Assembly (NCBI GenBank): GCA_963708135.1
Contig: OY970192.1
Span: 736,001 to 800,000 of the forward strand
Direction: 5' to 3'
Length of the DNA stretch: 64,000 nt
Source: an uncultured Gemmatimonadales bacterium
GTDB taxonomy: Bacteria; Gemmatimonadota; Gemmatimonadetes; Longimicrobiales; RSA9
A program made the translations under genes and the position numbers. Of this stretch, positions 1 through 64,000 are shown in pieces. The notes beneath the pieces are model-generated. The model worked only from the letters and a program-made list of their open reading frames with translations. It made no database searches and was not told the DNA's origin. How positions within the stretch are numbered: position 1 is the stretch's first letter; every line of letters starts with the position of its first letter.

Positions 1-2
1 GT

Positions 3-878
3 CAGGCCTCGCGGGTGGCGCTCGGCCCGGAGCTCCACGCCGTCGGCCCCGGCTTCTTCCGCGCCACGGGCACGCGGATCCTCCGGGGGCGGGCGTTCGA
101 GGCGGGAGACCGGGCGGGCGCGCGCGACGTCGCCATCGTGAACGAGCGGATAGCCCGAACCTTCTGGCCGGCCGGCGACGCGCTCGGCCGCTGCATCCGG
201 GTCCACCGCCCCGGCCCGCCCGGCGCCGGGCCGCCGTGCAGCCGGATCGTCGGCATCGCCGCCGACACGCGCAGCGTGGGTCTGCGCGAGGCGCCCGACC
301 TCCAGGTCTATCAGCCGCTTGCCCAACGCCCCGACCTCGCCCCCACGGTGCTCCTCGTGCGCACCGTGGGCGACCCGGCCGCCCTCGCCGCCGCCGCGCG
401 CCGCGCCATGCAGGGCGCCGGGCCGGCGCTTCCCTTCGCCGATGTCCGGCCGTGGAGCACGTATCTCGATCCCGAAACCCGCCCGTGGCGCCTGGGCGCC
501 TCCATGTTCACGCTGTTCGGCGCCATGGCTCTGGCGCTCGCGGCCCTCGGCCTCTACGCCGTCTTCTCCTACGCCGTCTCCCGCCGCGCCCCCGAGCTCG
601 GCATCCGCGCCGCGCTTGGCGCCCGGGCGGCCGACCTGCTGGGGCTGGTCGTGCTGGACGGGCTCCGCCTGGCCGCGGCGGGCGTGGTCATCGGCGTCGC
701 GCTGGCGCTGGCGCTCGGCCGGCTCCTGGCGGGTCTGCTCCTGGATGTGCACGCCGCCAGCCCCGCCCTGCTCGGCGCCGCCGCCGCGCTCGTGCTTGCC
801 ATCACGGCGCTCGCCGTCGCCGTCCCCGGGCGGGGCGCGGCGCGGGCGGATCCCGCGCAGGTGATGCGGGAGGAGTGA
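3..878 (+). CDS. ABC transporter permease (FtsX/MacB-like, ADOP-type), C-terminal part; 5' end outside window
   Basis: Motifs VGPGFFRATG..LRGRAF, VAIVNE, ELGIRAALGA, C-terminal TM helices and ..AARADP ending. Confidence 0.9.
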   Translation, partial: QASRVALGPELHAVGPGFFRATGTRILRGRAFEAGDRAGARDVAIVNERIARTFWPAGDALGRCIRVHRPGPPGAGPPCSRIVGIAADTRSVGLREAPDLQVYQPLAQRPDLAPTVLLVRTVGDPAALAAAARRAMQGAGPALPFADVRPWSTYLDPETRPWRLGASMFTLFGAMALALAALGLYAVFSYAVSRRAPELGIRAALGARAADLLGLVVLDGLRLAAAGVVIGVALALALGRLLAGLLLDVHAASPALLGAAAALVLAITALAVAVPGRGAARADPAQVMREE

Positions 879-932
879 GGCGAGCGGAGCGCGCGCGTGA
901 CACTCCTCGGAGCCTGACCGGCCACGTCGAGG

Positions 933-961
933 TTGACACCGCCCGCTCGGCCGTGAATAGT
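933..961 (+). promoter_or_regulatory. Putative sigma70 promoter for the DUF4236 gene
   Basis: TTGACA (933-938), 17 nt, then AATAGT (956-961) preceded by TG. Confidence 0.5.
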
Positions 962-1084
962 GCGGGAGCTCGATCATTCCCGCCGGCGCCCGACCCCCCC
1001 TCTCGCCGTGCCGGCATCACGCTCCTCCGAGATCGGACCCTCCGCGCCGACGCGCTCTGCCGGGCGACGGGTCCGCCCCGACGC

Positions 1085-2386
1085 ATGGGCCTCTACCTGC
1101 GCAAGAGCTTCCGCATGGGCCCGCTCCGGCTGAACGTCTCGCGGAGCGGGCTGGGCGCGTCCTTCGGCGTGAAGGGCGCCCGCATCGGCATGGACGCGCG
1201 CGGCCGCGCCTACGTGCACGCCGGCCGCGGGGGGCTGTACTACCGCGAGTACCTCGGCGGCCGCGAGCGTCCCCGTCCAGGCGACGCCTCCGCCTCCGCC
1301 CTCGCCGCGTCCTCGGCCGCCGACCTCGACGGCGGCTCGACCGTGATCTACGAGGACACGGGCGCGGCTTACCCGCCCACCGTCGCCCCGCCGCCGCGGC
1401 CCGTGCCCCTCTCGGTGCCGGAGCCGCGACCGGACCCGCGGCTGGTCCTCGGGCTGTTCACGGGCCTCGGCGGCGTCGTGGCCCTCTTCTTCTTCGACAC
1501 CGCGGGCGTGGTGGTCGGGGCCGCGCTGCTCATCGCCGCGGCGCTTTTCTCGGTCACGGGCTGGCGCGCCGACCGGGCGCGCGCCCGGCTGCGCGGCGCG
1601 CTCGCGCGGGCGCTGGCGACGGGGCCGACCGCCGTGGAGCCGTGGGCGGAGGCCGAGGCGCTGATCCGGCGCGGCGAGGTACGCCCCGAGCCGCGTCGCC
1701 TGGAGATCGAGCGGGCGTTCCTCGCCGCGTGCCGGTCCGCCGTGGCCGACGGCCGCGTGAGCAGCGACGAGTGCGACCTCCTCGACCGCCTCGACTCCGA
1801 CCTCGGCGGCCCGAGCGAGCGTACCATCGCCGCGCGCGTGGACGCGTTCCTGGCCGTATACGTCAAGGCCGTCGCCGACCGCGCGCTGGATGCCGAAGAG
1901 GAATCCACGCTGGGCCAGATCCGGCGCGCGCTCCGCGTCCGCGAGATGGCCGTCCGGCCCTACATCGCGTGGCTGCACGAGCTCCACGCGCTGCGCGAGA
2001 TCCAGGAGGGCACGCCGCCCGCAGTCGAGCCCACCGTCCCGCTGCCCGCCGGCGAGGTCTGCTACCTGGAGGCCCCCGGCCGCCTGCTCGGCGAGAAGCA
2101 GCTCCGCACCTTCCAGCGCGACCACGTCCGCTACCACGTGCGCGGACTCGTCCTCGAGCACGAGGGCACGCTCCTCATCACCAGCCGGCGCGTTCTCCTC
2201 GTTCACGACGGCACCACCAGCATCCCTCTCGCCCACATCCTCCACGTCGAGATCGACGCCGACGCCAACGTGCTCCGCATCACCCGCGACGACCGCGCGA
2301 CGCCGCTCATCCTGTCCACGCCGGACGTGGTGCGGGCAGGGGCGCTGCTTGGGAAGGTCACACAAGGCGAGCGGGAGGGGGTATAG
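1085..2386 (+). CDS. DUF4236 domain membrane protein with TerB-like helical repeats and a C-terminal PH-like region
   Basis: N-terminus MGLYLRKSFRMGPLRLNVSRSGLGASFGVKGARIG..GLYYR is DUF4236-like; two TM helices; ATG at 1085 within ORF 236..2386. Confidence 0.75.
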   Translation: MGLYLRKSFRMGPLRLNVSRSGLGASFGVKGARIGMDARGRAYVHAGRGGLYYREYLGGRERPRPGDASASALAASSAADLDGGSTVIYEDTGAAYPPTVAPPPRPVPLSVPEPRPDPRLVLGLFTGLGGVVALFFFDTAGVVVGAALLIAAALFSVTGWRADRARARLRGALARALATGPTAVEPWAEAEALIRRGEVRPEPRRLEIERAFLAACRSAVADGRVSSDECDLLDRLDSDLGGPSERTIAARVDAFLAVYVKAVADRALDAEEESTLGQIRRALRVREMAVRPYIAWLHELHALREIQEGTPPAVEPTVPLPAGEVCYLEAPGRLLGEKQLRTFQRDHVRYHVRGLVLEHEGTLLITSRRVLLVHDGTTSIPLAHILHVEIDADANVLRITRDDRATPLILSTPDVVRAGALLGKVTQGEREGV

Positions 2387-2402
2387 GGCGGCCGGAGGGG
2401 TT

Positions 2403-2471
2403 ACTGCGGCACGACCGACTGCGGCACGACCAACTGCGGCACGACCAACTGCGGCACGACCAACTGCGGCA
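2403..2471. repeat. 15-bp tandem repeat ACTGCGGCACGACC(A/G) x4.5
   Basis: Read directly; lies between convergent genes. Confidence 0.95.
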
Positions 2472-2554
2472 GACCTCTCGCCAGAGTCGGGTCCGCGAGC
2501 TCATTCGAGTTCGACCCGAGGCTCATGACCCGGGTGGAGGTTGAAGGCTGTCGG

Positions 2555-4210
2555 CTACTCTGCCCGGCCTGGCGGCCTGAACCGCCGGGACTGGCGCTCG
2601 TACGCATGCGCGAATGCCAGCACCCGGGCGTCCGTTCCTGGAAGGCCCACCACCGACAGATTCAGCGCCGGCATGCCGTCCGCGCCGTAGCCGGCGGGGA
2701 CCGAGACCTCGGGGATCCCCAGCCAGTTGCCGTAGCCGAGCGGGGTGTGCATGTCCGGCCAGCCGCCGGCGAGGGTGAAGGCGGGGAAGGGCATGGTCGG
2801 GTAGACCATCGCGGCGACGCCGGCCGCCCGCATGGACGCCGCGAGCGCGCTCAGCACGTCGGCGCGCGAGCGGGCGAAGGACTGCCCGGCCGGATCCGTC
2901 GCCATCGGGTTCTGGAGCAGGGGCTCGCAGCCATCGAAGGTGGCGGGGAGCACATCGTAGTAGGACTGGTAGGCGGCGTACCCGCGGCGCACGGCCGCGC
3001 GCGGGTCCGTCGTGCGCCCGGCGAAGTAGAGGTAGAGCGCGTTGGCGGTCGGCGCGGGAGACTTGGGATCGGGGGCGACGTCGCCTCGCCGGTTCGCGGC
3101 GGCGGCGAAGGCGTCGCGGTAGTCCGCGAGGGTGACGGCGGGCGCGAACGGCTCGACGGTGGCGCCGGCGGCGCGCAGGTCGGCCACGGCGCGGTCCCAG
3201 ATGGCGACGGCCTCGGCGGACATCTGGTCGCGCGGGATGTGGGCCTCGACGATGCCGAGACGGACCCCGGAAAGCGCGTCGTCGCGTAGCGTGAAAAGGG
3301 GTGCGGGATCGAACGGCTGCGTGCGCGCGAGCGGGTCCGAGGGGTCGGGGCCGGCGACGGCGGCGAGCAGCAGGGCGGCGTCCGCCACGTGGCGCGCGAG
3401 CGGGCCGTGCGTGTCGAGGTAGGGCCAGGTCGGGATCACGCCCGTGCGCGGGACGAGGCCGAACGTCGGCTTCATGCCGACGATGCCGGTGAACTGGGCC
3501 GGGATTCGGTTCGACCCGCCGTCGTCGGTGCCGAGGGCGGCGAATGCCATGCCGTCGGAGACCGCCACGGCCGAGCCGGCGCTCGAGCCGCCGGGCGTGC
3601 GCGTGCCGGTGGGGTCGTGCGGGTTCAGCACCTGGCCGGAGTAGGTGCTTGTGCCGACGCCGTGGTAGGCGAAGTCGTCGGCCGCGGTCTTCCCGAGCAC
3701 GACGGCGCCGGCCGCGCGCAGGCGACGGACCTCGATCGAGTCGCGGCGCACGGGATCGGGGAAGAGGCGCGCCCACTCGGCATTCGAGCCGGTCGTGGGC
3801 AGCCCGTTCACGTCGTAGATGGCCTTGGGGAAGACCGGCACGCCGTCGAGGGGGCCGCGCACCCTTCCGGCGCGCAGCCGTTCGTCGGCAGCGCGGGCAT
3901 CGGCGAGGGCGGCGGTGGCCGCGAGGGCGTCGATGGCGCGCCAGCGGCTGCCGTCGCCGCGGCAGCGGACGAGCGCCCGCTCGGTGACCTCGGCGGCCGA
4001 CCAGTCGCCGCGGCGACGGCCGGCCTGGTAGTCGGCGATGGTGCCGACGAGGGGATCGTCGCCGGCGGCGCGGGGCGGCCGATCGGAGCCAGGGCCGACA
4101 TCGGGGTCGGCGGACGGATCGGCGCCGGCCGCGACGCCGGAGTGCGGCAGCCGTGGCAGCACGGCGAGGGCGGCGAGCCGGGCCAGGACTTCACGTCGGG
4201 TCGGAGACAT
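2555..4210 (-). CDS. Amidase-signature family protein with Tat-like signal
   Basis: GPLDGVPVFPK, PGGSSAGSA, GTDDGGSNRIPA, GMKPTFG; N-terminus MSPTRREVLARL. Confidence 0.9.
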   Translation of the reverse strand: MSPTRREVLARLAALAVLPRLPHSGVAAGADPSADPDVGPGSDRPPRAAGDDPLVGTIADYQAGRRRGDWSAAEVTERALVRCRGDGSRWRAIDALAATAALADARAADERLRAGRVRGPLDGVPVFPKAIYDVNGLPTTGSNAEWARLFPDPVRRDSIEVRRLRAAGAVVLGKTAADDFAYHGVGTSTYSGQVLNPHDPTGTRTPGGSSAGSAVAVSDGMAFAALGTDDGGSNRIPAQFTGIVGMKPTFGLVPRTGVIPTWPYLDTHGPLARHVADAALLLAAVAGPDPSDPLARTQPFDPAPLFTLRDDALSGVRLGIVEAHIPRDQMSAEAVAIWDRAVADLRAAGATVEPFAPAVTLADYRDAFAAAANRRGDVAPDPKSPAPTANALYLYFAGRTTDPRAAVRRGYAAYQSYYDVLPATFDGCEPLLQNPMATDPAGQSFARSRADVLSALAASMRAAGVAAMVYPTMPFPAFTLAGGWPDMHTPLGYGNWLGIPEVSVPAGYGADGMPALNLSVVGLPGTDARVLAFAHAYERQSRRFRPPGRAE

Positions 4211-4233
4211 CTCGCGGGCGGGTCGGGGTGAGC

Positions 4234-4890
4234 TCAGCGCGGCGGGTGGCCGGTCACGCTGAAGTTGGTGGACGGCTGCGCCGGCGTCTCGCGGCGGGCG
4301 CTCAGGCAGAGCCACGCGGCCGGCGCGGCCTCGGCCGGCGGGACGACGGCGAACCTGATCGCGCGCAGCTCGAGGATCCGGAGCGTCGGCTCGAGCGCCT
4401 CGACCACCTCGCGGGCCGAGCGGCGGGGCGGCCCGGTCTCCCGTGGGCCGCCTTCGGTCGAGCCGATGAGGCTGAGCCAGGCACCGTCGGCAGCGAGCAC
4501 GTCAGCGACGCGCCGGGCGAACGCGGCGCGCTCCGTCGCCTGATCGAAGGTGTGGAAGCAGCCGCGGTCGAAGACGAGGTCGAACGGCGGCTCATCGAGC
4601 GTATCCTCGAGGAAATCGGCGGCGGCGAAGCGGCACGCGACGCCCGCGCGGTCGCGGCGCTCCTCGGCGCGCGCGATCGCCGCCGGCGACACGTCGAGGC
4701 CCAGCACGTCCGCGCCCTGGCGCGCGAGCCAGACGGAGTTCGTGCCCGTGCCGCAGCCGACCTCCAGCACGCGCGGACCGCCCACCCGGCCGCTCCGCCA
4801 TAGCTCGACCAGGTGGCGGTCGGGCTCGCCGGTATCCCAGGGAAGCGCCTCGCCCGACGTGTACCGCTCGTTCCAGTGAGAATCGTCCAT
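4234..4890 (-). CDS. Class I SAM-dependent methyltransferase (TPMT/TehB-like)
   Basis: WNERY..LPWD, VLEVGCGTG, GLDVS, FDLVFDRGCFH. Confidence 0.9.
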   Translation of the reverse strand: MDDSHWNERYTSGEALPWDTGEPDRHLVELWRSGRVGGPRVLEVGCGTGTNSVWLARQGADVLGLDVSPAAIARAEERRDRAGVACRFAAADFLEDTLDEPPFDLVFDRGCFHTFDQATERAAFARRVADVLAADGAWLSLIGSTEGGPRETGPPRRSAREVVEALEPTLRILELRAIRFAVVPPAEAAPAAWLCLSARRETPAQPSTNFSVTGHPPR

Positions 4891-4973
4891 GGCGCCACAA
4901 TACGAGGACGAAGGGTTCGCCGCGAGGGGACCGCGTCGATGCGCAGCCTGTTGCCTCACCTGCGCGCGGCCCG

Positions 4974-5129
4974 ATGCCGGGCTGTGTCCGTCGGGCCCGA
5001 TGCGCTGTCGTGGCGCTGATCCTCGCGTTGGGCTCCGGCGCAGGGGTACACGCCGCGCAGGCGAAGGTCCAGGCGCAGGTGGCGCGATACCCGGGTCGCG
5101 TGGTGGGCGCGTGCAGCGTGAACCCGCTG
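4974..5129 (+). pseudogene. Possible remnant of a secreted amidohydrolase gene
   Basis: Signal-peptide-like stretch then AKVQAQVARYPGRVVGACSVNPL, resembling the amidohydrolase_2 motif QVARYPDRL.GFCSVNPL; similarity then stops. Confidence 0.4.
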
Positions 5130-5244
5130 GGCCGGGGCGCACGGGACGCTCGGGCGGGGTCGCCCGGGCGGGCCGAGGGACGCGTGTGGGCCGGGCGGCG
5201 CCGTGGGCGGGAGGCAGCGCGCGCACCGGGTCGGACGGTGTCGC

Positions 5245-5429
5245 GGGCGGACCAAACTCCCAGATCGCCGAAGGGGCCGAAGCGCCCTTGCAGAAATGGC
5301 CGCTATGCGGACCAAAGTCCCGTCGCGCTGGTGATGGCGGCGAACGCGAGGGGACTTTGGTCCGCTCGGCGGCCCAAACTGCGAGAGGGCTGCCGAGGGG
5401 GCGACGATCGTGCAGAAAGGTCCGGGCGC
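5245..5429 (+). repeat. ~185-bp palindromic dispersed element, copy A
   Basis: Aligns with 6842-7026 and the reverse complement of 55193-55377; inverted-repeat arms 5298-5327 / 5345-5374. Confidence 0.95.
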
Positions 5430-5499
5430 CGCCTAAGGCAGCGACGCGACCGCTCCGCTCCCCCTGCGCGGCCGAGGGCCCCATCCACGAAATCTCGTC

Positions 5500-5563
5500 C
5501 CATCCCGCCATGGAACTGTCCCATCCCGCCATGGAGCTGCCCCGTCTCGCCATGGAGCTGCCC
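5500..5563. repeat. 21-bp degenerate tandem repeat (CCATCCCGCCATGGA(A/G)CTG(T/C)C) x3
   Basis: Read directly between copy A and the DUF559 gene. Confidence 0.85.
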
Positions 5564-5639
5564 CAGACGGCGACGCAGGGTAGACGCGTGGTGGGCTGTG
5601 GCAGGCACGAGGAGGGGCACCGGAGCGAGGATACTCTCC

Positions 5640-6545
5640 ATGGACACGGAACTGGAGCGTCGCCTGTGGGAGCTGGCAGCGCGGCAGCACGGGGTAGTGG
5701 CTCGCGGGCAGATGCTGGAGCTCGGCATGCGACCGGGCGCGATCGGACGGCGGGCGCGGCGCGGCGGGCTGCGTCGCCTGCACAGGGGTGTGTACCAGGT
5801 GGGGCCGGTGCTTGCGCCGTCGGGGCGGCTGCTCGCCGCGACGCTGGCGTGCGGTCGACAGGGGATCGTGGCCGACTGGAGCGCCGCCGTCGTCTGGCGC
5901 GTGCGCGAAGGGTCCGACGGCGAGCCCGTCCACATCCTGCTCGTGGGCGGCGGCGGGCGGAGCCGCCCGGGGATCCGGGTGCGACGCGTCCGCCGGCTCG
6001 ACCCCGACGAGCGCACGTGCGTGGACGGCATTCCCGTGACGACGCCGGCGCGGACCCTGCTCGACCTCGCCGCGGTCGCCGGGGCGGGCGAGCTGGAGCG
6101 CGCCGTCGCCAGGGCCGAGCGTGAGCGGCTCGTGAGCCGCGACCAGCTGCGGGCGATGCTGCTTCGGGGCGCCGGCCGGCCGGGAGCGCCGGCGCTCAGG
6201 GCCCTGCTGTCGCAGGCCGGCGGCCCGGCGCTGACGCGCTCGGAGGCGGAGGCGCTGTTCCTGAAGCTGATCCGGGAAGCGTCGCTGCCGCTCCCCGAGA
6301 CGAACGTGGTCGTCGGCGGCTACGAGCTCGACTTCCTCTGGCGCAAGCAGCGGATCGCCGTCGAGGTGGACGGCTACCGCTACCACGGCACGCGACGTCG
6401 CTTCGAGGCCGACCGTCGCCGCGCGACCCGCCTGGCGGCGCTCGGGATCCAGGTCATCCCGGTCACGTACCGGCAGATCGTCGAGCAGAGAACCGCGACG
6501 GCCGTGCAGATCGGGAATGCGCTGCTGCGGGCGGAGCTGCGGTGA
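5640..6545 (+). CDS. AbiEi-like wHTH N-terminus + DUF559 (Vsr-like PD-(D/E)xK) endonuclease protein
   Basis: LAARQHGVVARGQMLELG, RLHRGVY, GIPVTTPARTLLDLA, TRSEAE, ELDFLW..IAVEVDGYRYH..FEADRRR. Confidence 0.85.
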   Translation: MDTELERRLWELAARQHGVVARGQMLELGMRPGAIGRRARRGGLRRLHRGVYQVGPVLAPSGRLLAATLACGRQGIVADWSAAVVWRVREGSDGEPVHILLVGGGGRSRPGIRVRRVRRLDPDERTCVDGIPVTTPARTLLDLAAVAGAGELERAVARAERERLVSRDQLRAMLLRGAGRPGAPALRALLSQAGGPALTRSEAEALFLKLIREASLPLPETNVVVGGYELDFLWRKQRIAVEVDGYRYHGTRRRFEADRRRATRLAALGIQVIPVTYRQIVEQRTATAVQIGNALLRAELR

Positions 6546-6580
6546 ACGGAGAACGCGGGGTGGAGGGGGGCGGACCGGCG

Positions 6581-6809
6581 CGGACCGGAGCCGACCGGAG
6601 GGACGCCGCGGGGAGGACCGGGCCGTGCGGCGTCGCGAAGCGGGCCGGGGCCGACCGGAGCGGACCGGAGCCGACCGGAGGGACGCCGCGGGGAGGACCG
6701 GGCCGTGCGGCGTCGCGAAGCGGGCCGGGGCCGACCGGAGCGGACCGGAGCCGAACGGAGGGACGCCGCGGGGAGGACCGGGCCGTGCGGCGTCGCGAAG
6801 CGGGCCGGG
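6581..6809. repeat. 80-bp tandem repeat x~2.9
   Basis: Units start at 6581, 6661, 6741 (CGGACCGGAGCCGACCGGAGGGACGCCGCGGGGAGG...), near-identical. Confidence 0.95.
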
Positions 6810-6841
6810 ACACGTGGCGGAGCCGGATCGAAGGCGTCGCG

Positions 6842-7026
6842 GGGCGGACCAAACTCCCACATCGTCGAGGCGCGCGCGGCGCGGCCGCAGAAGTGGCCGC
6901 TATGCGGACCAAAGTCCCCTCGCGTTCGCCGCCACAACCGGCGCGAGGGGACTTTGGTCCGCATAGCGGCCTAAACTGCGAGAGGGCTGCCGAGGGGGCG
7001 ACGATCGTGCAGAAAGGTCCGGGCGC
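6842..7026 (+). repeat. ~185-bp palindromic dispersed element, copy B
   Basis: Perfect 30-bp inverted repeat 6895-6924 / 6942-6971; last 54 bp identical to copy A. Confidence 0.95.
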
Positions 7027-7073
7027 GGCCGCCTCGACGTGCCCAGGCGACGGCTCGCGGCGGGCCAGCCGTG

Positions 7074-7228
7074 GATGGACCGGCCCCCGCGGATGGACCG
7101 GCCGCCGCGGATGCACCGGCCAGCGGCGGATCCACCGGCCGGCCGCGGATCCACCGGCCGGCCGCGGATCCACCGGCCGGTCGCGGATGCACCGGCCGAC
7201 CGCGGATGCACCGGCCGCGCGCGGATGC
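7074..7228. repeat. ~19-bp degenerate tandem repeat GGAT(G/C)CACCGGCCGGCCGC x~8
   Basis: Read directly. Confidence 0.85.
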
Positions 7229-7254
7229 GGCCGCCACGGCGGCTCGCGCCTTCC

Positions 7255-9489
7255 TCACCGTCCCTCACCCGCCGCGTAGCCGCCGGCCAGATCCCGATAC
7301 GCCCGCACCAGCTCCAGGAACCCGTGCCGGTAGCCGTCCCCGTCCTCGCCCAGACCCGCCCGGGCGAGGGCCAGCACCTGGTCGGCGGTGATGGAGCCGC
7401 GGTGCTCGGAGTGGCGGAGCAGCATGCCGAAGCCGGCGACGGCGGCGGCGAAGCGGAAGTCGGCGGACGGCCGCCCCGGCGCGGCGGCGACGCGGGAGCC
7501 CGAGCCGACGCGGGAGCCCGAGCCGACGCGGGAGCCCGAGCCGACGCGGGAGCCCGAGCCGCCCCCGGGAAACTCCACCGAGCCGTCCCGCGACGCCTCG
7601 CCCGCGACGTCGCGGATGCCGCGCGTCATGAGGCGGCTCGTCGTCCCGTGCGGCGCCTTGTAGCGCACCTTCACGAACGCCAGCTCGCGGCCGCCGCTCG
7701 GGTCGGCGAGGCGGCCGGGGGCGCGGTAGCGGAGCGGGTCCACCGGCGCGGGAACCGCGGTGGAGTCGGGGCAGGCGGCGTCGCGCCCGGAGGCGGCGTC
7801 GTGCCCGGAGGCGGAATCGCGCCCGGAGGCGGCGTCGTGCCCGGAGGCGGAATCGCGCCCGGAGGCCGCGTCGCGCCCCGCGGCCGCGTCGTGGCCGCAG
7901 GCCACATCGTCGCCGGAGGCGCCATCGTCGCCTGAGAGGGTGAGCTCGTAGAGCGCCGTCACGGTGTGCCCGGCGCCGAGCTCCCCCGCGTCCTTCCTGT
8001 CGTTGTTGAAGTCCTCCGGCGCGAGCAGGCGGTCCTCGTAGCCGAGCAGGCGATAGCTCCGCACGCGCGCGGGGTTGAACTCGACCTGGACCTTCACGTC
8101 CTTCGCGACGGTGACGAGCGTCGCGCCCATCTGGGCGACGAGGACCTTACGGGCTTCCTGCAGGCCGTCGATGTAGGCGTAGTTGCCGTTCCCGTACCTG
8201 GCGAGCTGCTCCATCTTCTCGTTCTGCAGGTTGCCGGTGCCGAAGCCGAGGACGGTCAGGAAGGTGCCGCCTTCGCGCTCCCGCTCGATGAGGCGGACCA
8301 TGGCGGCATCGCTCGACTCGCCGACGTTGAAATCGCCGTCGGTGGCGAGGATGACGCGGTTGTTGCCGCGGGGGTCGAAGCTCCTCCGCGCCACCTCGTA
8401 GGCCAGCCGCAGCCCCTCGCCGCCAGCGGTCGAGCCGCCCGCCTGCAGACGCTCGATAGCCTCCATGATGAGGTCCTTCCGGTCGCCGGGGGTGGGCCCC
8501 AGGACGAGGCCGGCCGCGCCCGCGTAGACGACGATGGCCACGCGGTCCACGGCCCGGAGCTGCGCGACGAGCAGCCGCAGCGACGCCTTCACCAGCGGCA
8601 GCTTGTCGGGCTCGTCCATGGAGCCGGAGACGTCGAGCAGGAAGACCAGGTTGGCGGGCGGCAGGTCGCTCGTGGCGATCGGGCGGCTGGCCAAGCCGAT
8701 GCGGAGCAGCCGGTGCTTCGGCGTCCAGGGCGCGCGGCCCACCTCGGTGGTGATGGCCACCGGGTCGTCGCCTCGCGGGGTCGGGTAGTCGTACGGGAAG
8801 TAGTTGACCAGCTCCTCGATGCGCACGGCGTCGACGGGCGGCAGCCGATGCTCGCGCAGCAGGAAGCGACGCACGTTGCTGTACGAGGCGGGGTCCACGT
8901 CGATCGCGAAGGTCGAGAGCGGGTGGTCGGCGACGGCGCGGAAGCCGTTCTCCTCGATGTGCCCGTACTGCTCGCGGTCCACTGGCGGCCGGTACCAACC
9001 CGCCGCGTCCCGGCGCACGCCGCCCGTTGCCGTCTGCGCGTACATCGGTGAAGGCGACGGCGCGGCCGCGACCGCCCGTCCCGCCGCCGACATCGCCGCG
9101 TCCGTCACCACCAGCTCGTTGAGCGACACCGTCGTCTGCCGGAGCCGGAAATCGGCGGTCACGGAATCCGCCGCCGCGCCGGACGGCACCCGCACCACCA
9201 GGCGCGCCTCGTTGTAGCCGAGCAGCGTCGCCACCAGCGTGAGCCGGCCCGAGGCGACGTCGCCGCGCGGCACCTCCAGCGCGTACCGCCCGCCCGCGTC
9301 CGAGAGCGCGCCGGCGCGGGTGCCGGCGACGTGGATCTGCGCCCCCGCGAGCGGGCTGCCGTCACTCGCGCGGACGACCCGCCCGCTCACGCGCACCGCC
9401 TCGCCCGCGGGCCGGGCGAGGGCGAGGGAGGTGGCGGCGAGAAGGGCGGCCAGGGGGAGGGAGAGGATCGAGCGTCGGGTGCGTCGCAT
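7255..9489 (-). CDS. YfbK-like vWA domain protein (carboxypeptidase-regulatory-like N-terminus, vWF_A, DUF3520)
   Basis: PLSTFAIDVDPASYSNVRR, RIEELVNYFPY, MIDAS DVSGSM, ILATDGDFNVG, DFRFAAAVAGFGMLLR; signal peptide; GGAGG RBS. Confidence 0.9.
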   Translation of the reverse strand: MRRTRRSILSLPLAALLAATSLALARPAGEAVRVSGRVVRASDGSPLAGAQIHVAGTRAGALSDAGGRYALEVPRGDVASGRLTLVATLLGYNEARLVVRVPSGAAADSVTADFRLRQTTVSLNELVVTDAAMSAAGRAVAAAPSPSPMYAQTATGGVRRDAAGWYRPPVDREQYGHIEENGFRAVADHPLSTFAIDVDPASYSNVRRFLLREHRLPPVDAVRIEELVNYFPYDYPTPRGDDPVAITTEVGRAPWTPKHRLLRIGLASRPIATSDLPPANLVFLLDVSGSMDEPDKLPLVKASLRLLVAQLRAVDRVAIVVYAGAAGLVLGPTPGDRKDLIMEAIERLQAGGSTAGGEGLRLAYEVARRSFDPRGNNRVILATDGDFNVGESSDAAMVRLIEREREGGTFLTVLGFGTGNLQNEKMEQLARYGNGNYAYIDGLQEARKVLVAQMGATLVTVAKDVKVQVEFNPARVRSYRLLGYEDRLLAPEDFNNDRKDAGELGAGHTVTALYELTLSGDDGASGDDVACGHDAAAGRDAASGRDSASGHDAASGRDSASGHDAASGRDAACPDSTAVPAPVDPLRYRAPGRLADPSGGRELAFVKVRYKAPHGTTSRLMTRGIRDVAGEASRDGSVEFPGGGSGSRVGSGSRVGSGSRVGSGSRVAAAPGRPSADFRFAAAVAGFGMLLRHSEHRGSITADQVLALARAGLGEDGDGYRHGFLELVRAYRDLAGGYAAGEGR

Positions 9490-9556
9490 GGGGTCCTCCT
9501 CGCGTGCTCGGGATGTGCGCAGGCGGCCGGGCAGCCGGGCGTCCGGTCTCGAGCGG

Positions 9557-9585
9557 TACGACGAACGAGGAGGGAGGATTTGCAC
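9557..9585 (-). promoter_or_regulatory. Putative ECF-sigma promoter upstream of the vWA gene
   Basis: Minus strand GTGCAA-N14-TTCGTCG, same motif and spacing as at 10725-10753. Confidence 0.6.
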
Positions 9586-9665
9586 GCGGGGGGAACCGGG
9601 GCTCCTGCGGCTGAGGCCCGGCGACGATCAGGTCGACAAGGCAGCGGGGCCGCCACGGAGCCGGC

Positions 9666-10526
9666 TCAGCCCGGCGAGGTCAGGAACGCGGCGGCGTGCT
9701 CGGTGGCCCACTCGCGGAACGTCCGCGCGGGGGTGCCGGTGACCTGCTCGATGGTGTGCGTGACGTAGGCGGGCTGCCCGAGCGCGGCGCCCCACGCCCC
9801 CAGCAGCATGCCGGCGACGGCGGGCGGCATGCCCAGCCCGGTCAGCGCCTCCTCGGGCGACATCTCCTCGAAGCGCAGCGTCGTCCGCCCGATGACCTCG
9901 CCGATCGTGCGCACCTGCGCCGCCTGGGTCAGGGAGGCGGGTCCGGTGAGCACGTAGTCGGCACCGGCGTGGGCGTCGTCCGAGAGCGCGCGCACGGCGA
10001 CGTCGGCAACGTCGCGCTCATGGACGGGCGCGGTCTCCGCCGCCCCGTACGGCCAGTGGACGACGTCGCCCGCGCGGATCTGCGGCGCCCACCAGAACAG
10101 CGCGTTCGAGGCGAACATGCCGGGGCGCAGGATCGTCCAAGCCACCCCCGAGGAGGCGACGAGATCGTCCAGCTGCGCGTGCACGGCCCGCAAGGCGTTC
10201 GGCTGCTGGAAGAACGGGTGCGCCGTGCGGTGAGGCGAGGAGAGGAGCACGATGCGCCGTGCGCGCGCGGCCATGCGGGCCACGACATCGGGCGCGGTGG
10301 CCGGCGGCGCGGCCCAGACGAGGAAGACCGCATCCACGTCGTCGAGGGCGGCCTCCAGCGACTCCGGCACCGTGAGATCCGCCGCGACGAGCTCGACGCC
10401 GGCAGGCAGCCGCGCGGCGGCCGGGTCGCGCGTGAGCCCACGCACCTCCGCTCCGGCCGCGAGCAGCCCCGCGACCACCTGGCGCCCGACTCGGCCGGTG
10501 GCGCCCGTGACGAGGACACGATTCAT
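9666..10526 (-). CDS. NmrA-like NAD(P)H-binding protein
   Basis: VLVTGATGRVG Rossmann motif, WTILRPGMFASN, VHERDVA. Confidence 0.9.
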   Translation of the reverse strand: MNRVLVTGATGRVGRQVVAGLLAAGAEVRGLTRDPAAARLPAGVELVAADLTVPESLEAALDDVDAVFLVWAAPPATAPDVVARMAARARRIVLLSSPHRTAHPFFQQPNALRAVHAQLDDLVASSGVAWTILRPGMFASNALFWWAPQIRAGDVVHWPYGAAETAPVHERDVADVAVRALSDDAHAGADYVLTGPASLTQAAQVRTIGEVIGRTTLRFEEMSPEEALTGLGMPPAVAGMLLGAWGAALGQPAYVTHTIEQVTGTPARTFREWATEHAAAFLTSPG

Positions 10527-10724
10527 GTGGGCCGGCTCCGGTGCGGGAGATCATTGCCTCGCATGCGCGAATATACTCCGCCTCGTGCGCGAGCGGGTGG
10601 GAACCCCATGCGGGAGGCACGTCACGCTGTTCCGAAGGTGAGGCCGCCGCCGGAGCAGAGAGAAGGCGGGATGGACAACGCAGGCGTCGCCGGAGGCAGG
10701 GTACTAGCTTCCGGACGGACCCTT

Positions 10725-10753
10725 GTGCAACTCACCGCCACTGATTCGTCGAA
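10725..10753 (+). promoter_or_regulatory. Putative autoregulatory ECF promoter
   Basis: GTGCAAC..CGTCGAA, ECF-type -35 AAC / -10 CGT, ending 5 nt before ATG 10759. Confidence 0.6.
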
Positions 10754-10758
10754 AGCGC

Positions 10759-11328
10759 ATGAAGCGACCACGGCTGGGCGTGGGGGACCGGAGCGGCGCT
10801 CCCGGAACCGCGAGGCGGGGCCGGACGGACTGGGCGTCGGTGTACCGCGCCGTCTACCCGGAGGTCGTGCGCTTCCTCGGCTGGATGCTGTGGGACGAGG
10901 AGCGGGCGAAGGACCTGGCGCAGGAGGCGTTCGCGCGCGTGCTGGACAAGGACGCCGACAACCCGCGCGGCCTCGTCTTCCGCACGGCGGCCAACCTGGC
11001 GCGTGACGAGGCGAGGACCATTGTCAGGCGACGTCGCCACCTGAAGCTCCTGCGCGTCGAGGAGGACGTCCGGGCCGAGCACGCCGCGACGCCCGCCGAG
11101 GGGCTCGAGGCGAGGGAGCGCGACGCGCGGCTGCGGCGGGCGCTGGAGTCGCTCACGGAGCGCGACCGGCAGGTGCTGCTCCTCTGGAACGCCGGCTTCG
11201 ACTACACGGAGATCGCCGAGCAGACGGGCCTCGCCAAGGGCGCCATCGGCACCACCGTGGCCCGCGCGAAGAAGAAACTCGTGAGCGCGCATGACGCGCT
11301 GGAGGCGACCGATGCGGCACTTGGATGA
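10759..11328 (+). CDS. ECF RNA polymerase sigma factor
   Basis: DLAQEAF region 2; LTERDRQVLLL..GFDYTEIAEQTG..GAIGTTVARAKKKL region 4. Confidence 0.92.
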   Translation: MKRPRLGVGDRSGAPGTARRGRTDWASVYRAVYPEVVRFLGWMLWDEERAKDLAQEAFARVLDKDADNPRGLVFRTAANLARDEARTIVRRRRHLKLLRVEEDVRAEHAATPAEGLEARERDARLRRALESLTERDRQVLLLWNAGFDYTEIAEQTGLAKGAIGTTVARAKKKLVSAHDALEATDAALG

Positions 11329-12820
11329 CGGCACCCTCCAGGCCTGGCTGGACGAGGAGCGCGCGGGGCTCTCGCCCGCCGAGCGCGACGACGTCGAGCG
11401 CCACCTCGCCGCGTGCGCGGAGTGCGCCGCGCGGCTGGAGGCGCTGGCGGGGCTGGACGGCCGGGCGAGGGCGCTGCTGGGGGCGGAGGGCGCGGGCGCA
11501 GCCGACATCCCGGACTTCGAGCGGGTGGTGGAGCGGGCGGGGCGGGGAGGCGGCGGCGCCCGCCGTCGCCCGGCCTGGACCGCGGCCGCCTGGGCGGCGA
11601 CGGTGGTGCTGGCGGTGGCGGTGGGGTGGCTCGTGCGCGGGCAGCCGCATCGGGATGTCGCCATGGCGACGGCGCGCGCTCCGGAGCCGGCGTCCGCGCC
11701 GGCGGTCGTGGCCGCGGCGCCGTCGCCGGCGAAGTCCGGCGTGACGGGGGGCGCTCCGGCCGCGGCGGTCGAGCCCGGGGCAAACGAGTCCGGCCGCATC
11801 CCGCCCGCGGAGCCGCGCGGGGCGGTGGCCGAGGCGCGGCCAGCCGCGCCCGGGCCGGAGCCCGCGCCGGCCGCGCCCGGGCCGGAGGCCCCCCTGAACG
11901 GAGACGTGGCCCTGAAGACGGAGGCGCGGCGGTCGCTGGCCGAGGCGGCCCCCTCCGCGGCGACGTTGGCGCCGGGTCGTTCGATGCAGGCGGCCAGGGC
12001 GGTGGCCGGAGCGGCCGCGCCCGCCGTGGTGCGCGGGCGGGTGACGGATGAATCCGGGAGGCCGCTGGCGGGCGCCCAGGTCGTTGCGAACGGCACGGGT
12101 GGGGGCGTGATCACCGATGCGGAGGGAAGCTTCTCGCTGCCACTGACGCGGTTGCCGGCGGACTCCGCCCGGCGCGAGGTGAGCGTGACCGCGCGGCTGC
12201 TCGGCTACGCCCCGGCGAGCCGGTCGCTACCCTTGCCGGAGGCAGCCGACGCCTCCATGGACATCCGGCTGTCGCCCGAAAGCGTCGCGCTCAACGCGAT
12301 CGTCGTCGCCGGCGGAGGCGACCGGGACGACACGCCCGCTTCCCCGGCGTCCCGCGCCGTGACGTACCGCTCCGCCGCCATAGACGCGAACGGCGACCTT
12401 GCCATCGTGACGGACGGTGGGGCGACCATCACCGTCCGGAAGGAAGCCGACCAGACGTCGTTCTCGGCGCCGGTCATCTCTTCTTCTCGAGCGGCGGTCG
12501 GTGCCCGGGCGATGTTCCCGAGCTGTTGCACGTCGTACGATCTCCCCCTCCAGCTCGTGGTCTACGCGGCGGGCAAGGTGCACAGGTTCACGGGAGTCGA
12601 GCTCCCGATCTTCCGGTGGGCCTTCGAGGACGGGGGAACCCGTGTCGCATACGGGCAGGAGCCGGCTCACTTCGGCTGCACGACGCACTACGAGCTGAGG
12701 GACGTCGAATCTGAGCGACTCATCGAAACCGTGGACGTTCCGGAGGCGTGCGGGGAGAACCCCGAGCCGAAGCCGGTGAAGACCCCGCCCTGGGTTGCGG
12801 AGCTCATGTCGAAGAAGTAG
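11312..12820 (+). CDS. Zinc-binding (zf-HC2) anti-sigma factor with TM, carboxypeptidase-regulatory-like domain and extra C-terminal domain
   Basis: H..HLAACAEC ZAS motif, TM helix, VRGRVTDESGRPLAGAQV; overlaps sigma stop. Confidence 0.85.
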   Translation: MRHLDDGTLQAWLDEERAGLSPAERDDVERHLAACAECAARLEALAGLDGRARALLGAEGAGAADIPDFERVVERAGRGGGGARRRPAWTAAAWAATVVLAVAVGWLVRGQPHRDVAMATARAPEPASAPAVVAAAPSPAKSGVTGGAPAAAVEPGANESGRIPPAEPRGAVAEARPAAPGPEPAPAAPGPEAPLNGDVALKTEARRSLAEAAPSAATLAPGRSMQAARAVAGAAAPAVVRGRVTDESGRPLAGAQVVANGTGGGVITDAEGSFSLPLTRLPADSARREVSVTARLLGYAPASRSLPLPEAADASMDIRLSPESVALNAIVVAGGGDRDDTPASPASRAVTYRSAAIDANGDLAIVTDGGATITVRKEADQTSFSAPVISSSRAAVGARAMFPSCCTSYDLPLQLVVYAAGKVHRFTGVELPIFRWAFEDGGTRVAYGQEPAHFGCTTHYELRDVESERLIETVDVPEACGENPEPKPVKTPPWVAELMSKK

Positions 12821-13053
12821 GCCCGCTCGCCGCGACATGAGGCCGGCGGTGCGCCGGCGCCCGGGGACCTGCGATCGCCGGTCCGTTTCCTCCGGCGCCG
12901 TCCGAGCGCTCCGTAACAGAGCTGTTCCGGACTCGGACCCGCCGGAGGACGCCGGAGGACGCCGAGGACGCCGGAGGACGCCCGCCGGGCTTGACTCCAT
13001 CCGCGGGGCGGTCCAGCTTCGAGCGTCCCTTCCTCCCCTCACCCCGGACCTCC

Positions 13054-14910
13054 ATGCGTCGTAGCCTTTTCTCGGAGCTGAAGCGCCGGAACGTGTGGCG
13101 CGCGGCGGCGCTGTACGCGGCCGGCGCGTGGCTGCTCGTGCAGGTGGCGACGCAGGTGTTCCCCTTCCTGGACGTGCCGAACTGGGTTGTGCGCTGGGTG
13201 ATCGTGGCGGTGCTGGTCGGCTTCCCGTTCTGGATCGCGTTCGCGTGGCTGTACGAGATCACGCCCCAGGGTATCAGGCGCGAGAGCGACGTCGCCACCG
13301 AGGAGTCGGTCGCGCACCGGACGGGCCGCACGCTGGACCGCTGGATCATCGGCATACTCTCGGTGGCCGTGGTGCTGCTGGTGACCAATCTGTTAATGTG
13401 GCACCGGGGCGGCGCGGGGAGCGGGGCCGGCGGCGCAACGGCGGCGGCCGGCGGCGCCACGAGCGGGAGCGGCGGTGCGCCGGCCGTGCCCGCGCGCTCG
13501 ATCGCGGTGCTGCCGTTCGTGAACGAGTCGTCGGACCCGCAGCAGGGGTACTTCGCGGACGGGATCTCGGAGGATCTGCTCGACCTGCTGACCAAGATCC
13601 CGGCGCTGCGGGTGGCGGCGCGGACGTCGTCGTTCTCCTTCAAGGGGCAGAACCTCGATGTGCCGGAGATCGCGCGGCGGCTGAACGTGGCGAACGTGCT
13701 CCAGGGGTCGGTCCGGCGGGCGGGCGACGAGGTTCGGATCTCGGTGCAGCTCGTCCACGCGGCCGACGGCTATCAGGTGTGGTCGCAGAGGTGGGACCGC
13801 AAGCTCACCGACGTGTTCGCCATCCAGGACGAGATCGCGCGGGCCGTGGCCAGGCAGCTGCAGGCGAAGCTGCTGGGGGCGGCGCCGCGGGCGCAGCCGA
13901 CCGACCCGGGGGCGTACGCGCTCTTCCTCCAGGCGCGGGAGTTGGGCCGGCAGCAGCGGCCCGAGGCGATGCTGCGCTCGGACTCGCTCTACCGGCGGGT
14001 TCTCGCGGCGGATCCCCGCTACGCGCCGGCCTGGACGGAGCTGGCCCGCAACTTCGTGCACGAAACGAACATCGGGATGGTGCCGAACGACGAGGGGCTG
14101 AAGCGGGCGCGCGAGGCGGCCGGGAAGGCGCTCGCGCTCGATCCCGACTACGCGCCGGCCCACGGCATCCTCGGCTACATCGCCACGTCGGACGGCGACC
14201 TCACGGGGGCGGCCCGCGAGCTGGAGCGAGCGCTCGCGCTCGACCCGACCGATCTCGACGTGCTGGGAAGGAGCGCGTCGCTGCTCGAGTCGCTGGGCCG
14301 GCTGAAGGAGGCGATCGCGCTCCAGGAGTATGTCGTCGCCCGCGACCCGGTGAACGTGAGCCAGGTGTTCAACCTGGGCCTCTACTCCCTCTGGGCCGGC
14401 CGCTACGACGACGCCATCGCCCGCCTACGGACGGTGCTGAGCCTGAGCCCGGGCCGCGGCAGCGCCCACCACTCGATCGGCGAGGCGCTGCTGCTGAAGG
14501 GGTACGCACCGGCGGCGCTCGCGGAGATGCGGCAGGAGACGAGCGAGATGTGGCGCATGATCGGCATGCCCATGGTCTATCACGCGCTCGGGCGGAAGGC
14601 GGCGTCCGACTCCGCACTCGCGGCGCTCATCCGCAAGTACGACAAGGAGGCGCCGTACAACATCGCCTACGTCTACGCCTACCGGGGCCAGGCGGACCAG
14701 GCCTTCGCCTGGCTGAACAAGGCCAATGAGTACGGCGACCCGGGGCTCTCCGAGATCACCGATGAGCCCCTCTTCGACAGGATCCGCTCCGACCCGCGCT
14801 GGCTGCCGTTCCTGCGCCGCATCGGCAAGGCGCACGAGCAGCTCGAGCGGATCCAGTTCCACGTCGCGGTTCCGGGGACGGGGGAGGCAGCGGCGGCCGC
14901 GGCGGAGTAG
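13054..14910 (+). CDS. Membrane-anchored TolB-like/TPR protein (adenylate-cyclase-associated type, no cyclase domain seen)
   Basis: SELKRRNV TM head, SIAVLPFVNES, YFADGISEDLL, RTSSFSFKG, TPR repeats, DPRWLPFLRRIG. Confidence 0.85.
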   Translation: MRRSLFSELKRRNVWRAAALYAAGAWLLVQVATQVFPFLDVPNWVVRWVIVAVLVGFPFWIAFAWLYEITPQGIRRESDVATEESVAHRTGRTLDRWIIGILSVAVVLLVTNLLMWHRGGAGSGAGGATAAAGGATSGSGGAPAVPARSIAVLPFVNESSDPQQGYFADGISEDLLDLLTKIPALRVAARTSSFSFKGQNLDVPEIARRLNVANVLQGSVRRAGDEVRISVQLVHAADGYQVWSQRWDRKLTDVFAIQDEIARAVARQLQAKLLGAAPRAQPTDPGAYALFLQARELGRQQRPEAMLRSDSLYRRVLAADPRYAPAWTELARNFVHETNIGMVPNDEGLKRAREAAGKALALDPDYAPAHGILGYIATSDGDLTGAARELERALALDPTDLDVLGRSASLLESLGRLKEAIALQEYVVARDPVNVSQVFNLGLYSLWAGRYDDAIARLRTVLSLSPGRGSAHHSIGEALLLKGYAPAALAEMRQETSEMWRMIGMPMVYHALGRKAASDSALAALIRKYDKEAPYNIAYVYAYRGQADQAFAWLNKANEYGDPGLSEITDEPLFDRIRSDPRWLPFLRRIGKAHEQLERIQFHVAVPGTGEAAAAAAE

Positions 14911-14927
14911 CCGGTGCAGCTTCGCGA

Positions 14928-15581
14928 TTACGCGTGTACATCGGCCTCGCGCTCCCAAACCTCCACCTCCCAGACCAGGGTCCGGCTCCGCCAGCGCGGG
15001 ACGAGCCCGCGCTGGCGCACCACACGGCGGATCTCCTCGGGTGGGTGGAGGAAGGTGCGCATGGGGATGCGGCGCAGCCGCTGCACGAGGTTGATCACCG
15101 GCAGCATCAGCCGGTTCAGCAGGGTGCGGCGAGGGTAGACGGTGCCCCAGAGGCGGCGCGCGCGATCCGCCGACTCGGCGACGAGGGCCTCCATCGCCGG
15201 ATAGCAGCAGATCACCTTGTCGAGGGTGACGACATCGGCCGGGGAGAGGGTGTCCGCGAGCTCGAGGAAGTCGCCGTGGAGGAAGCGGATCCGGTCGTTC
15301 AGGTGCCGGCGCAGCGCCTCCTGCCGCGCGGCATCCAGGAGGGCCGACGAGGCGTCCACCGCCACCGCGCTCCGGGCGCCGTCCTCGAGCAGCGCGTGCT
15401 GGATGCCGCCCACGCCGCCGCCAATGTCGAGCAGGGTCTCGCCGCCGCCGGCCTCGAGGATCGCGGCCACGAGCAGGCGCGTGGGCGCTCCGACTCCGCG
15501 GCGCCGGTAGCGTCGCAGCTCGCGGCGGGCGAAGTCCTCGCCGAACTCCTTCTCCAGGCCGACGCACTGGGGGCAGGTCAC
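14928..15581 (-). CDS. SAM-dependent methyltransferase
   Basis: LLDIGGGVG, AVDAS, HGDF, ADVVTLDKVICCYP; probable GTG start. Confidence 0.8.
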   Translation of the reverse strand: MTCPQCVGLEKEFGEDFARRELRRYRRRGVGAPTRLLVAAILEAGGGETLLDIGGGVGGIQHALLEDGARSAVAVDASSALLDAARQEALRRHLNDRIRFLHGDFLELADTLSPADVVTLDKVICCYPAMEALVAESADRARRLWGTVYPRRTLLNRLMLPVINLVQRLRRIPMRTFLHPPEEIRRVVRQRGLVPRWRSRTLVWEVEVWEREADVHA

Positions 15582-15660
15582 GGGCGATATATAGCGAGGA
15601 GAGGTCGGGCGCGTCCAGGGGGGGCCCGCCCCGACGTCGGGGTCGGTGTGTGGGTAGGGA

Positions 15661-16578
15661 CTATACCTTGCCCACGACCGCGGCGATGGCGTCCAGCACG
15701 GCCTCGGGACTCTCCTCGTGGATCCAGCCGTGGCCGGCATCGCCGAGCGAGCGGTGCTGGCCCCGGGGGAGGGAGGCGGCGAGCGTCGCATGCAAGGCCG
15801 CCTTGGCCCGGTTGATGTCCTCCAGGACCTCCGGTGACCAGAGGCTGGCCTGGGTGGCGTCGCGTCCCAGGGCGGAGAGGACGAACAGGGGAACGTCGGG
15901 CAGAGGCGCCGCGTGCCTCAGCTCCTCGGTCACCTCATCGTAGAGGTTCCTGCCTTCGTCCCAACCGATCCGCCACGAGGTCAGATGGTATTCGACGAGT
16001 GCCTGCCGAACCCCGTCGGGCCAACTGGCGAAGTGCTGGACGAGCGGGGCGCGCGAGCGCTCGATCTGCTCCGGCGTGGGCTCGGGGAGCGTCGGGTTCT
16101 TGAAGCGCTCCAGCATGGCCCGGACGTGCCCGGGCGCCCGGGCCACCAGATCCTCGTGGAAGGGGTCCAGCAGGACCAGGCCGGCCACGTCGCCGGGAAA
16201 GCGCTGCGCGTAGTCGCGCGCGTAGGCGCCGCCCAGCGAGTGGCCCACGAGCACGTGGGGAGCGGGGACCCCGGCGGCATCCAGGAGCGCGCGCAGCTCG
16301 TCGCTCACCTCCCTCGCCGTGCGGGGCAGGTCGATGCGACTGCTCCAGCCGGTGCCCGCCCGGTCATAGATGACGCTCGTCGTGAACGCCGCCACGCGGT
16401 CGTGGAGGTTCAGGAAATCCAGTCCGACCAGTCCTGCGCCCGGCAGGAACACGACCGCCGGCTCGCCGGTGCCGGAGCGATGAAGCCAGAGCCGGCGGTC
16501 GCCGACGTCGACGAGACGCCCGATCGGCGCTTCGGGTCCCCGCGGCGGCGCGGCGGCGGTTGAGCTCGATTCGGTCAT
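15661..16578 (-). CDS. Alpha/beta hydrolase
   Basis: YDRAGTGWS, GHSLGG nucleophile elbow, GHGWIH. Confidence 0.9.
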   Translation of the reverse strand: MTESSSTAAAPPRGPEAPIGRLVDVGDRRLWLHRSGTGEPAVVFLPGAGLVGLDFLNLHDRVAAFTTSVIYDRAGTGWSSRIDLPRTAREVSDELRALLDAAGVPAPHVLVGHSLGGAYARDYAQRFPGDVAGLVLLDPFHEDLVARAPGHVRAMLERFKNPTLPEPTPEQIERSRAPLVQHFASWPDGVRQALVEYHLTSWRIGWDEGRNLYDEVTEELRHAAPLPDVPLFVLSALGRDATQASLWSPEVLEDINRAKAALHATLAASLPRGQHRSLGDAGHGWIHEESPEAVLDAIAAVVGKV

Positions 16579-16611
16579 GTCGCTGTCTCCGGTGAACGTT
16601 CTCAGATTTGC

Positions 16612-16932
16612 GAACGGTATCGGCTGCGCAGCGAGCGAGCCGCGGTGGACGCGGAAGCCGCCGCGGCGGCAACTCGAGACGAGCACCGGCATGCGTTGGC
16701 CGTGGCGATGGCGACGCTCGTGGCGGAGTTCAACGCCTACCTCGAGCGCCCCGGGAGCGATCCGGCGGCGGACGCCGTGGGCTACCGGCAGCACGCCGTC
16801 TGGCTGGACCCGGAGGAACGTGCCGCGCTGATCCGCGCTCTGAGGGAGGTCATTCTGGCGAGGGTCCACAACGACCCCACGTCCGGCCGCATCCGGCACG
16901 TGCTCAGCCCGATCCTGTTTCCCATGGAATAG
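16612..16932 (+). pseudogene. C-terminal half of an HTH transcriptional regulator; HTH missing
   Basis: ERYRLRSERAAVD..EFNAYLERPGSDP..VGYRQHAVWL..LSPILFP resembles the C-terminus of actinobacterial ArsR-like HTH proteins; no room for an HTH before the divergent gene at 16578. Confidence 0.6.
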
Positions 16933-16946
16933 GGGCAAGAACGTCG

Positions 16947-19517
16947 TTACGGCGCCGGCGGCGCCCCCCGGCGCAGCCGCAGCATCCGCGCGGTCTGCCG
17001 CAGCTTCTCGGGCACCTCCTCGCCGGACTCCAGGCTGTCGAGCAGCGCCCGCCTCCGCTCCCGGTCCACGGGCCGCCGGTTGTCCGGATCGACCATGGTG
17101 AGGGCCCAGAGCTCGGCGCCCTGATAGATGTCGGGGATGCCGGGGCCGCCCAGCCGGAGCACGGTCTGCGCGATGGAGTTGGCGACGCCGGCGCGGGCGA
17201 CCTTCGCCGCGAATTCCAGGAAATCCTTCATGAACGGGTCGTCAGCCGCCCTGGCGAGCAGCGCGTCGGTGAAGCGGGCCAGTGCCTCCTCGTATGCGGG
17301 GTCGGGGTTCCGCCAGGAGGTGTGCAGCTTGGCCTCGCGGGCGGCCTTGCGCATGAAGCGCTTCACGCGGCCGGCGTAGTCGGCGGGCGGCGGGACGGCG
17401 AGTCCCTCGCCGTCGTCGGCTGGCGGCCAGGTGCCGAGGAGGGTCTGATAGAGCCGGATCTCGTCGTCGGGCGCGATGCTGGCTGAGGCGAGCTCCGCGT
17501 TCCATTCGCGCCAGCGGGCGAGGCGGTCGGCCCACTCATCGGGGATCCGCGAAAGCACGTTGAGCCGTGCGCGCACGTCCTCGCCGCGTTTGGTGTCGTG
17601 GGTCGAGGCCGCGGTGAGAGTGAGCGGGGTGCGCGCGGCGAGGTGGCGCATGAAGGCGTCGTACTCCTCGACGGATACCGCGGCGCGGCCGGGATCGGCG
17701 CCGACCTCGCAGGCGGAGAGGAGGGCGCTGTCCACGAACAGCGCGGTGTCCTCGACGCCCTTGGCCATGACGGGACCGGTGAGCTGCTGCCATCGCGCGA
17801 CGAATTCCAGCCGTGCCTCCGGGTCGCTCCCTCCGGCCTCCATCAGCAGCACGCGACGCAGCCAGTCCACCGCCGCGGCGACAGGGTCGTTGGCCGCCGC
17901 GGCCGCCTCGATGGCGGCGCGGTCGGCGGCGGAGACGTCGCCATCCGTGCGGGTGTAGGTGCGGTACACGGGGAGCGCGGCGGTGATGGCCACGAGAGCA
18001 TCGCGCAGCCCACTCCGCGGCGCCTCCGGGTCGGCCTCCGCGAGCGCCTCCAGCCGGCTCAGCAGTCCTTCCAGCTCCGCCGGGAAGAGCGTCTCGAGCA
18101 CCATCCGCTTCTTCTCGTACGCGAGCGCGTCGAAATCCTCGGGCAGGCCGGTGTGCTCGTGCCATGTGCGGCGGAGCTTCGCGAGGCCCTCGGGATCGAT
18201 GAAGAGGCCGTTGAGCATGTTCAGCGTGTCGTAGCCGGTGGTGCCATCGACAGGCCAATCGTCGGGGAGGTGCTCGCCGCGGGCGAGGATCTTCTCGACG
18301 AGGATCCAGGCGCCGGGGAGCGCGGCGCGCAGGCGCTGGAGGTAGCCGGCGGGGTCGCGGAGTCCGTCCACGTGGTCGATGCGGAGCGCGTCGACCACGC
18401 CCTCGCGCGCCCACGCGAGCACGCGCGCGTGGACCGCATCGAAGACGTCGGGCTCCTCTACGCGGATGGCGACGAGACCGGTGATGTCAAAGAAGCGGCG
18501 GTAGTTGATGGCTCGGGCGCCGCGGCGCCAGTCGGTGAGCCGGTAGTGTTGGGTGGCCAGGAGCCCGGCCAGGGAGAGAAACGGGGAGTGGGGGAGTGGG
18601 GGAGTGGGTGATGTTCGCAGGGGCCGCTGCGTTCGCGGAGTGTTCTCACTCCGCGGCGGATCCGCCGGGTGCCCGGCGGGCGCCGCATCTTCGGGCGCGG
18701 CCGGGTTCAGGGCCGTTGCGGCGTGCTCGGGGGTGCTGAACGGGGCCAGGGCCGCCGCCTCGGTCTCGGGGCTGAGGGGGAAGCGGTGGTCGTAGTAGGC
18801 GAAGTGGAGATGGCCGTCCTCGGCGCGGAGCTGGATCTCGTGGTCGGCGATCGCCCCGTCGAGCGGCTTGCCGAGGACGGGGAGGACGAGCTTGCCGCCG
18901 GCGGCATCCCAGTCGATGTCGAAGTAGTGAGCGTACTCCGACTCGCGGCCCTGCCTCAGCACATCGGCCCACCAGGGGTTGGCGGCGTCGGCGGCCATGT
19001 GGTTGGGCACGATGTCGAGGAGGATGCCCATGCCGCGCTGGTGGAGCGCATCGGCCAGCGCGCGCAGGTCGTCCTCGGTGCCGAGGCCGGGGTTCAGGCG
19101 GCCGGGATCCGTGACATCGTAACCGTGGGTGCTGCCCTCGCGCGCGGCGAGGATCGGCGAGAGGTAGAGGTGCGAGACGCCAAGGGCGTCGAGGTACGGG
19201 ACGAGGTCCTTGGCTTCCGCCAGCGTGACGTCTGGGCCGAGTTGGAGGCGGTAGGTGCTGGTGGGTCTCGGGCCGGTTCTCTTCGCCGCGTCCCATGTTG
19301 GCTGGGTCCGCGCGTTTGCGCCCGTCGGCGGAGAGTGGGGGAGTGGGGGAGTGGGGGACCGGGCGACGTTCGCGGGGTGCTTCGGGCTCCCGGGCCTGGC
19401 GGGCTGCCGGGCGGATCCACCGGCGCCGGCCCATCCGCGATCAGGAGCGGCCTCCTTGCCCGTGGCCCGGCTGGCCGCACCTGCACGCGCGTTGCCGGCG
19501 CCTGCGTCGGCGTTCAC
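16947..19517 (-). CDS. treY: Malto-oligosyltrehalose synthase, with low-complexity insertions and an apparently short C-terminus
   Basis: STYRLQL, GSTHGYDV, DIVPNHM, INYRRFFD, LRIDHVDGL, MAKGVEDT, STHDTKRGED, VDPDNRRPVD. Confidence 0.93.
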   Translation of the reverse strand: MNADAGAGNARAGAASRATGKEAAPDRGWAGAGGSARQPARPGSPKHPANVARSPTPPLPHSPPTGANARTQPTWDAAKRTGPRPTSTYRLQLGPDVTLAEAKDLVPYLDALGVSHLYLSPILAAREGSTHGYDVTDPGRLNPGLGTEDDLRALADALHQRGMGILLDIVPNHMAADAANPWWADVLRQGRESEYAHYFDIDWDAAGGKLVLPVLGKPLDGAIADHEIQLRAEDGHLHFAYYDHRFPLSPETEAAALAPFSTPEHAATALNPAAPEDAAPAGHPADPPRSENTPRTQRPLRTSPTPPLPHSPFLSLAGLLATQHYRLTDWRRGARAINYRRFFDITGLVAIRVEEPDVFDAVHARVLAWAREGVVDALRIDHVDGLRDPAGYLQRLRAALPGAWILVEKILARGEHLPDDWPVDGTTGYDTLNMLNGLFIDPEGLAKLRRTWHEHTGLPEDFDALAYEKKRMVLETLFPAELEGLLSRLEALAEADPEAPRSGLRDALVAITAALPVYRTYTRTDGDVSAADRAAIEAAAAANDPVAAAVDWLRRVLLMEAGGSDPEARLEFVARWQQLTGPVMAKGVEDTALFVDSALLSACEVGADPGRAAVSVEEYDAFMRHLAARTPLTLTAASTHDTKRGEDVRARLNVLSRIPDEWADRLARWREWNAELASASIAPDDEIRLYQTLLGTWPPADDGEGLAVPPPADYAGRVKRFMRKAAREAKLHTSWRNPDPAYEEALARFTDALLARAADDPFMKDFLEFAAKVARAGVANSIAQTVLRLGGPGIPDIYQGAELWALTMVDPDNRRPVDRERRRALLDSLESGEEVPEKLRQTARMLRLRRGAPPAP

Positions 19518-21958
19518 GCCTGGTCACCCTCCGGCACCGCCACGTGCAGGGCCTCGCCGAGGGCGCGGAAGTCTCTCGTCCAGGCGCGGGCCTCGGGCTC
19601 GCCCTGGCGGGCGCGCTGCTCCATGTCGATGTAGGTGGTGCGGAGCAGGTTGTAGAAGACGTTCTGAGTGTGCCACGGGCTGGCGTCGGCGGGGAAGGCC
19701 CTGGCGAAGCCGGCGGCGGCCTGGAGGGCGTGGAGGCGCTCCAGCTCGGAGGGGGCTTCGCCCAGGCGGTCGGCCAGTCGCTCGAGGGCGACGCGGAGCG
19801 CGAAGCCGAGGCTCTCGCGGTCCAGCACGACGTTTCCGGCGCGGGCCTCGTCGAGGAGCTGCCTGGCGCGCTCGAGGTCGAGTGGGTCGGCCTCGATGAC
19901 GCGGCGCAGCTCGGTGTTCAGGGTGAAGTCGGCGGCGATGCGGAAGGGCGTGGGGAGCGGCATGCCGAGGTCGAGCAGGAAGCGCATGAGCGGCGCGTGG
20001 TGCTCGTAGATGTTGCGGTAGACGGCCGTCGCCTCGCCGAGGGTGGTGTCGAGGATGGAGTCGAGGACGCGACGCTGCTCGTCGCGGAACAGGCTCTTGA
20101 GGGAGAACGTGGAGTCGGGGAAGTTCCTGTCGAGCAGGCGGATGACGGCGGCGAGGTCGGCGCGCGAGAAGGGGCGCGCGAGCTCGGCGTCGAGGGCGTT
20201 GAAGGCGTCGTCGCTCATGAAGGGGCGGATGCCGCCGTTCAGGTTGTGATCGCCCATGCCGAGGACGGCGAAGGTGACGTCCTCGGCCTCGCGGGTGATG
20301 ATGGAGGCGATGCGGGCGCGGCCGAGGACGAGGCGGGCCTCGCCGGCCTCGCGGGCGCTGCCGGCGTAGCGGTCGACGGTATAGCAGTAGATGCGGGTGC
20401 GCTCGGCGTAGGGCTCGAAGATGGAGCTGGCGGCGTAGTGGCCGCCGACCTTGAGGAGATCGACCATCGCGGGCTTGACGTAGCGCTCGTAGATCTGGCG
20501 GCCGTTGCCCTGGTCGGGGATGTTGCTCTCGGCGCGCTCGAGGCGCTGGACGAACGGCGGCTCGAGGTCGGCGCCGAAGAGCTCGCGGGCGAGCTGGACG
20601 ACGCGGCCGCCGTACTGGATGACCTGCACGGTCTCGATGCCGGAGAGCTCGTTGAAGAACCAGCCGCAGCTCGTGTACATGAGGAGCCCGTGGCGCTGCA
20701 GCTCGAGGAGCTTGAGCGCCCGAGTGGCGTCCTCGGCGGAGAGCTCGCGGGCGCCGTGGCGCTGCAGCCAGCCCTCGACGTTCGGGCGGGAGCGGTCGAG
20801 GAGGACGTCGATGTATTCGTCGCGCGCGGCCCACGGATCGGCGAGGAGGTCTGCGGCGGCGTCCTCGTAGGGGCCGGCCACTTCGTCGCGAAGCCAGTCG
20901 AGGGCCTCGCGGAGCGGCTGCCGCCAGCGCTGGTGCCAGCCGGGCTGGCCGCCGGTGGCGCAGCCGCAGTCGCCGCGCCAGCGCTCGATGCCGTGGGCGC
21001 AGCTCCAGGAGGTCTCCTCGAGGATGCGGACCTCGTGGGTGGGCGGGAATCGCTCGAGGTAGGCGGCGTAGTTGGTGAGGGCGACGCCGTCCGTCTCCTC
21101 GATGATCTGCAGCGCGTAGGAGAGCGCCATCTCGCCGTGGCGATGGTGGTGGCCGTAGGTCTCGCCGTCCGTGGCGATGCTCACGATCTCGGGCCAGCCG
21201 CGGTGCTCGTGGAAGAGGCCGAGCAGCCGCTCGGCGAAGCGCTTGCCGTTGGTCAGCAGCCCCTCGAAGGCGACGCCGCGCGACGCTGGTCCGTCGTAGA
21301 AGAAGATCGCGATGCTCTTCCCCGATGGCAGGCGCTGGAGGTAGGGGCGGGTGGGGTCGATGCGCGACCCCGCCACATCCACCCAGCGGGTGCCGCCGTC
21401 GATTCGCCGCACGGCCGCGGCCTGGTGCGGCGCGAGCACGGTGAACTTGATGCCGTGCTGCGCGAGCACGTCGAGCGAGGCGAGGTCGACGGCGGTCTCG
21501 GGGAGCCACATCCCCTCGGGCTCGCGGCCGAAGCGGCGCCGGAAGTCGGCCAGCCCCCAGCGCACCTGCGTTTCGCGGTCGCGCGGCGCGGCGAGCGGCA
21601 GGATCATGTGGTTGTATGCCTGCGCCATGGCGGAGCCGTGGCCATCGAAGCGCTTCGCGCTGTCCCTGTCCGCGGCCATGACGGCCTCGTAGACCTCGGG
21701 CTCGCCGGCCTCGAGCCAGGCGAGGAGGGTGGGACCGAAGTTGAAGCTGATGCGGCTGTAGTTGTTCACGATGCCGACGATGCGGCCGTCCTCGTCGAGG
21801 ATGCGCGAGGCGGCGTTCGGGCCGTAGGACTCGGCCGCGATGCGCTCGTTCCAGTCGTGGTACGGGTAGGCGGTGTCCTGCAGCTCGATGGCCTCCAGCC
21901 ACGGGTTCTCGCGGGGCGGCTGGTAGAAGTGGCCGTGGATGCACACGAACTTGCTCAT
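19514..21958 (-). CDS. GH57 glycoside hydrolase with DUF3536
   Basis: CIHGHFYQPPRENPW, GMWLPETAV, ATDGETYGHH, MYTSCGWFF. Confidence 0.92.
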   Translation of the reverse strand: MSKFVCIHGHFYQPPRENPWLEAIELQDTAYPYHDWNERIAAESYGPNAASRILDEDGRIVGIVNNYSRISFNFGPTLLAWLEAGEPEVYEAVMAADRDSAKRFDGHGSAMAQAYNHMILPLAAPRDRETQVRWGLADFRRRFGREPEGMWLPETAVDLASLDVLAQHGIKFTVLAPHQAAAVRRIDGGTRWVDVAGSRIDPTRPYLQRLPSGKSIAIFFYDGPASRGVAFEGLLTNGKRFAERLLGLFHEHRGWPEIVSIATDGETYGHHHRHGEMALSYALQIIEETDGVALTNYAAYLERFPPTHEVRILEETSWSCAHGIERWRGDCGCATGGQPGWHQRWRQPLREALDWLRDEVAGPYEDAAADLLADPWAARDEYIDVLLDRSRPNVEGWLQRHGARELSAEDATRALKLLELQRHGLLMYTSCGWFFNELSGIETVQVIQYGGRVVQLARELFGADLEPPFVQRLERAESNIPDQGNGRQIYERYVKPAMVDLLKVGGHYAASSIFEPYAERTRIYCYTVDRYAGSAREAGEARLVLGRARIASIITREAEDVTFAVLGMGDHNLNGGIRPFMSDDAFNALDAELARPFSRADLAAVIRLLDRNFPDSTFSLKSLFRDEQRRVLDSILDTTLGEATAVYRNIYEHHAPLMRFLLDLGMPLPTPFRIAADFTLNTELRRVIEADPLDLERARQLLDEARAGNVVLDRESLGFALRVALERLADRLGEAPSELERLHALQAAAGFARAFPADASPWHTQNVFYNLLRTTYIDMEQRARQGEPEARAWTRDFRALGEALHVAVPEGDQA

Positions 21959-22022
21959 GGGCGCGACGTCCATGGGTAGCGGGGCAGCTCGGTCGGGGCA
22001 GGTCCCGGCGTCACCATGCGGC

Positions 22023-24011
22023 CTACCCCCTGACCAGCAGCAGCGCCGTGTAGCCGGGCAGCCGCACCTCGACCCTTCCATCCGACGCCACCTCGGCGGG
22101 CATTGCAGGCCCCGGGCCGCTCCAGCGAGCCCGGGCGGAATCGAGGCGGACGTGCCAGCGGCCGGGCGGGAGCGGGAGCTCGAGGGCGACGGGATCCGGC
22201 CCCAGGGCGAGGACGAGCGCGGCGGTGTCGCCTTCGATGCGGCGCAGGACGAGGAGCACCCGCTCGGCCTCCCAGGCGGTGGCCTCGCGCTCCTCGGCCT
22301 CGCCGCCGCGGAGCGCCGGCTCCTCGCGACGGAGGCGGAGCAGCTCGGCGTGGAAGGCGTGGAGCGCCGAGTGCGGCGGTACGGCGCGCAGCTCGGGGTC
22401 GATCCTCGCGCGGCGGAACGTCTCCTCGGACTGCGGGTCGGGGATCTCGCGCTCCCACTCGAAGGCGGCGAACTCGGCGGCGCGGCCCTTCCGCACGGTC
22501 TCGATCAGCGCGGGGTCGCCGTGCGAGACGAAGTACGGGAAGGGCGCGGGCTCGCCGTACTCCTCGCCCATGAAGAGGAGCGGCGTGAAGGGGGAGAGCA
22601 GCACGGCGGCGGCGGCGAGCTTCAGGGCGTCGAAGGGGACGAGCTCGGAGAGGCGCTCTCCGCCGGCGCGATTGCCGACCTGGTCGTGGTCCTGCGCGTA
22701 GACGACGAAGCGGCGGGGCGGCACGCCGTCGGGCGGCGCGCCGTGGCGCCGGCCGCGGTAGCGGGAGCGGCCGCCGGTGTAGACGTAGCCGTGGCGGAAG
22801 GCGCGGGCGAGGTGCTCGACGCGGCCGAAGTCGGCGTAGTAGCCGACGTCCTCGCCCGTCAGCAGCGCGTGCAGCGCGTGGTGGAAGTCGTCGGTCCACT
22901 GGGCGTTCAGGCCGAAGCCGCCGAGCTCGGGCGGGCGGACGAGCCGGGGGTCGTTCAGGTCGCTCTCGGCGACGAGGTGCAGCCGCCGCTCCAGACGCGC
23001 CGCGGCCTCGTGGACCGTGTCCGCGAGCTCGTGGAGGAACGGGTAGGCGGAGGCGTCGTAGATGGCGTGGACGGCGTCGAGGCGGAGGATGTCGACGTGC
23101 ATCTCGACGGTCCAGTAGAGGGCGTTCTCGATGAAGAAGCGGCGCACGTCGTCGCTGTCGGGCCCGTCGAAGTTGAGCGCGCCGCCCCAGGGGGTGTGGT
23201 AGCGGTCGCTGAAGTAGGGGCCGAACTCCGCGAAGTAGTTCCCCTCGGGGCCGAGGTGGTTGTAGACGACGTCGAGGGCGAGGGCGAGGCCGCGCGCGTG
23301 GCAGGCGTTCACGAGGCGGCGGAAGGCGTCGGGGCCGCCGTAGCTCTCCTGCGCGGCGAAGGGGAGCACGCCGTCGTAGCCCCAGTTGCGCACGCCGGGG
23401 AAGGCGGCCACGGGCATGAGCTCGATGGCCGTGATGCCGAGCTCGGCCAGGCGGTCGAGGTGCGGGATCACGGCGTCGAAGGTGCCCTCGCGGGTGAAGG
23501 CGCCGACGTGGAGCTCGTAGAAGACGAGGTCCTCGAGGCGGCGGCCGACCCAGTCGTGGTCGGTCCAGGGGAAGGTCGCGTCCACGACCTCGGAGGGCGC
23601 GTGTACGCCGCCGGGCTGGGAGCGGGAGGCGGGATCGGGGCGCGCGGGGCCGTCGCCCAGGCGGTAGGCGTAGCGGGTGCCGGGCGGGGCGTCCGGGACC
23701 GTCGCCTCGAAGTAGCCGTGGGGCATGGCGGCCAGAGGGATCTCCGCGGCTCGCGCGGCTCCGGGCTCGTCGTGTGCTCCCGCTCCCTCTCGCGCAGACG
23801 CGGAGGAGCGCGGAGCCGCGGAATACAGCTCGAGCGTCACCTTCGGAGCGTTCGGGGCCCAGACGCGGAAGCGGGTGGCGCCGTCGCGCTGGGGGCAGGC
23901 GCCGAGGGTGGGGAGCAGGGCCTCGAGGGCGGCGGGCACGGGATCGGGCGCGGGCGGGCGGCCGCGGTCGGGCGAGGTGCCGGAGGCGGGGGCGTCGCCT
24001 GGAGGGCTCAC
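22023..24011 (-). CDS. treZ: Malto-oligosyltrehalose trehalohydrolase
   Basis: YELHVGAFT, RNWGYDGV, DVVYNHLGPEGNY, RLDAVHAI, HDQVGNR, LFMGEEYG. Confidence 0.95.
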   Translation of the reverse strand: MSPPGDAPASGTSPDRGRPPAPDPVPAALEALLPTLGACPQRDGATRFRVWAPNAPKVTLELYSAAPRSSASAREGAGAHDEPGAARAAEIPLAAMPHGYFEATVPDAPPGTRYAYRLGDGPARPDPASRSQPGGVHAPSEVVDATFPWTDHDWVGRRLEDLVFYELHVGAFTREGTFDAVIPHLDRLAELGITAIELMPVAAFPGVRNWGYDGVLPFAAQESYGGPDAFRRLVNACHARGLALALDVVYNHLGPEGNYFAEFGPYFSDRYHTPWGGALNFDGPDSDDVRRFFIENALYWTVEMHVDILRLDAVHAIYDASAYPFLHELADTVHEAAARLERRLHLVAESDLNDPRLVRPPELGGFGLNAQWTDDFHHALHALLTGEDVGYYADFGRVEHLARAFRHGYVYTGGRSRYRGRRHGAPPDGVPPRRFVVYAQDHDQVGNRAGGERLSELVPFDALKLAAAAVLLSPFTPLLFMGEEYGEPAPFPYFVSHGDPALIETVRKGRAAEFAAFEWEREIPDPQSEETFRRARIDPELRAVPPHSALHAFHAELLRLRREEPALRGGEAEEREATAWEAERVLLVLRRIEGDTAALVLALGPDPVALELPLPPGRWHVRLDSARARWSGPGPAMPAEVASDGRVEVRLPGYTALLLVRG

Positions 24012-26314
24012 GCGCCGGCCTCGCCGGCCTCGGGCGCGGGGGCGCGCATGAAGATCACGGACAGCGGCGGCAGGGCGAGGACGAGGGAATGGGGCCGGCC
24101 GTGCGCGGGGACGGGCTCGCTCTCCACGCCGCCGAGGTTGCCCCAGCCGCTGCCGCCGTAGAGGGCCGCGTCGCTGTTCAGCGCCTCGGTCCAGCGGCCG
24201 GGGCGGGTGACGCCGAGGCGGTGGTTCTCGCGCGGGACGGGGGTGAAGTTGCAGGCGACGAGCACGAGATCGGCGGCGTTCCTGCCCTGGCGGAAGAAGC
24301 TGAGGGTGGACTGCTCGCTGTCGTTGGCGTCGAGCCAGGAGAAGCCGTCCGGCGAGAAGTCGAGCTGCCAGAGGGCGGGCTCGGCGCGGTAGAAGCGATT
24401 CAGGTCACCGACCCAGCGGAGCATGCCCTCGTGCTGCGGGATGTCGAGCTGGTGCCAGGCGATGCTCGCGTCGTGGTTCCACTCGGGGCCCTGCGCGATC
24501 TCGCCGCCCATGAAGAGGAGCTGCTTGCCGGGCTGGCCCCACATGTAGCCGTAGAGGGCGCGCAGGTTGGCGAACTGCTGCCAGGCGTCGCCCGGCATCT
24601 TGGCAAGCAGCGAGCCCTTGCCGTGCACGACCTCGTCGTGGGAGAGCGGGAGCACGAAGTTCTCGTTGAACGCATAGATCATGCGGAACGTGAGCTGGCC
24701 GTGGTGGAAGCGGCGGTGGATCGGCTCGTGGCGCATGTACTCGAGCGTGTCGTGCATCCAGCCCATGTCCCACTTCATGCCGAAGCCGAGGCCGCCGACG
24801 TAGGTGGGGCGGGAGACCATCGGCCAGGCGGTGGACTCCTCGGCCACGGTCTGGATGCCGGGCTCGGCGCGGTAGCACTCCTCGTTCAGGCGGCGCAGGA
24901 AGCCAATGGCGCCGAGGTTCTCGCGGCCGCCGAAGCGGTTGGGCACCCACTCGCCTTCCTTGCGGGAGTAGTCGAGATAGAGCATCGAGGCGACGGCGTC
25001 CACGCGCAGCCCATCGGTGTGGTAGCGCTCGAGCCAGTATATGGCGCTCGAGGTGAGGAAGCTGCGCACCTCGTTGCGCTCGTAGTTGAAGATGTAGCTC
25101 GCCCAATCGGGGTGGAATCCCTGGCGCGGGTCGGCGTGCTCGTAGAGGTGGGTGCCGTCGAAGTAGGCGAGGCCGTGCTCGTCGCTCGGGAAGTGGGAGG
25201 GCACCCAGTCGAGCAGCACGCCGAAGCCGCGCCGGTGCAGGTAGTCCACGAGGTACATGAAGTCCTGCGGCGTGCCGTAGCGGCTGGTGGGCGCGAAGTA
25301 GCCGGTGGTCTGGTAGCCCCAGGAGCCGTAGAACGGGTGCTCCATGAGGGGCAGGAACTCCACGTGCGTGAAGCCGGTGCGCTCGAGGTGGTCGGCCAGC
25401 CGCGGCGCGGCCTCGCGGTAGGTGAGCGAGCGGCCGCCCTCCTCCGGCACGCGCATCCAGGAGCCGAGGTGCACCTCGTAGACCGAGAAGGGCGCGTCCT
25501 GCGCGTTGCGCGCCGGGCGCTCCTCCATCCACTGGCCGTCCTCCCACTCGTAATCGAGGTCCCAGACGACGGAGGCCGTGCGGGGCGGCTCCTCGTGCAT
25601 CAGCGCGAAGGGGTCCGCCTTGTCCGCGGCGTAGCCGTGGTAGCGGGAGGCGACGAAGTACTTGTAGTGCGCGCCGCGCCCGACGCCCTCGATGAAGCCC
25701 TCCCAGATCCCGGAGCCGCCGTGCGGGCGGAGCGGGTGCGCGTCGTTGGACCAGCCGTTCCAGTCGCCCATGACGGCCACGCGCTCGGCATCCGGGGCCC
25801 AGACGGCGAAGTAGGTGCCGGCGGCGCCGTCGGGGGCGGTCATGACGTGGGAGCCGAGCTTCTCGTACAGGCGGAAGTGGGTGCCTTCGTTGAAGAGGTA
25901 GATGTCGTCGTCCGTGAGACGGGTGACATCCTGGCGGACGCGCGAGGCCGGGTGCGGGGCGCGGGACGGGTGGCCGGCGCCGCGGGTGGTGCCGGCCGCG
26001 GTGGCGCCGCCGACCTCGCCGGCCGCTTCCGACTCGTCGGGGCGCGAGGGCTCCTCGCCGGGGCCCGGGCCGGTCATCGGGGGAGCGGGCTCGACGTGGG
26101 CGGGGGGCGGGGGGGCGCCACGCTTCGCGGGCGCCTGGCGGGGGGGCGCCTTCTTCGCGGGGGGCTTCGGCGCGGACTTCTTCGCGACCGGGTCCGCCGC
26201 GGACTTCTTCGCGGCCGCTGACCTGGCGGCGGGTGCCGCCTTCCTGGCGGGTGTCGGCTCCTTGGCGGGCGCGGTCTCGTTCGCGGGGCGGGGATCCTGG
26301 TCTGACTCAGCCAT
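24008..26314 (-). CDS. glgB: 1,4-alpha-glucan branching enzyme
   Basis: YEVHLGSW, GSWGYQ, DWVPSHFP, LRVDAVASMLY, AEEST, LSHDEVVHGK. Confidence 0.97.
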   Translation of the reverse strand: MAESDQDPRPANETAPAKEPTPARKAAPAARSAAAKKSAADPVAKKSAPKPPAKKAPPRQAPAKRGAPPPPAHVEPAPPMTGPGPGEEPSRPDESEAAGEVGGATAAGTTRGAGHPSRAPHPASRVRQDVTRLTDDDIYLFNEGTHFRLYEKLGSHVMTAPDGAAGTYFAVWAPDAERVAVMGDWNGWSNDAHPLRPHGGSGIWEGFIEGVGRGAHYKYFVASRYHGYAADKADPFALMHEEPPRTASVVWDLDYEWEDGQWMEERPARNAQDAPFSVYEVHLGSWMRVPEEGGRSLTYREAAPRLADHLERTGFTHVEFLPLMEHPFYGSWGYQTTGYFAPTSRYGTPQDFMYLVDYLHRRGFGVLLDWVPSHFPSDEHGLAYFDGTHLYEHADPRQGFHPDWASYIFNYERNEVRSFLTSSAIYWLERYHTDGLRVDAVASMLYLDYSRKEGEWVPNRFGGRENLGAIGFLRRLNEECYRAEPGIQTVAEESTAWPMVSRPTYVGGLGFGMKWDMGWMHDTLEYMRHEPIHRRFHHGQLTFRMIYAFNENFVLPLSHDEVVHGKGSLLAKMPGDAWQQFANLRALYGYMWGQPGKQLLFMGGEIAQGPEWNHDASIAWHQLDIPQHEGMLRWVGDLNRFYRAEPALWQLDFSPDGFSWLDANDSEQSTLSFFRQGRNAADLVLVACNFTPVPRENHRLGVTRPGRWTEALNSDAALYGGSGWGNLGGVESEPVPAHGRPHSLVLALPPLSVIFMRAPAPEAGEAGA

Positions 26315-28440
26315 CACGGGGTGTCCTTTCCACTGCCTGCTCTTCGGTGCGGCCTCTTTCGTCGCGCGCCGCGGCCACTTCCTGGAGGGCGTCCAGCACC
26401 TCCGGCAGCCGCACGATCTCCTCGAGTGGGTGGCGGGCCGTCCTTCTCCAGTTGGGGCGCTCGCGCCAGGTGCCGGGCGTGTTCTGGGGCTTCTCCTCGA
26501 GCCACAGGTCCTCGAGCGTGACGAGCACCATGCGGGCGGGGCCGCGCGCGAGCCAGCGCAGCAGGCCGCGCAGCACGCCTTCGGCCGTGGCGGGGCCGTC
26601 AAGGCAGCCATGTCCGGTCAAGAATCCTGCCAGCCGGGCGCGCAGCCGCTCGCGGGCGGCGCCCTCGACGCGCATGGCGTCGGTGGCGAGGAGGCCGAGG
26701 GCGCGGCGGTCCTCGAGGTCGAGGCCGGCCCAGAAGGCGGCGAAGGTCGGCATGTCATGGGTGTTCACGCCGGCCACGGCGCCGGGCGGGACGGCGTGCA
26801 TCGGCAGCGGCGCGTCGGGGCTGGCCTCGAACTGCACGATGAACATCCGGCGCACATCGCGGCGGCGCATCTCCCTGCGCACCACGGCGGGCACGGTGCC
26901 GAGGTCCTCCCCGACGACGGGGGTGCGGGCGCGGCGGGACTCGAGGCAGAGGACGGCGTAGAGCTCCTCGTGCGGGTAGCGGACGTAGACGCCGTCGGTG
27001 GCGGGCACGCCGCGCGGGACCCAGTAGAGGCGGTGCAGCGACATGACGTGGTCGAGGCGGAGCATCCCGGCGTGGCCCATGAGGGTGCGCAGCACGGCGC
27101 GGAAGTACGTGTAGCCGGCACGGCGCTGGGCGTGCGGGTTGAGCGGCGGAAAGCCCCAGTCCTGGCCGCCCGTGAAGAGGGGGTCGGGCGGGGCGCCGGC
27201 GGACGCGTCCTCGGCGAAGAGGGTGCGGTGCCGCCAGACATCGTAGCCGTCGCGGTGGACGCCGAGCGGGAGGTCGAGGTAGAGCGCCGCGCCGCCGGCA
27301 GCTTCCCCCCCGAGGCGCGCGAGCTGGCGGTCCGCCAGCCACTGCGCCAGCGCGTGCAGGCGGACGTCGGCCTCGTCGTAGGCGCCGGGCTCGAAGGTGC
27401 CGCCGCGGAGCCGCTCGGGCCAGAGCGGCCACGGCCGGGCGCGCCGCTCGGTCACGGCCATGAAGCGGGCAAAGTCCAGCGTCGCCGGCCGCTCGCGCAG
27501 GAACGCGCGGTAGTCATCGGAGCCGGGGCCGTCTCCATCGGGATCGAAGGCGCGGGCGAGCGGCTCGAGCAGGCGACGCCGCAGCGCGGCAGCCCGGCGG
27601 TAGTCCACGAGCGGCGCGTCCGCGAGCGCGGCGGTCGCGGCGCGGTACTCGGGCGAGGCCATGAGCTCCCGCGCCTCGGCGCAGTCCTCGAAGCCGGGCG
27701 CGGCGCGCGGGTCCACGTACAGCTCGTTCCAGAACAGGCGGCTGGCGGGCGCGTACGGGCTCGGCTCGAACGGCTCCTCGCCCAGGAACGAGGCGAGCAG
27801 CGGGAGCGTGCCCACGAGCGCCGCGCCCCGCCCGCCCGCCCACGCGGCGAGCGCCCGGAGGTCGGAGAAGTCCGCGATGCCCAGGCTCCGCTCCGTGCGC
27901 AGCGCGTGGAGCGGCAGGAAGATGCCCCAGTCGCGGCCGTGCGTGGCCCAGGCGCGGCGAGGGGCGGAGATCACGAGCGCTTCGTGGACGGCGCCGGCGG
28001 CCTCGACGCGCAGCCGGTGGTAGCCCTCCGGGAGCGGGGCGGGGAGATCCAGGCGGAGCGCAGCGCCGCCGCCGGCGTCCTGCGGCATCCGCTCGAGCGA
28101 GGCGCCGGCGCAGCGCCAGGCCGTCTCCTCGCCGTCCTCGCGGATGAGGGTGCAGTCCACGGCCCCGGCGGCGGGGAGGCGGAGCGCGACCGGTCCGGGC
28201 CGGCCGCCCCAGGCGACGATCACGGGCTCCATCCCGGCGTCGCGTCGCTCGGCCTCGTGGGCCGCGAGCCCGTCCGCGATGTCGGCGGCGCGCTCCACGG
28301 GCGCGCCGAGGGCGCGGAGCACCTGGAGGAGCACCTCCGGGTCGGCGGCGCGGCGTCGCCTGTCGATATCGTAGTAGGCGGTCTGCACGCCCCAGGCGCG
28401 GGCGAGCGCGTGCATTCCCGGGATGGCGCGGGGCACCGCC

Positions 28441-28448
<8 letters not shown>
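26307..28448 (-). CDS. malQ: 4-alpha-glucanotransferase (amylomaltase, GH77); start GTG 28448 or ATG 28415
   Basis: [52 protein letters not shown]. Confidence 0.93.
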
Positions 28449-31800
<3,352 letters not shown>

Positions 31801-31819
31801 TTCGCCTCCGTCGCCTCGT

Positions 31820-33823
31820 TCAGCCCTGCTCGACGCGGAAGATGTGCGCCGGCAGGAGGTGGGGGTTGAGCTGCACGAAGTTCCAGGCGCCGCTCCAGCT
31901 GTAGGCGGCGTCGGCGAGCAGGTCGTGCAGGCGGTAGGGGGCGCCGGGGTCGAGGCCGAGCTCGGCGAGCGGCAGCTCCAGGTTGGCGCTCTGGGTCCAC
32001 GCCGGGTCGAGGTTCACGACCACGAGGACGAGGTTGCCGGGGCCGCTCTCGTCCTCCCGCCGTGCCTGCTTGCTGTAGGCGATGAGCTGGTCGTTGTCCA
32101 CGCGGTGGAAGCGGAGCGAGCGGTCGGCCTGGAGCGCGGGATTCTCGCGCCGGATGACGTTCACGCGCGCGATGAGCTCCTGCAGGCCGTCGGGCCGGTC
32201 GAGCTCCCAGTCGCGGAGCTGGTACTTCTCCGAGTGCAGGTACTCCTCGCTGCCGGGGCGGAGCGGCTCATGCTCCATGAGCTCGAACGTGGGGCCGTAG
32301 ATGCCGTAATTCGCCCCCAGTGTGGCGGCCAGGATGAAGCGGGCGGCGAAGGTGGCGCGGTCCCCGGTCTGCAGCGCGGCCGTCAGGATGTCGGGCGTGT
32401 TGGGCCACAGGTTGGGCCGGAAGAAGTCGGCCACGGGCGGCGTGGTCAGCTCGGTGAAGTACTGCTCGAGCTCCCACTTCTCGTTGCGCCAGGCGAAGTA
32501 CGTGTAGGACTGTGTGAAGCCGAGCTTGGCCAGGCGGTACATGACCTTCGGCCGGGTGAACGCCTCGGACAGGAAGATGAGGCCCGGGTCGCGCTCCTTC
32601 AGCTCGGGCAGCAGCCAGGCCCAGAAGGGGAACGCCTTGGTGTGCGGGTTGTCCACGCGGAAGATGCGCACGCCCTGGTCCATCCAGAACTCGAAGACGC
32701 CGCGGAGCGCCTCCCAGAGCCCGCGCCAGTCCTCGGACTCGAAGTCGAAGGGGTAGATGTCCTGGTACTTCTTGGGCGGGTTCTCTGCGTACTGGATGGT
32801 GCCGTCGGCGCGGCTCCTGAACCACTCGGGGTGCTCGTGGACCCAGGGGTGGTCGGGCGCGGCCTGGAAGGCGATGTCGAGCGCGACCTCGAGGCCGTGC
32901 CTCGCCGCCTCGCCCAGCAGGTGGCGGAACTCCTCCAGCGTGCCGAGCGCCGGGTGCAGCGCCGTGTGGCCGCCCTCCTCGGCGCCGATCGCCCAGGGGC
33001 TGCCCACATCCCCCTGCACCGCCTCGACGCTGTTGTTCTTGCCCTTGCGGTAGCTCCGGCCGATCGGGTGGACGGGCGGCAGGTAGAGAATGTCGAAGCC
33101 CATGCCGGCCACGTACGGCAGGCGCGCCTCCACGTCCCGGAGGCTGCCGTGCTCCCCCGGGGAAGGCGACGCCGAGCGCGGAAACATCTCGTACCACGCG
33201 CCGCACCGGGCGCGCTCCCGGTCCACCCACACGCGCAGCACGCGGCCGTAGCGGCAGGCGCGGGCGCGGTCGGGGTGGGCGTCCATCAGGCCGAGGAGCC
33301 GCGTCTCCATGGCCGCGCGGGCGCGCGGCTCCTGTGCCCCGGCGGCGCGCAGCCGCCCGGCGTAGGCGCTTAGCGCGGCGGCGTCCTCGGCACTCGCGGC
33401 GGCGGCGCGGGAGGCGGCGGCGTCCACGAGGGCGGCGCCTCCGAGCAGCTCGACGGAGATGTCCTGCGCGGCATCGAGCTTCTTCTCGAGGTCGTGGCGC
33501 CAGGAGCCGAAGCGGTCGATCCAGCCCTCGACGGTGTACTCGTGCAGCCCGAGCGCCTCCACGGGGAAGGAGGCGCGCCAGCGGTCGTTCGGGAGCGGCT
33601 CCATTGGCGTCTCGCACCACTCTGCGGCGCCGGGCCCGCGGTGCAGCAGCACCGCGGAGACCGCATCGTGGCCGTCGGTGAAGGCGTCCGCCTCCACGAC
33701 GACGCGATCGCCCTCCGTGCGCTTGATCGGGAACCGGCCGCAGTCGACCTCCGGCGCCACCCCCTCGATCACGACCCTGCGTCGGCCGTCCTCCCCGCCC
33801 GTCGGCTGCTTGGTTTCCCGCAC
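31820..33823 (-). CDS. glgE: Alpha-1,4-glucan:maltose-1-phosphate maltosyltransferase
   Basis: [58 protein letters not shown]. Confidence 0.97.
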
Positions 33824-34111
33824 GCTCCTCCCTCGGCTGGTGGTGTTCCAGGTGACTCATCCAGGGCGTCCGCCGGAGGGCGCCGGCATGCAAGAATCCA
33901 TCCTCCGCCCGCCCCCGCGAGGCGCTCGCCGCACCGCCCGCGCGGGGCGGCGGCGGGCCGGGATGCGCCCGTCGAGCCAACGTTCCGACACCGTAAACTG
34001 TACTCTTCCTTCTGGAAGAACAAATCGGGGCCCCCGCGGGTTCTACGGGGGCCCATCGGCCGTGGTCGCGAGTGGCCCGGCCGGCCCGGTTCCCCCCGAA
34101 GCCCCGGATCG

Positions 34112-35560
34112 ATGCCGAACGCAGCGCGGAACGTACTGGCCCTGGTGCTGGCTCTCCCCACGGCGGCGGCGGCGCAGAAGCCGCCGGCGGACACGCTGCC
34201 CCTGACGCTGGAGTCGGCGGTGGTGCGCGCGCTCAGGGCGGGCGACGAGGCGCGGCTGGCGGGCGCGCAGGTGGACCTGGCGGGGGCGCAGATGGCGGCG
34301 GCGCGCTCTCAGGTGCTGCCGCAGCTGCGGATGAGCGGCGCCTACAACCACGTCGTCGAGAGCGCGCGTGGGCAGGCAGTGGGCTCGATCTTCAACCAGC
34401 CGAACACGTACAACTCCTACGTGAACCTGTCGCAGCCGATCTTCCAGGGCGGGCGCGCGATCGCCGGGTGGAAGGCGGGCTCGAAGCTGCTGCACGCGGC
34501 GGAGCTGAGCAGCCGGGAGACGGCGGCGGACGTCGCGATGAGCGTGGTGCAGGCCTACCTGCAGGCGGGGCTCGCGGAGCAGCTGCTGGCCATCCAGGAC
34601 ACGAACTACACGCTGGCGTCGGCGCGCGTGAAGCAGGTCGAGGCGTTCGAGAAGGCGGGACGCGCGGCGCACTACGACGTGTTGCGCGCGCGGGTGGAGC
34701 AGGCCAACATCGAGCCGTTGCTGATCCAGTCGCGCAGCGACCGGGACCTGGCGCTGCTCGAGCTCGAGCGGCTGCTCAACCTGCCGGCGGGGACGCCGCT
34801 CGCGCTGACGACCACGGTCGATCCCGACGACGTGGCGGCGCTGGCGGCGCGGATTTCGGACGAGGGCGGGCAGGGGCAGGAGCGGTCGGCACTCAAGGCC
34901 GCGGAGCTGACGGCGCGGGCGAAGCACGACGCGATCGGCGTGGCGCGGGCGGATCTGCTGCCGACGATCTCGGTCTTCTTCCAGACCGGGTACCAGGCCT
35001 ACCCGCTCGGCTACACCTTCCCGACCGCGCGCGGACAGCTGGCCGTGGTGGACTGCCCGGATGGCTCGACGCCCGGCCGGGTATGCACGCAGCAGAACGG
35101 CGGCTGGTTCAGCGACCGGTCGTTCGGCCTGCAGATGAGCTGGCCGCTGTTCGATGGGCTGCACACGAAGGCGAACATCGACGTGGCACAGGCGGAGGCG
35201 AGGATCGCCGACCTCCAGCTCGCGCAGGAGCGCGAGAGCGTCGCCCTCCAGGTGGCGCAGGCGCGCGCGGAGTTCGAGCGCGCGCAGTCGCTCTTCGCGG
35301 CCCGGCGCGAGAACGCGGACGAGGCGCTGGAGGCGTTCCGGCTGGCCTCGCTGCGCTACCAGCGCGGGCTCAGCACGCAGCTCGAGGTCTCGGACGCGCA
35401 GGTGGCGCTCATGACCGCGCGCACCAACGCGGCGCAGGCCACGCACGACCTGTATCTGGCGGCGGCGGGCGTGGCCCGCGCGCTGGGCCGGCCGATCCCG
35501 CTTCCGGACGGCAGCCCGCTTCCCACGGAACTCGAACCGAGGTCGAACGGCGGTGAATAG
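34112..35560 (+). CDS. TolC family outer membrane efflux protein
   Basis: Signal peptide, SQPIFQGG, WPLFDG, RYQRGLSTQLEVSDAQ; first gene of an RND operon. Confidence 0.9.
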   Translation: MPNAARNVLALVLALPTAAAAQKPPADTLPLTLESAVVRALRAGDEARLAGAQVDLAGAQMAAARSQVLPQLRMSGAYNHVVESARGQAVGSIFNQPNTYNSYVNLSQPIFQGGRAIAGWKAGSKLLHAAELSSRETAADVAMSVVQAYLQAGLAEQLLAIQDTNYTLASARVKQVEAFEKAGRAAHYDVLRARVEQANIEPLLIQSRSDRDLALLELERLLNLPAGTPLALTTTVDPDDVAALAARISDEGGQGQERSALKAAELTARAKHDAIGVARADLLPTISVFFQTGYQAYPLGYTFPTARGQLAVVDCPDGSTPGRVCTQQNGGWFSDRSFGLQMSWPLFDGLHTKANIDVAQAEARIADLQLAQERESVALQVAQARAEFERAQSLFAARRENADEALEAFRLASLRYQRGLSTQLEVSDAQVALMTARTNAAQATHDLYLAAAGVARALGRPIPLPDGSPLPTELEPRSNGGE

Positions 35561-36929
35561 AACACGCACCCTGGCGGCAGGCGCCGCCCTCTCGCTGGTC
35601 TGGCTGGCGGCGGCGTGCTCGGGCGGAGCCGACGGCGCGCCGGCGGCGGGGGGCCCCGGCGGCGCGCCGGCGGCCGGCGCGGCGGGGCCCGGCGGCGCGG
35701 CCTCGAGCCCGATGGTGACGCTGGCGTCCACGGACGTGCTGACGCTGCACCCGATGGCGCTCTCGGAGTCCACCCCGGTGACGGGGAACCTCGTGCCGGT
35801 GGACCAGGCGGAGCTGCGGGCGCGGCTGGAAGGCGACCTGGTGGCGGTGGGCGTGCGCGAGGGCCAGCACGTGCGCGCGGGCGAGGTGCTCGCGCGCTTC
35901 GAGGACAGCGCGCAGCAGAGCGCGCTGCGGAGCGCCGAGGCGGGCGTGGCCGCGGCGCGCACCGACGTCTCCACGGCGCAGTGGACGCTGGATCAGACGA
36001 AGAGCCTCTACGAGCAGGGCGCGGTGGCCGAGCAGGACCTGCGCGGCGCGGAGCAGCAGGCGGCGGCGGCGCGCGCGCGGCTGGCCGCGGCGGTCGCGGC
36101 GCAGCGCGCGGCCGAGCTCACGGCCCGCGACACGCGCGTGACGGCGCCATTCGACGGCGTGATCGACAAGCGCGACGTGAACGCGGGCGAGCACGTGGCG
36201 CGTGGTGGCGCGCTGTTCACGATCGTGCGCAACCAGGTGCTCGAGCTGACGGCGTCCGTGCCCGCGCGGCGGGCGCAGGGGGTCGAGCCGGGGCAGCAGG
36301 TGCAGTTCACGGCCGACGCGGCGGCCTTCCAGGGGCACGTGGCGCGGGTGAGTCCGACCATCGACCCGACGACGCGCTCCGTCACGGTGTACGTGGAGGT
36401 GCCGAACCCGGACGGCCGGATCAAGGGCGGCACGTTCGCCACGGGGCGAATCGTGCGACGGGTGATCCAGGGTGCGCTGGCGGTGCCGACCTCCGCCGTG
36501 CACCAGGCGCCGGGGACGGGGCAGACGTTCGTGTACCGGGTGGCGGGCGAGGTGCTGGACGAGACCCCCATCACGCTGGGCGCGGTGGACGAGGCGCAGG
36601 AGATGGTGCAGGTGGCGGCGGGACTGCACGACGGCGACCAGGTGGTGATCGGCAACGTGGGCATGCTGGGCAAGGGCATGCGGGTGCAGGTGCTCGGCAC
36701 CGAGAGCCGGACGGGCATGGGCGCCGGCAACGCCCCGGCGCCCGCGGCGGATGATCCGCCGGCTCCGGCGGGCGCGAATGCGGCGGGGGCCGGCGCCGGG
36801 CGGCCGCGCTCCGCGGCGGGAGGGAGCGCGCCGGCGGGGGCGGGCAAGAAGGCGGCCGGCACGTCGGCGGCGGGCGGCGCGCCGCGCCCGGCCAGCGGGC
36901 CGGGCCACCTGGCTCCGGAAAGGAACTGA
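35553..36929 (+). CDS. RND efflux periplasmic adaptor (lipoprotein)
   Basis: Lipobox AAAC, VREGQHV..GEVLA, VTAPFDGVI, PTIDPTTRS. Confidence 0.92.
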   Translation: MNRTRTLAAGAALSLVWLAAACSGGADGAPAAGGPGGAPAAGAAGPGGAASSPMVTLASTDVLTLHPMALSESTPVTGNLVPVDQAELRARLEGDLVAVGVREGQHVRAGEVLARFEDSAQQSALRSAEAGVAAARTDVSTAQWTLDQTKSLYEQGAVAEQDLRGAEQQAAAARARLAAAVAAQRAAELTARDTRVTAPFDGVIDKRDVNAGEHVARGGALFTIVRNQVLELTASVPARRAQGVEPGQQVQFTADAAAFQGHVARVSPTIDPTTRSVTVYVEVPNPDGRIKGGTFATGRIVRRVIQGALAVPTSAVHQAPGTGQTFVYRVAGEVLDETPITLGAVDEAQEMVQVAAGLHDGDQVVIGNVGMLGKGMRVQVLGTESRTGMGAGNAPAPAADDPPAPAGANAAGAGAGRPRSAAGGSAPAGAGKKAAGTSAAGGAPRPASGPGHLAPERN

Positions 36930-36932
36930 GCG

Positions 36933-39900
36933 ATGTTCCTCTCGGACGTCTCCATCAAGCGGCCGGTCTTCGCGACCATGATGATGCTGGCGCTGGTGGT
37001 GCTCGGCGTGGTGGCGTACAACCGGCTCGGGATCGACGAGTACCCGGACGTGACCTACCCGGTGGTGATCGTGCAGACCACGTATCCGGGAGCGTCGGCG
37101 GAGGTGATGGAGCGCGACGTCTCGCGCCCGGTCGAGGAGGCGCTGAACACGGTCCAGGGGGTGAAGGAGCTGACCTCGACGTCCATGGAGGGCAGCTCGA
37201 TGGTGCGGCTGCAGCTCAACCTGGGCGTGGACGTGAACACGGCGCAGCAGGACGTTCAGGCCAAGGTGGCGGCGATCCGGCGGGGGCTGCCCAAGGACAT
37301 CGACGAGCCGATCGTGCGCCACTTCGACCCGAACGACCGGCCGATCGTGTCGGTGGCGGTGGAGAGCGGGGAGCGCCCGATCCGCGATCTGACCGACCTG
37401 GCCAACGAGGTGATCGCGCCGCGGCTCGAGGCGGTCGAGGGCGTGGGCGAGGTGAACGTGGTGGGCGGGCAGGCGCGCCAGATCCGGGTGCAGCTCGACC
37501 CATCCGCGATGCGCGCCTACGGCGTCACGGTGCCGGAGGTCGTGGGCGCGCTGCAGCGGGAGAACCAGGAAGTGCCGGCGGGGCGGGTCGAGCGCGGCGA
37601 GTCGGAGCGGCTGGTGCGCGTGACCGGGCGGGTCACGGACCCGCGCGCGTTCGCGAAGATCGTGGTGGGCGCGCGCAACGGCGTGCCGATCCGGATCGGC
37701 GACCTGGCCACGGTCGTGGATGGGGCGCAGGACCAGCGCAGCGCGGCGCTCATGAACGGGACGCCGGCCGTCTCGCTGGACATCCTGAAGGTCTCGGGCG
37801 CCAACACCGTGGCGGTGGCGGACTCGCTCAAGGCGGCGGTGGCGAACGTGCAGGAGCAGCTTCCGCAGGACGTGCGGCTGTCGGTGATCCGGGACGACTC
37901 CGAAAGCATCCGCGAGTCGGTGGCGGACGTGAAGCTGACGATCCTGCTGGGCGCGATCCTGACGATCGCGGTGATCTACCTGTTCCTGAACTCGTGGCGC
38001 TCCACGGTCATCACGGGGCTCACGCTGCCGGTGAGCATCATCTCGGCGTTCTTCATCATGTGGGTGTTCCATTTCACCGTGAACACCATGACGCTGATGG
38101 CGCTCTCGCTGGCGATCGGGCTCCTGATCGACGACGCGATCGTGGTCCGCGAGAACATCGTCCGGCACGTGGAGATGGGGAAGGACCACTACCGCGCGGC
38201 CAAGGAGGGGACCAGCGAGATCGGCCTCGCCGTGCTGTCCACCTCGCTGGCCGTGGTGGCGGTGTTCCTGCCCGTGGCGTTCATGGGCGGGATGATCGGC
38301 AAGATCTTCATGCAGTTCGGCGTGACGGTGGCGTTCGCGGTGCTGGTCTCGCTGTTCGTCTCCTTCACGCTGGACCCGATGCTGTCGAGCGTGTGGCCGG
38401 ACCCCGACATCGAGCACGGCGGCGCGCGCCGGGATGGGCGGCGGCTGGGCCCGGTACGCCGCTTCACGCGCGCCTTCAACGACCGCTTCGAGGCGGTGGC
38501 GGACCGCTATCCGTCGTGGCTGGAGTGGGCGCTGAGGCACCGGTGGAAGGTGATCGGCGGCGCGGTGGCATTGGTCGTCCTGGCCTTCATCATCATCCCG
38601 CGGCTGGGGTTCACGTGGATGCCGGAAGCGGACTCGGACTCCTTCGACGTGAGCTTCAAGACGCAGCCGGGCTCGAACCTCGACTACTCGGTGGAGAAGG
38701 GGCGGGAGATCGCGCAGTTCCTGCGCGAGCAGCCGGACGTCAGCTTCACCTACCTGTCGGTGGGCGGCGGCTTCCGCGGCACCGTGAACGGCGGCCGCGT
38801 GATGGTGAAGCTGAAGCCCAAGGCCGAGCGCAAGCTCACGGTCTTCCAGATCGAGGACGAGCTGCGCGGCAAGCTCCGGCTGCTGCCGGGCGTGCGCCCG
38901 ACGATCACGCCCGAGCACAGCATCTTCGGTGGCTACCACCAGCCGATCGTCGTCAACGTGCAGGGCCCGGAGGCCACGCGGCTCAAGATCGCCGCGGACC
39001 AGGTGCTGGCGGCGATGAAGCGGATCCCCGGCGTCGCGGAGCCGAACTCGAGCAACGACGGCCAGGTCCCGGAGCTGGATGTGAACGTGGATCGCAACCA
39101 GGCATGGGCCGCCGGCGTCAGCATCGAAGGGATCGCGACCACGCTGCAGCCGCTCTTCGCGGGCCAGCGGGCCACGCAGTGGGAGGACCCGCTCGGCTAC
39201 TCGCACGACGTGCTCGTGGTCTACCCGGACTCCATGCGCACCTCGCCGACCGACGTCTCCGACATCCCCGTGCCGACGGCGACGACGACCGCGTCCGGCG
39301 CGACCGCAACCGTGCCGCTCTCGCAGGTGGCCGACATCCGCGCCGGACTCGGGCCGCAGACGATCGAGCGGCGAGCGCTCGAGCTGCAGACCTCCATCTC
39401 GGCGGGCGTGCTCCCCGGCTACACGGTCAGCGACGTGGTGAACTCCGTGAAGGCGGCCATCGACTCGATCGGCCTGCCGCCCGGCTATCACACCGTGTTC
39501 ACCGGCGACGCGCAGAACATCGAGGAGACCAAGGGCTACGTGGCCGAAGCGCTGGTCCTCGCGGTGGTGTTCATCTACCTGATCCTGGCCTCGCTCTTCG
39601 GCTCCTTCGTCCAGCCCGTGGCCATCATGCTGGCGCTGCCGCTGAGCCTGATCGGCGTTGCGCTCGCGCTGCTCGTGACGCACGGCAACCTCAACGTGAT
39701 GAGCATGATCGGCGTCATCATGCTCATGGGGCTGGTCACCAAGAACGGCATCCTGCTCGTGGACTTCACCAACCAGGAGCGCGCGCGCGGGCTCGACCGC
39801 ACCGCCGCCCTGCTCGCCGCCGGCCGCATCCGCCTGCGCCCGATCATCATGACCACCATGTCCATGATCTTCGGCATGATGCCGCTGGCCTTCGCCATCG

Positions 39901-40109
39901 GCCAGGGCGCCGAGCAGCGCGCGCCCATGGCCCGCGCGGTCATCGGGGGACTGCTCACCTCAACCCTGCTGACGCTGTTCGTCGTGCCCGTCGTCTACAC
40001 GCTGCTCGACGACCTCGGCGCACTCACCGCGCGCGCCCGCAGGGCGGCGCCGGCGGGCGCGCCGGATGGCGTGCCGCACACGGTGCCGCAGACCGTGCCG
40101 GGCGACTGA
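36933..40109 (+). CDS. AcrB/AcrD/AcrF family RND transporter
   Basis: SIKRPVFA, IGLLIDDAIVVRENI, GLVTKNGILLVDF, RLRPIIMT; 1058 aa. Confidence 0.96.
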   Translation: MFLSDVSIKRPVFATMMMLALVVLGVVAYNRLGIDEYPDVTYPVVIVQTTYPGASAEVMERDVSRPVEEALNTVQGVKELTSTSMEGSSMVRLQLNLGVDVNTAQQDVQAKVAAIRRGLPKDIDEPIVRHFDPNDRPIVSVAVESGERPIRDLTDLANEVIAPRLEAVEGVGEVNVVGGQARQIRVQLDPSAMRAYGVTVPEVVGALQRENQEVPAGRVERGESERLVRVTGRVTDPRAFAKIVVGARNGVPIRIGDLATVVDGAQDQRSAALMNGTPAVSLDILKVSGANTVAVADSLKAAVANVQEQLPQDVRLSVIRDDSESIRESVADVKLTILLGAILTIAVIYLFLNSWRSTVITGLTLPVSIISAFFIMWVFHFTVNTMTLMALSLAIGLLIDDAIVVRENIVRHVEMGKDHYRAAKEGTSEIGLAVLSTSLAVVAVFLPVAFMGGMIGKIFMQFGVTVAFAVLVSLFVSFTLDPMLSSVWPDPDIEHGGARRDGRRLGPVRRFTRAFNDRFEAVADRYPSWLEWALRHRWKVIGGAVALVVLAFIIIPRLGFTWMPEADSDSFDVSFKTQPGSNLDYSVEKGREIAQFLREQPDVSFTYLSVGGGFRGTVNGGRVMVKLKPKAERKLTVFQIEDELRGKLRLLPGVRPTITPEHSIFGGYHQPIVVNVQGPEATRLKIAADQVLAAMKRIPGVAEPNSSNDGQVPELDVNVDRNQAWAAGVSIEGIATTLQPLFAGQRATQWEDPLGYSHDVLVVYPDSMRTSPTDVSDIPVPTATTTASGATATVPLSQVADIRAGLGPQTIERRALELQTSISAGVLPGYTVSDVVNSVKAAIDSIGLPPGYHTVFTGDAQNIEETKGYVAEALVLAVVFIYLILASLFGSFVQPVAIMLALPLSLIGVALALLVTHGNLNVMSMIGVIMLMGLVTKNGILLVDFTNQERARGLDRTAALLAAGRIRLRPIIMTTMSMIFGMMPLAFAIGQGAEQRAPMARAVIGGLLTSTLLTLFVVPVVYTLLDDLGALTARARRAAPAGAPDGVPHTVPQTVPGD

Positions 40110-40268
40110 GCGGCCGCGGCGCGGCCCGCCCCGGCGGGCCAGCGGCGCGAAATTGCGGCCTTGTGTCCGGTTCTTGCATGAGCGCCCGGATTCGGCTGCC
40201 GCGCGGCGGACGGGATCGTGCGCGGCCATGCAGCAACAACGCGAACCGCAGCACTTGGAGGAACCGAC

Positions 40269-40478
40269 ATGCGTAGCTCCAAGCTTCTCGCCCTGCTGGC
40301 CGTTGCCGCGTTCGCCACCGCCTGCGGCGGGGGCAACAACGCAGACAACCAGATGAACGCGGATACGACGACGATGCCGGCCGCCGCGCCGGCGCCGGCG
40401 GACACGGGAATGATGCCCGCGTCCACGGACACGATGGGCATGGACACGACCATGACGACCACGTCGTCGATGGACTAG
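40269..40478 (+). CDS. Small Met/Thr/Asp-rich lipoprotein
   Basis: GGAGG RBS, signal ending FATAC, low-complexity tail, downstream hairpin. Confidence 0.75.
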   Translation: MRSSKLLALLAVAAFATACGGGNNADNQMNADTTTMPAAAPAPADTGMMPASTDTMGMDTTMTTTSSMD

Positions 40479-40519
40479 TCCGGAGTACGGTCCACCAGCC
40501 CTGGGCGGTTGTGGAGAAC

Positions 40520-40558
40520 GGCGCCGCGCGCGGTCCGAGGACCGGGCGCGGCGCCTTT
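40520..40558 (+). terminator. Putative intrinsic terminator
   Basis: GGCGCCGCGC..GGTCC-GA-GGACC..GCGCGGCGCC followed by TTT. Confidence 0.6.
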
Positions 40559-40593
40559 GCGATGGGTGCCGAGGTGTGCCGCGCGGCGCGGCC

Positions 40594-41532
40594 TTAGCCC
40601 TCCATCGCCCGCGCGGGCCGCGGCGCCGGCTCGGCGGACTCGCCGGTGTAGCCGCCGGCCACGCCGCCGACGACGAGAGCGAGGCCGACCCAGCCGCCGG
40701 GGGTGAGCGCCTGGCCGAAGAGGGCGAGGGCCAGGAGCGTGCCGACCACGGGCTCGACGCTGGCGGCGACGGCGGCGGGCGCGGCGTCGATGCGTTGCAC
40801 GCCGGCGAAGAAGAAGAAGTTCGCGAGCACCACGGCGCCGAGGCCGAGGGCGCCGATGTAGAGCCAGCCGGCCAGGTCGTGGGCGGGCTCGATGGGATGC
40901 CCGGCCGCGGGGAGCGCGACCGCGAGCAGCGCGACGCCGCCGAGCAGCTCCCAGAAGAGCACCTTCACGGAGCCGTAGCGCGGCACGGCCCAGCGGGCCA
41001 TGAGCGTGCTGCCGGCGTAGCCCGCGGCGGAGAGCAGCCCGCCGATGATGCCGAGCGCGCGGCTCGAGCCGGCGCCCGCGGACTCGGCGCCGGCGGCGCC
41101 GCCGCGTACGGTGAGCGCAACGCCCACCATGACGAGCGCCGCGAGCACGATCCGCTTCGGCGTGAGCGCCTCCCCCAGCAGCGGCCGCGCGAGCAGCGCC
41201 ACGAGCACCGGTGCGGTGTAGAGCAGCGCCACCGCGGGCGCGACCCCGACGCCGGCGATCGCGTACTGGTACGCCACCTCGAAGAGGGCGACGAGCGCGC
41301 CGCCGATCACGCCCACGACCACGAGCCCGCGCCGGTCGATGCGGAAGAGGTCGGACCGGAACGCGCCGTAGCAGAGGAAGCCGAGCACCGCGAGCAGCAC
41401 GCGCCAGAAGCCGACGGAGGTGAGCTGCGCGCCGTCGCTGTAGAGGGCGGTGCTGAGCGGGCCGGTAGTGCCCCAGAGGGCGCCGGCCGCGAGGGCGAAG
41501 AGATAGCCGGTGAGGCGGGGGCGGCGGGACAT
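40594..41532 (-). CDS. DMT/EamA family transporter
   Basis: ~10 TM helices, ALWGT, LLYTAP, EPVVGTLLA..GQ. Confidence 0.9.
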   Translation of the reverse strand: MSRRPRLTGYLFALAAGALWGTTGPLSTALYSDGAQLTSVGFWRVLLAVLGFLCYGAFRSDLFRIDRRGLVVVGVIGGALVALFEVAYQYAIAGVGVAPAVALLYTAPVLVALLARPLLGEALTPKRIVLAALVMVGVALTVRGGAAGAESAGAGSSRALGIIGGLLSAAGYAGSTLMARWAVPRYGSVKVLFWELLGGVALLAVALPAAGHPIEPAHDLAGWLYIGALGLGAVVLANFFFFAGVQRIDAAPAAVAASVEPVVGTLLALALFGQALTPGGWVGLALVVGGVAGGYTGESAEPAPRPARAMEG

Positions 41533-41543
41533 GCTCGGGGCTC

Positions 41544-41596
41544 GGGGTTCGGGGGTCCGGGGTCCGGGGTCCGGGGTCCGGGGTCCGGGGTCCGGG
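41544..41596. repeat. (GGGGTCC)n heptamer tandem repeat x~7
   Basis: Read directly in the divergent intergenic region. Confidence 0.95.
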
Positions 41597-41798
41597 CCGC
41601 TCGCGGATCCGGATGCCGGACCGGGCGAGAAGGATAGTGGCGCGAGCGGGTGCGGGGAAGGGTGGGAAGGGCTCCCGGCGGGCCGGCCGTGTCGAACCCG
41701 GACCCGACGAAACGCACGAGCCCCACGATGGTACTACCGAGGATTGCGCGCGGGGAGGTGCCTGGGCATCTTCGCGCGGACCCTGGACAAGAGACTAC

Positions 41799-42782
41799 AT
41801 GGACGCACTGGAGAGACGAAGCGGTCGGTCGGGCGGCGCACCCGCGGAGGGGGGCGGGCTGGCCGTTCGCTGTCGCGGTCTGGTGAAGCGATACGAGGAC
41901 CTCGTCGCCGTGGATGGGCTCGACCTGGAGGTGCGCGCGGGCGAGGTGTTCGGGATGCTCGGGCCGAACGGCGCGGGGAAGACGACGACGATCGAGATCC
42001 TGGAGGGGCTGCTGGAGCGGGACGCGGGCGAGGTGGAGGTGCTGGGGCTGACGTGGGAGCGGAGCGAGCGGGAGCTCAGGCAGCGGCTGGGGATCCAGCT
42101 GCAGGAGACGCACCTGGCGGAGAAGCTCACGGTCTACGAGACGGTGCGGCTGTTCCGCAGCTTCTTCCGGGCTGGCCGCACACCGGACCAGGTGCTCGAC
42201 GCGGTGCAGCTCCAGGAGAAGCGGAGCACGTGGGTGAGCAAGCTGTCGGGCGGGCAGAAGCAGCGGCTCTCGGTGGCGTGCGCGCTCGTGGGCGAGCCGG
42301 ACCTGCTCTTCCTGGACGAGCCGACGACGGGGCTCGACCCGCAGTCGCGTCGCGCGCTGTGGGAGCTGGTCGAGAACTATCGGGCGGGCGGTGGCACGGT
42401 GCTGCTCACGACGCACTACATGGAGGAGGCGGAGCGGCTGTGCGACCGCGTCGCCATCATGGACCACGGCAGCGTGATCGCGCTGGGCACGCCGCGCGAG
42501 CTGATCGCATCGCTCGAGGCGGAGCACGTGGTGGAGTTCGCGCTGGCGGAGGGTGTCACGCGGCCGACGGCGGAGGAGCTGCTCGCGCTCGCGGGAGTGA
42601 CGGGCGTGGCCGAGCGCAACGGCACCACGGCCCTGACCGTGCGCGAGGTGCACACGGCGGTGCCGGCGCTGCTCGATGCGCTGGAGCGGCGGGGCGCCGC
42701 GCTGGCGGGGCTGTCAACGCATCACGCGACGCTGGAGGACGTGTTCGTCGCCCACACGGGAAGGCAGCTGAGGGATGAGTAG
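41799..42782 (+). CDS. ABC-2 type transporter ATP-binding protein
   Basis: GPNGAGKT, LSGGQKQR, LFLDEPTTGLD, TTHYMEEAE. Confidence 0.95.
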   Translation: MDALERRSGRSGGAPAEGGGLAVRCRGLVKRYEDLVAVDGLDLEVRAGEVFGMLGPNGAGKTTTIEILEGLLERDAGEVEVLGLTWERSERELRQRLGIQLQETHLAEKLTVYETVRLFRSFFRAGRTPDQVLDAVQLQEKRSTWVSKLSGGQKQRLSVACALVGEPDLLFLDEPTTGLDPQSRRALWELVENYRAGGGTVLLTTHYMEEAERLCDRVAIMDHGSVIALGTPRELIASLEAEHVVEFALAEGVTRPTAEELLALAGVTGVAERNGTTALTVREVHTAVPALLDALERRGAALAGLSTHHATLEDVFVAHTGRQLRDE

Positions 42783-43818
42783 GCTCGAGCGCTCGCCGCT
42801 GGCGCAGCTGACGCTCGCGCGCTTCCTGGAGTTCGTGCGCGAGAAGGAGATGGTGTTCTGGACGTTCGTGTTCCCGATCCTCATGGCGGTCGGACTCGGC
42901 ATTGCGTTCCGCGACCGGGGTCCGCAGAAGGTCTTCATCGGGGTCGAACAGGGGCCGGGCGCGTCCTCGCTGGTCAACGAGCTGGGCGGTACCGAGGGAG
43001 TGGAGGCGCGGCTGCTCGCGCCCGCGGCCGCGCCGGAGGCGCTGCGGAAGGGCGACGTCGCCCTGCTCGTGATCCCGGAGCAGGGCGGGCTGGTCTACCG
43101 CTACGATCCGACGCGTCCGGAAAGCCGGGTGGCGCGGCTCGCGGCGAACGACGCGCTGGAGCGCGCGGCGGGGAGCGTGGACCTGCCGGTGCTGCGCGAG
43201 GAGAAGGTGACGGAGAAGGGGTCGCGCTACATCGACTTCCTGATCCCGGGACTGCTCGGACTGAACCTGCTGGGCACGGGGATGTGGGGCGTGGGCTTCG
43301 CGCTGGTGCGCATGAGGACGGGCAAGCTGCTGAAGCGGCTGCTCGCGACGCCGATGCGGAAGACGGACTTCCTGCTCTCTTTCATGACGGCGCGGCTCGG
43401 CTTCCTGGTGCTCGAGATCACGGCGCTGCTCACGTTCGCGTGGCTCATCTTCGGCGTGACGGTGCGCGGCTCGATCCCCGCGCTGTTCCTGGTGGCCGCG
43501 CTCGGCGCGTTCGCGTTCTCGGGGATGGGGCTGCTGGTGGCGAGCCGCGCGAAGACGCAGGAAGGCGTGATGGGACTCATGAACGTGGTGCAGATGCCGA
43601 TGTGGATCCTGTCCGGCGTGTTCTTCTCCGTCGATCATTTTCCGAACGCGATGCAGCCGTTCATCCGCGTGCTGCCGCTCACCGCGTTGAACGATGCGCT
43701 GCGCGGGATCATGAACAACGGCGCGAGCCTCGCGGCAATGTCGCTGCCGATCGCGATCGTGCTCGTGTGGGGCGGCGCGTGCTTCGCGACGGCGCTCGCG
43801 GTGTTCCGCTGGAGGTGA
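42775..43818 (+). CDS. ABC-2 type transporter permease
   Basis: FWTFVFP, YIDFLIPG, LKRLLATP, LSGVFF, LPLT. Confidence 0.93.
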   Translation: MSRLERSPLAQLTLARFLEFVREKEMVFWTFVFPILMAVGLGIAFRDRGPQKVFIGVEQGPGASSLVNELGGTEGVEARLLAPAAAPEALRKGDVALLVIPEQGGLVYRYDPTRPESRVARLAANDALERAAGSVDLPVLREEKVTEKGSRYIDFLIPGLLGLNLLGTGMWGVGFALVRMRTGKLLKRLLATPMRKTDFLLSFMTARLGFLVLEITALLTFAWLIFGVTVRGSIPALFLVAALGAFAFSGMGLLVASRAKTQEGVMGLMNVVQMPMWILSGVFFSVDHFPNAMQPFIRVLPLTALNDALRGIMNNGASLAAMSLPIAIVLVWGGACFATALAVFRWR

Positions 43819-43910
43819 CGCGTGTCGCGCGCGCAACAAGACTCTTGATGTACGACGCGCGACGCGTGTAGCTTCTTTCGTCGTCTCCCATTCCTTCACT
43901 GGAGGTTGTC

Positions 43911-44177
43911 ATGGCGAAGAAGCCGACAGCAGCGGCGAAGAAGAAGACCGGTACCGTGGCCAAGAAGGGGCCCGCCAAGAAGGCGGCCGCCAGGAAGCCG
44001 GCGGCGAAGAAGCCGGCAAAGAAGGGCGGCACGGCCAAGAAGACGGCGGCGAAGAAGCCCGCGGCGAAGAAGGCCGCGAGGAAGCCGGCTGCGAAGAAGG
44101 CTGCGAAGAAGCCCGCGGCGAAGAAGGCCGCGAAGAAGCCCGCAAAGAAGGCGGCGAAGAAGGCCGCGAGGAAGTAG
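43911..44177 (+). CDS. Histone H1-like Lys/Ala-rich nucleoid protein
   Basis: KKPAAKK repeats, GGAGG RBS, downstream hairpin. Confidence 0.85.
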   Translation: MAKKPTAAAKKKTGTVAKKGPAKKAAARKPAAKKPAKKGGTAKKTAAKKPAAKKAARKPAAKKAAKKPAAKKAAKKPAKKAAKKAARK

Positions 44178-44195
44178 CTCTATCGTAGGTTGAAC

Positions 44196-44235
44196 GCGGC
44201 CCGTCGGGCGGAACATCGCCCGGCGGGTCGCTTCT
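44196..44235 (+). terminator. Putative intrinsic terminator
   Basis: GCGGCCCGTCGGGCG-N6-CGCCCGGCGGGTCGC-TTCT between convergent genes. Confidence 0.6.
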
Positions 44236-44256
44236 GCATCATCCCCCCGCGAGCCG

Positions 44257-44808
44257 TCACTGCTTCGCGAGCTGCTCGGCGACGAGGACCGCGATGCGAT
44301 TCTCGATGCGTCCGCGGCTCGTGCACGCGATCGAGTTCACGCTCGTGCCCTCGTTGCTCGAGGCCGTCGCCCTGAGGCGGGTGGCGATGGTCGTCTTCCC
44401 GGCGTCCGCGGGAACGAGCTCGGAGATGGCCTCGACGGTGATGCGGTGCGTGAGCGCGCGCGGACCCGAGATGCCGGAGCCGCAGTCGAACGCGTCCACC
44501 ATGGAGCCGTTCACGAGCTCGCGCTTCGCGACGAAGTTCTCGCTCTCGACGACGTGGCGCGCGGCGTCGAGCTGGCGGACGGGGATCCCGAGCTGCTGAT
44601 AGGCCTGGAGCAGCAGCGGCCAGACCGTCTGGACATCGGCGGTCACATCCATCGAGTGCGTGGGATCATCGTGCACGGTGCGCACCTCGACCTCGGTGCC
44701 GCTCGAGATGACGGCGGGCGGGAGCACCGGCCGGTTCTGGGCCGGGCCGGGTTGCCCGTGCGCACAGGCCGCGAGCAGCAGGGGCGTGACGAGCAGGAAT
44801 CGGCGCAT
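44257..44808 (-). CDS. Hypothetical lipoprotein
   Basis: Lipobox LAAC; two further Cys; coding-like composition. Confidence 0.75.
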   Translation of the reverse strand: MRRFLLVTPLLLAACAHGQPGPAQNRPVLPPAVISSGTEVEVRTVHDDPTHSMDVTADVQTVWPLLLQAYQQLGIPVRQLDAARHVVESENFVAKRELVNGSMVDAFDCGSGISGPRALTHRITVEAISELVPADAGKTTIATRLRATASSNEGTSVNSIACTSRGRIENRIAVLVAEQLAKQ

Positions 44809-44905
44809 GGCATCGGTCTCCGCGAGAAGTGTGGATGGAGCCGGCCGTCTCGGGCCGGTGCTTTGATGATGATGGCGACCTCGCGCCGCGCGGGCCCGGG
44901 GCCGT

Positions 44906-45664
44906 TCAGGCCGTCGGGCGCCGCAGCTCCAGCAGCCAGCGCGGCAGCTCCGGCTCGGCGTAGGCGCGGCTCCACGAGTCGTGGCCCACGCCCGGGTACT
45001 CCGTGAAGCGGACGGCGGCGCCGGCGTCCGACAGAGCCTCCGCCATGCGCCGCGACTCCGACACGTGGATCACCGCATCCGCCTCGCCGTGGAAGATCCA
45101 GACGGGGATGCGCTTCAGCGCCGCCGCGGCAGCCGCGTGAGCATCGTGCGCGCCGGCGTGACCCGCGTGCGTGCCGCCGCCCGGTCCCTCGACGGCGCGC
45201 ACCGGACGCCCGCGGCCGGGGACGTCGAGCCCGCCGCAGATCGGCGCGAGCGCGGAGAAGCGCTCGGGCTCCTCGAGCGCGAGCCGCCAGACGCCGTAGC
45301 CGCCCATCGAGATGCCGGTGAGCGAGACGCGCGCCTCGTCGCCGTGGAACTCCCCGAGGGAGGCGTCCAGCGCGGCGCGCGCCACCTCGAGCATCTCGCC
45401 GCGCCAGGCATCGCCCGTGCGGACCTGCGGGAACACCACCACGGCGGGCCAGCGCTCGCGGTGGCGGCGGAGCGAGGCGCCGAGGCCGACGTCGGTCTGG
45501 AGGATGCCGTCCTCGCCTCGCTCGCCGGAGCCGTGCAGGAACAGGATCACCGGCCACGCGCTGCCGGGCTGCCACGCCGGCGGCACGTAGACCTGGTAGC
45601 GGTGCTCGGCGCTGCCGACGCGGATGCGGCGGTCGAGGAAGCCGGTCGCGGGGGTGCGGCTCAC
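44906..45664 (-). CDS. Predicted peptidase/carboxylesterase (alpha/beta fold)
   Basis: LFLHGSGERG, GISMGG, WIFHGEAD, EYPGVGHDSW; GTG overlaps upstream stop. Confidence 0.88.
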   Translation of the reverse strand: MSRTPATGFLDRRIRVGSAEHRYQVYVPPAWQPGSAWPVILFLHGSGERGEDGILQTDVGLGASLRRHRERWPAVVVFPQVRTGDAWRGEMLEVARAALDASLGEFHGDEARVSLTGISMGGYGVWRLALEEPERFSALAPICGGLDVPGRGRPVRAVEGPGGGTHAGHAGAHDAHAAAAAALKRIPVWIFHGEADAVIHVSESRRMAEALSDAGAAVRFTEYPGVGHDSWSRAYAEPELPRWLLELRRPTA

Positions 45665-46146
45665 GGCGCCTTCCGGTAGAGCGCCAGCTCCATCAGCGAG
45701 CCCTCGCCGCGGAAGCCGTGACGCCGGTAGAGGGAGCGGCTGCGCTCCCGTGGCCAGAGGACGGCCGCGTGGACGGGCGCGACGCGGCACCACGCGAGCG
45801 CCGCCTCGAGCAGCTGCGAGCCGACGCCGCGGCCGCGCGCGTGCTCGCGCACGAAGACGTTCGTGATGTAGGCGTGCGCCTCGGGCTCCTCGCCCGGGTT
45901 CGGCACCTTCTCGATGCGCTGGAGCCAGAGCTGGCCGACCAGCGCGCCGTCCTGCTCGGCGACCCAGCAGTGCCACGGCTCCGGCGCGGCCAGGCGCTCC
46001 GCCATCCACCGTTCCGCCCGCGCGCGGAAGGCGGCCTCTTCCTCGACCGCCGGCGCGAGCGGGCCCCGGAACTCCCAGCGGAGCGCGGCGAGCGCCGCGG
46101 CATCGGCCGGGCCGGCGGCGCGGATGCCGACCTCCGTCCCGATCAT
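45661..46146 (-). CDS. GNAT family N-acetyltransferase
   Basis: YITNVFV..ARGRGVGSQLL, LYRRHGF. Confidence 0.9.
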   Translation of the reverse strand: MIGTEVGIRAAGPADAAALAALRWEFRGPLAPAVEEEAAFRARAERWMAERLAAPEPWHCWVAEQDGALVGQLWLQRIEKVPNPGEEPEAHAYITNVFVREHARGRGVGSQLLEAALAWCRVAPVHAAVLWPRERSRSLYRRHGFRGEGSLMELALYRKAP

Positions 46147-46300
46147 GGGAGGGCCGGCGCGGGGCGCGGGTGCGATAAGGCGCGCATGGTGGTCGAGAAA
46201 CGGGAACGGGTCGCGAGGGCCGCGCCGCGGCGGGGCCCCGGACGCTGCCGAAAGATAACCCGCGCGGCCGGCGCGGACACGGGTGGCGTTCGGCGGCGGC

Positions 46301-46717
46301 TCAGACTCGGCCGGTGCTCTTGCCGCGCGCGAGAGCGCCCGCGATCAGGTGCGCGGTGCGCAGCGGCTCCGGGATGCGGGAGTGGCGGGCGAAGCGGCGC
46401 ACGACGGCGGCCGCGTCCACACGGTCGATGCCGACGCGCTGCACCCACACCCCGCCGAGGTTCTCCATCGGGCCGAGCCGCTCGATGAGCCGCCACTTGC
46501 GCGCGCCGCCGCGGACGCGCGCGAGCAGAGCGTGGCGGATTGCGTCGGTGTCCGGGCGGTGCCGGGCGATGACGAGGACGGGCAGGCCGAGCGCGCTGTG
46601 GAGCGCGTGCACGTCCACGACATTGAAGCCCGCGAGCGCGATGCCCTGGAGCATGACGAGCTGGAGGTGGCCGGCGAACCTGGAGCCGGCGTGGGAGAGC
46701 GCCACCGTGCGGTCCAT
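46301..46717 (-). pseudogene. DUF99 family (endonuclease dU-like) protein, N-terminally truncated
   Basis: HLQLVMLQGIALAGFNVVD, IPEPLRTAHLIA; the N-terminal GFDD-type motif is absent. Confidence 0.65.
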
Positions 46718-47166
46718 CAGTTGTTGAGGATCCAGCGCTGGTCCGTGACGTCGTAGAAGAGGACCGGGTAGTAGCTGGCGTTGGCGGGCACGGAGAGCTC
46801 GAAGTACTCGGCGACGCGTCCGCCGCCCGGGGCCGGCGCGCCGGCCTCCGCTCCGGGCCGCGTGGGCTCCGCGTAATGCTTGTAGTTCCAGACGCGGAGC
46901 CCCCACGGCGGCGGCGCGATGGCGGCCAGGTACTTCGGGACGAGCAGCGGGAGGGAGTCGGGGTAGTGGCCGGTGTCGTGGTGGTACGCCTGGACCGCCG
47001 CCACGATGCGCAGCCCCTCCGCCTTGGTGCGGTCTATGGCCGGCAGGTCGCGGTGGGCGTAGATCCACACCGCGACGGCGAGCAGGAACGTGAGAGCGAT
47101 GAGCACGATCGTACCCGCGGACGCGGCGCCCGTGCGGGCGCGCGCGAGGGAGGGGAGGCGCTTCAC
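46717..47166 (-). CDS. Hypothetical single-TM protein, pseudopilin-like
   Basis: TM helix then IVAAVQAYHHDTGHYPDSL..LVPKYL; GTG overlaps upstream stop. Confidence 0.65.
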   Translation of the reverse strand: MKRLPSLARARTGAASAGTIVLIALTFLLAVAVWIYAHRDLPAIDRTKAEGLRIVAAVQAYHHDTGHYPDSLPLLVPKYLAAIAPPPWGLRVWNYKHYAEPTRPGAEAGAPAPGGGRVAEYFELSVPANASYYPVLFYDVTDQRWILNN

Positions 47167-48299
47167 CGGTGCCTCCGCGCGGGCTCCGAGAGGAAGGCCC
47201 GGAGCGCCTCCTCGGCGCGCGCGGGCTGGAGCGCGATGAAGTAGTGCCCGCCCGCGAGCGTGACGAGCTCGGCACGCGGCAGCGCGGCGCGCAGCCGCTC
47301 GATGCCGCGGCGCTCCCACGGCGTGCGGATGTCGCGCAGATAGGCGGCGGCGCCCTCGCGCGCGGCCGAGTCCGCGGCGGTGAGCCACGGATACATCGCG
47401 GCCACGGTCTTCTCCGGCCAGACGACGAGGACCGGCGCCGTGATCCCGGCGTAGCGCTTCGGCGCGGCCGCGGCATCGCGGTCGAGCGCGGCCATGAGCG
47501 CGTCCCTCCGCTCCGCGTTCGCGTCCGGCCGGCTGGCCTCGCCGACGAGCTCGGCCTGGAGCGCATCGTTCCAGCCGCCGTAGAAGTAGCGGGCGAGCCA
47601 GTCGCGGTACTCCTCGATCGAGCCGGCGGGCGGCGGCGGGCGCCGGACGGGATTGGCCCGGCCGAGCACGTCGAGGCCGTCGTAGTCGATGGCGGCATCG
47701 AGGTAGATCAGCCGGTCCACGCGCTCCGGGTGCTCCCGCGCGAAGCGGGTGATCACCGCGCCCGAGAGGGAGTGGCCGGCGAGCGTGGCGCGCGGGATCC
47801 GCAGCGAGTCGAGCACCGCGCCGAGGTCGGCCGCCTCGCGCCCGACCGTGTAGCCCTCGAGCGGCGTGTCCGAGGCGCCCTGCCCGCGCGGCGTCACGGC
47901 CAGCACGTGGAAGCTGCCGGTCAGGCGCGGCGCCAGCGCGTCGAAGATGTGGGCGCTCAGCCCGGTCCCGGGCAGGAAGACGAGGGCCGGGCCGCGGCCG
48001 CCCCAGTCGAGGACGTGAACCCGCACGCCCGGCTCGACCGCAATGATCCCTTCGCGGTGCGGCGAGGGGTCCTTCCATGAATCGAAGGAGAAGGCGGAGT
48101 CCGCGGACGGCAGCGCGACGGGCGCGTGGGCGGCGGCGCGGACCGAGTCGGTGAGCGGCGCGCCTGGGGCCTGGGCACGAGCGCCCGCGGGCGCGACGAG
48201 CAGCGCGGCCGCGACGAGCAGCGCGGCCGCGAGCGCCGCCGGCAGCGCGAGGGCCGGGGCCGACGCGTGCGTGGTCGTGGAGCTTCGGATCGGAGTCAT
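47163..48299 (-). CDS. Secreted alpha/beta hydrolase
   Basis: Signal peptide, LDWGGRGPALVFLPG, GHSLSG, YLDA, GGHY. Confidence 0.85.
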   Translation of the reverse strand: MTPIRSSTTTHASAPALALPAALAAALLVAAALLVAPAGARAQAPGAPLTDSVRAAAHAPVALPSADSAFSFDSWKDPSPHREGIIAVEPGVRVHVLDWGGRGPALVFLPGTGLSAHIFDALAPRLTGSFHVLAVTPRGQGASDTPLEGYTVGREAADLGAVLDSLRIPRATLAGHSLSGAVITRFAREHPERVDRLIYLDAAIDYDGLDVLGRANPVRRPPPPAGSIEEYRDWLARYFYGGWNDALQAELVGEASRPDANAERRDALMAALDRDAAAAPKRYAGITAPVLVVWPEKTVAAMYPWLTAADSAAREGAAAYLRDIRTPWERRGIERLRAALPRAELVTLAGGHYFIALQPARAEEALRAFLSEPARRHR

Positions 48300-48376
48300 G
48301 TGAGGACGGGATACCCCCGGGGCGCCTCCGCGCTCCCTCGGTCCGGGCCGATTCAGGGGTTCGTTCGGAGGCGGCG

Positions 48377-48982
48377 TCAGCGCTCGGTCGCATGGACGAT
48401 GAGGCCGGTGACGACGCCGGCCGACACGCTGAAGCCCACGAGCGCGCCCGCGGGGCTCAGATCCACCACGTGAGCGAGGAGGATGTCCGCCAGCACCCCG
48501 GTCACGACGCCGGGGAACCCCTGCTCCAGCGCGGGCCCGATGCGGATGCGCCGGTGCATGCCGGCCTGGGCGCCGGTGCCCGCGCCGAGCATGCTCGCGA
48601 GCGAGCCGAGCACCAGCGCGCTGATCAGGCCGGGGTCCTCCCCGCCGCGGTCCCAGGCCATGTTGAATCCGGCGAGGATGCCGAGCACGGCCCCGCCCGC
48701 CGCGCCCACCGTGGCGCCGGCGATGGGGCCGAAGAGCGGGACGCGCGTGGTGTCGGCCTGGAGGCTGCCGAAGTCCCCGGCGCGCGCCCCGGCCGGCGGG
48801 CAAGGGGCCGCAGGGATCCGGGCGGCCGGCGCGGCGGGCGCCACGATGAACCGCTGGTGCGAGAGCACCGGCACCCGCGCCTCCCGCGGCGGGGCGAGCC
48901 GCGAGCTCGAGCGCTGGGCCGCCAGTGGTGCGGTCAGCGCCGCGGCGGCTGCCGCGGCGAGAAGCGTGCGATGCCGGGACAA
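48377..48982 (-). CDS. Hypothetical membrane protein (glycine-zipper-like)
   Basis: Signal-like N-terminus and Gly-rich TM helices; start uncertain. Confidence 0.55.
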   Translation of the reverse strand: MSRHRTLLAAAAAAALTAPLAAQRSSSRLAPPREARVPVLSHQRFIVAPAAPAARIPAAPCPPAGARAGDFGSLQADTTRVPLFGPIAGATVGAAGGAVLGILAGFNMAWDRGGEDPGLISALVLGSLASMLGAGTGAQAGMHRRIRIGPALEQGFPGVVTGVLADILLAHVVDLSPAGALVGFSVSAGVVTGLIVHATER

Positions 48983-49074
48983 CGTCGCCTCCGGTGCAGG
49001 GATCGGGGTGGCGGAAGCGCAGGCGCGCTGGCGCACGGGAGCGGGCGCCTACCTCTCGAGGCTCTGCTGCTGCG

Positions 49075-49280
49075 GTACTCGAAGGGCAGTCCCATCCGCG
49101 TCAAGTAGCTCGCGAAGTAGTCGTTGCCGACCTTCGATGCCGGGACCACGCTGAACATCGGTGCGCCGACCAGCGCCGAATACGGGAACGTGCAGGTCTG
49201 GACCGTGACCCGGTAACCGGCATCGCGCATCAGGCCGGCGACGCAGTTGACGGAGGCGAGGTAGCCCGGCTCGCCGGATT
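49075..49280 (-). pseudogene. Remnant of an M28 aminopeptidase gene
   Basis: SGEPGYLASVNCVAGLMRDAGYRVTVQTCTFPY resembles the N-terminal part of M28 aminopeptidases; no Zn-ligand motifs follow. Confidence 0.55.
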
Positions 49281-49291
49281 CATTCCAGCGA

Positions 49292-50434
49292 TCACCCCGC
49301 CGCTCCGGTTCCGCTCAGTCGGCTCTTCAGCCCGAGGAACGACGGCACCCACGTCAGCTCGCGGTCCACGATGGCCGCGAGCTCCTCCTCCTCCTGCCAG
49401 CGCTCCTCGAGCGCGGCGAGCTCCAGCTCGAGCAGGCGACGCTCCGACTCCTCGTTCACGGCGATCTCGAAGGCGAACGACTCCGTCGTGCCGATGCGGG
49501 ACAGCCGGGTGCCGCGGCTCGCGATGCGGCGGGTCAGCTCCGTGGCGGAGCCGGTCTCCTGGATCAGGCGGGTGGCGTCGCGGACCTGGTTCTCGCGCGC
49601 CCCGGAATAGTGGTGGTAGGCCAGCGTGCGGCGCAGCAGGTGCTCGGCCTCGATGCCGCGAATCACGTAGCCGGACTCCTCGCCCAGATGTCTGTCGGCC
49701 GCGATGGGGCCGGCGCCGGAGCGGCGCCCGCGGCGGGGGTGCTCGATGCGACGGAGCTCACGCCTCAGGTCGCGCCGGTAGCGGGTTGCGGAGCCGTAAT
49801 CGCAATTCATGCAGCCCATGGCAACGGCGACGCCCTCCTCGCCGTCAGGCAGCGCGACGAGACCGCCGCGGTCGCGGAAGCGGATGCTGGTGAGGGTGGC
49901 GCCGCAACTCGGGCAGGCCGCGCTGCCGCTCCAGGCCGTGCGGCCGAACTTGAGCGTGCGGGTGAGCTTGGGCAACGCTCTGCCCGCACGGCCGAACATC
50001 CACCACCCGCCAAAGATGCCGACGCCGGCCGCCGCGCCACCCGCCACCGCGCCGATCACGGCGGCCGTGCCCGCGGCGGTCAGAGCCGTGTAGATGCGTC
50101 GGCGCCGCACCAGCTCGCGGCCGTAGCGCCACCACGCCTCCTCCTGCAGCTGCGCGCTGCCCACGCGCACCAGCTCGATCTCACCGGCACGGAACAGCGC
50201 GATGTTGTCGGTCTTGGAGAGGAGCCGGGCGCGGTCGCGCGTCAGCTTCTCGAGCTCCTCCAGCGCCTCCCAGCGCTCCTCGATCGGCGCGAGGTTCCAG
50301 CGCCGGCAGGCCGGGCAGACCGCCCACAGCCGGCCGCGCCCGGGGTCGAACGCGATCTGCCGCCCGACGGGGAAGTTCTCGACCGTCTCGTTCGTCGGCA
50401 GATCGCGATGGCAGAAGATGCAGCGCGTGAACAA
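49292..50434 (-). CDS. Conserved hypothetical protein with four CxxC motifs and a central TM segment
   Basis: CIFC, CPAC, CPSC, CMNC; acidic coiled C-terminus; probable TTG start. Confidence 0.75.
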   Translation of the reverse strand: MFTRCIFCHRDLPTNETVENFPVGRQIAFDPGRGRLWAVCPACRRWNLAPIEERWEALEELEKLTRDRARLLSKTDNIALFRAGEIELVRVGSAQLQEEAWWRYGRELVRRRRIYTALTAAGTAAVIGAVAGGAAAGVGIFGGWWMFGRAGRALPKLTRTLKFGRTAWSGSAACPSCGATLTSIRFRDRGGLVALPDGEEGVAVAMGCMNCDYGSATRYRRDLRRELRRIEHPRRGRRSGAGPIAADRHLGEESGYVIRGIEAEHLLRRTLAYHHYSGARENQVRDATRLIQETGSATELTRRIASRGTRLSRIGTTESFAFEIAVNEESERRLLELELAALEERWQEEEELAAIVDRELTWVPSFLGLKSRLSGTGAAG

Positions 50435-50717
50435 AGCTGGCCTCACCGTTCGAGGAGCGTCCCCCTGAGGTACCCGCGAGGCCTGCGCAGCGTTTCGGGG
50501 TCGCGGAATCCCGGTCGGGTCGTCGCAGCGCCTTGCCCTACGGCGGGGAGGGGCGGAGGTTTCGGGCGGCGGCGCGGGCGGCCTCGTGGCGTCGCCACCC
50601 CGGCGCCGAGGCTCATGCGCCGTGCTGGCGCCAGGGGGCGCTGCGCATAACTTTCGGAAGGCGAGTGCGGGGCGGCCGCCGGTGCCCCGCTCGGCTCCCC
50701 CTCTCGGAGGTACGCTC

Positions 50718-51095
50718 ATGCGCATCGAACGCGTCCGCCCCCGGGCCTCCCTGCTGGTCGCGGTGGCGGCCTTTGCCGGCGGGTTCCTGCTCACGTCCTG
50801 CCGCAAGGTCGTGGACAGCCTGGCGGTGGTCCAGCTCGCGGAGCACACGGCCAGCGTCGCCGTGGGCGGCTCCATCCCGCTGGAGCTCCTGGCCGTGGAT
50901 CCGCCGGGCTACGTCCCGGACGTGAAATGGTCCTCCTCCGACCCCGCGACGGCCAGCGTGCGGGGCACGAGCTCGCTGAGCGCCGAGGTTGACGGGCTGC
51001 GCCCCGGCCAGGTCCGGATCATCGTCGCCGGCGGCGGCAGCGCCGATACCGCCCTCGTGAGCGTCCTCGCCACCCCCGCCGGCGTGCGCCGCTAG
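50718..51095 (+). CDS. Ig-like (Big_2) domain lipoprotein
   Basis: GGAGG RBS, LTSC lipobox, VKWSSSDPATASV. Confidence 0.75.
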   Translation: MRIERVRPRASLLVAVAAFAGGFLLTSCRKVVDSLAVVQLAEHTASVAVGGSIPLELLAVDPPGYVPDVKWSSSDPATASVRGTSSLSAEVDGLRPGQVRIIVAGGGSADTALVSVLATPAGVRR

Positions 51096-51221
51096 AACCG
51101 CTCCGGCCGCCCCGACCCCACCCGAACCCGCTCCCGAATCAACCCGAACCCGAACCCGGCCGCCGGCTCCGCCCCGCCGCAGTTGTAGAACCTCCCGCCG
51201 GCGGCTTACATTCCCGCCCTC

Positions 51222-52724
51222 ATGTCAACGGCCAAGAACCTGCGCGCATTCCTCGACGACCTGGACCGGGCGGGCGAGCTGGTGCGCATCGAGGCGCCGA
51301 CTGCGGCGCGGCTGGAGATCGCGGCGCTGGCGGACCGGGCCATGAAGAGCCCGGGCGGCGGCCCCGCGCTGCTGTTCGAGCGGCCGGTGCTGGACGACGG
51401 CACGGAGAGCGAGATCCCGGTGGCGATCAACGTCTTCGGCTCGTGGCGCCGGATGGCCATGGCGCTGGGGGTGGAGGACGTGGCCGAGCACGGCGCGCGC
51501 ATCGCCGAGCTGCTGCAGCCGGACGTGCCGCGCGGCTTCTGGGCCAAGGTGCAGATGCTGCCGAAGTTCGCGGAGCTGGCAAAGGTCCCGCCGCGCAGCT
51601 TCAAGGGGAAGCCGCCGTGCCAGGAGGTCATCCTGGAAGGCGACGCCGCCGACCTCACCCGCCTGCCCGTCCTCACCTCCTGGCCGAAGGACGCCGGCCC
51701 GTTCGTGACCCTGCCGATGGTCATCACGCGCGACCCCGAGACGGGCGTGCAGAACCTCGGCACGTACCGCATGCAGGTTACGGGGCCGTGCACCACGTTC
51801 ATGCACTGGCAGCGGCACAAGGGTGGCGCGGCGCACTTCCGGAAGTACCGCGAGCTGGGCGAGCGGCGGATGCCCGTCGTCGTCGCGCTCGGCGCCGATC
51901 CGGCCACGATGTACACGCCCACGGCGCCACTCCCGCCGGGGATCGACGAGTACCTCTTCAGCGGGTTCCTGCGCCGGGAGCCGCTGCTCACCGCTACCGC
52001 GACGACGGCGGACCTGCAGGTGCCGGCCGAGGCGGAGATCGTGCTCGAGGGCTACGTGGACGCCACGGAGCCGCTCGGCATGGAGGGCCCCTTCGGCGAC
52101 CATACGGGCTTCTACACGCCCGCGGACCTCTTCCCGGTATTCCACGTGGAGCGGATCACGCGCCGCAAGGAGGCCATCTACCCGGCCACGATCGTCGGCG
52201 TCCCGCCCATGGAGGACTTCTACCTGGGCGGCGCCACGGAGCGGATCTTCCTGCCGCTGCTCCGGATGACGCTGCCGGAGATCGTGGACTACCACATGCC
52301 GGCCGAGGGCATCTTCCACAACCTGGTGATGGTGTCGATCCGGAAGGAGTATCCCGGGCACGCCCACAAGGTGATGAACGGGCTGTGGGGCCAGGGGCTC
52401 ATGGCGCTCGCCAAGGTGATCGTCGTGGTGGATGCGGATATCGACGTGCACGACCCGCGGCGCGTGTGGTGGTACGCGCTGAACAACATCGACCCCGAGC
52501 GCGACGTCCGCTTCACCATGGGCCCGGCCGACGACCTCGACCACGCCGCGCGCGGGGCCGCCTTCGGCTCGAAGATGGGCATCGACGGCACGCGGAAATG
52601 GCCGGAGGAGGGCGTGGACCGCGTGAAGCCGTGGCCCGAGGTGATCCGGCAGGATACGGCGGTGCAGGAGAAGATGGACGCGCTGTGGGAGCGGCTGGGC
52701 TGGCGTGAGGGAGGGGGCCGGTAA
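51222..52724 (+). CDS. UbiD family decarboxylase (menaquinone/futalosine-type)
   Basis: WPKDAGPFVT, NLGTYRMQ, EGPFGDHTGFY, GSKMGIDGTRK. Confidence 0.95.
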   Translation: MSTAKNLRAFLDDLDRAGELVRIEAPTAARLEIAALADRAMKSPGGGPALLFERPVLDDGTESEIPVAINVFGSWRRMAMALGVEDVAEHGARIAELLQPDVPRGFWAKVQMLPKFAELAKVPPRSFKGKPPCQEVILEGDAADLTRLPVLTSWPKDAGPFVTLPMVITRDPETGVQNLGTYRMQVTGPCTTFMHWQRHKGGAAHFRKYRELGERRMPVVVALGADPATMYTPTAPLPPGIDEYLFSGFLRREPLLTATATTADLQVPAEAEIVLEGYVDATEPLGMEGPFGDHTGFYTPADLFPVFHVERITRRKEAIYPATIVGVPPMEDFYLGGATERIFLPLLRMTLPEIVDYHMPAEGIFHNLVMVSIRKEYPGHAHKVMNGLWGQGLMALAKVIVVVDADIDVHDPRRVWWYALNNIDPERDVRFTMGPADDLDHAARGAAFGSKMGIDGTRKWPEEGVDRVKPWPEVIRQDTAVQEKMDALWERLGWREGGGR

Positions 52725-53809
52725 TGGGAGCCCGACGGGGAGAGTGGGAGAGTGGGGGAGTGGGGGAGTGGGAGTCGCGCGCGGCAGGGCGGGCTTCCGG
52801 AGAATCGCCGCTTCCCTCGCCGGCGCGGATGGCTCGCGGCTCCGGTGCCGGGTCGGCGGGCCCGGGCGCGGACGGCTCCGCCGGCGCGCGCACCGAGGGG
52901 CAGGTCTACCACGGCGCGTCGCTGCTCGCGCGCTACGCCTCGCTGGTCAAGCTGCCGCACACGCTCTTCGCGCTGCCGTTCGCGGGCGTGGGCGCGGTGC
53001 TCGCCTCCTACCGCCATCCGCAGGGGGCCACGCTCGGCGCGGCGCTCCTGATCGTGGTGGCGTTCACGGCGGCGCGCTTCGCGGCCATGGCGTTCAACCG
53101 CATCGTGGACCGCGAGATCGACGCGGAGAACCCGCGTACCCGCCTGCGCGAGATCCCGAGCGGGCGGCTGAGCGTGCCGCAGGCCTGGGCGGCGGTGGTG
53201 GCGACGTCGGCCCTCTTCATCCTCGCGGCGTTCGCGCTCAACCCGCTGTGCGGCTGGCTCTCGCCCGCGGCCCTCGCGTGGGTCTTCTTCTACTCGTACA
53301 CGAAGCGCTTCACGAGCTGGGCGCACAACGTGCTCGGCTTCGCGCTCGGCATCGCGCCCGTCGGCGCGTTCCTCGCCATCGCGGGGCACTGGAGCCGGCC
53401 GTGGTACGCGCTCCTCACGCTGGCAAGCGCCGTGATGTTCTGGGTGGCCGGCTTCGACATCATCTACTCGCTCCAGGATGTCGAATACGACCGCGCGAAG
53501 GGGCTCAAGTCCCTGCCGGCGACGAAGGGCGTCGCGAAGTCGCTCCTCCTGGCGCGCATCTTCCACGCGCACTCCTTCGTCTTCTTCCTCGTGCTCGGGC
53601 TGCTGCACCGCTTCCCCGTGCACTGGCTCTACCTCGTGGGTGTGGCGATCATGGGTGCGATCCTCGGCTACGAGCACTGGGTAGTGGCGCGGCAGGACCC
53701 GCAGCGGCTCGACCTGCCGACCATCGACCGCGCCTTCTTCCTGGCCAACGTCGGCGTGTCCACCACGCTGTTCGCCTTCACGCTGCTCGACCGGCTCTTC
53801 CTGGGATGA
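52724..53809 (+). CDS. UbiA-like polyprenyltransferase (MqnP-type); start uncertain
   Basis: VKLPHTLFALPFA, FNRIVDREID..NPRT..REIP, YSYTKRF, AGFDIIYSLQD. Confidence 0.92.
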   Translation: MGARRGEWESGGVGEWESRAAGRASGESPLPSPARMARGSGAGSAGPGADGSAGARTEGQVYHGASLLARYASLVKLPHTLFALPFAGVGAVLASYRHPQGATLGAALLIVVAFTAARFAAMAFNRIVDREIDAENPRTRLREIPSGRLSVPQAWAAVVATSALFILAAFALNPLCGWLSPAALAWVFFYSYTKRFTSWAHNVLGFALGIAPVGAFLAIAGHWSRPWYALLTLASAVMFWVAGFDIIYSLQDVEYDRAKGLKSLPATKGVAKSLLLARIFHAHSFVFFLVLGLLHRFPVHWLYLVGVAIMGAILGYEHWVVARQDPQRLDLPTIDRAFFLANVGVSTTLFAFTLLDRLFLG

Positions 53810-53852
53810 CGGCGCGGCGCGGCACGCCAGCGGGAGCCGGCGGAGTCCTCCC

Positions 53853-54452
53853 ATGAGCGATGCCGGACTTCCCGTCACCCTCGCCATCACCGGCGCCTCC
53901 GGCGCGCCCTACGGCGTCCGGCTGCTCGCGGCGCTCTGCGCCACCGACATCGATGTCAGGCTGATCGTCTCCGAGACCGGCTGGCGGCTGCTCCGCGAGG
54001 AGCTGGACATCGACGGGCCGACCATGCTGCGGCAGCACACGGGCGACTGGGCGCGCGTCACGCTCTACCAGGACCGCGACCGCGGCGCCACGCCGGCGTC
54101 CGGCTCCGCGCCGTCGCGTGGCATGGCCATCTGCCCCTGCTCCATGGGCACGCTGGCCAGCATCGCGCAGGGCACCACGCGCTCGCTCGTCGAGCGCGCC
54201 GCCGATGTCGTGCTGAAGGAGCGCAGGCGCCTCGTGCTCGTGCCGCGCGAGACCCCCTATTCCGCGATCCACCTCGAGAACATGCTCCGCCTCACCCACG
54301 CCGGCGCCGTCATCCTGCCCGCTTCGCCCGGCTTCTACCACCGGCCGAAGCACATCGACGACCTCGTTGACTTCGTGGTGGGCCGCGTGCTCGCGCAGCT
54401 CGGCATCGCCTCCTCCCTCGGCCCGCGCTGGCAGAGTGGCGAGCCCGAGTGA
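53853..54452 (+). CDS. ubiX: Flavin prenyltransferase
   Basis: AITGASGAPYG, ASGS, PCSMGTL, LKERRRLVLVPRETP, PGFYHRP. Confidence 0.95.
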   Translation: MSDAGLPVTLAITGASGAPYGVRLLAALCATDIDVRLIVSETGWRLLREELDIDGPTMLRQHTGDWARVTLYQDRDRGATPASGSAPSRGMAICPCSMGTLASIAQGTTRSLVERAADVVLKERRRLVLVPRETPYSAIHLENMLRLTHAGAVILPASPGFYHRPKHIDDLVDFVVGRVLAQLGIASSLGPRWQSGEPE

Positions 54453-54555
54453 GGGCGGCGCCGAGCCGCGCCGCGCCGAGCCCGGCCGACCCCGCGGTGC
54501 GCCGGCCGGCGCGGGGGCCGGCGCGGCCCGCCGTGCGCCGAGCGGCGCCGGCCCC

Positions 54556-55023
54556 GTGCGCATTGGCCTGATCAGCGACACGCACGGGAAGCTGCGGCCG
54601 GCGGTCTTCGAACACTTCCGCGGCGTCGAGCGGATCCTTCACGCGGGCGATGTCGGCCCCTACGACCTCCTCGTCGAGCTCGAGGCGATCGCGCCGGTGA
54701 CGGCCGTCGTCGGCAACACCGACGGCTTCGAGCTGCGCGGGCGCCTGCCGGAGGTGGCGGAGCTCGAGGCGGCCGGCCGCCGCATCGTGGTCGTGCACGG
54801 CCACCTGCTCGGCTCGCCGACGCCTGCCCGCCTGCACGCGGCCTATCCCTCGGCCGACATCATCGTGTACGGCCACACCCATCGCCCCCTCGCAGAGCGC
54901 CTCGAGGGCACCCTCGTCGTGAACCCCGGCGGCGCCGGCGCGCCCCGCTTCTCCCTGCGCCCGAGCGTGGGACTGCTCACGCTGACCGAGGCCGGCATGG
55001 AGGTTCGGCTGATCGAGCTGTAG
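54556..55023 (+). CDS. Metallophosphoesterase (YfcE/MJ0936 family)
   Basis: ISDTH, HAGD, GNTD, HGH, GHTH, NPG. Confidence 0.92.
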   Translation: MRIGLISDTHGKLRPAVFEHFRGVERILHAGDVGPYDLLVELEAIAPVTAVVGNTDGFELRGRLPEVAELEAAGRRIVVVHGHLLGSPTPARLHAAYPSADIIVYGHTHRPLAERLEGTLVVNPGGAGAPRFSLRPSVGLLTLTEAGMEVRLIEL

Positions 55024-55192
55024 GCGGCGGGTGCGGACGCCGCGCACCGGTCCCCTGCCGAGCTTCGACGTCCAGGTCACGGGCCGGTGTATGGCTCCGC
55101 GCGTGCGGCGCGCGAGCGCCCTCTCGTCGGTTTTTCCGCGCACCCCGGTGAGTTGGTGGGATGGCCGTGGCCGATCTGCGCTCCGCCGTCCG

Positions 55193-55377
55193 ACACGCGG
55201 ACCTTTCTGCGCGTTCGTCGCCTCGCTGTCGGCGCTCTCGCACTTTCAGCCGCCCAGCGGACCAAAGTCACCGCACGTCGCCCCCGCCGCCGACCGCGAC
55301 GGGACTCTGGTCCGCATAGCGGCCATTTCCGCGGCTGCGACTCCGCGCCCTCGACGATCTGTGAGTTTGGTCCGCCC
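55193..55377 (-). repeat. ~185-bp palindromic dispersed element, copy C (solo, diverged)
   Basis: Reverse complement reads GGGCGGACCAAACTC..GAAATGGCCGCTATGCGGACCAGAGTCCCGTCGCG-N17-..GACTTTGGTCCGC..GCAGAAAGGTCCG, colinear with copies A and B. Confidence 0.9.
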
Positions 55378-55406
55378 TGCCCCCGCGTCGGGCGGTGGGA
55401 GGGCCG

Positions 55407-55500
55407 CGTCGAACCGCGGTGCGCCGGACCGAATCGCCGGCCGGATCGAATCCGCGGTGCGCCGGCCGGACCGAATCCGCCGGCCGGGTCGAATCCGCGG
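55407..55500. repeat. Degenerate tandem repeats built on CGAATCCGC..CCGG next to copy C
   Basis: Read directly. Confidence 0.7.
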
Positions 55501-55578
55501 TGGGCCGGTGCTCCGAGGCGGCGGCACGGATCTTCCCCGGACGAGCAGCGTGGCGGACACACAGCGCTCGAGGCGAAA

Positions 55579-55971
55579 ATGCAGTTCCTTTACAACGAGT
55601 TCACCTCCCTCACCTTCGGCCTGCTGGGCATCGTGCTGCTGGCGTGGCTCACGGCCAACGTGATCACGTTGAGCGAGCGCCGGCTGGTCGGCGCGGTGGC
55701 GCTCATTCTGGCGGGGATCTTCTTCGTGGCGCGGCCGGCGACGGCGCCCCTGCTGGTCGGGATCGGCGTCGTCCTGTGGGCGTTCGGGTTGGTGACCTTC
55801 GTGCGGACGGGACTCGCGTGGCGGCAGCGCGACGGGTCGCGCGCGGGGCCCGTCGCCATCCTGGTGCTGCTCCCGGCGGCGTTCTTCGGGGCAATGCTGC
55901 TCGGCGGCCTGCTGTTCAGCATGCTGGAGGCGCCGGCGCGGCTGGCGCTCCGGCTGGCCGGCGGAGGCTGA
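55579..55971 (+). CDS. Hypothetical 4-TM membrane protein
   Basis: Hydrophobic ORF with GAGG upstream of ATG. Confidence 0.65.
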   Translation: MQFLYNEFTSLTFGLLGIVLLAWLTANVITLSERRLVGAVALILAGIFFVARPATAPLLVGIGVVLWAFGLVTFVRTGLAWRQRDGSRAGPVAILVLLPAAFFGAMLLGGLLFSMLEAPARLALRLAGGG

Positions 55972-56051
55972 AGGCGGATCCGCGCCCGATCCACTCGCCC
56001 GGAGCCGGCGCGGGCGCGCAAGGGGAGGGTGCAATGCGGCCGCGCCGGCCG

Positions 56052-57281
56052 TCACGATCCGGTCAGGAACGCCTCCGGCGGGGTCGTCCTCTCGAGCTCC
56101 TCCGGCCGCAGGTGGAACCAGCGCGCGACGAGCAGGATCTCCGCGATCTGCGCGGCGGGGACGCTGCCGGGGTGCGGCTCGCGCGCGGCGAAGATGCGGT
56201 GGGCGCGCGGCGCGAGCGCGCGGCGCTCGGCGGGCGTGCGGGGCGCTCGGACCTCGGCGCGGATGCTGCCGCCGCGGATGAGGTAGAGCCGGTCGTCGCC
56301 CTGGTGGCCGGCCACACGATAGGCGAAGGACAGCCGCTCGAGGGTGGCGCGCAGCGCCACCAGCTCGTCACGCACGGCCTCGAGGCGGAGCGCGCGGTCG
56401 CGCAGCTCGGCGGCGTACTCGAACTGTAGCCGGCGCGCGGCGGCCTCCATGCGCTGCTGCAGGATGGCGAGCGGCCGGTCGGCGTCACCCTCGAGGAAGC
56501 GGCGGGCGGAGGCGACAGCGGCGGTGTACTCGGCCGACGTGCACCGGCCGGCGCACGGCGCCAGGCAGCGGCCGACGTCGCCACGCATGCAGCGCGGGGC
56601 GAGCTCGTGGCGGAACAGCTCCATCTGGTCCGCGAAGCGGAGCGGTGTCGAGGGCGGACAATCGCGCAGCTCGAGCACATCGCGCAGCTCGCGGAGCGCC
56701 GCGCGCAGCCGTTTCCGCCCGGCAAACGGGCCGAAGTAGAGGGCGCGGTCCTCGCGGGCCTCGTTCACCACCACCAGCCGCGGCGCCGGCCCGGGCACGA
56801 GCTTGATGAAGCACACCGCGCCGCGACCGCGATGCTGCACGTTGAAGAGCGGCCGCCAGCGCTTGATCAGCCGGAGCTCCAGCAGCAGCGAGGCGAACTC
56901 GCTCGGGACGTACTCCCACTCGATCCGGTGCGCGTGGCCGATGATCTCGCGCGCCTTCTCGCCGCGGTCGGCGCGGAAGTAGGAGAGCAGCCGCGTCCGC
57001 ACCTTCACCGACTTGCCCACGTAGAGCAGCTCGCCCGAAGGACCGTGCATCCGGTAGACGCCCGGCCGGTTCTCCGCGTGCGCGCGCACGTGCTCGCGGA
57101 GCTCCGCCGCCGTGGGCTGGCGCGGTGGCCGCAGCCCGGGCGGGCGGGAAAGGGTGCGCGCAGGCGGCGCCGGACGGGCGGAGGCCGGCACCCGCGACGC
57201 CCGGCGGCTCGTGGCGGCCGGGCGCGCGCGTGGCGCCGGACGGGCGGAGGCGGCGGCGTCGCCGGAGGTCAGCGTTGGCAT
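56052..57281 (-). CDS. GIY-YIG nuclease, UvrC N-terminal-like (Cho-like) with UVR domain
   Basis: PGVYRM..LLYVGKS..RLLSYF, ELRLIKRWRPLFN, Cys cluster, MEAAARRLQFEYAAELRD; no RNase H/HhH half. Confidence 0.85.
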   Translation of the reverse strand: MPTLTSGDAAASARPAPRARPAATSRRASRVPASARPAPPARTLSRPPGLRPPRQPTAAELREHVRAHAENRPGVYRMHGPSGELLYVGKSVKVRTRLLSYFRADRGEKAREIIGHAHRIEWEYVPSEFASLLLELRLIKRWRPLFNVQHRGRGAVCFIKLVPGPAPRLVVVNEAREDRALYFGPFAGRKRLRAALRELRDVLELRDCPPSTPLRFADQMELFRHELAPRCMRGDVGRCLAPCAGRCTSAEYTAAVASARRFLEGDADRPLAILQQRMEAAARRLQFEYAAELRDRALRLEAVRDELVALRATLERLSFAYRVAGHQGDDRLYLIRGGSIRAEVRAPRTPAERRALAPRAHRIFAAREPHPGSVPAAQIAEILLVARWFHLRPEELERTTPPEAFLTGS

Positions 57282-58090
57282 CTCGGGCAGTAGAAGGCGG
57301 AGCGGTTCGTCAGCACGACGCGCTTCACGGGCGTGCCGCACGCGGGGCAGGGCAGGCCGTCGCGGCCGTAGACGCGCAGCCGCGGCAGGTACTCGCCCGC
57401 CTCGCCGCTGGCGTCGCGGTAGAGGCTGAAGGTGGTGCCGCGGGCCTGGATGGCGGCCTCGAGCACCTCGCGGAGGTTGTCGCGGAGCCGTGCGGCCTCG
57501 GCCCGCGTGAGGGTGCGCGCGCGGCGCGTGGGCCGGACCGCGGCGCCGAAAAGCGCCTCGTTGGCGTAGATGTTCCCCACGCCGGCCACCTTCGTCTGGT
57601 CGAGCAGGAAGTTCCGGATCGGCACCTTCGAGGCGCGCGTCATCCGGTGCAGCGCGGCGCCCGTGAAGTCGTCCGCGAGGGGCTCGTGGCCCAGTTCTGC
57701 GGTGCGGCGCGCCCAGGCCTCGGGCGTGAGGAAGCGCAGCCGGCCGAAACGGCGCGCGTCGTCGTACAGCAGCCGGCGGCCGTCATCCAGGTCGAAGGCG
57801 ACGGCGACGTGCCCGAGCTCCGCCGCGCGCGGAGAGTCCCCGACCACGAGCCGGCCGCTCATCCCGAGGTTCACCATCAGGCGCGCGCCATCCGCGAAGA
57901 CGAGGACCACGTTCTTGCCGCGGCGCTCGACGGCCGAGACCGTGCGGCCGGAGAGCGCATCCGCGAAGGCGGCGGCGGGCGGCTCGTCCAGCACGTCCTC
58001 GTGGCGGACCTCCGTGCCGGCGACGCGCGCACCGAGGATCCGGCCACGCAGGTCCCGCACAATGGTCTCGGCCTCAGGCAGCTCCGGCAC
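57269..58090 (-). CDS. mutM: Formamidopyrimidine-DNA glycosylase
   Basis: PELPE N-terminus, RRGK, LGMSG, RRFG, GVGNIYANE, CPACG..CPRCQ zinc finger. Confidence 0.96.
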   Translation of the reverse strand: MPELPEAETIVRDLRGRILGARVAGTEVRHEDVLDEPPAAAFADALSGRTVSAVERRGKNVVLVFADGARLMVNLGMSGRLVVGDSPRAAELGHVAVAFDLDDGRRLLYDDARRFGRLRFLTPEAWARRTAELGHEPLADDFTGAALHRMTRASKVPIRNFLLDQTKVAGVGNIYANEALFGAAVRPTRRARTLTRAEAARLRDNLREVLEAAIQARGTTFSLYRDASGEAGEYLPRLRVYGRDGLPCPACGTPVKRVVLTNRSAFYCPRCQR

Positions 58091-59363
58091 CGCGCGCGAG
58101 CTCCCGCCAGCCGATGTCACGCCGGAGCTGCCGGCCCTCGAAGGTGATCGCCTCCGCGCCGGCCCGGCTGCGCGCGGCCGCTTCCGCCATGGTGGGCGCG
58201 AGCGCCGTCACCGCGAGCACCCGCCCGCCCGCCGTCACGAGGCGGCCATCCTCCAGCTTCGTGCCCGCGTGGAAGACCAGCAGGTCCTGCGCGTCCGAGA
58301 CCTCGGGCGGAATGCGGATCTCGTCGCCCTTCCGCACCGGACCCGGATAGCCGGCCGCGGCGAGCACCGTGGTCAGCGCCGCACCCGGCCGCCAGGCGAG
58401 CGTGAGGCCCTCGATCGAGCCGCCCCGGCCGATGGCGTGGAGCGGCTCGAGAAGCGAGGAGTCGAGCATCGGCAGCACGACCTGCGTCTCCGGATCGCCG
58501 AAGCGCGCGTTGAACTCCACCACCTTCGGACCCGCCGGCGTGAGCATCAGGCCGGCGTAGAGGAGGCCGCGGAAGGGACGCTCGTCCTCGCGCAGCGCGG
58601 TCACCGTCGGCTGGAGGATGCGCTCGGCAATGTCCCGGATCAGCGCCGGGTCCACGGTACCGACCGGCGTGTAGGCGCCCATGCCGCCCGTGTTCGGCCC
58701 CGTGTCGCCCTCGCCGATGCGCTTGTGGTCCTGCGCCGGGAGCATCGGCACCACCCGCGTGCCGTCGGACAGGGCGAAGACCGAGATCTCCTCGCCCTCG
58801 AGGAAGTCCTCCACCACGATCTCCTCGCCCGCCGCGCCGAAAGAGCGGTCCTCGAGCATCGTCCGCGCGGCCGAGAGCGCCTCCTCCGTCGTGCGGCAGA
58901 CGACGGCCCCCTTGCCGGCCGCCAGTCCCGACGCCTTCACCACCAGCGGCGCCGGCCGTTCCGCGATGTACCTCGCGGCCGCCGCGAGCTCCGTGAACGT
59001 GGCGAACCCCGCCGTGGGCACCTCCGCGTCCCGCATGAGCCGCTTGGCGTAGGACTTCGACGACTCGATCTCCGTGGCCGCCTTGCTCGGCCCGAAGATC
59101 GCCAGCCCGTAGCGAAGGAACGTGTCCACGATCCCCTCCGCCAGCGGCCCCTCCGGGCCGACCACGGTCAGGTCGATCGAGTTCCCCTGCGCCCACGCCC
59201 CCAGCGCGGGCGCGTCGGCCGGGTCGAGCGGAAGGTGGCGCGCGAGCGACTCCGTGCCGCCGTTGCCGCGCGTGATGAACAGCTCCGCGTCCGGCGCGTC
59301 GCGCCGGAGCTTCCACAGGAGCGCGTGCTCCCTGCCGCCGTTGCCGACGATGAGGATCCGCAT
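58074..59363 (-). CDS. purD: Phosphoribosylamine--glycine ligase
   Basis: GNGGREHAL, VVGPE, KASGLAAGKG, QDHKR..GPNTGGMG, EFNARFGDPE. Confidence 0.97.
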   Translation of the reverse strand: MRILIVGNGGREHALLWKLRRDAPDAELFITRGNGGTESLARHLPLDPADAPALGAWAQGNSIDLTVVGPEGPLAEGIVDTFLRYGLAIFGPSKAATEIESSKSYAKRLMRDAEVPTAGFATFTELAAAARYIAERPAPLVVKASGLAAGKGAVVCRTTEEALSAARTMLEDRSFGAAGEEIVVEDFLEGEEISVFALSDGTRVVPMLPAQDHKRIGEGDTGPNTGGMGAYTPVGTVDPALIRDIAERILQPTVTALREDERPFRGLLYAGLMLTPAGPKVVEFNARFGDPETQVVLPMLDSSLLEPLHAIGRGGSIEGLTLAWRPGAALTTVLAAAGYPGPVRKGDEIRIPPEVSDAQDLLVFHAGTKLEDGRLVTAGGRVLAVTALAPTMAEAAARSRAGAEAITFEGRQLRRDIGWRELARGAGAA

Positions 59364-59535
59364 GTCGGGCTTCGTGTCGGGGGTCAGCTGCCTGAGGCGG
59401 CGGGGGCTGCGGCCCCGCCGCACCTGCGTCGGAGCAAGATAGCCGGGCGGCGTGGTTTCGGCAAACGTTCGGGTGGGAAGGCCGGCAGGCACGCCGCGAG
59501 AGCGCCAGGCCGGCGCTCCCGCGGTGCGGCGGACC

Positions 59536-61206
59536 TCACTTCCTCGTCGTGATCTCGATCACGCCGTTGGCGGCGGCGGGGTCGGGGAAGAGCTTCATGG
59601 CGCGCTCGCCCTTGAGCACTTCGACCGAGGCGATCCTGGAGGGGTCCAGCGAGTGGAGGGCGCTCGGCTCCGCGCGCCTGCCATCGATCACGAGGAGCCC
59701 GGTGAAGCCGTGCGAGTCCAGCGACGAGACCCTGCCGCGGGTCGCGGTGCGGCCGGGCTCATCCGCGATCCCTTCCGCGCGCAGCGTGAGCTGCTTCCCG
59801 ACCGAGACCGCGCCGTTCTCCGGCACCGTCACGATCCGGATCTCGGTCGGGCCCGCGGCGGCCGGCGGTGCGCCGTCCCTGCGCCGGAGAACGCCGGCGC
59901 TCGCTTCTCGTTCGCCCGCGCCCACGGCACGGAGCTCCGCGGTCAACTTCCTCTCCCGCTCAGCCGACTCGGCGGGATCTCCAGTGGCGGTCCCCATTTC
60001 GCGCAATGTTCCAGTGGCCGCGGCGGACCGGGCGACGACGGCGCGCTCGGCGACCGCAGGGCGCAGGTTCCGCACCTCGACGGACGCGATCCGGCTCGCC
60101 GGAAGCGCGTGGGCCTCCGCCGCCGTCACGCGGTGGCCGTCAACGTAGTAGACCGGCGCGACGGTGGGCTGGGGCGCCCCCGCCTGGCGGGCGGCGAGCG
60201 TCGCGATCCGATCCGCGTGCGCGGCATCCAGGTCCTGGATCTCGGTGTCCGTCGGGAGCCGGGTCTCGCAGGCGACGACCACCGCGGCGGCGCCGAGCGT
60301 CGCCAGGAAGGCCACGCGGACGCGGCGGAACGGGCGGAAGGAGCGAAGCGGGGTCATGGCGACGAGCCTCCGTTCGAGTTGAGAGCCTCTGCCGGCCAGG
60401 GCGAGCGCCCCGGCCGCCAGGCCGGGGCCGCGCCCCGCCAGGGCGATGAGCATGGAGCCGTAGGAGCGGGCATCGACGCCGCGCGCGAGGACGCGCCGGT
60501 CGCAGTCGAGCTCGACGGCCACCCGCAGGCGCGCGAGCATCCACCACGTCGCCGGATGCCACGGCACGAGCGCGGCGGACGCGCACCCCGCGGCCAGCAG
60601 CCAGTGGTCGCGCGCGCGCAGGTGCTCGCGCTCGTGCGCCAGGGCGAGGCGCTGCTCTTCGGCGTCGCGCTCGAGCAGCCAGCGCGGCACGACGATCTCC
60701 GCGCGCCGAAGCCCCACCACCGCCGGGCCGCCGTCCGGCGCCACCCGCACGCCCGTCCCCGCCACCTCGCCGCCGGGCCAGCGCAGCCGCGCGAGCCGCA
60801 TGCGGCGGTACGCGAGCGTGAACGCCAGCAGCGTCGCCAGGGTGAGCGCGAGCCAGGCGACGCCGAGCCCCCGCGCGATCCCCGGTGGCACCGCACGCGC
60901 CGCGCGGCCGATCACGCGCGCGATCGCCGCCGACGCGCTCTCCCGCGAGCGTTCGGCCCCCGCAGAGGCGGAGGACGCCGGGGACGCGACGGGAAGCGTC
61001 GCCTGAAAGGCCGGCGCGGCCGGCGCCCGGCCGACGATCTCGCGCACGGGAGCGGCCGCCGCCAGCGCGACGCAGCCCAGCAGCGCCGCCGCCCACGCCC
61101 ACCGGGATGGCCGGTCCAGCGCGCGCAGCACGCGGTCCGCGCTCGCCGCCGCGACCGACAGGACGGCGCCGACCAGGAGCACGGACGCGATCCACGCGGC
61201 GATCAT
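59536..61206 (-). CDS. M56 (BlaR1-like) metallopeptidase with C-terminal TonB-plug-like repeats
   Basis: HEREH, PWHP, ELDCD, YGSML; C-terminal IDG..IASVEVLKG..ANGVIEITT. Confidence 0.9.
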   Translation of the reverse strand: MIAAWIASVLLVGAVLSVAAASADRVLRALDRPSRWAWAAALLGCVALAAAAPVREIVGRAPAAPAFQATLPVASPASSASAGAERSRESASAAIARVIGRAARAVPPGIARGLGVAWLALTLATLLAFTLAYRRMRLARLRWPGGEVAGTGVRVAPDGGPAVVGLRRAEIVVPRWLLERDAEEQRLALAHEREHLRARDHWLLAAGCASAALVPWHPATWWMLARLRVAVELDCDRRVLARGVDARSYGSMLIALAGRGPGLAAGALALAGRGSQLERRLVAMTPLRSFRPFRRVRVAFLATLGAAAVVVACETRLPTDTEIQDLDAAHADRIATLAARQAGAPQPTVAPVYYVDGHRVTAAEAHALPASRIASVEVRNLRPAVAERAVVARSAAATGTLREMGTATGDPAESAERERKLTAELRAVGAGEREASAGVLRRRDGAPPAAAGPTEIRIVTVPENGAVSVGKQLTLRAEGIADEPGRTATRGRVSSLDSHGFTGLLVIDGRRAEPSALHSLDPSRIASVEVLKGERAMKLFPDPAAANGVIEITTRK

Positions 61207-61583
61207 TCGCCCCCCTCCAGCCGCTCCTCCAGCAGCCGGCGCATCCGCTCCAGCTCCTCGGGGGAGAGATCCCGGTCCGACACCAGCTGCGCGAAGAGCT
61301 TCTCCACCGAGCCCTGGAAGATCTGCTCGCGGATCCGCGCCAGCGCGCTCCGTCCCGCCCGCTCCGCCGGCACCGTCGGGTGGTAGCGGTACGCCCGCCC
61401 CTCCGACTCGTGCCGGACGTAGCCCTTGGCCTCCAGCGTCTGCAAGGCCGAGAGCACCGACGTGTAGGCGAGCTCGTCCTCGAGGGCATCACGCACGTCG
61501 CCCACCGTGGCCGAGCCCAGCCGCCAGAGCACGGCCATCACGGCCAGCTCGCGGGGAGGGAAGTAGATCTCGTCTTCGGGCAA
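61203..61583 (-). CDS. BlaI/MecI/CopY family repressor
   Basis: RELAVMAVLW..ATV, LAYTSV, LEAKGYV, GRAYRY; TTG start; coupled to M56. Confidence 0.92.
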   Translation of the reverse strand: MPEDEIYFPPRELAVMAVLWRLGSATVGDVRDALEDELAYTSVLSALQTLEAKGYVRHESEGRAYRYHPTVPAERAGRSALARIREQIFQGSVEKLFAQLVSDRDLSPEELERMRRLLEERLEGGE

Positions 61584-61654
61584 GGCTCGGCTCCGGTGAG
61601 AGGGTGCTCGAACGGCATCACCGGTGGCGCATCGTCCGGTGAGGTTCGCCGTTG

Positions 61655-61699
61655 CTACGGAATCTCCCGTAGATTAATGCGGCGGTGGCGGGCTGTCAA
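61655..61699 (-). promoter_or_regulatory. Sigma70 promoter with overlapping palindromic operator for blaI-M56
   Basis: Minus strand TTGACA-N17-TAATCT; CTACGG-N6-CCGTAG at 61655-61672. Confidence 0.75.
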
Positions 61700-61763
61700 C
61701 GGGTTTGTCAGTAGACGGGCAGGACAGCTCGTTGCGGGGGTGGAGCCCGGCGCCCGCGCGGGG

Positions 61764-61955
61764 CTAGGGGCCGGGACTCGGCGCGGGTTGGATGGGGCCG
61801 GGTTGGAGCTTCGCCCCGGGGCTCCCGGCGCGCAGCTGGGAATCGAACTCGGCCGTCGCGGCCAGGCGCTCGAGCGCTTCCGTGAGCTGGTGGACCTCGT
61901 CCTCCAGCGCGGCGATGCGCCCAAGTTGTATGGCGGTTTCGACATCCGTGACCAT
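61764..61955 (-). CDS. Small coiled-coil hypothetical protein
   Basis: AGGA RBS; similar to the C-terminus of the upstream gene product. Confidence 0.6.
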   Translation of the reverse strand: MVTDVETAIQLGRIAALEDEVHQLTEALERLAATAEFDSQLRAGSPGAKLQPGPIQPAPSPGP

Positions 61956-61963
61956 GAGCGGTC

Positions 61964-62254
61964 CTAGGAACCCGGGAGCTGCTGCTTCCTCGGAGCCGGC
62001 CCGCTCCGGAGCTGGGCGTCGAAGTTGACGGCGGCCTCGAGCCGCTCCACGGTTTCGCGCAGCTCGTTCACCTGCTCGACGATCATCGGGACGCGCGGGT
62101 CCTCGACCACCTGATGATCGCGGTCCATCGCGTCGCGCAAGCGGATGACGGAGTCAACGACCGGCTTCAGCGCGAAGCGGGCGGTGAGCCCCAGCATCGG
62201 GATGCCGATGACCGCAATGATGGCGACGATCGCGACGATATCATTACTCTGCAT
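61964..62254 (-). CDS. Small single-TM coiled-coil protein
   Basis: GGAGG RBS; TM helix followed by a heptad-like region. Confidence 0.75.
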   Translation of the reverse strand: MQSNDIVAIVAIIAVIGIPMLGLTARFALKPVVDSVIRLRDAMDRDHQVVEDPRVPMIVEQVNELRETVERLEAAVNFDAQLRSGPAPRKQQLPGS

Positions 62255-62290
62255 CTCACGCCTCCGTACGCATGAGTCGGCGCCCGCCCG

Positions 62291-63265
62291 CTACGACTTC
62301 CTGAAGCCCTGAGCGAACGACTCCTTCATTTTCCGCGCGGCTTCGCCCAGCTGCTCGGTGAACTCGCGGGCGCCGTCGCGGTAGGCGCGGGCGGCCTCGG
62401 CGAGGTCCTCCTTGTAGGGGGGCTGCTCGTCGCCGCGGCGGGTGTACTCGCCGCGCAGGATGCGGTCGTAGCTGCCGTCCTCGATCCAGTCGCGCAGCTC
62501 GGCGGCGCGGAGCACGTGGAAGGGGTGGGTGGAGCCGAGCAGGTTGAGCACCTTGAACACGGAGTCGGCGACGTCGCCTGTCTGGCGATACTCATCGGCC
62601 TGGCGCAGGAACTCGTTGAGATCGGTCTCCTCCGGGGTGCCGCCGCCGGCGAGGGTGAGCATGCTGGAGAGGGCGGCCTGCGGGTTCTGGGCCGCCAGCA
62701 GCCCGGCGCGGTCGGAGGAGAGCTCGGCCTTGCGGGACCACTCGAGGAGCCCGACCAGCACGGCGCGGGCGGCGAGGCCGATGATCGGGAAGCCGAGCTG
62801 CGCGAGCTGGAGCAGCACCACGAGCATGGTGCGGTAGAGCACGTGGCCGGAGAGGATGTGGCCGAGCTCGTGGCCGAGGATGAAGGTCATCTCCTCGTCG
62901 TTGAGCAGCCGGAGCGCCCCGGAGTTGAGGACGATGAAGGGCTTGTCGAGGCCGTAGGCCCCCGCGTTGACGAGCGGCGTCTGCGAGAGGAAGAGCTCGT
63001 ACTCCTCCGGCGCGTCCATGGTCTCGAGCACCTCGCGGTAGCGGCGCCAGACCTCCGGGAACTGCTTCTCGCCGACACGCACGGCGTTGGCCTGAAACGC
63101 GAGGCGGATGGGCTTCTCGCCCAGCAGGCCGAAGATCTTGCGCAGCACCTCGTCGAAGGCGGGGATCTTCCGGAGCGCGGCAAGCGCCGCGCGGTCGGCC
63201 GGATGCTCCCAGGTGCGGGGGCTGATGTCGGTCAGGATGCGGCGGGCGCGGACGTCGTCGGCCAT
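62291..63265 (-). CDS. M48 family metallopeptidase
   Basis: WEHPADRAAL, GHELGH, WSRKAELSSDRAG, THP. Confidence 0.92.
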   Translation of the reverse strand: MADDVRARRILTDISPRTWEHPADRAALAALRKIPAFDEVLRKIFGLLGEKPIRLAFQANAVRVGEKQFPEVWRRYREVLETMDAPEEYELFLSQTPLVNAGAYGLDKPFIVLNSGALRLLNDEEMTFILGHELGHILSGHVLYRTMLVVLLQLAQLGFPIIGLAARAVLVGLLEWSRKAELSSDRAGLLAAQNPQAALSSMLTLAGGGTPEETDLNEFLRQADEYRQTGDVADSVFKVLNLLGSTHPFHVLRAAELRDWIEDGSYDRILRGEYTRRGDEQPPYKEDLAEAARAYRDGAREFTEQLGEAARKMKESFAQGFRKS

Positions 63266-63344
63266 GGGGGCGGCTCCGAGTGCGGGGTACTCCGGTTGCT
63301 CTCTGTCCTACGCCGTGCGGCGTGCGCGGGTTTCGCGGCGCCGC

Positions 63345-63428
63345 CGCAAGCGCAAGGCGCAAGGCGCAAGCGCAAGCGGTGGCCAGCATTCCCCTCGCTT
63401 GCGCTTGCCCTTGCCCTTGCTCTTGCGC
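63345..63428. repeat. Inverted short-tandem arrays (GCAAG)n ... (CTTGC)n forming a long hairpin
   Basis: Five GCAAG units face ~five CTTGC units across a short spacer. Confidence 0.8.
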
Positions 63429-63436
63429 CTGCCGGA

Positions 63437-64000
63437 CTACCGCAGCGCACGATCCAGGTCCTCCATCAGGTCCTCCGGGTCCTCGATGCCGGCGGAGAGG
63501 CGGACGAGCCCGTCGGTGATGCCCATGGCCTCGCGCATCTCGCGGGGCACCGAGGCGTGCGTCATGATGGCGGGGTGGTTGACGAGCGACTCCACGCCGC
63601 CGAGGCTCTCGGCGAGGGCGAAGAGGCGGGTCGCCTCCATGAACTTCCGGGCGCGCTCGAGTGAGCCGAGCTCGATGCTGACCATGCCGGTGTAGCCGCG
63701 CATCTGCCGCTGGGCGAGCGCGTGCTGCGGGTGGTCCGAGAGGCCCGGGTAGTAGACGCGCTCGACTGCCGGGTGCTGGGCCAGGTACTCGGCCACGAGC
63801 TGGCCGTTGCGGTTGTGCGCCTCCATGCGCAGCGGCAGCGTCTTGGTGCCGCGCAGCACGAGCCAGCAGTCCATCGGGCCGGGCACGCCGCCCGTCGCCT
63901 TCTGCTGGTAGCGGAGCTCGTCGGCGATCTGGTCGTCGCTCGTGACGACGATCCCGCCGATGACGTCCGAATGGCCGTTCAGGTACTTCGTCGTCGAGTG
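63437..64000 (-). CDS. Cystathionine gamma-synthase/lyase family PLP enzyme, 3' part
   Basis: HSTTKYLNGHSD PLP-lysine motif, LAESLGGVESL, HPAIMTHAS, LVRLSAGIE. Confidence 0.93.
   Translation of the reverse strand, partial: HSTTKYLNGHSDVIGGIVVTSDDQIADELRYQQKATGGVPGPMDCWLVLRGTKTLPLRMEAHNRNGQLVAEYLAQHPAVERVYYPGLSDHPQHALAQRQMRGYTGMVSIELGSLERARKFMEATRLFALAESLGGVESLVNHPAIMTHASVPREMREAMGITDGLVRLSAGIEDPEDLMEDLDRALR

Follow-up and report, generated by a model that had tools for sequence, protein, structure and literature searches.

In REP/REPIN-RAYT systems (REPtrons), a single nuclease-type gene, coding for a Y1 HUH transposase, is flanked by inverted copies of a short palindromic repeat of 20-40 nt; the same repeat is dispersed intergenically in hundreds of copies, and each gene lineage has a repeat family of its own. 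The AbiEi antitoxin, the partner of the AbiEii nucleotidyltransferase in type IV AbiE systems, autoregulates, binding inverted repeats at its operator. MITEs and Correia-, ERIC- and BIME-type repeats are short, non-coding, palindromic intergenic families, dispersed at moderate copy number. Homing endonucleases spread by way of break repair, from genes that are free-standing, lie in an intron or intein, or split a unique site. The EDxHD members, such as I-Bth0305I (3R3P), have an N-terminal DNA-binding region of the NUMOD/HTH type followed by a C-terminal nuclease with the E-D-x-H-D catalytic motif, as defined in PMC3239194.

The locus analysed here lies in a 64,000-nt window (contig OY970192.1, positions 736,001-800,000) of a 5.45-Mb Gemmatimonadaceae genome. 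An AbiEi-like/DUF559 gene coding for 301 aa (5640-6545, + strand) stands between two elements of a repeat that we call family A. The first-pass annotation described these as two direct, equal-length copies, and both were recovered at 5245-5429 and 6842-7026, each 185 nt, 83% identical (BLASTN E 3e-50) and in the same orientation as the gene. The shared repeat begins about 19 nt farther 5', from 5226 and 6823, and the elements were placed at 5226-5429 (+; 185 bits with covariance model R1) and 6823-7030 (+; 173.6 bits). Direct reading of both copies confirmed the identical 54-nt 3' end, identity being 89% in the 3' half and 77% in the 5' half. The palindrome with 30-nt arms and a 17-nt spacer, annotated for both, is perfect in the downstream copy and carries mismatches in the upstream copy, a composite quasi-palindrome. 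Each copy forms one long hairpin that folds far better than shuffles (z -5.5 and -6.2 for copy 1 as RNA on the + and - strands, respectively; z -8.1 for copy 2 as DNA). The recurring GCGGACCAAA-type motifs were also found, three in top-strand and one in bottom-strand orientation, and about six ~10-nt GGACCAAA-type motifs per element alternate in orientation. Three tandem repeats accompany the elements on the + strand: a 21-nt unit repeated three times (5499-5578) in the spacer immediately 5' of the start codon, an 80-nt unit repeated about three times (6554-6809) from the stop codon towards the downstream element, and a 19-nt unit repeated about nine times (7069-7236) just beyond that element, ahead of the stop codon of a vWA gene at 7255.

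The neighbouring genes were assigned by Pfam to an amidase, a methyltransferase and a vWA/YfbK protein. The codon-position GC profile places the start of the methyltransferase gene at 4890 and not at 5553, and both elements are therefore intergenic. In agreement with the earlier annotation, no transposase, integrase or AbiEii gene was found among the neighbouring ORFs tested by Pfam, one of which (9696-11006) had no Pfam match. A scan of 5150-7300 for sigma-70 promoters and terminators, which is not informative for this phylum, returned none. The only sequencing data found to contain the locus were from a soil metagenome (short low-depth contigs, share of words 0.21), and none were from RNA; three runs showed no joint across the gene, which is uninformative in either direction.

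The protein consists of an AbiEi-like winged-helix DNA-binding module in the N-terminal ~195 aa and a DUF559/EDxHD endonuclease of the Vsr fold in the C-terminal ~100 aa. Pfam matches were obtained to AbiEi_4 (PF13338; 30.4 bits against a cut-off of 25) and DUF559 (PF04480; 28.9 bits against 20.6), and a match of the same ORF to MTES_1575 lay below the family cut-off. E204, D231, E242, D244, H249 and D258 are invariant across 16 homologues; judged from the alignment, E204, D231, D244, H249 and D258 would constitute the E-D-x-H-D motif, all of whose residues are present. Profile matches in the PDB included 3HRL (E 2e-6) and 3R3P (E 6e-4). The AF2 model of the 301-aa protein (pLDDT 88) matched 6Y8Q, 1ZEL, 3R3P and 3HRL in Foldseek, with Vsr (1CW0) also listed; TM(target) was 0.79-0.80 to the catalytic domain of I-Bth0305I and 0.80 to 3HRL. 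The homodimer prediction scored 0.15 against a mark of 0.42. The protein thus shares with the EDxHD homing endonucleases the catalytic fold, the complete motif and the order of the two domains. It differs from them in that its N-terminal module is AbiEi-like instead of NUMOD/HTH, that the gene lies outside any intron or intein, and that the presumed target is a multicopy repeat; the gene has a complete copy on either side, where a homing gene would split a unique site.

Foldseek superposed the N-terminal 195 aa on the AbiEi antitoxin (6Y8Q, E 3e-5) and Rv2827c (1ZEL), but in contrast to type IV AbiE no AbiEii nucleotidyltransferase toxin gene is adjacent, and a nuclease domain is fused instead. 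This superposition, together with the autoregulation of AbiEi through inverted repeats, could suggest a resident protein that serves in regulation or genome maintenance: its AbiEi-like module would bind the motifs at about 19 sites, among them the promoter and terminator regions of its own gene, and its nuclease would process hairpins or cruciforms there, with nothing mobile. The conservation of the element's motif blocks across copies and genera, and of its ~185-nt length in all genera carrying family A, would also fit such a factor. However, it offers no reason for each paralogue to be bracketed by a repeat family of its own, and leaves unexplained both the package in unrelated contexts of congeneric species and the difference between a solo and an occupied state at one site, described below. 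In addition, one paralogue has an in-frame stop and relatives carry broken copies, as is usual for dispensable selfish genes. We consider a purely resident role quite unlikely.

Across the genome, nhmmer detected only 19 full-length family-A copies and one half copy, though short terminal matches may be missed. The first-pass annotation had asked for the copies to be counted and for their co-location with DUF559 genes; only 2 of the 19 are gene-linked. The other 17, including a solo copy in the window (55193-55377, - strand; 150.5 bits), are not beside any DUF559 gene; their neighbours are unrelated housekeeping genes, and no trace of a DUF559 gene was detected, which counts against a gene-carrying cassette. 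The family-A copies are old: their mean identity is 68%, with almost no indels, and the conserved columns group into motif blocks, to a degree matched by 60 of 5000 shuffles. The upstream copy is the nearest of the 19 to the leave-one-out family consensus (85.4%), and the gene-linked copies rank first and joint third by this closeness, which counts in favour of a cassette.

These dispersed copies can also be explained as MITE- or REP-like repeats moved by another enzyme or by recombination, with DUF559 genes and repeats merely piling up in permissive, repeat-rich pockets, and the cross-genus package being an old, vertically inherited locus that was later rearranged. Consistent with this, most copies are solo and beside unrelated genes, five are clustered within 67 kb, and a DDE transposase gene is 110 nt away from one solo copy. 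The genome is generally repeat-rich, too, 51 of 150 control genes having a dispersed repeat in one flank, which likewise speaks against a cassette, and most homologues in relatives lack flanking repeats. Terminal inverted repeats as in MITEs are present (5' CGGACC pairs with 3' GGTCCG), the whole element being quasi-palindromic. Nevertheless, nhmmer over the genome, which gave the full-length copies and the half copy, found no parent IS with matching ends, and no consistent target-site duplication was seen at the 19 copies. The old, almost indel-free copies with conserved motif blocks also distinguish family A from MITEs and other small palindromic repeats. The lack of a target-site duplication, which extends to the two cassettes found in relatives (genomes G070 and G073), in turn counts against a cassette. 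As argued below, the distribution of repeats around the paralogues and the boundaries of the package in relatives do not fit independent repeats well, and we regard that explanation as unlikely.

The earlier suggestion of a nuclease-plus-repeat system stood as to the link between gene and repeat, but neither as a REPtron in the strict sense nor as a system with a structured RNA partner. The resemblance to REPtrons lies in a single nuclease-type gene that has a short palindromic repeat on both sides, in the intergenic dispersal of the same repeat and in one repeat family per gene lineage. However, the nuclease here combines a Vsr-fold EDxHD domain with an AbiEi-like module instead of being a Y1 HUH transposase, the flanking copies are direct (both + strand in the window) rather than inverted, each element is a composite of 185 nt, and copies number in the tens (19) and not in the hundreds. 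A search for the RAYT/Y1 HUH transposase (PF01797) gave no matches genome-wide and was positive in 6 of 14 control genomes; a genome without a RAYT also argues against a REP-like origin of the copies. An RNA encoded by the element and acting as the partner of the nuclease would be in line with the strong predicted folds on either strand and the conserved element length. Yet Rfam, at E up to 1, returned only two chance-level matches, with E 0.13 and 0.26 and scores short of the gathering thresholds, RNAalifold at its defaults recovered no more than fragments of a consensus structure, and covariation was not significant, with 81.3% of cells paired against 80.2% in shuffles and 29 cells changed on both sides against 23 (29 or more in 41 of 500 shuffles). 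G-U and A-C mismatches were balanced (64 against 61). Orientation relative to the neighbouring genes was unbiased, solo copies between co-directional flanking genes being co-oriented with them at five sites and opposed at six. With no RAYT, target-site duplication, strand bias or significant covariation, the element is therefore neither a REPtron repeat nor an RNA gene, and we consider an RNA partner highly improbable.

The association between gene and repeat extends to the paralogues. Same-strand repeats scoring 60 bits or more bracket four of the seven in the genome, and those scoring 100 bits or more bracket three; the corresponding numbers for random 900-bp segments were 10 and 5 of 400. 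Every bracketed paralogue has a repeat of its own, namely family A (185 nt), family B (~230 nt, with one copy upstream and three downstream of the paralogue), family C (~350 nt, 89% identical) and arrays of a 61-nt unit, and the first three families also have dispersed solo copies. Only 2 of the 150 control genes, all from genome G000, were bracketed by a direct repeat; four bracketed paralogues are thus hard to obtain by chance, and the enrichment of repeats at DUF559 genes anticipated by the first-pass annotation was borne out. Four repeat families around four paralogues of one gene family are not expected if the repeats moved independently of the gene. Furthermore, dispersed repeats lie within 700 nt on both sides of six of the seven paralogues, compared with 10 of the 150 control genes. 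Against a cassette, a flanking direct repeat is absent at three of the seven paralogues, and the palindrome of family C was not significant (z -1.25), so that 'palindromic' does not apply to every one of the repeat families.

AbiEi-domain/DUF559 proteins were found in 52 of 73 Gemmatimonadaceae genomes searched, three of them unpublished, with at most seven matches per genome; they are currently annotated as antitoxin-like or unknown. BLASTN of the element against 40 relatives returned nothing, and a covariance model was needed to detect it there; a scan with a 28-nt pattern gave two records in genome contigs and none in metagenome contigs. Among 62 homologue loci scanned for family A beside the gene (56 from relatives and the six other paralogues of the genome), it was present only in four genomes of three genera, on both sides of the gene in G073 and G070 and on one side in G067 and G012. 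The possibility that orthologues lack flanking elements, which would have spoken against a system, was thus not borne out. All eight gene-adjacent elements, those of the window included, are co-oriented with the gene. In a quick unrooted tree, from which the partial rows L110 and L138 were left out, the four placeable family-A-linked rows, again including the window, fall in one clade of six rows (SH-aLRT 95). Gene-adjacent family A is thus specific to one gene clade and always co-oriented, which is at odds with MITE- or REP-like repeats that merely accumulate near the gene. Other homologues have different flanking repeats: those of loci L107, L118, L127 and L130 showed no BLASTN similarity to families A, B or C or to the 61-nt arrays.

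Part of the distribution in relatives counts against a cassette. In the clade members from G071 and G072, family-A elements were not detected beside the gene, and 50 of the 56 homologue loci in relatives had no flanking repeat that reached 60 bits; on one side, the flank was shorter than 400 nt at no fewer than 9 of the 56. Genome G004 has six elements, none of which shares a contig with a DUF559 homologue.

The package has discrete boundaries. Between G070 and G073, which belong to the same genus, identity is 76% over 1620 nt, exactly from outer element end to outer element end, the shared element-gene-element stretch measuring about 1.58 kb, and outside the cassette it is at the random level (0.29-0.38); this stop of homology at the outer element ends also argues against an old inherited locus with independently moving repeats. 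By ORF-wise tblastn, the genes upstream of the cassette in G073 bear no relation to its neighbours in the window. Furthermore, one site with a shared right flank (90% identical) is occupied by a solo element in G004, a third species, and by the full cassette in G070; in G072 both flanks (86% identical) enclose the gene but no elements. Another solo element of G004 lies 880 nt beyond the point where synteny with G070 stops and therefore allows no comparison of filled and empty states. At the window's own locus, vWA orthologues were found in 19 of 72 relatives, including the unpublished G076; in the eight of them that were compared, vWA is followed by neither the methyltransferase nor the amidase gene. 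In the five relatives that carry the element, a vWA orthologue is absent and the amidase is represented by paralogues only.

Considering these results, we propose the following scenario, to which we give an even chance. Positions 5226-7030 may constitute a selfish nuclease cassette of ~1.8 kb, consisting of one gene between two co-oriented, cognate 185-bp elements, with 17 solo elements elsewhere in the genome. On this best reading, the flanking repeats would serve both as recognition sites and as homology arms, and binding, cleavage and mobility are inferred. The winged-helix module may recognise the ~10-nt GGACCAAA-type motifs in the element, and the nuclease would then cut at or near it. 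With the cassette's two flanking elements acting as homology arms, recombinational repair by the host could copy the gene into the broken solo element, which would become element-gene-element; recombination between the flanking copies would delete the gene and leave a solo element. Such spread by break repair would follow the homing principle of free-standing homing endonuclease genes. As an analogy only, solo LTRs are similar in that direct repeats surround a coding unit and recombination between them could yield many solo copies, but reverse transcriptase, integrase and target duplication are lacking here. The nuclease alone is an insufficient explanation for the arrival of solo elements at new loci, which counts against the cassette.

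The recurrence of the package in other genera, and of other repeats around sister genes, points to an undescribed selfish nuclease-and-repeat element, and no printed report of DUF559 genes bracketed by palindromic repeats was found. Tentatively, and with more doubt than confidence, AbiEi-like/DUF559 (EDxHD) nucleases and lineage-specific structured repeats might make up a class of selfish bacterial elements, widespread and undescribed, that spreads within genomes by 'repeat-targeted homing', in which the nuclease breaks its own dispersed repeat, repair from the bracketing repeats inserts the gene, and recombination between these regenerates solo repeats. If true, this class would provide a function for a very large 'unknown' protein family and an origin for some intergenic repeat families. 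If the tie between nuclease and repeat is specific, AbiEi-domain/DUF559 proteins would gain a biology as a selfish homing-type cassette, and certain families of dispersed intergenic repeats, together with certain breaks in synteny, would be explained. It would also represent a second, mechanistically different partnership of a nuclease with a repeat, of which RAYT/REP is the known example so far.

The two copies of the 185-nt quasi-palindromic element (family A) that bracket the AbiEi-like/DUF559 gene lie on the same strand, at 5245-5429 (upstream) and 6842-7026 (downstream), and are equal in length at 185 nt each, as the first-pass annotation had it. They are 83% identical (BLASTN E 3e-50), with 89% identity in the 3′ half and 77% in the 5′ half, and direct comparison confirmed that their final 54 nt are identical; the repeat reaches approximately 19 nt further 5′ than the 185-nt core. 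The palindrome of 30-nt arms and a 17-nt spacer ascribed to the element is perfect in the downstream copy but mismatched at its equivalent in the upstream copy. Both copies are predicted to fold into a single long hairpin on either strand, far above shuffled sequence (z of -5.5 and -6.2 for the two strands as RNA and -8.1 as DNA). The 301-aa ORF between them (5640-6545) matched AbiEi_4 and DUF559, both above Pfam cut-offs, upholding the gene identity originally assigned, and Pfam placed a methyltransferase, an amidase and a vWA/YfbK protein around this element-gene-element cassette. The long methyltransferase ORF (4234-5553, minus strand) was over-called: the codon-position GC profile set the start at 4890 rather than 5553, giving a gene of approximately 218 aa, and the coding-type GC3/GC2 signature and the Pfam domains both begin near the ATG at 4890. 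The entire package thus lies within a 2.36-kb intergenic interval. Three short tandem arrays occur within the cassette and just beyond it (21 nt x3 at 5499-5578, 80 nt x~3 at 6554-6809, and 19 nt x~9 at 7069-7236), and tandem arrays are likewise found beside other DUF559 paralogues, in units of 52 and 61 nt, and beside other solo family-A copies, which have no DUF559 gene. The vWA/YfbK gene (7255-9585, minus strand) carries in its 3′ part a perfect 18-nt x4 repeat (7488-7559), corresponding to a 6-residue protein repeat.

Six residues of the protein, E204, D231, E242, D244, H249, and D258, were invariant in sixteen homologues, whose profile matched 3HRL, a DUF559 structure (E 2e-6), and 3R3P, the structure of the homing endonuclease I-Bth0305I (E 6e-4). 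Foldseek told apart two regions of the AlphaFold model (pLDDT 88): residues ~1-195 matched the AbiEi antitoxin 6Y8Q (E 3e-5) and Rv2827c (1ZEL), and the C-terminal ~100 residues matched 3R3P and 3HRL (TM about 0.8), with Vsr lower in the list. I-Bth0305I is a homing endonuclease of the Vsr fold whose N-terminal region binds DNA, as described in a paper that also defines the EDxHD motif (PMC3239194), and Vsr, DUF559, and 3R3P were placed in one clade in a survey (PMC3424549). By modelled fold and motif, the predicted nuclease belongs with the EDxHD homing endonucleases.

The genome holding the window (G000), a single contig of 5.45 Mb with 72% G+C, carries seven paralogues of the DUF559 protein (44-56% identical; one is interrupted by an in-frame TGA), and the link between gene and repeat was tested by comparing the upstream with the downstream flank of every paralogue. 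A ~230-nt repeat flanks the second paralogue (genome 4909846-4910742), once upstream and three times in tandem downstream (cassette G000:C1:4909533-4911525); a ~350-nt repeat, its copies 89% identical, flanks the third (3162607-3163494; cassette G000:C1:3162148-3164059); and the fourth (3189628-3190524) has arrays of a 61-nt unit on both sides (cassette G000:C1:3189156-3191155). These repeats are distinct sequence families, and the ~230-nt and ~350-nt repeats also occur as dispersed solo copies. The ~230-nt unit and the 3′ end of the 185-nt element have a common word, GTGCAGAAA, followed by a C/G-rich run. Two of the paralogues without bracketing repeats are preceded upstream by members of other abundant dispersed families (G000:C1:3379099-3379479 and 1680827-1681157), with ~27 and ~13 distant loci, respectively. 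A dispersed repeat was present in at least one flank of 51 of 150 control genes; G000 is generally repeat-rich, and the argument therefore rests on two-sided and same-family measures. Same-strand flanking repeats of at least 60 bits were found at 4/7 DUF559 paralogues, compared with 10/400 random 900-bp segments and 2/150 control genes, and those of at least 100 bits at 3/7, 5/400, and 2/150, respectively; dispersed repeats (<=700 nt) on both sides were found at 6/7 paralogues versus 10/150 control genes. With this repeat-rich background on one side and the two-sided figures on the other, coincidence in repeat-rich pockets plus vertical descent appears a rather unlikely explanation. The nuclease-plus-repeat system proposed from the sequence is partly supported. 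Only the window's paralogue lies near family A, and 17 of the 19 family-A elements are elsewhere.

BLASTN, nhmmer, and the covariance model agreed on 19 full-length family-A copies and one adjacent half copy in G000, including a third in the window, a solo copy at 55193-55377 (minus strand), 48 kb from the cassette. Pairwise identity averaged 68% (range 54-98%) with almost no indels, and 61 of 192 alignment columns were at least 90% conserved and grouped in motif blocks, a clustering reached by 60 of 5000 shuffles. According to cross-genus comparison, the element repeats a ~10-nt motif about six times, with the orientation alternating (GGACCAAA in the window's genome and GACCCAAA in another genus), a layout that can be read from sequence as three ~60-nt hairpin units or one long hairpin. 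Of the 19 copies, at least 15 are plainly intergenic and the remaining four overlap only weak or 5′-over-extended ORF calls; their neighbours are unrelated housekeeping genes, and no consistent target-site duplication was seen around the 19 copies. Five copies cluster within 67 kb (genome 724663-791377) and three within 27 kb (5074111-5101180). A role of the protein as a resident regulator or maintenance factor is unlikely. Tandem doublets without a gene between the copies occur at G000:C1:2865828-2866292 (period 280 nt, copies 98% identical) and in another genome at L048 (G067:C112) 3749-4359, with copies ~275 nt apart. The 2.6-kb stretch G000:C1:5090579-5093149 resembles a pocket of repeat or mobile DNA: it contains a DDE_Tnp_1 transposase gene together with one family-A element (5092453-5092637) and a weak 350-nt-family copy (5093042-5093149).

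The suggestion that the element is a structured RNA partner of the nuclease found no support. An Rfam search of the element returned nothing, and the long-hairpin structure was 81.3% paired versus 80.2% in column shuffles. In the covariation check, 29 cells were changed on both sides against 23 expected, a value reached by 41 of 500 shuffles, and hairpin mismatches were balanced (G-U 64, A-C 61), as was orientation between co-directional genes, with five sites along the gene direction and six against it. An RNA partner is thus highly improbable, and family A, as judged from its sequence, is a DNA-level palindromic repeat rather than a demonstrable RNA.

BLASTN of the element gave no match in 40 relatives. 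The covariance model with strict filters detected copies of unchanged length in four of 72 other Gemmatimonadaceae genomes (G066, G067, G004, and G073), and laxer settings added copies in loci of G070 and G012. The layout of the window's cassette, with co-oriented copies on both sides of a homologue, recurs in G073 (54% identical protein) and G070. In G067, the closest homologue (74% identical over residues 92-301) has a co-oriented element 94 nt after the gene, its upstream flank being cut by the contig end, and in G012 a broken homologue is followed by a co-oriented element 248 nt on; all eight gene-adjacent elements (8/8) point with the gene. The covariance-model scan of 62 homologue loci detected family A at no locus beyond these four. 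A quick maximum-likelihood tree of 61 rows, which left out two partial rows including G012, grouped the four element-bearing rows in one clade of six (SH-aLRT 95); the remaining two members, from G071 and G072, are without the element. Other homologues (G047, G048, G012, and G009) have flanking direct repeats of other sequence families. Flanking direct repeats were found at 6 of 56 distinct homologue loci of relatives at >=60 bits and 4 of 56 at >=100 bits, at least nine of the 56 having <400 nt of flank on one side. The association of gene and flanking repeat is enriched, yet far from universal.

Within one genus, the G070 and G073 loci are 76% identical over 1620 nt, and the alignment starts and stops at the outer ends of the two elements. 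Windowed identity was 0.65-0.95 in the elements, 0.62-0.93 in the gene, and 0.15-0.53 in the two inner spacers, and was random (0.29-0.38) outside the elements. No target-site duplication was seen around either cassette, and the upstream neighbours in G073 match remote regions of G000 instead of the genes next to the window's cassette. Flanks of the G070 cassette also occur in two other congeners: in G072, both are 86% identical around a gene that is only 71% identical and lacks elements, and in G004, the right flank (90% identical) leads into a solo element, beyond which the sequence is unrelated. One site thus exists in occupied, element-less, and solo states, with the break in synteny at the element. 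In the G004 locus L046 (G004:C1:8000-18500), two co-oriented solo elements (2828-3012 and 7295-7489) bracket a 4.3-kb block, of which 3.2 kb is syntenic with the G070 cassette's right flank; ordinary genes, too, can thus lie between element pairs.

Considering these results, the best reading, held at about even confidence, is that of a selfish cassette in which a nuclease gene is flanked by its cognate repeats. The nuclease may act by repeat-targeted homing, through putative binding, cleavage, and copying, which would explain the two whole direct copies around the gene, and recombination between the flanking repeats may regenerate solo copies, which would explain their large number. This mechanism would also explain why one site is found both solo and occupied and why the gene-linked copies lie nearest the family-A consensus (rank 1 and joint 3 of 19), and gene conversion would yield the identical 3′ ends; it leaves the arrival of solo elements at new sites without account. 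The cassette resembles a REPtron, as the first-pass annotation proposed, in pairing a nuclease gene with its own dispersed palindromic repeat, but it is not one: the genome has no RAYT, the two flanking repeats run in direct orientation, and the enzyme has a different fold. Unlike EDxHD homing endonuclease genes, the window's DUF559 gene lies outside an intron or intein. Among the papers listed on DUF559, I-Bth0305I, Vsr-like nucleases with repeats, and Gemmatimonadetes MITEs, supplements aside, no DUF559-repeat association was found. The cassette may well be, with the chances near balance, a nuclease-plus-repeat selfish element.
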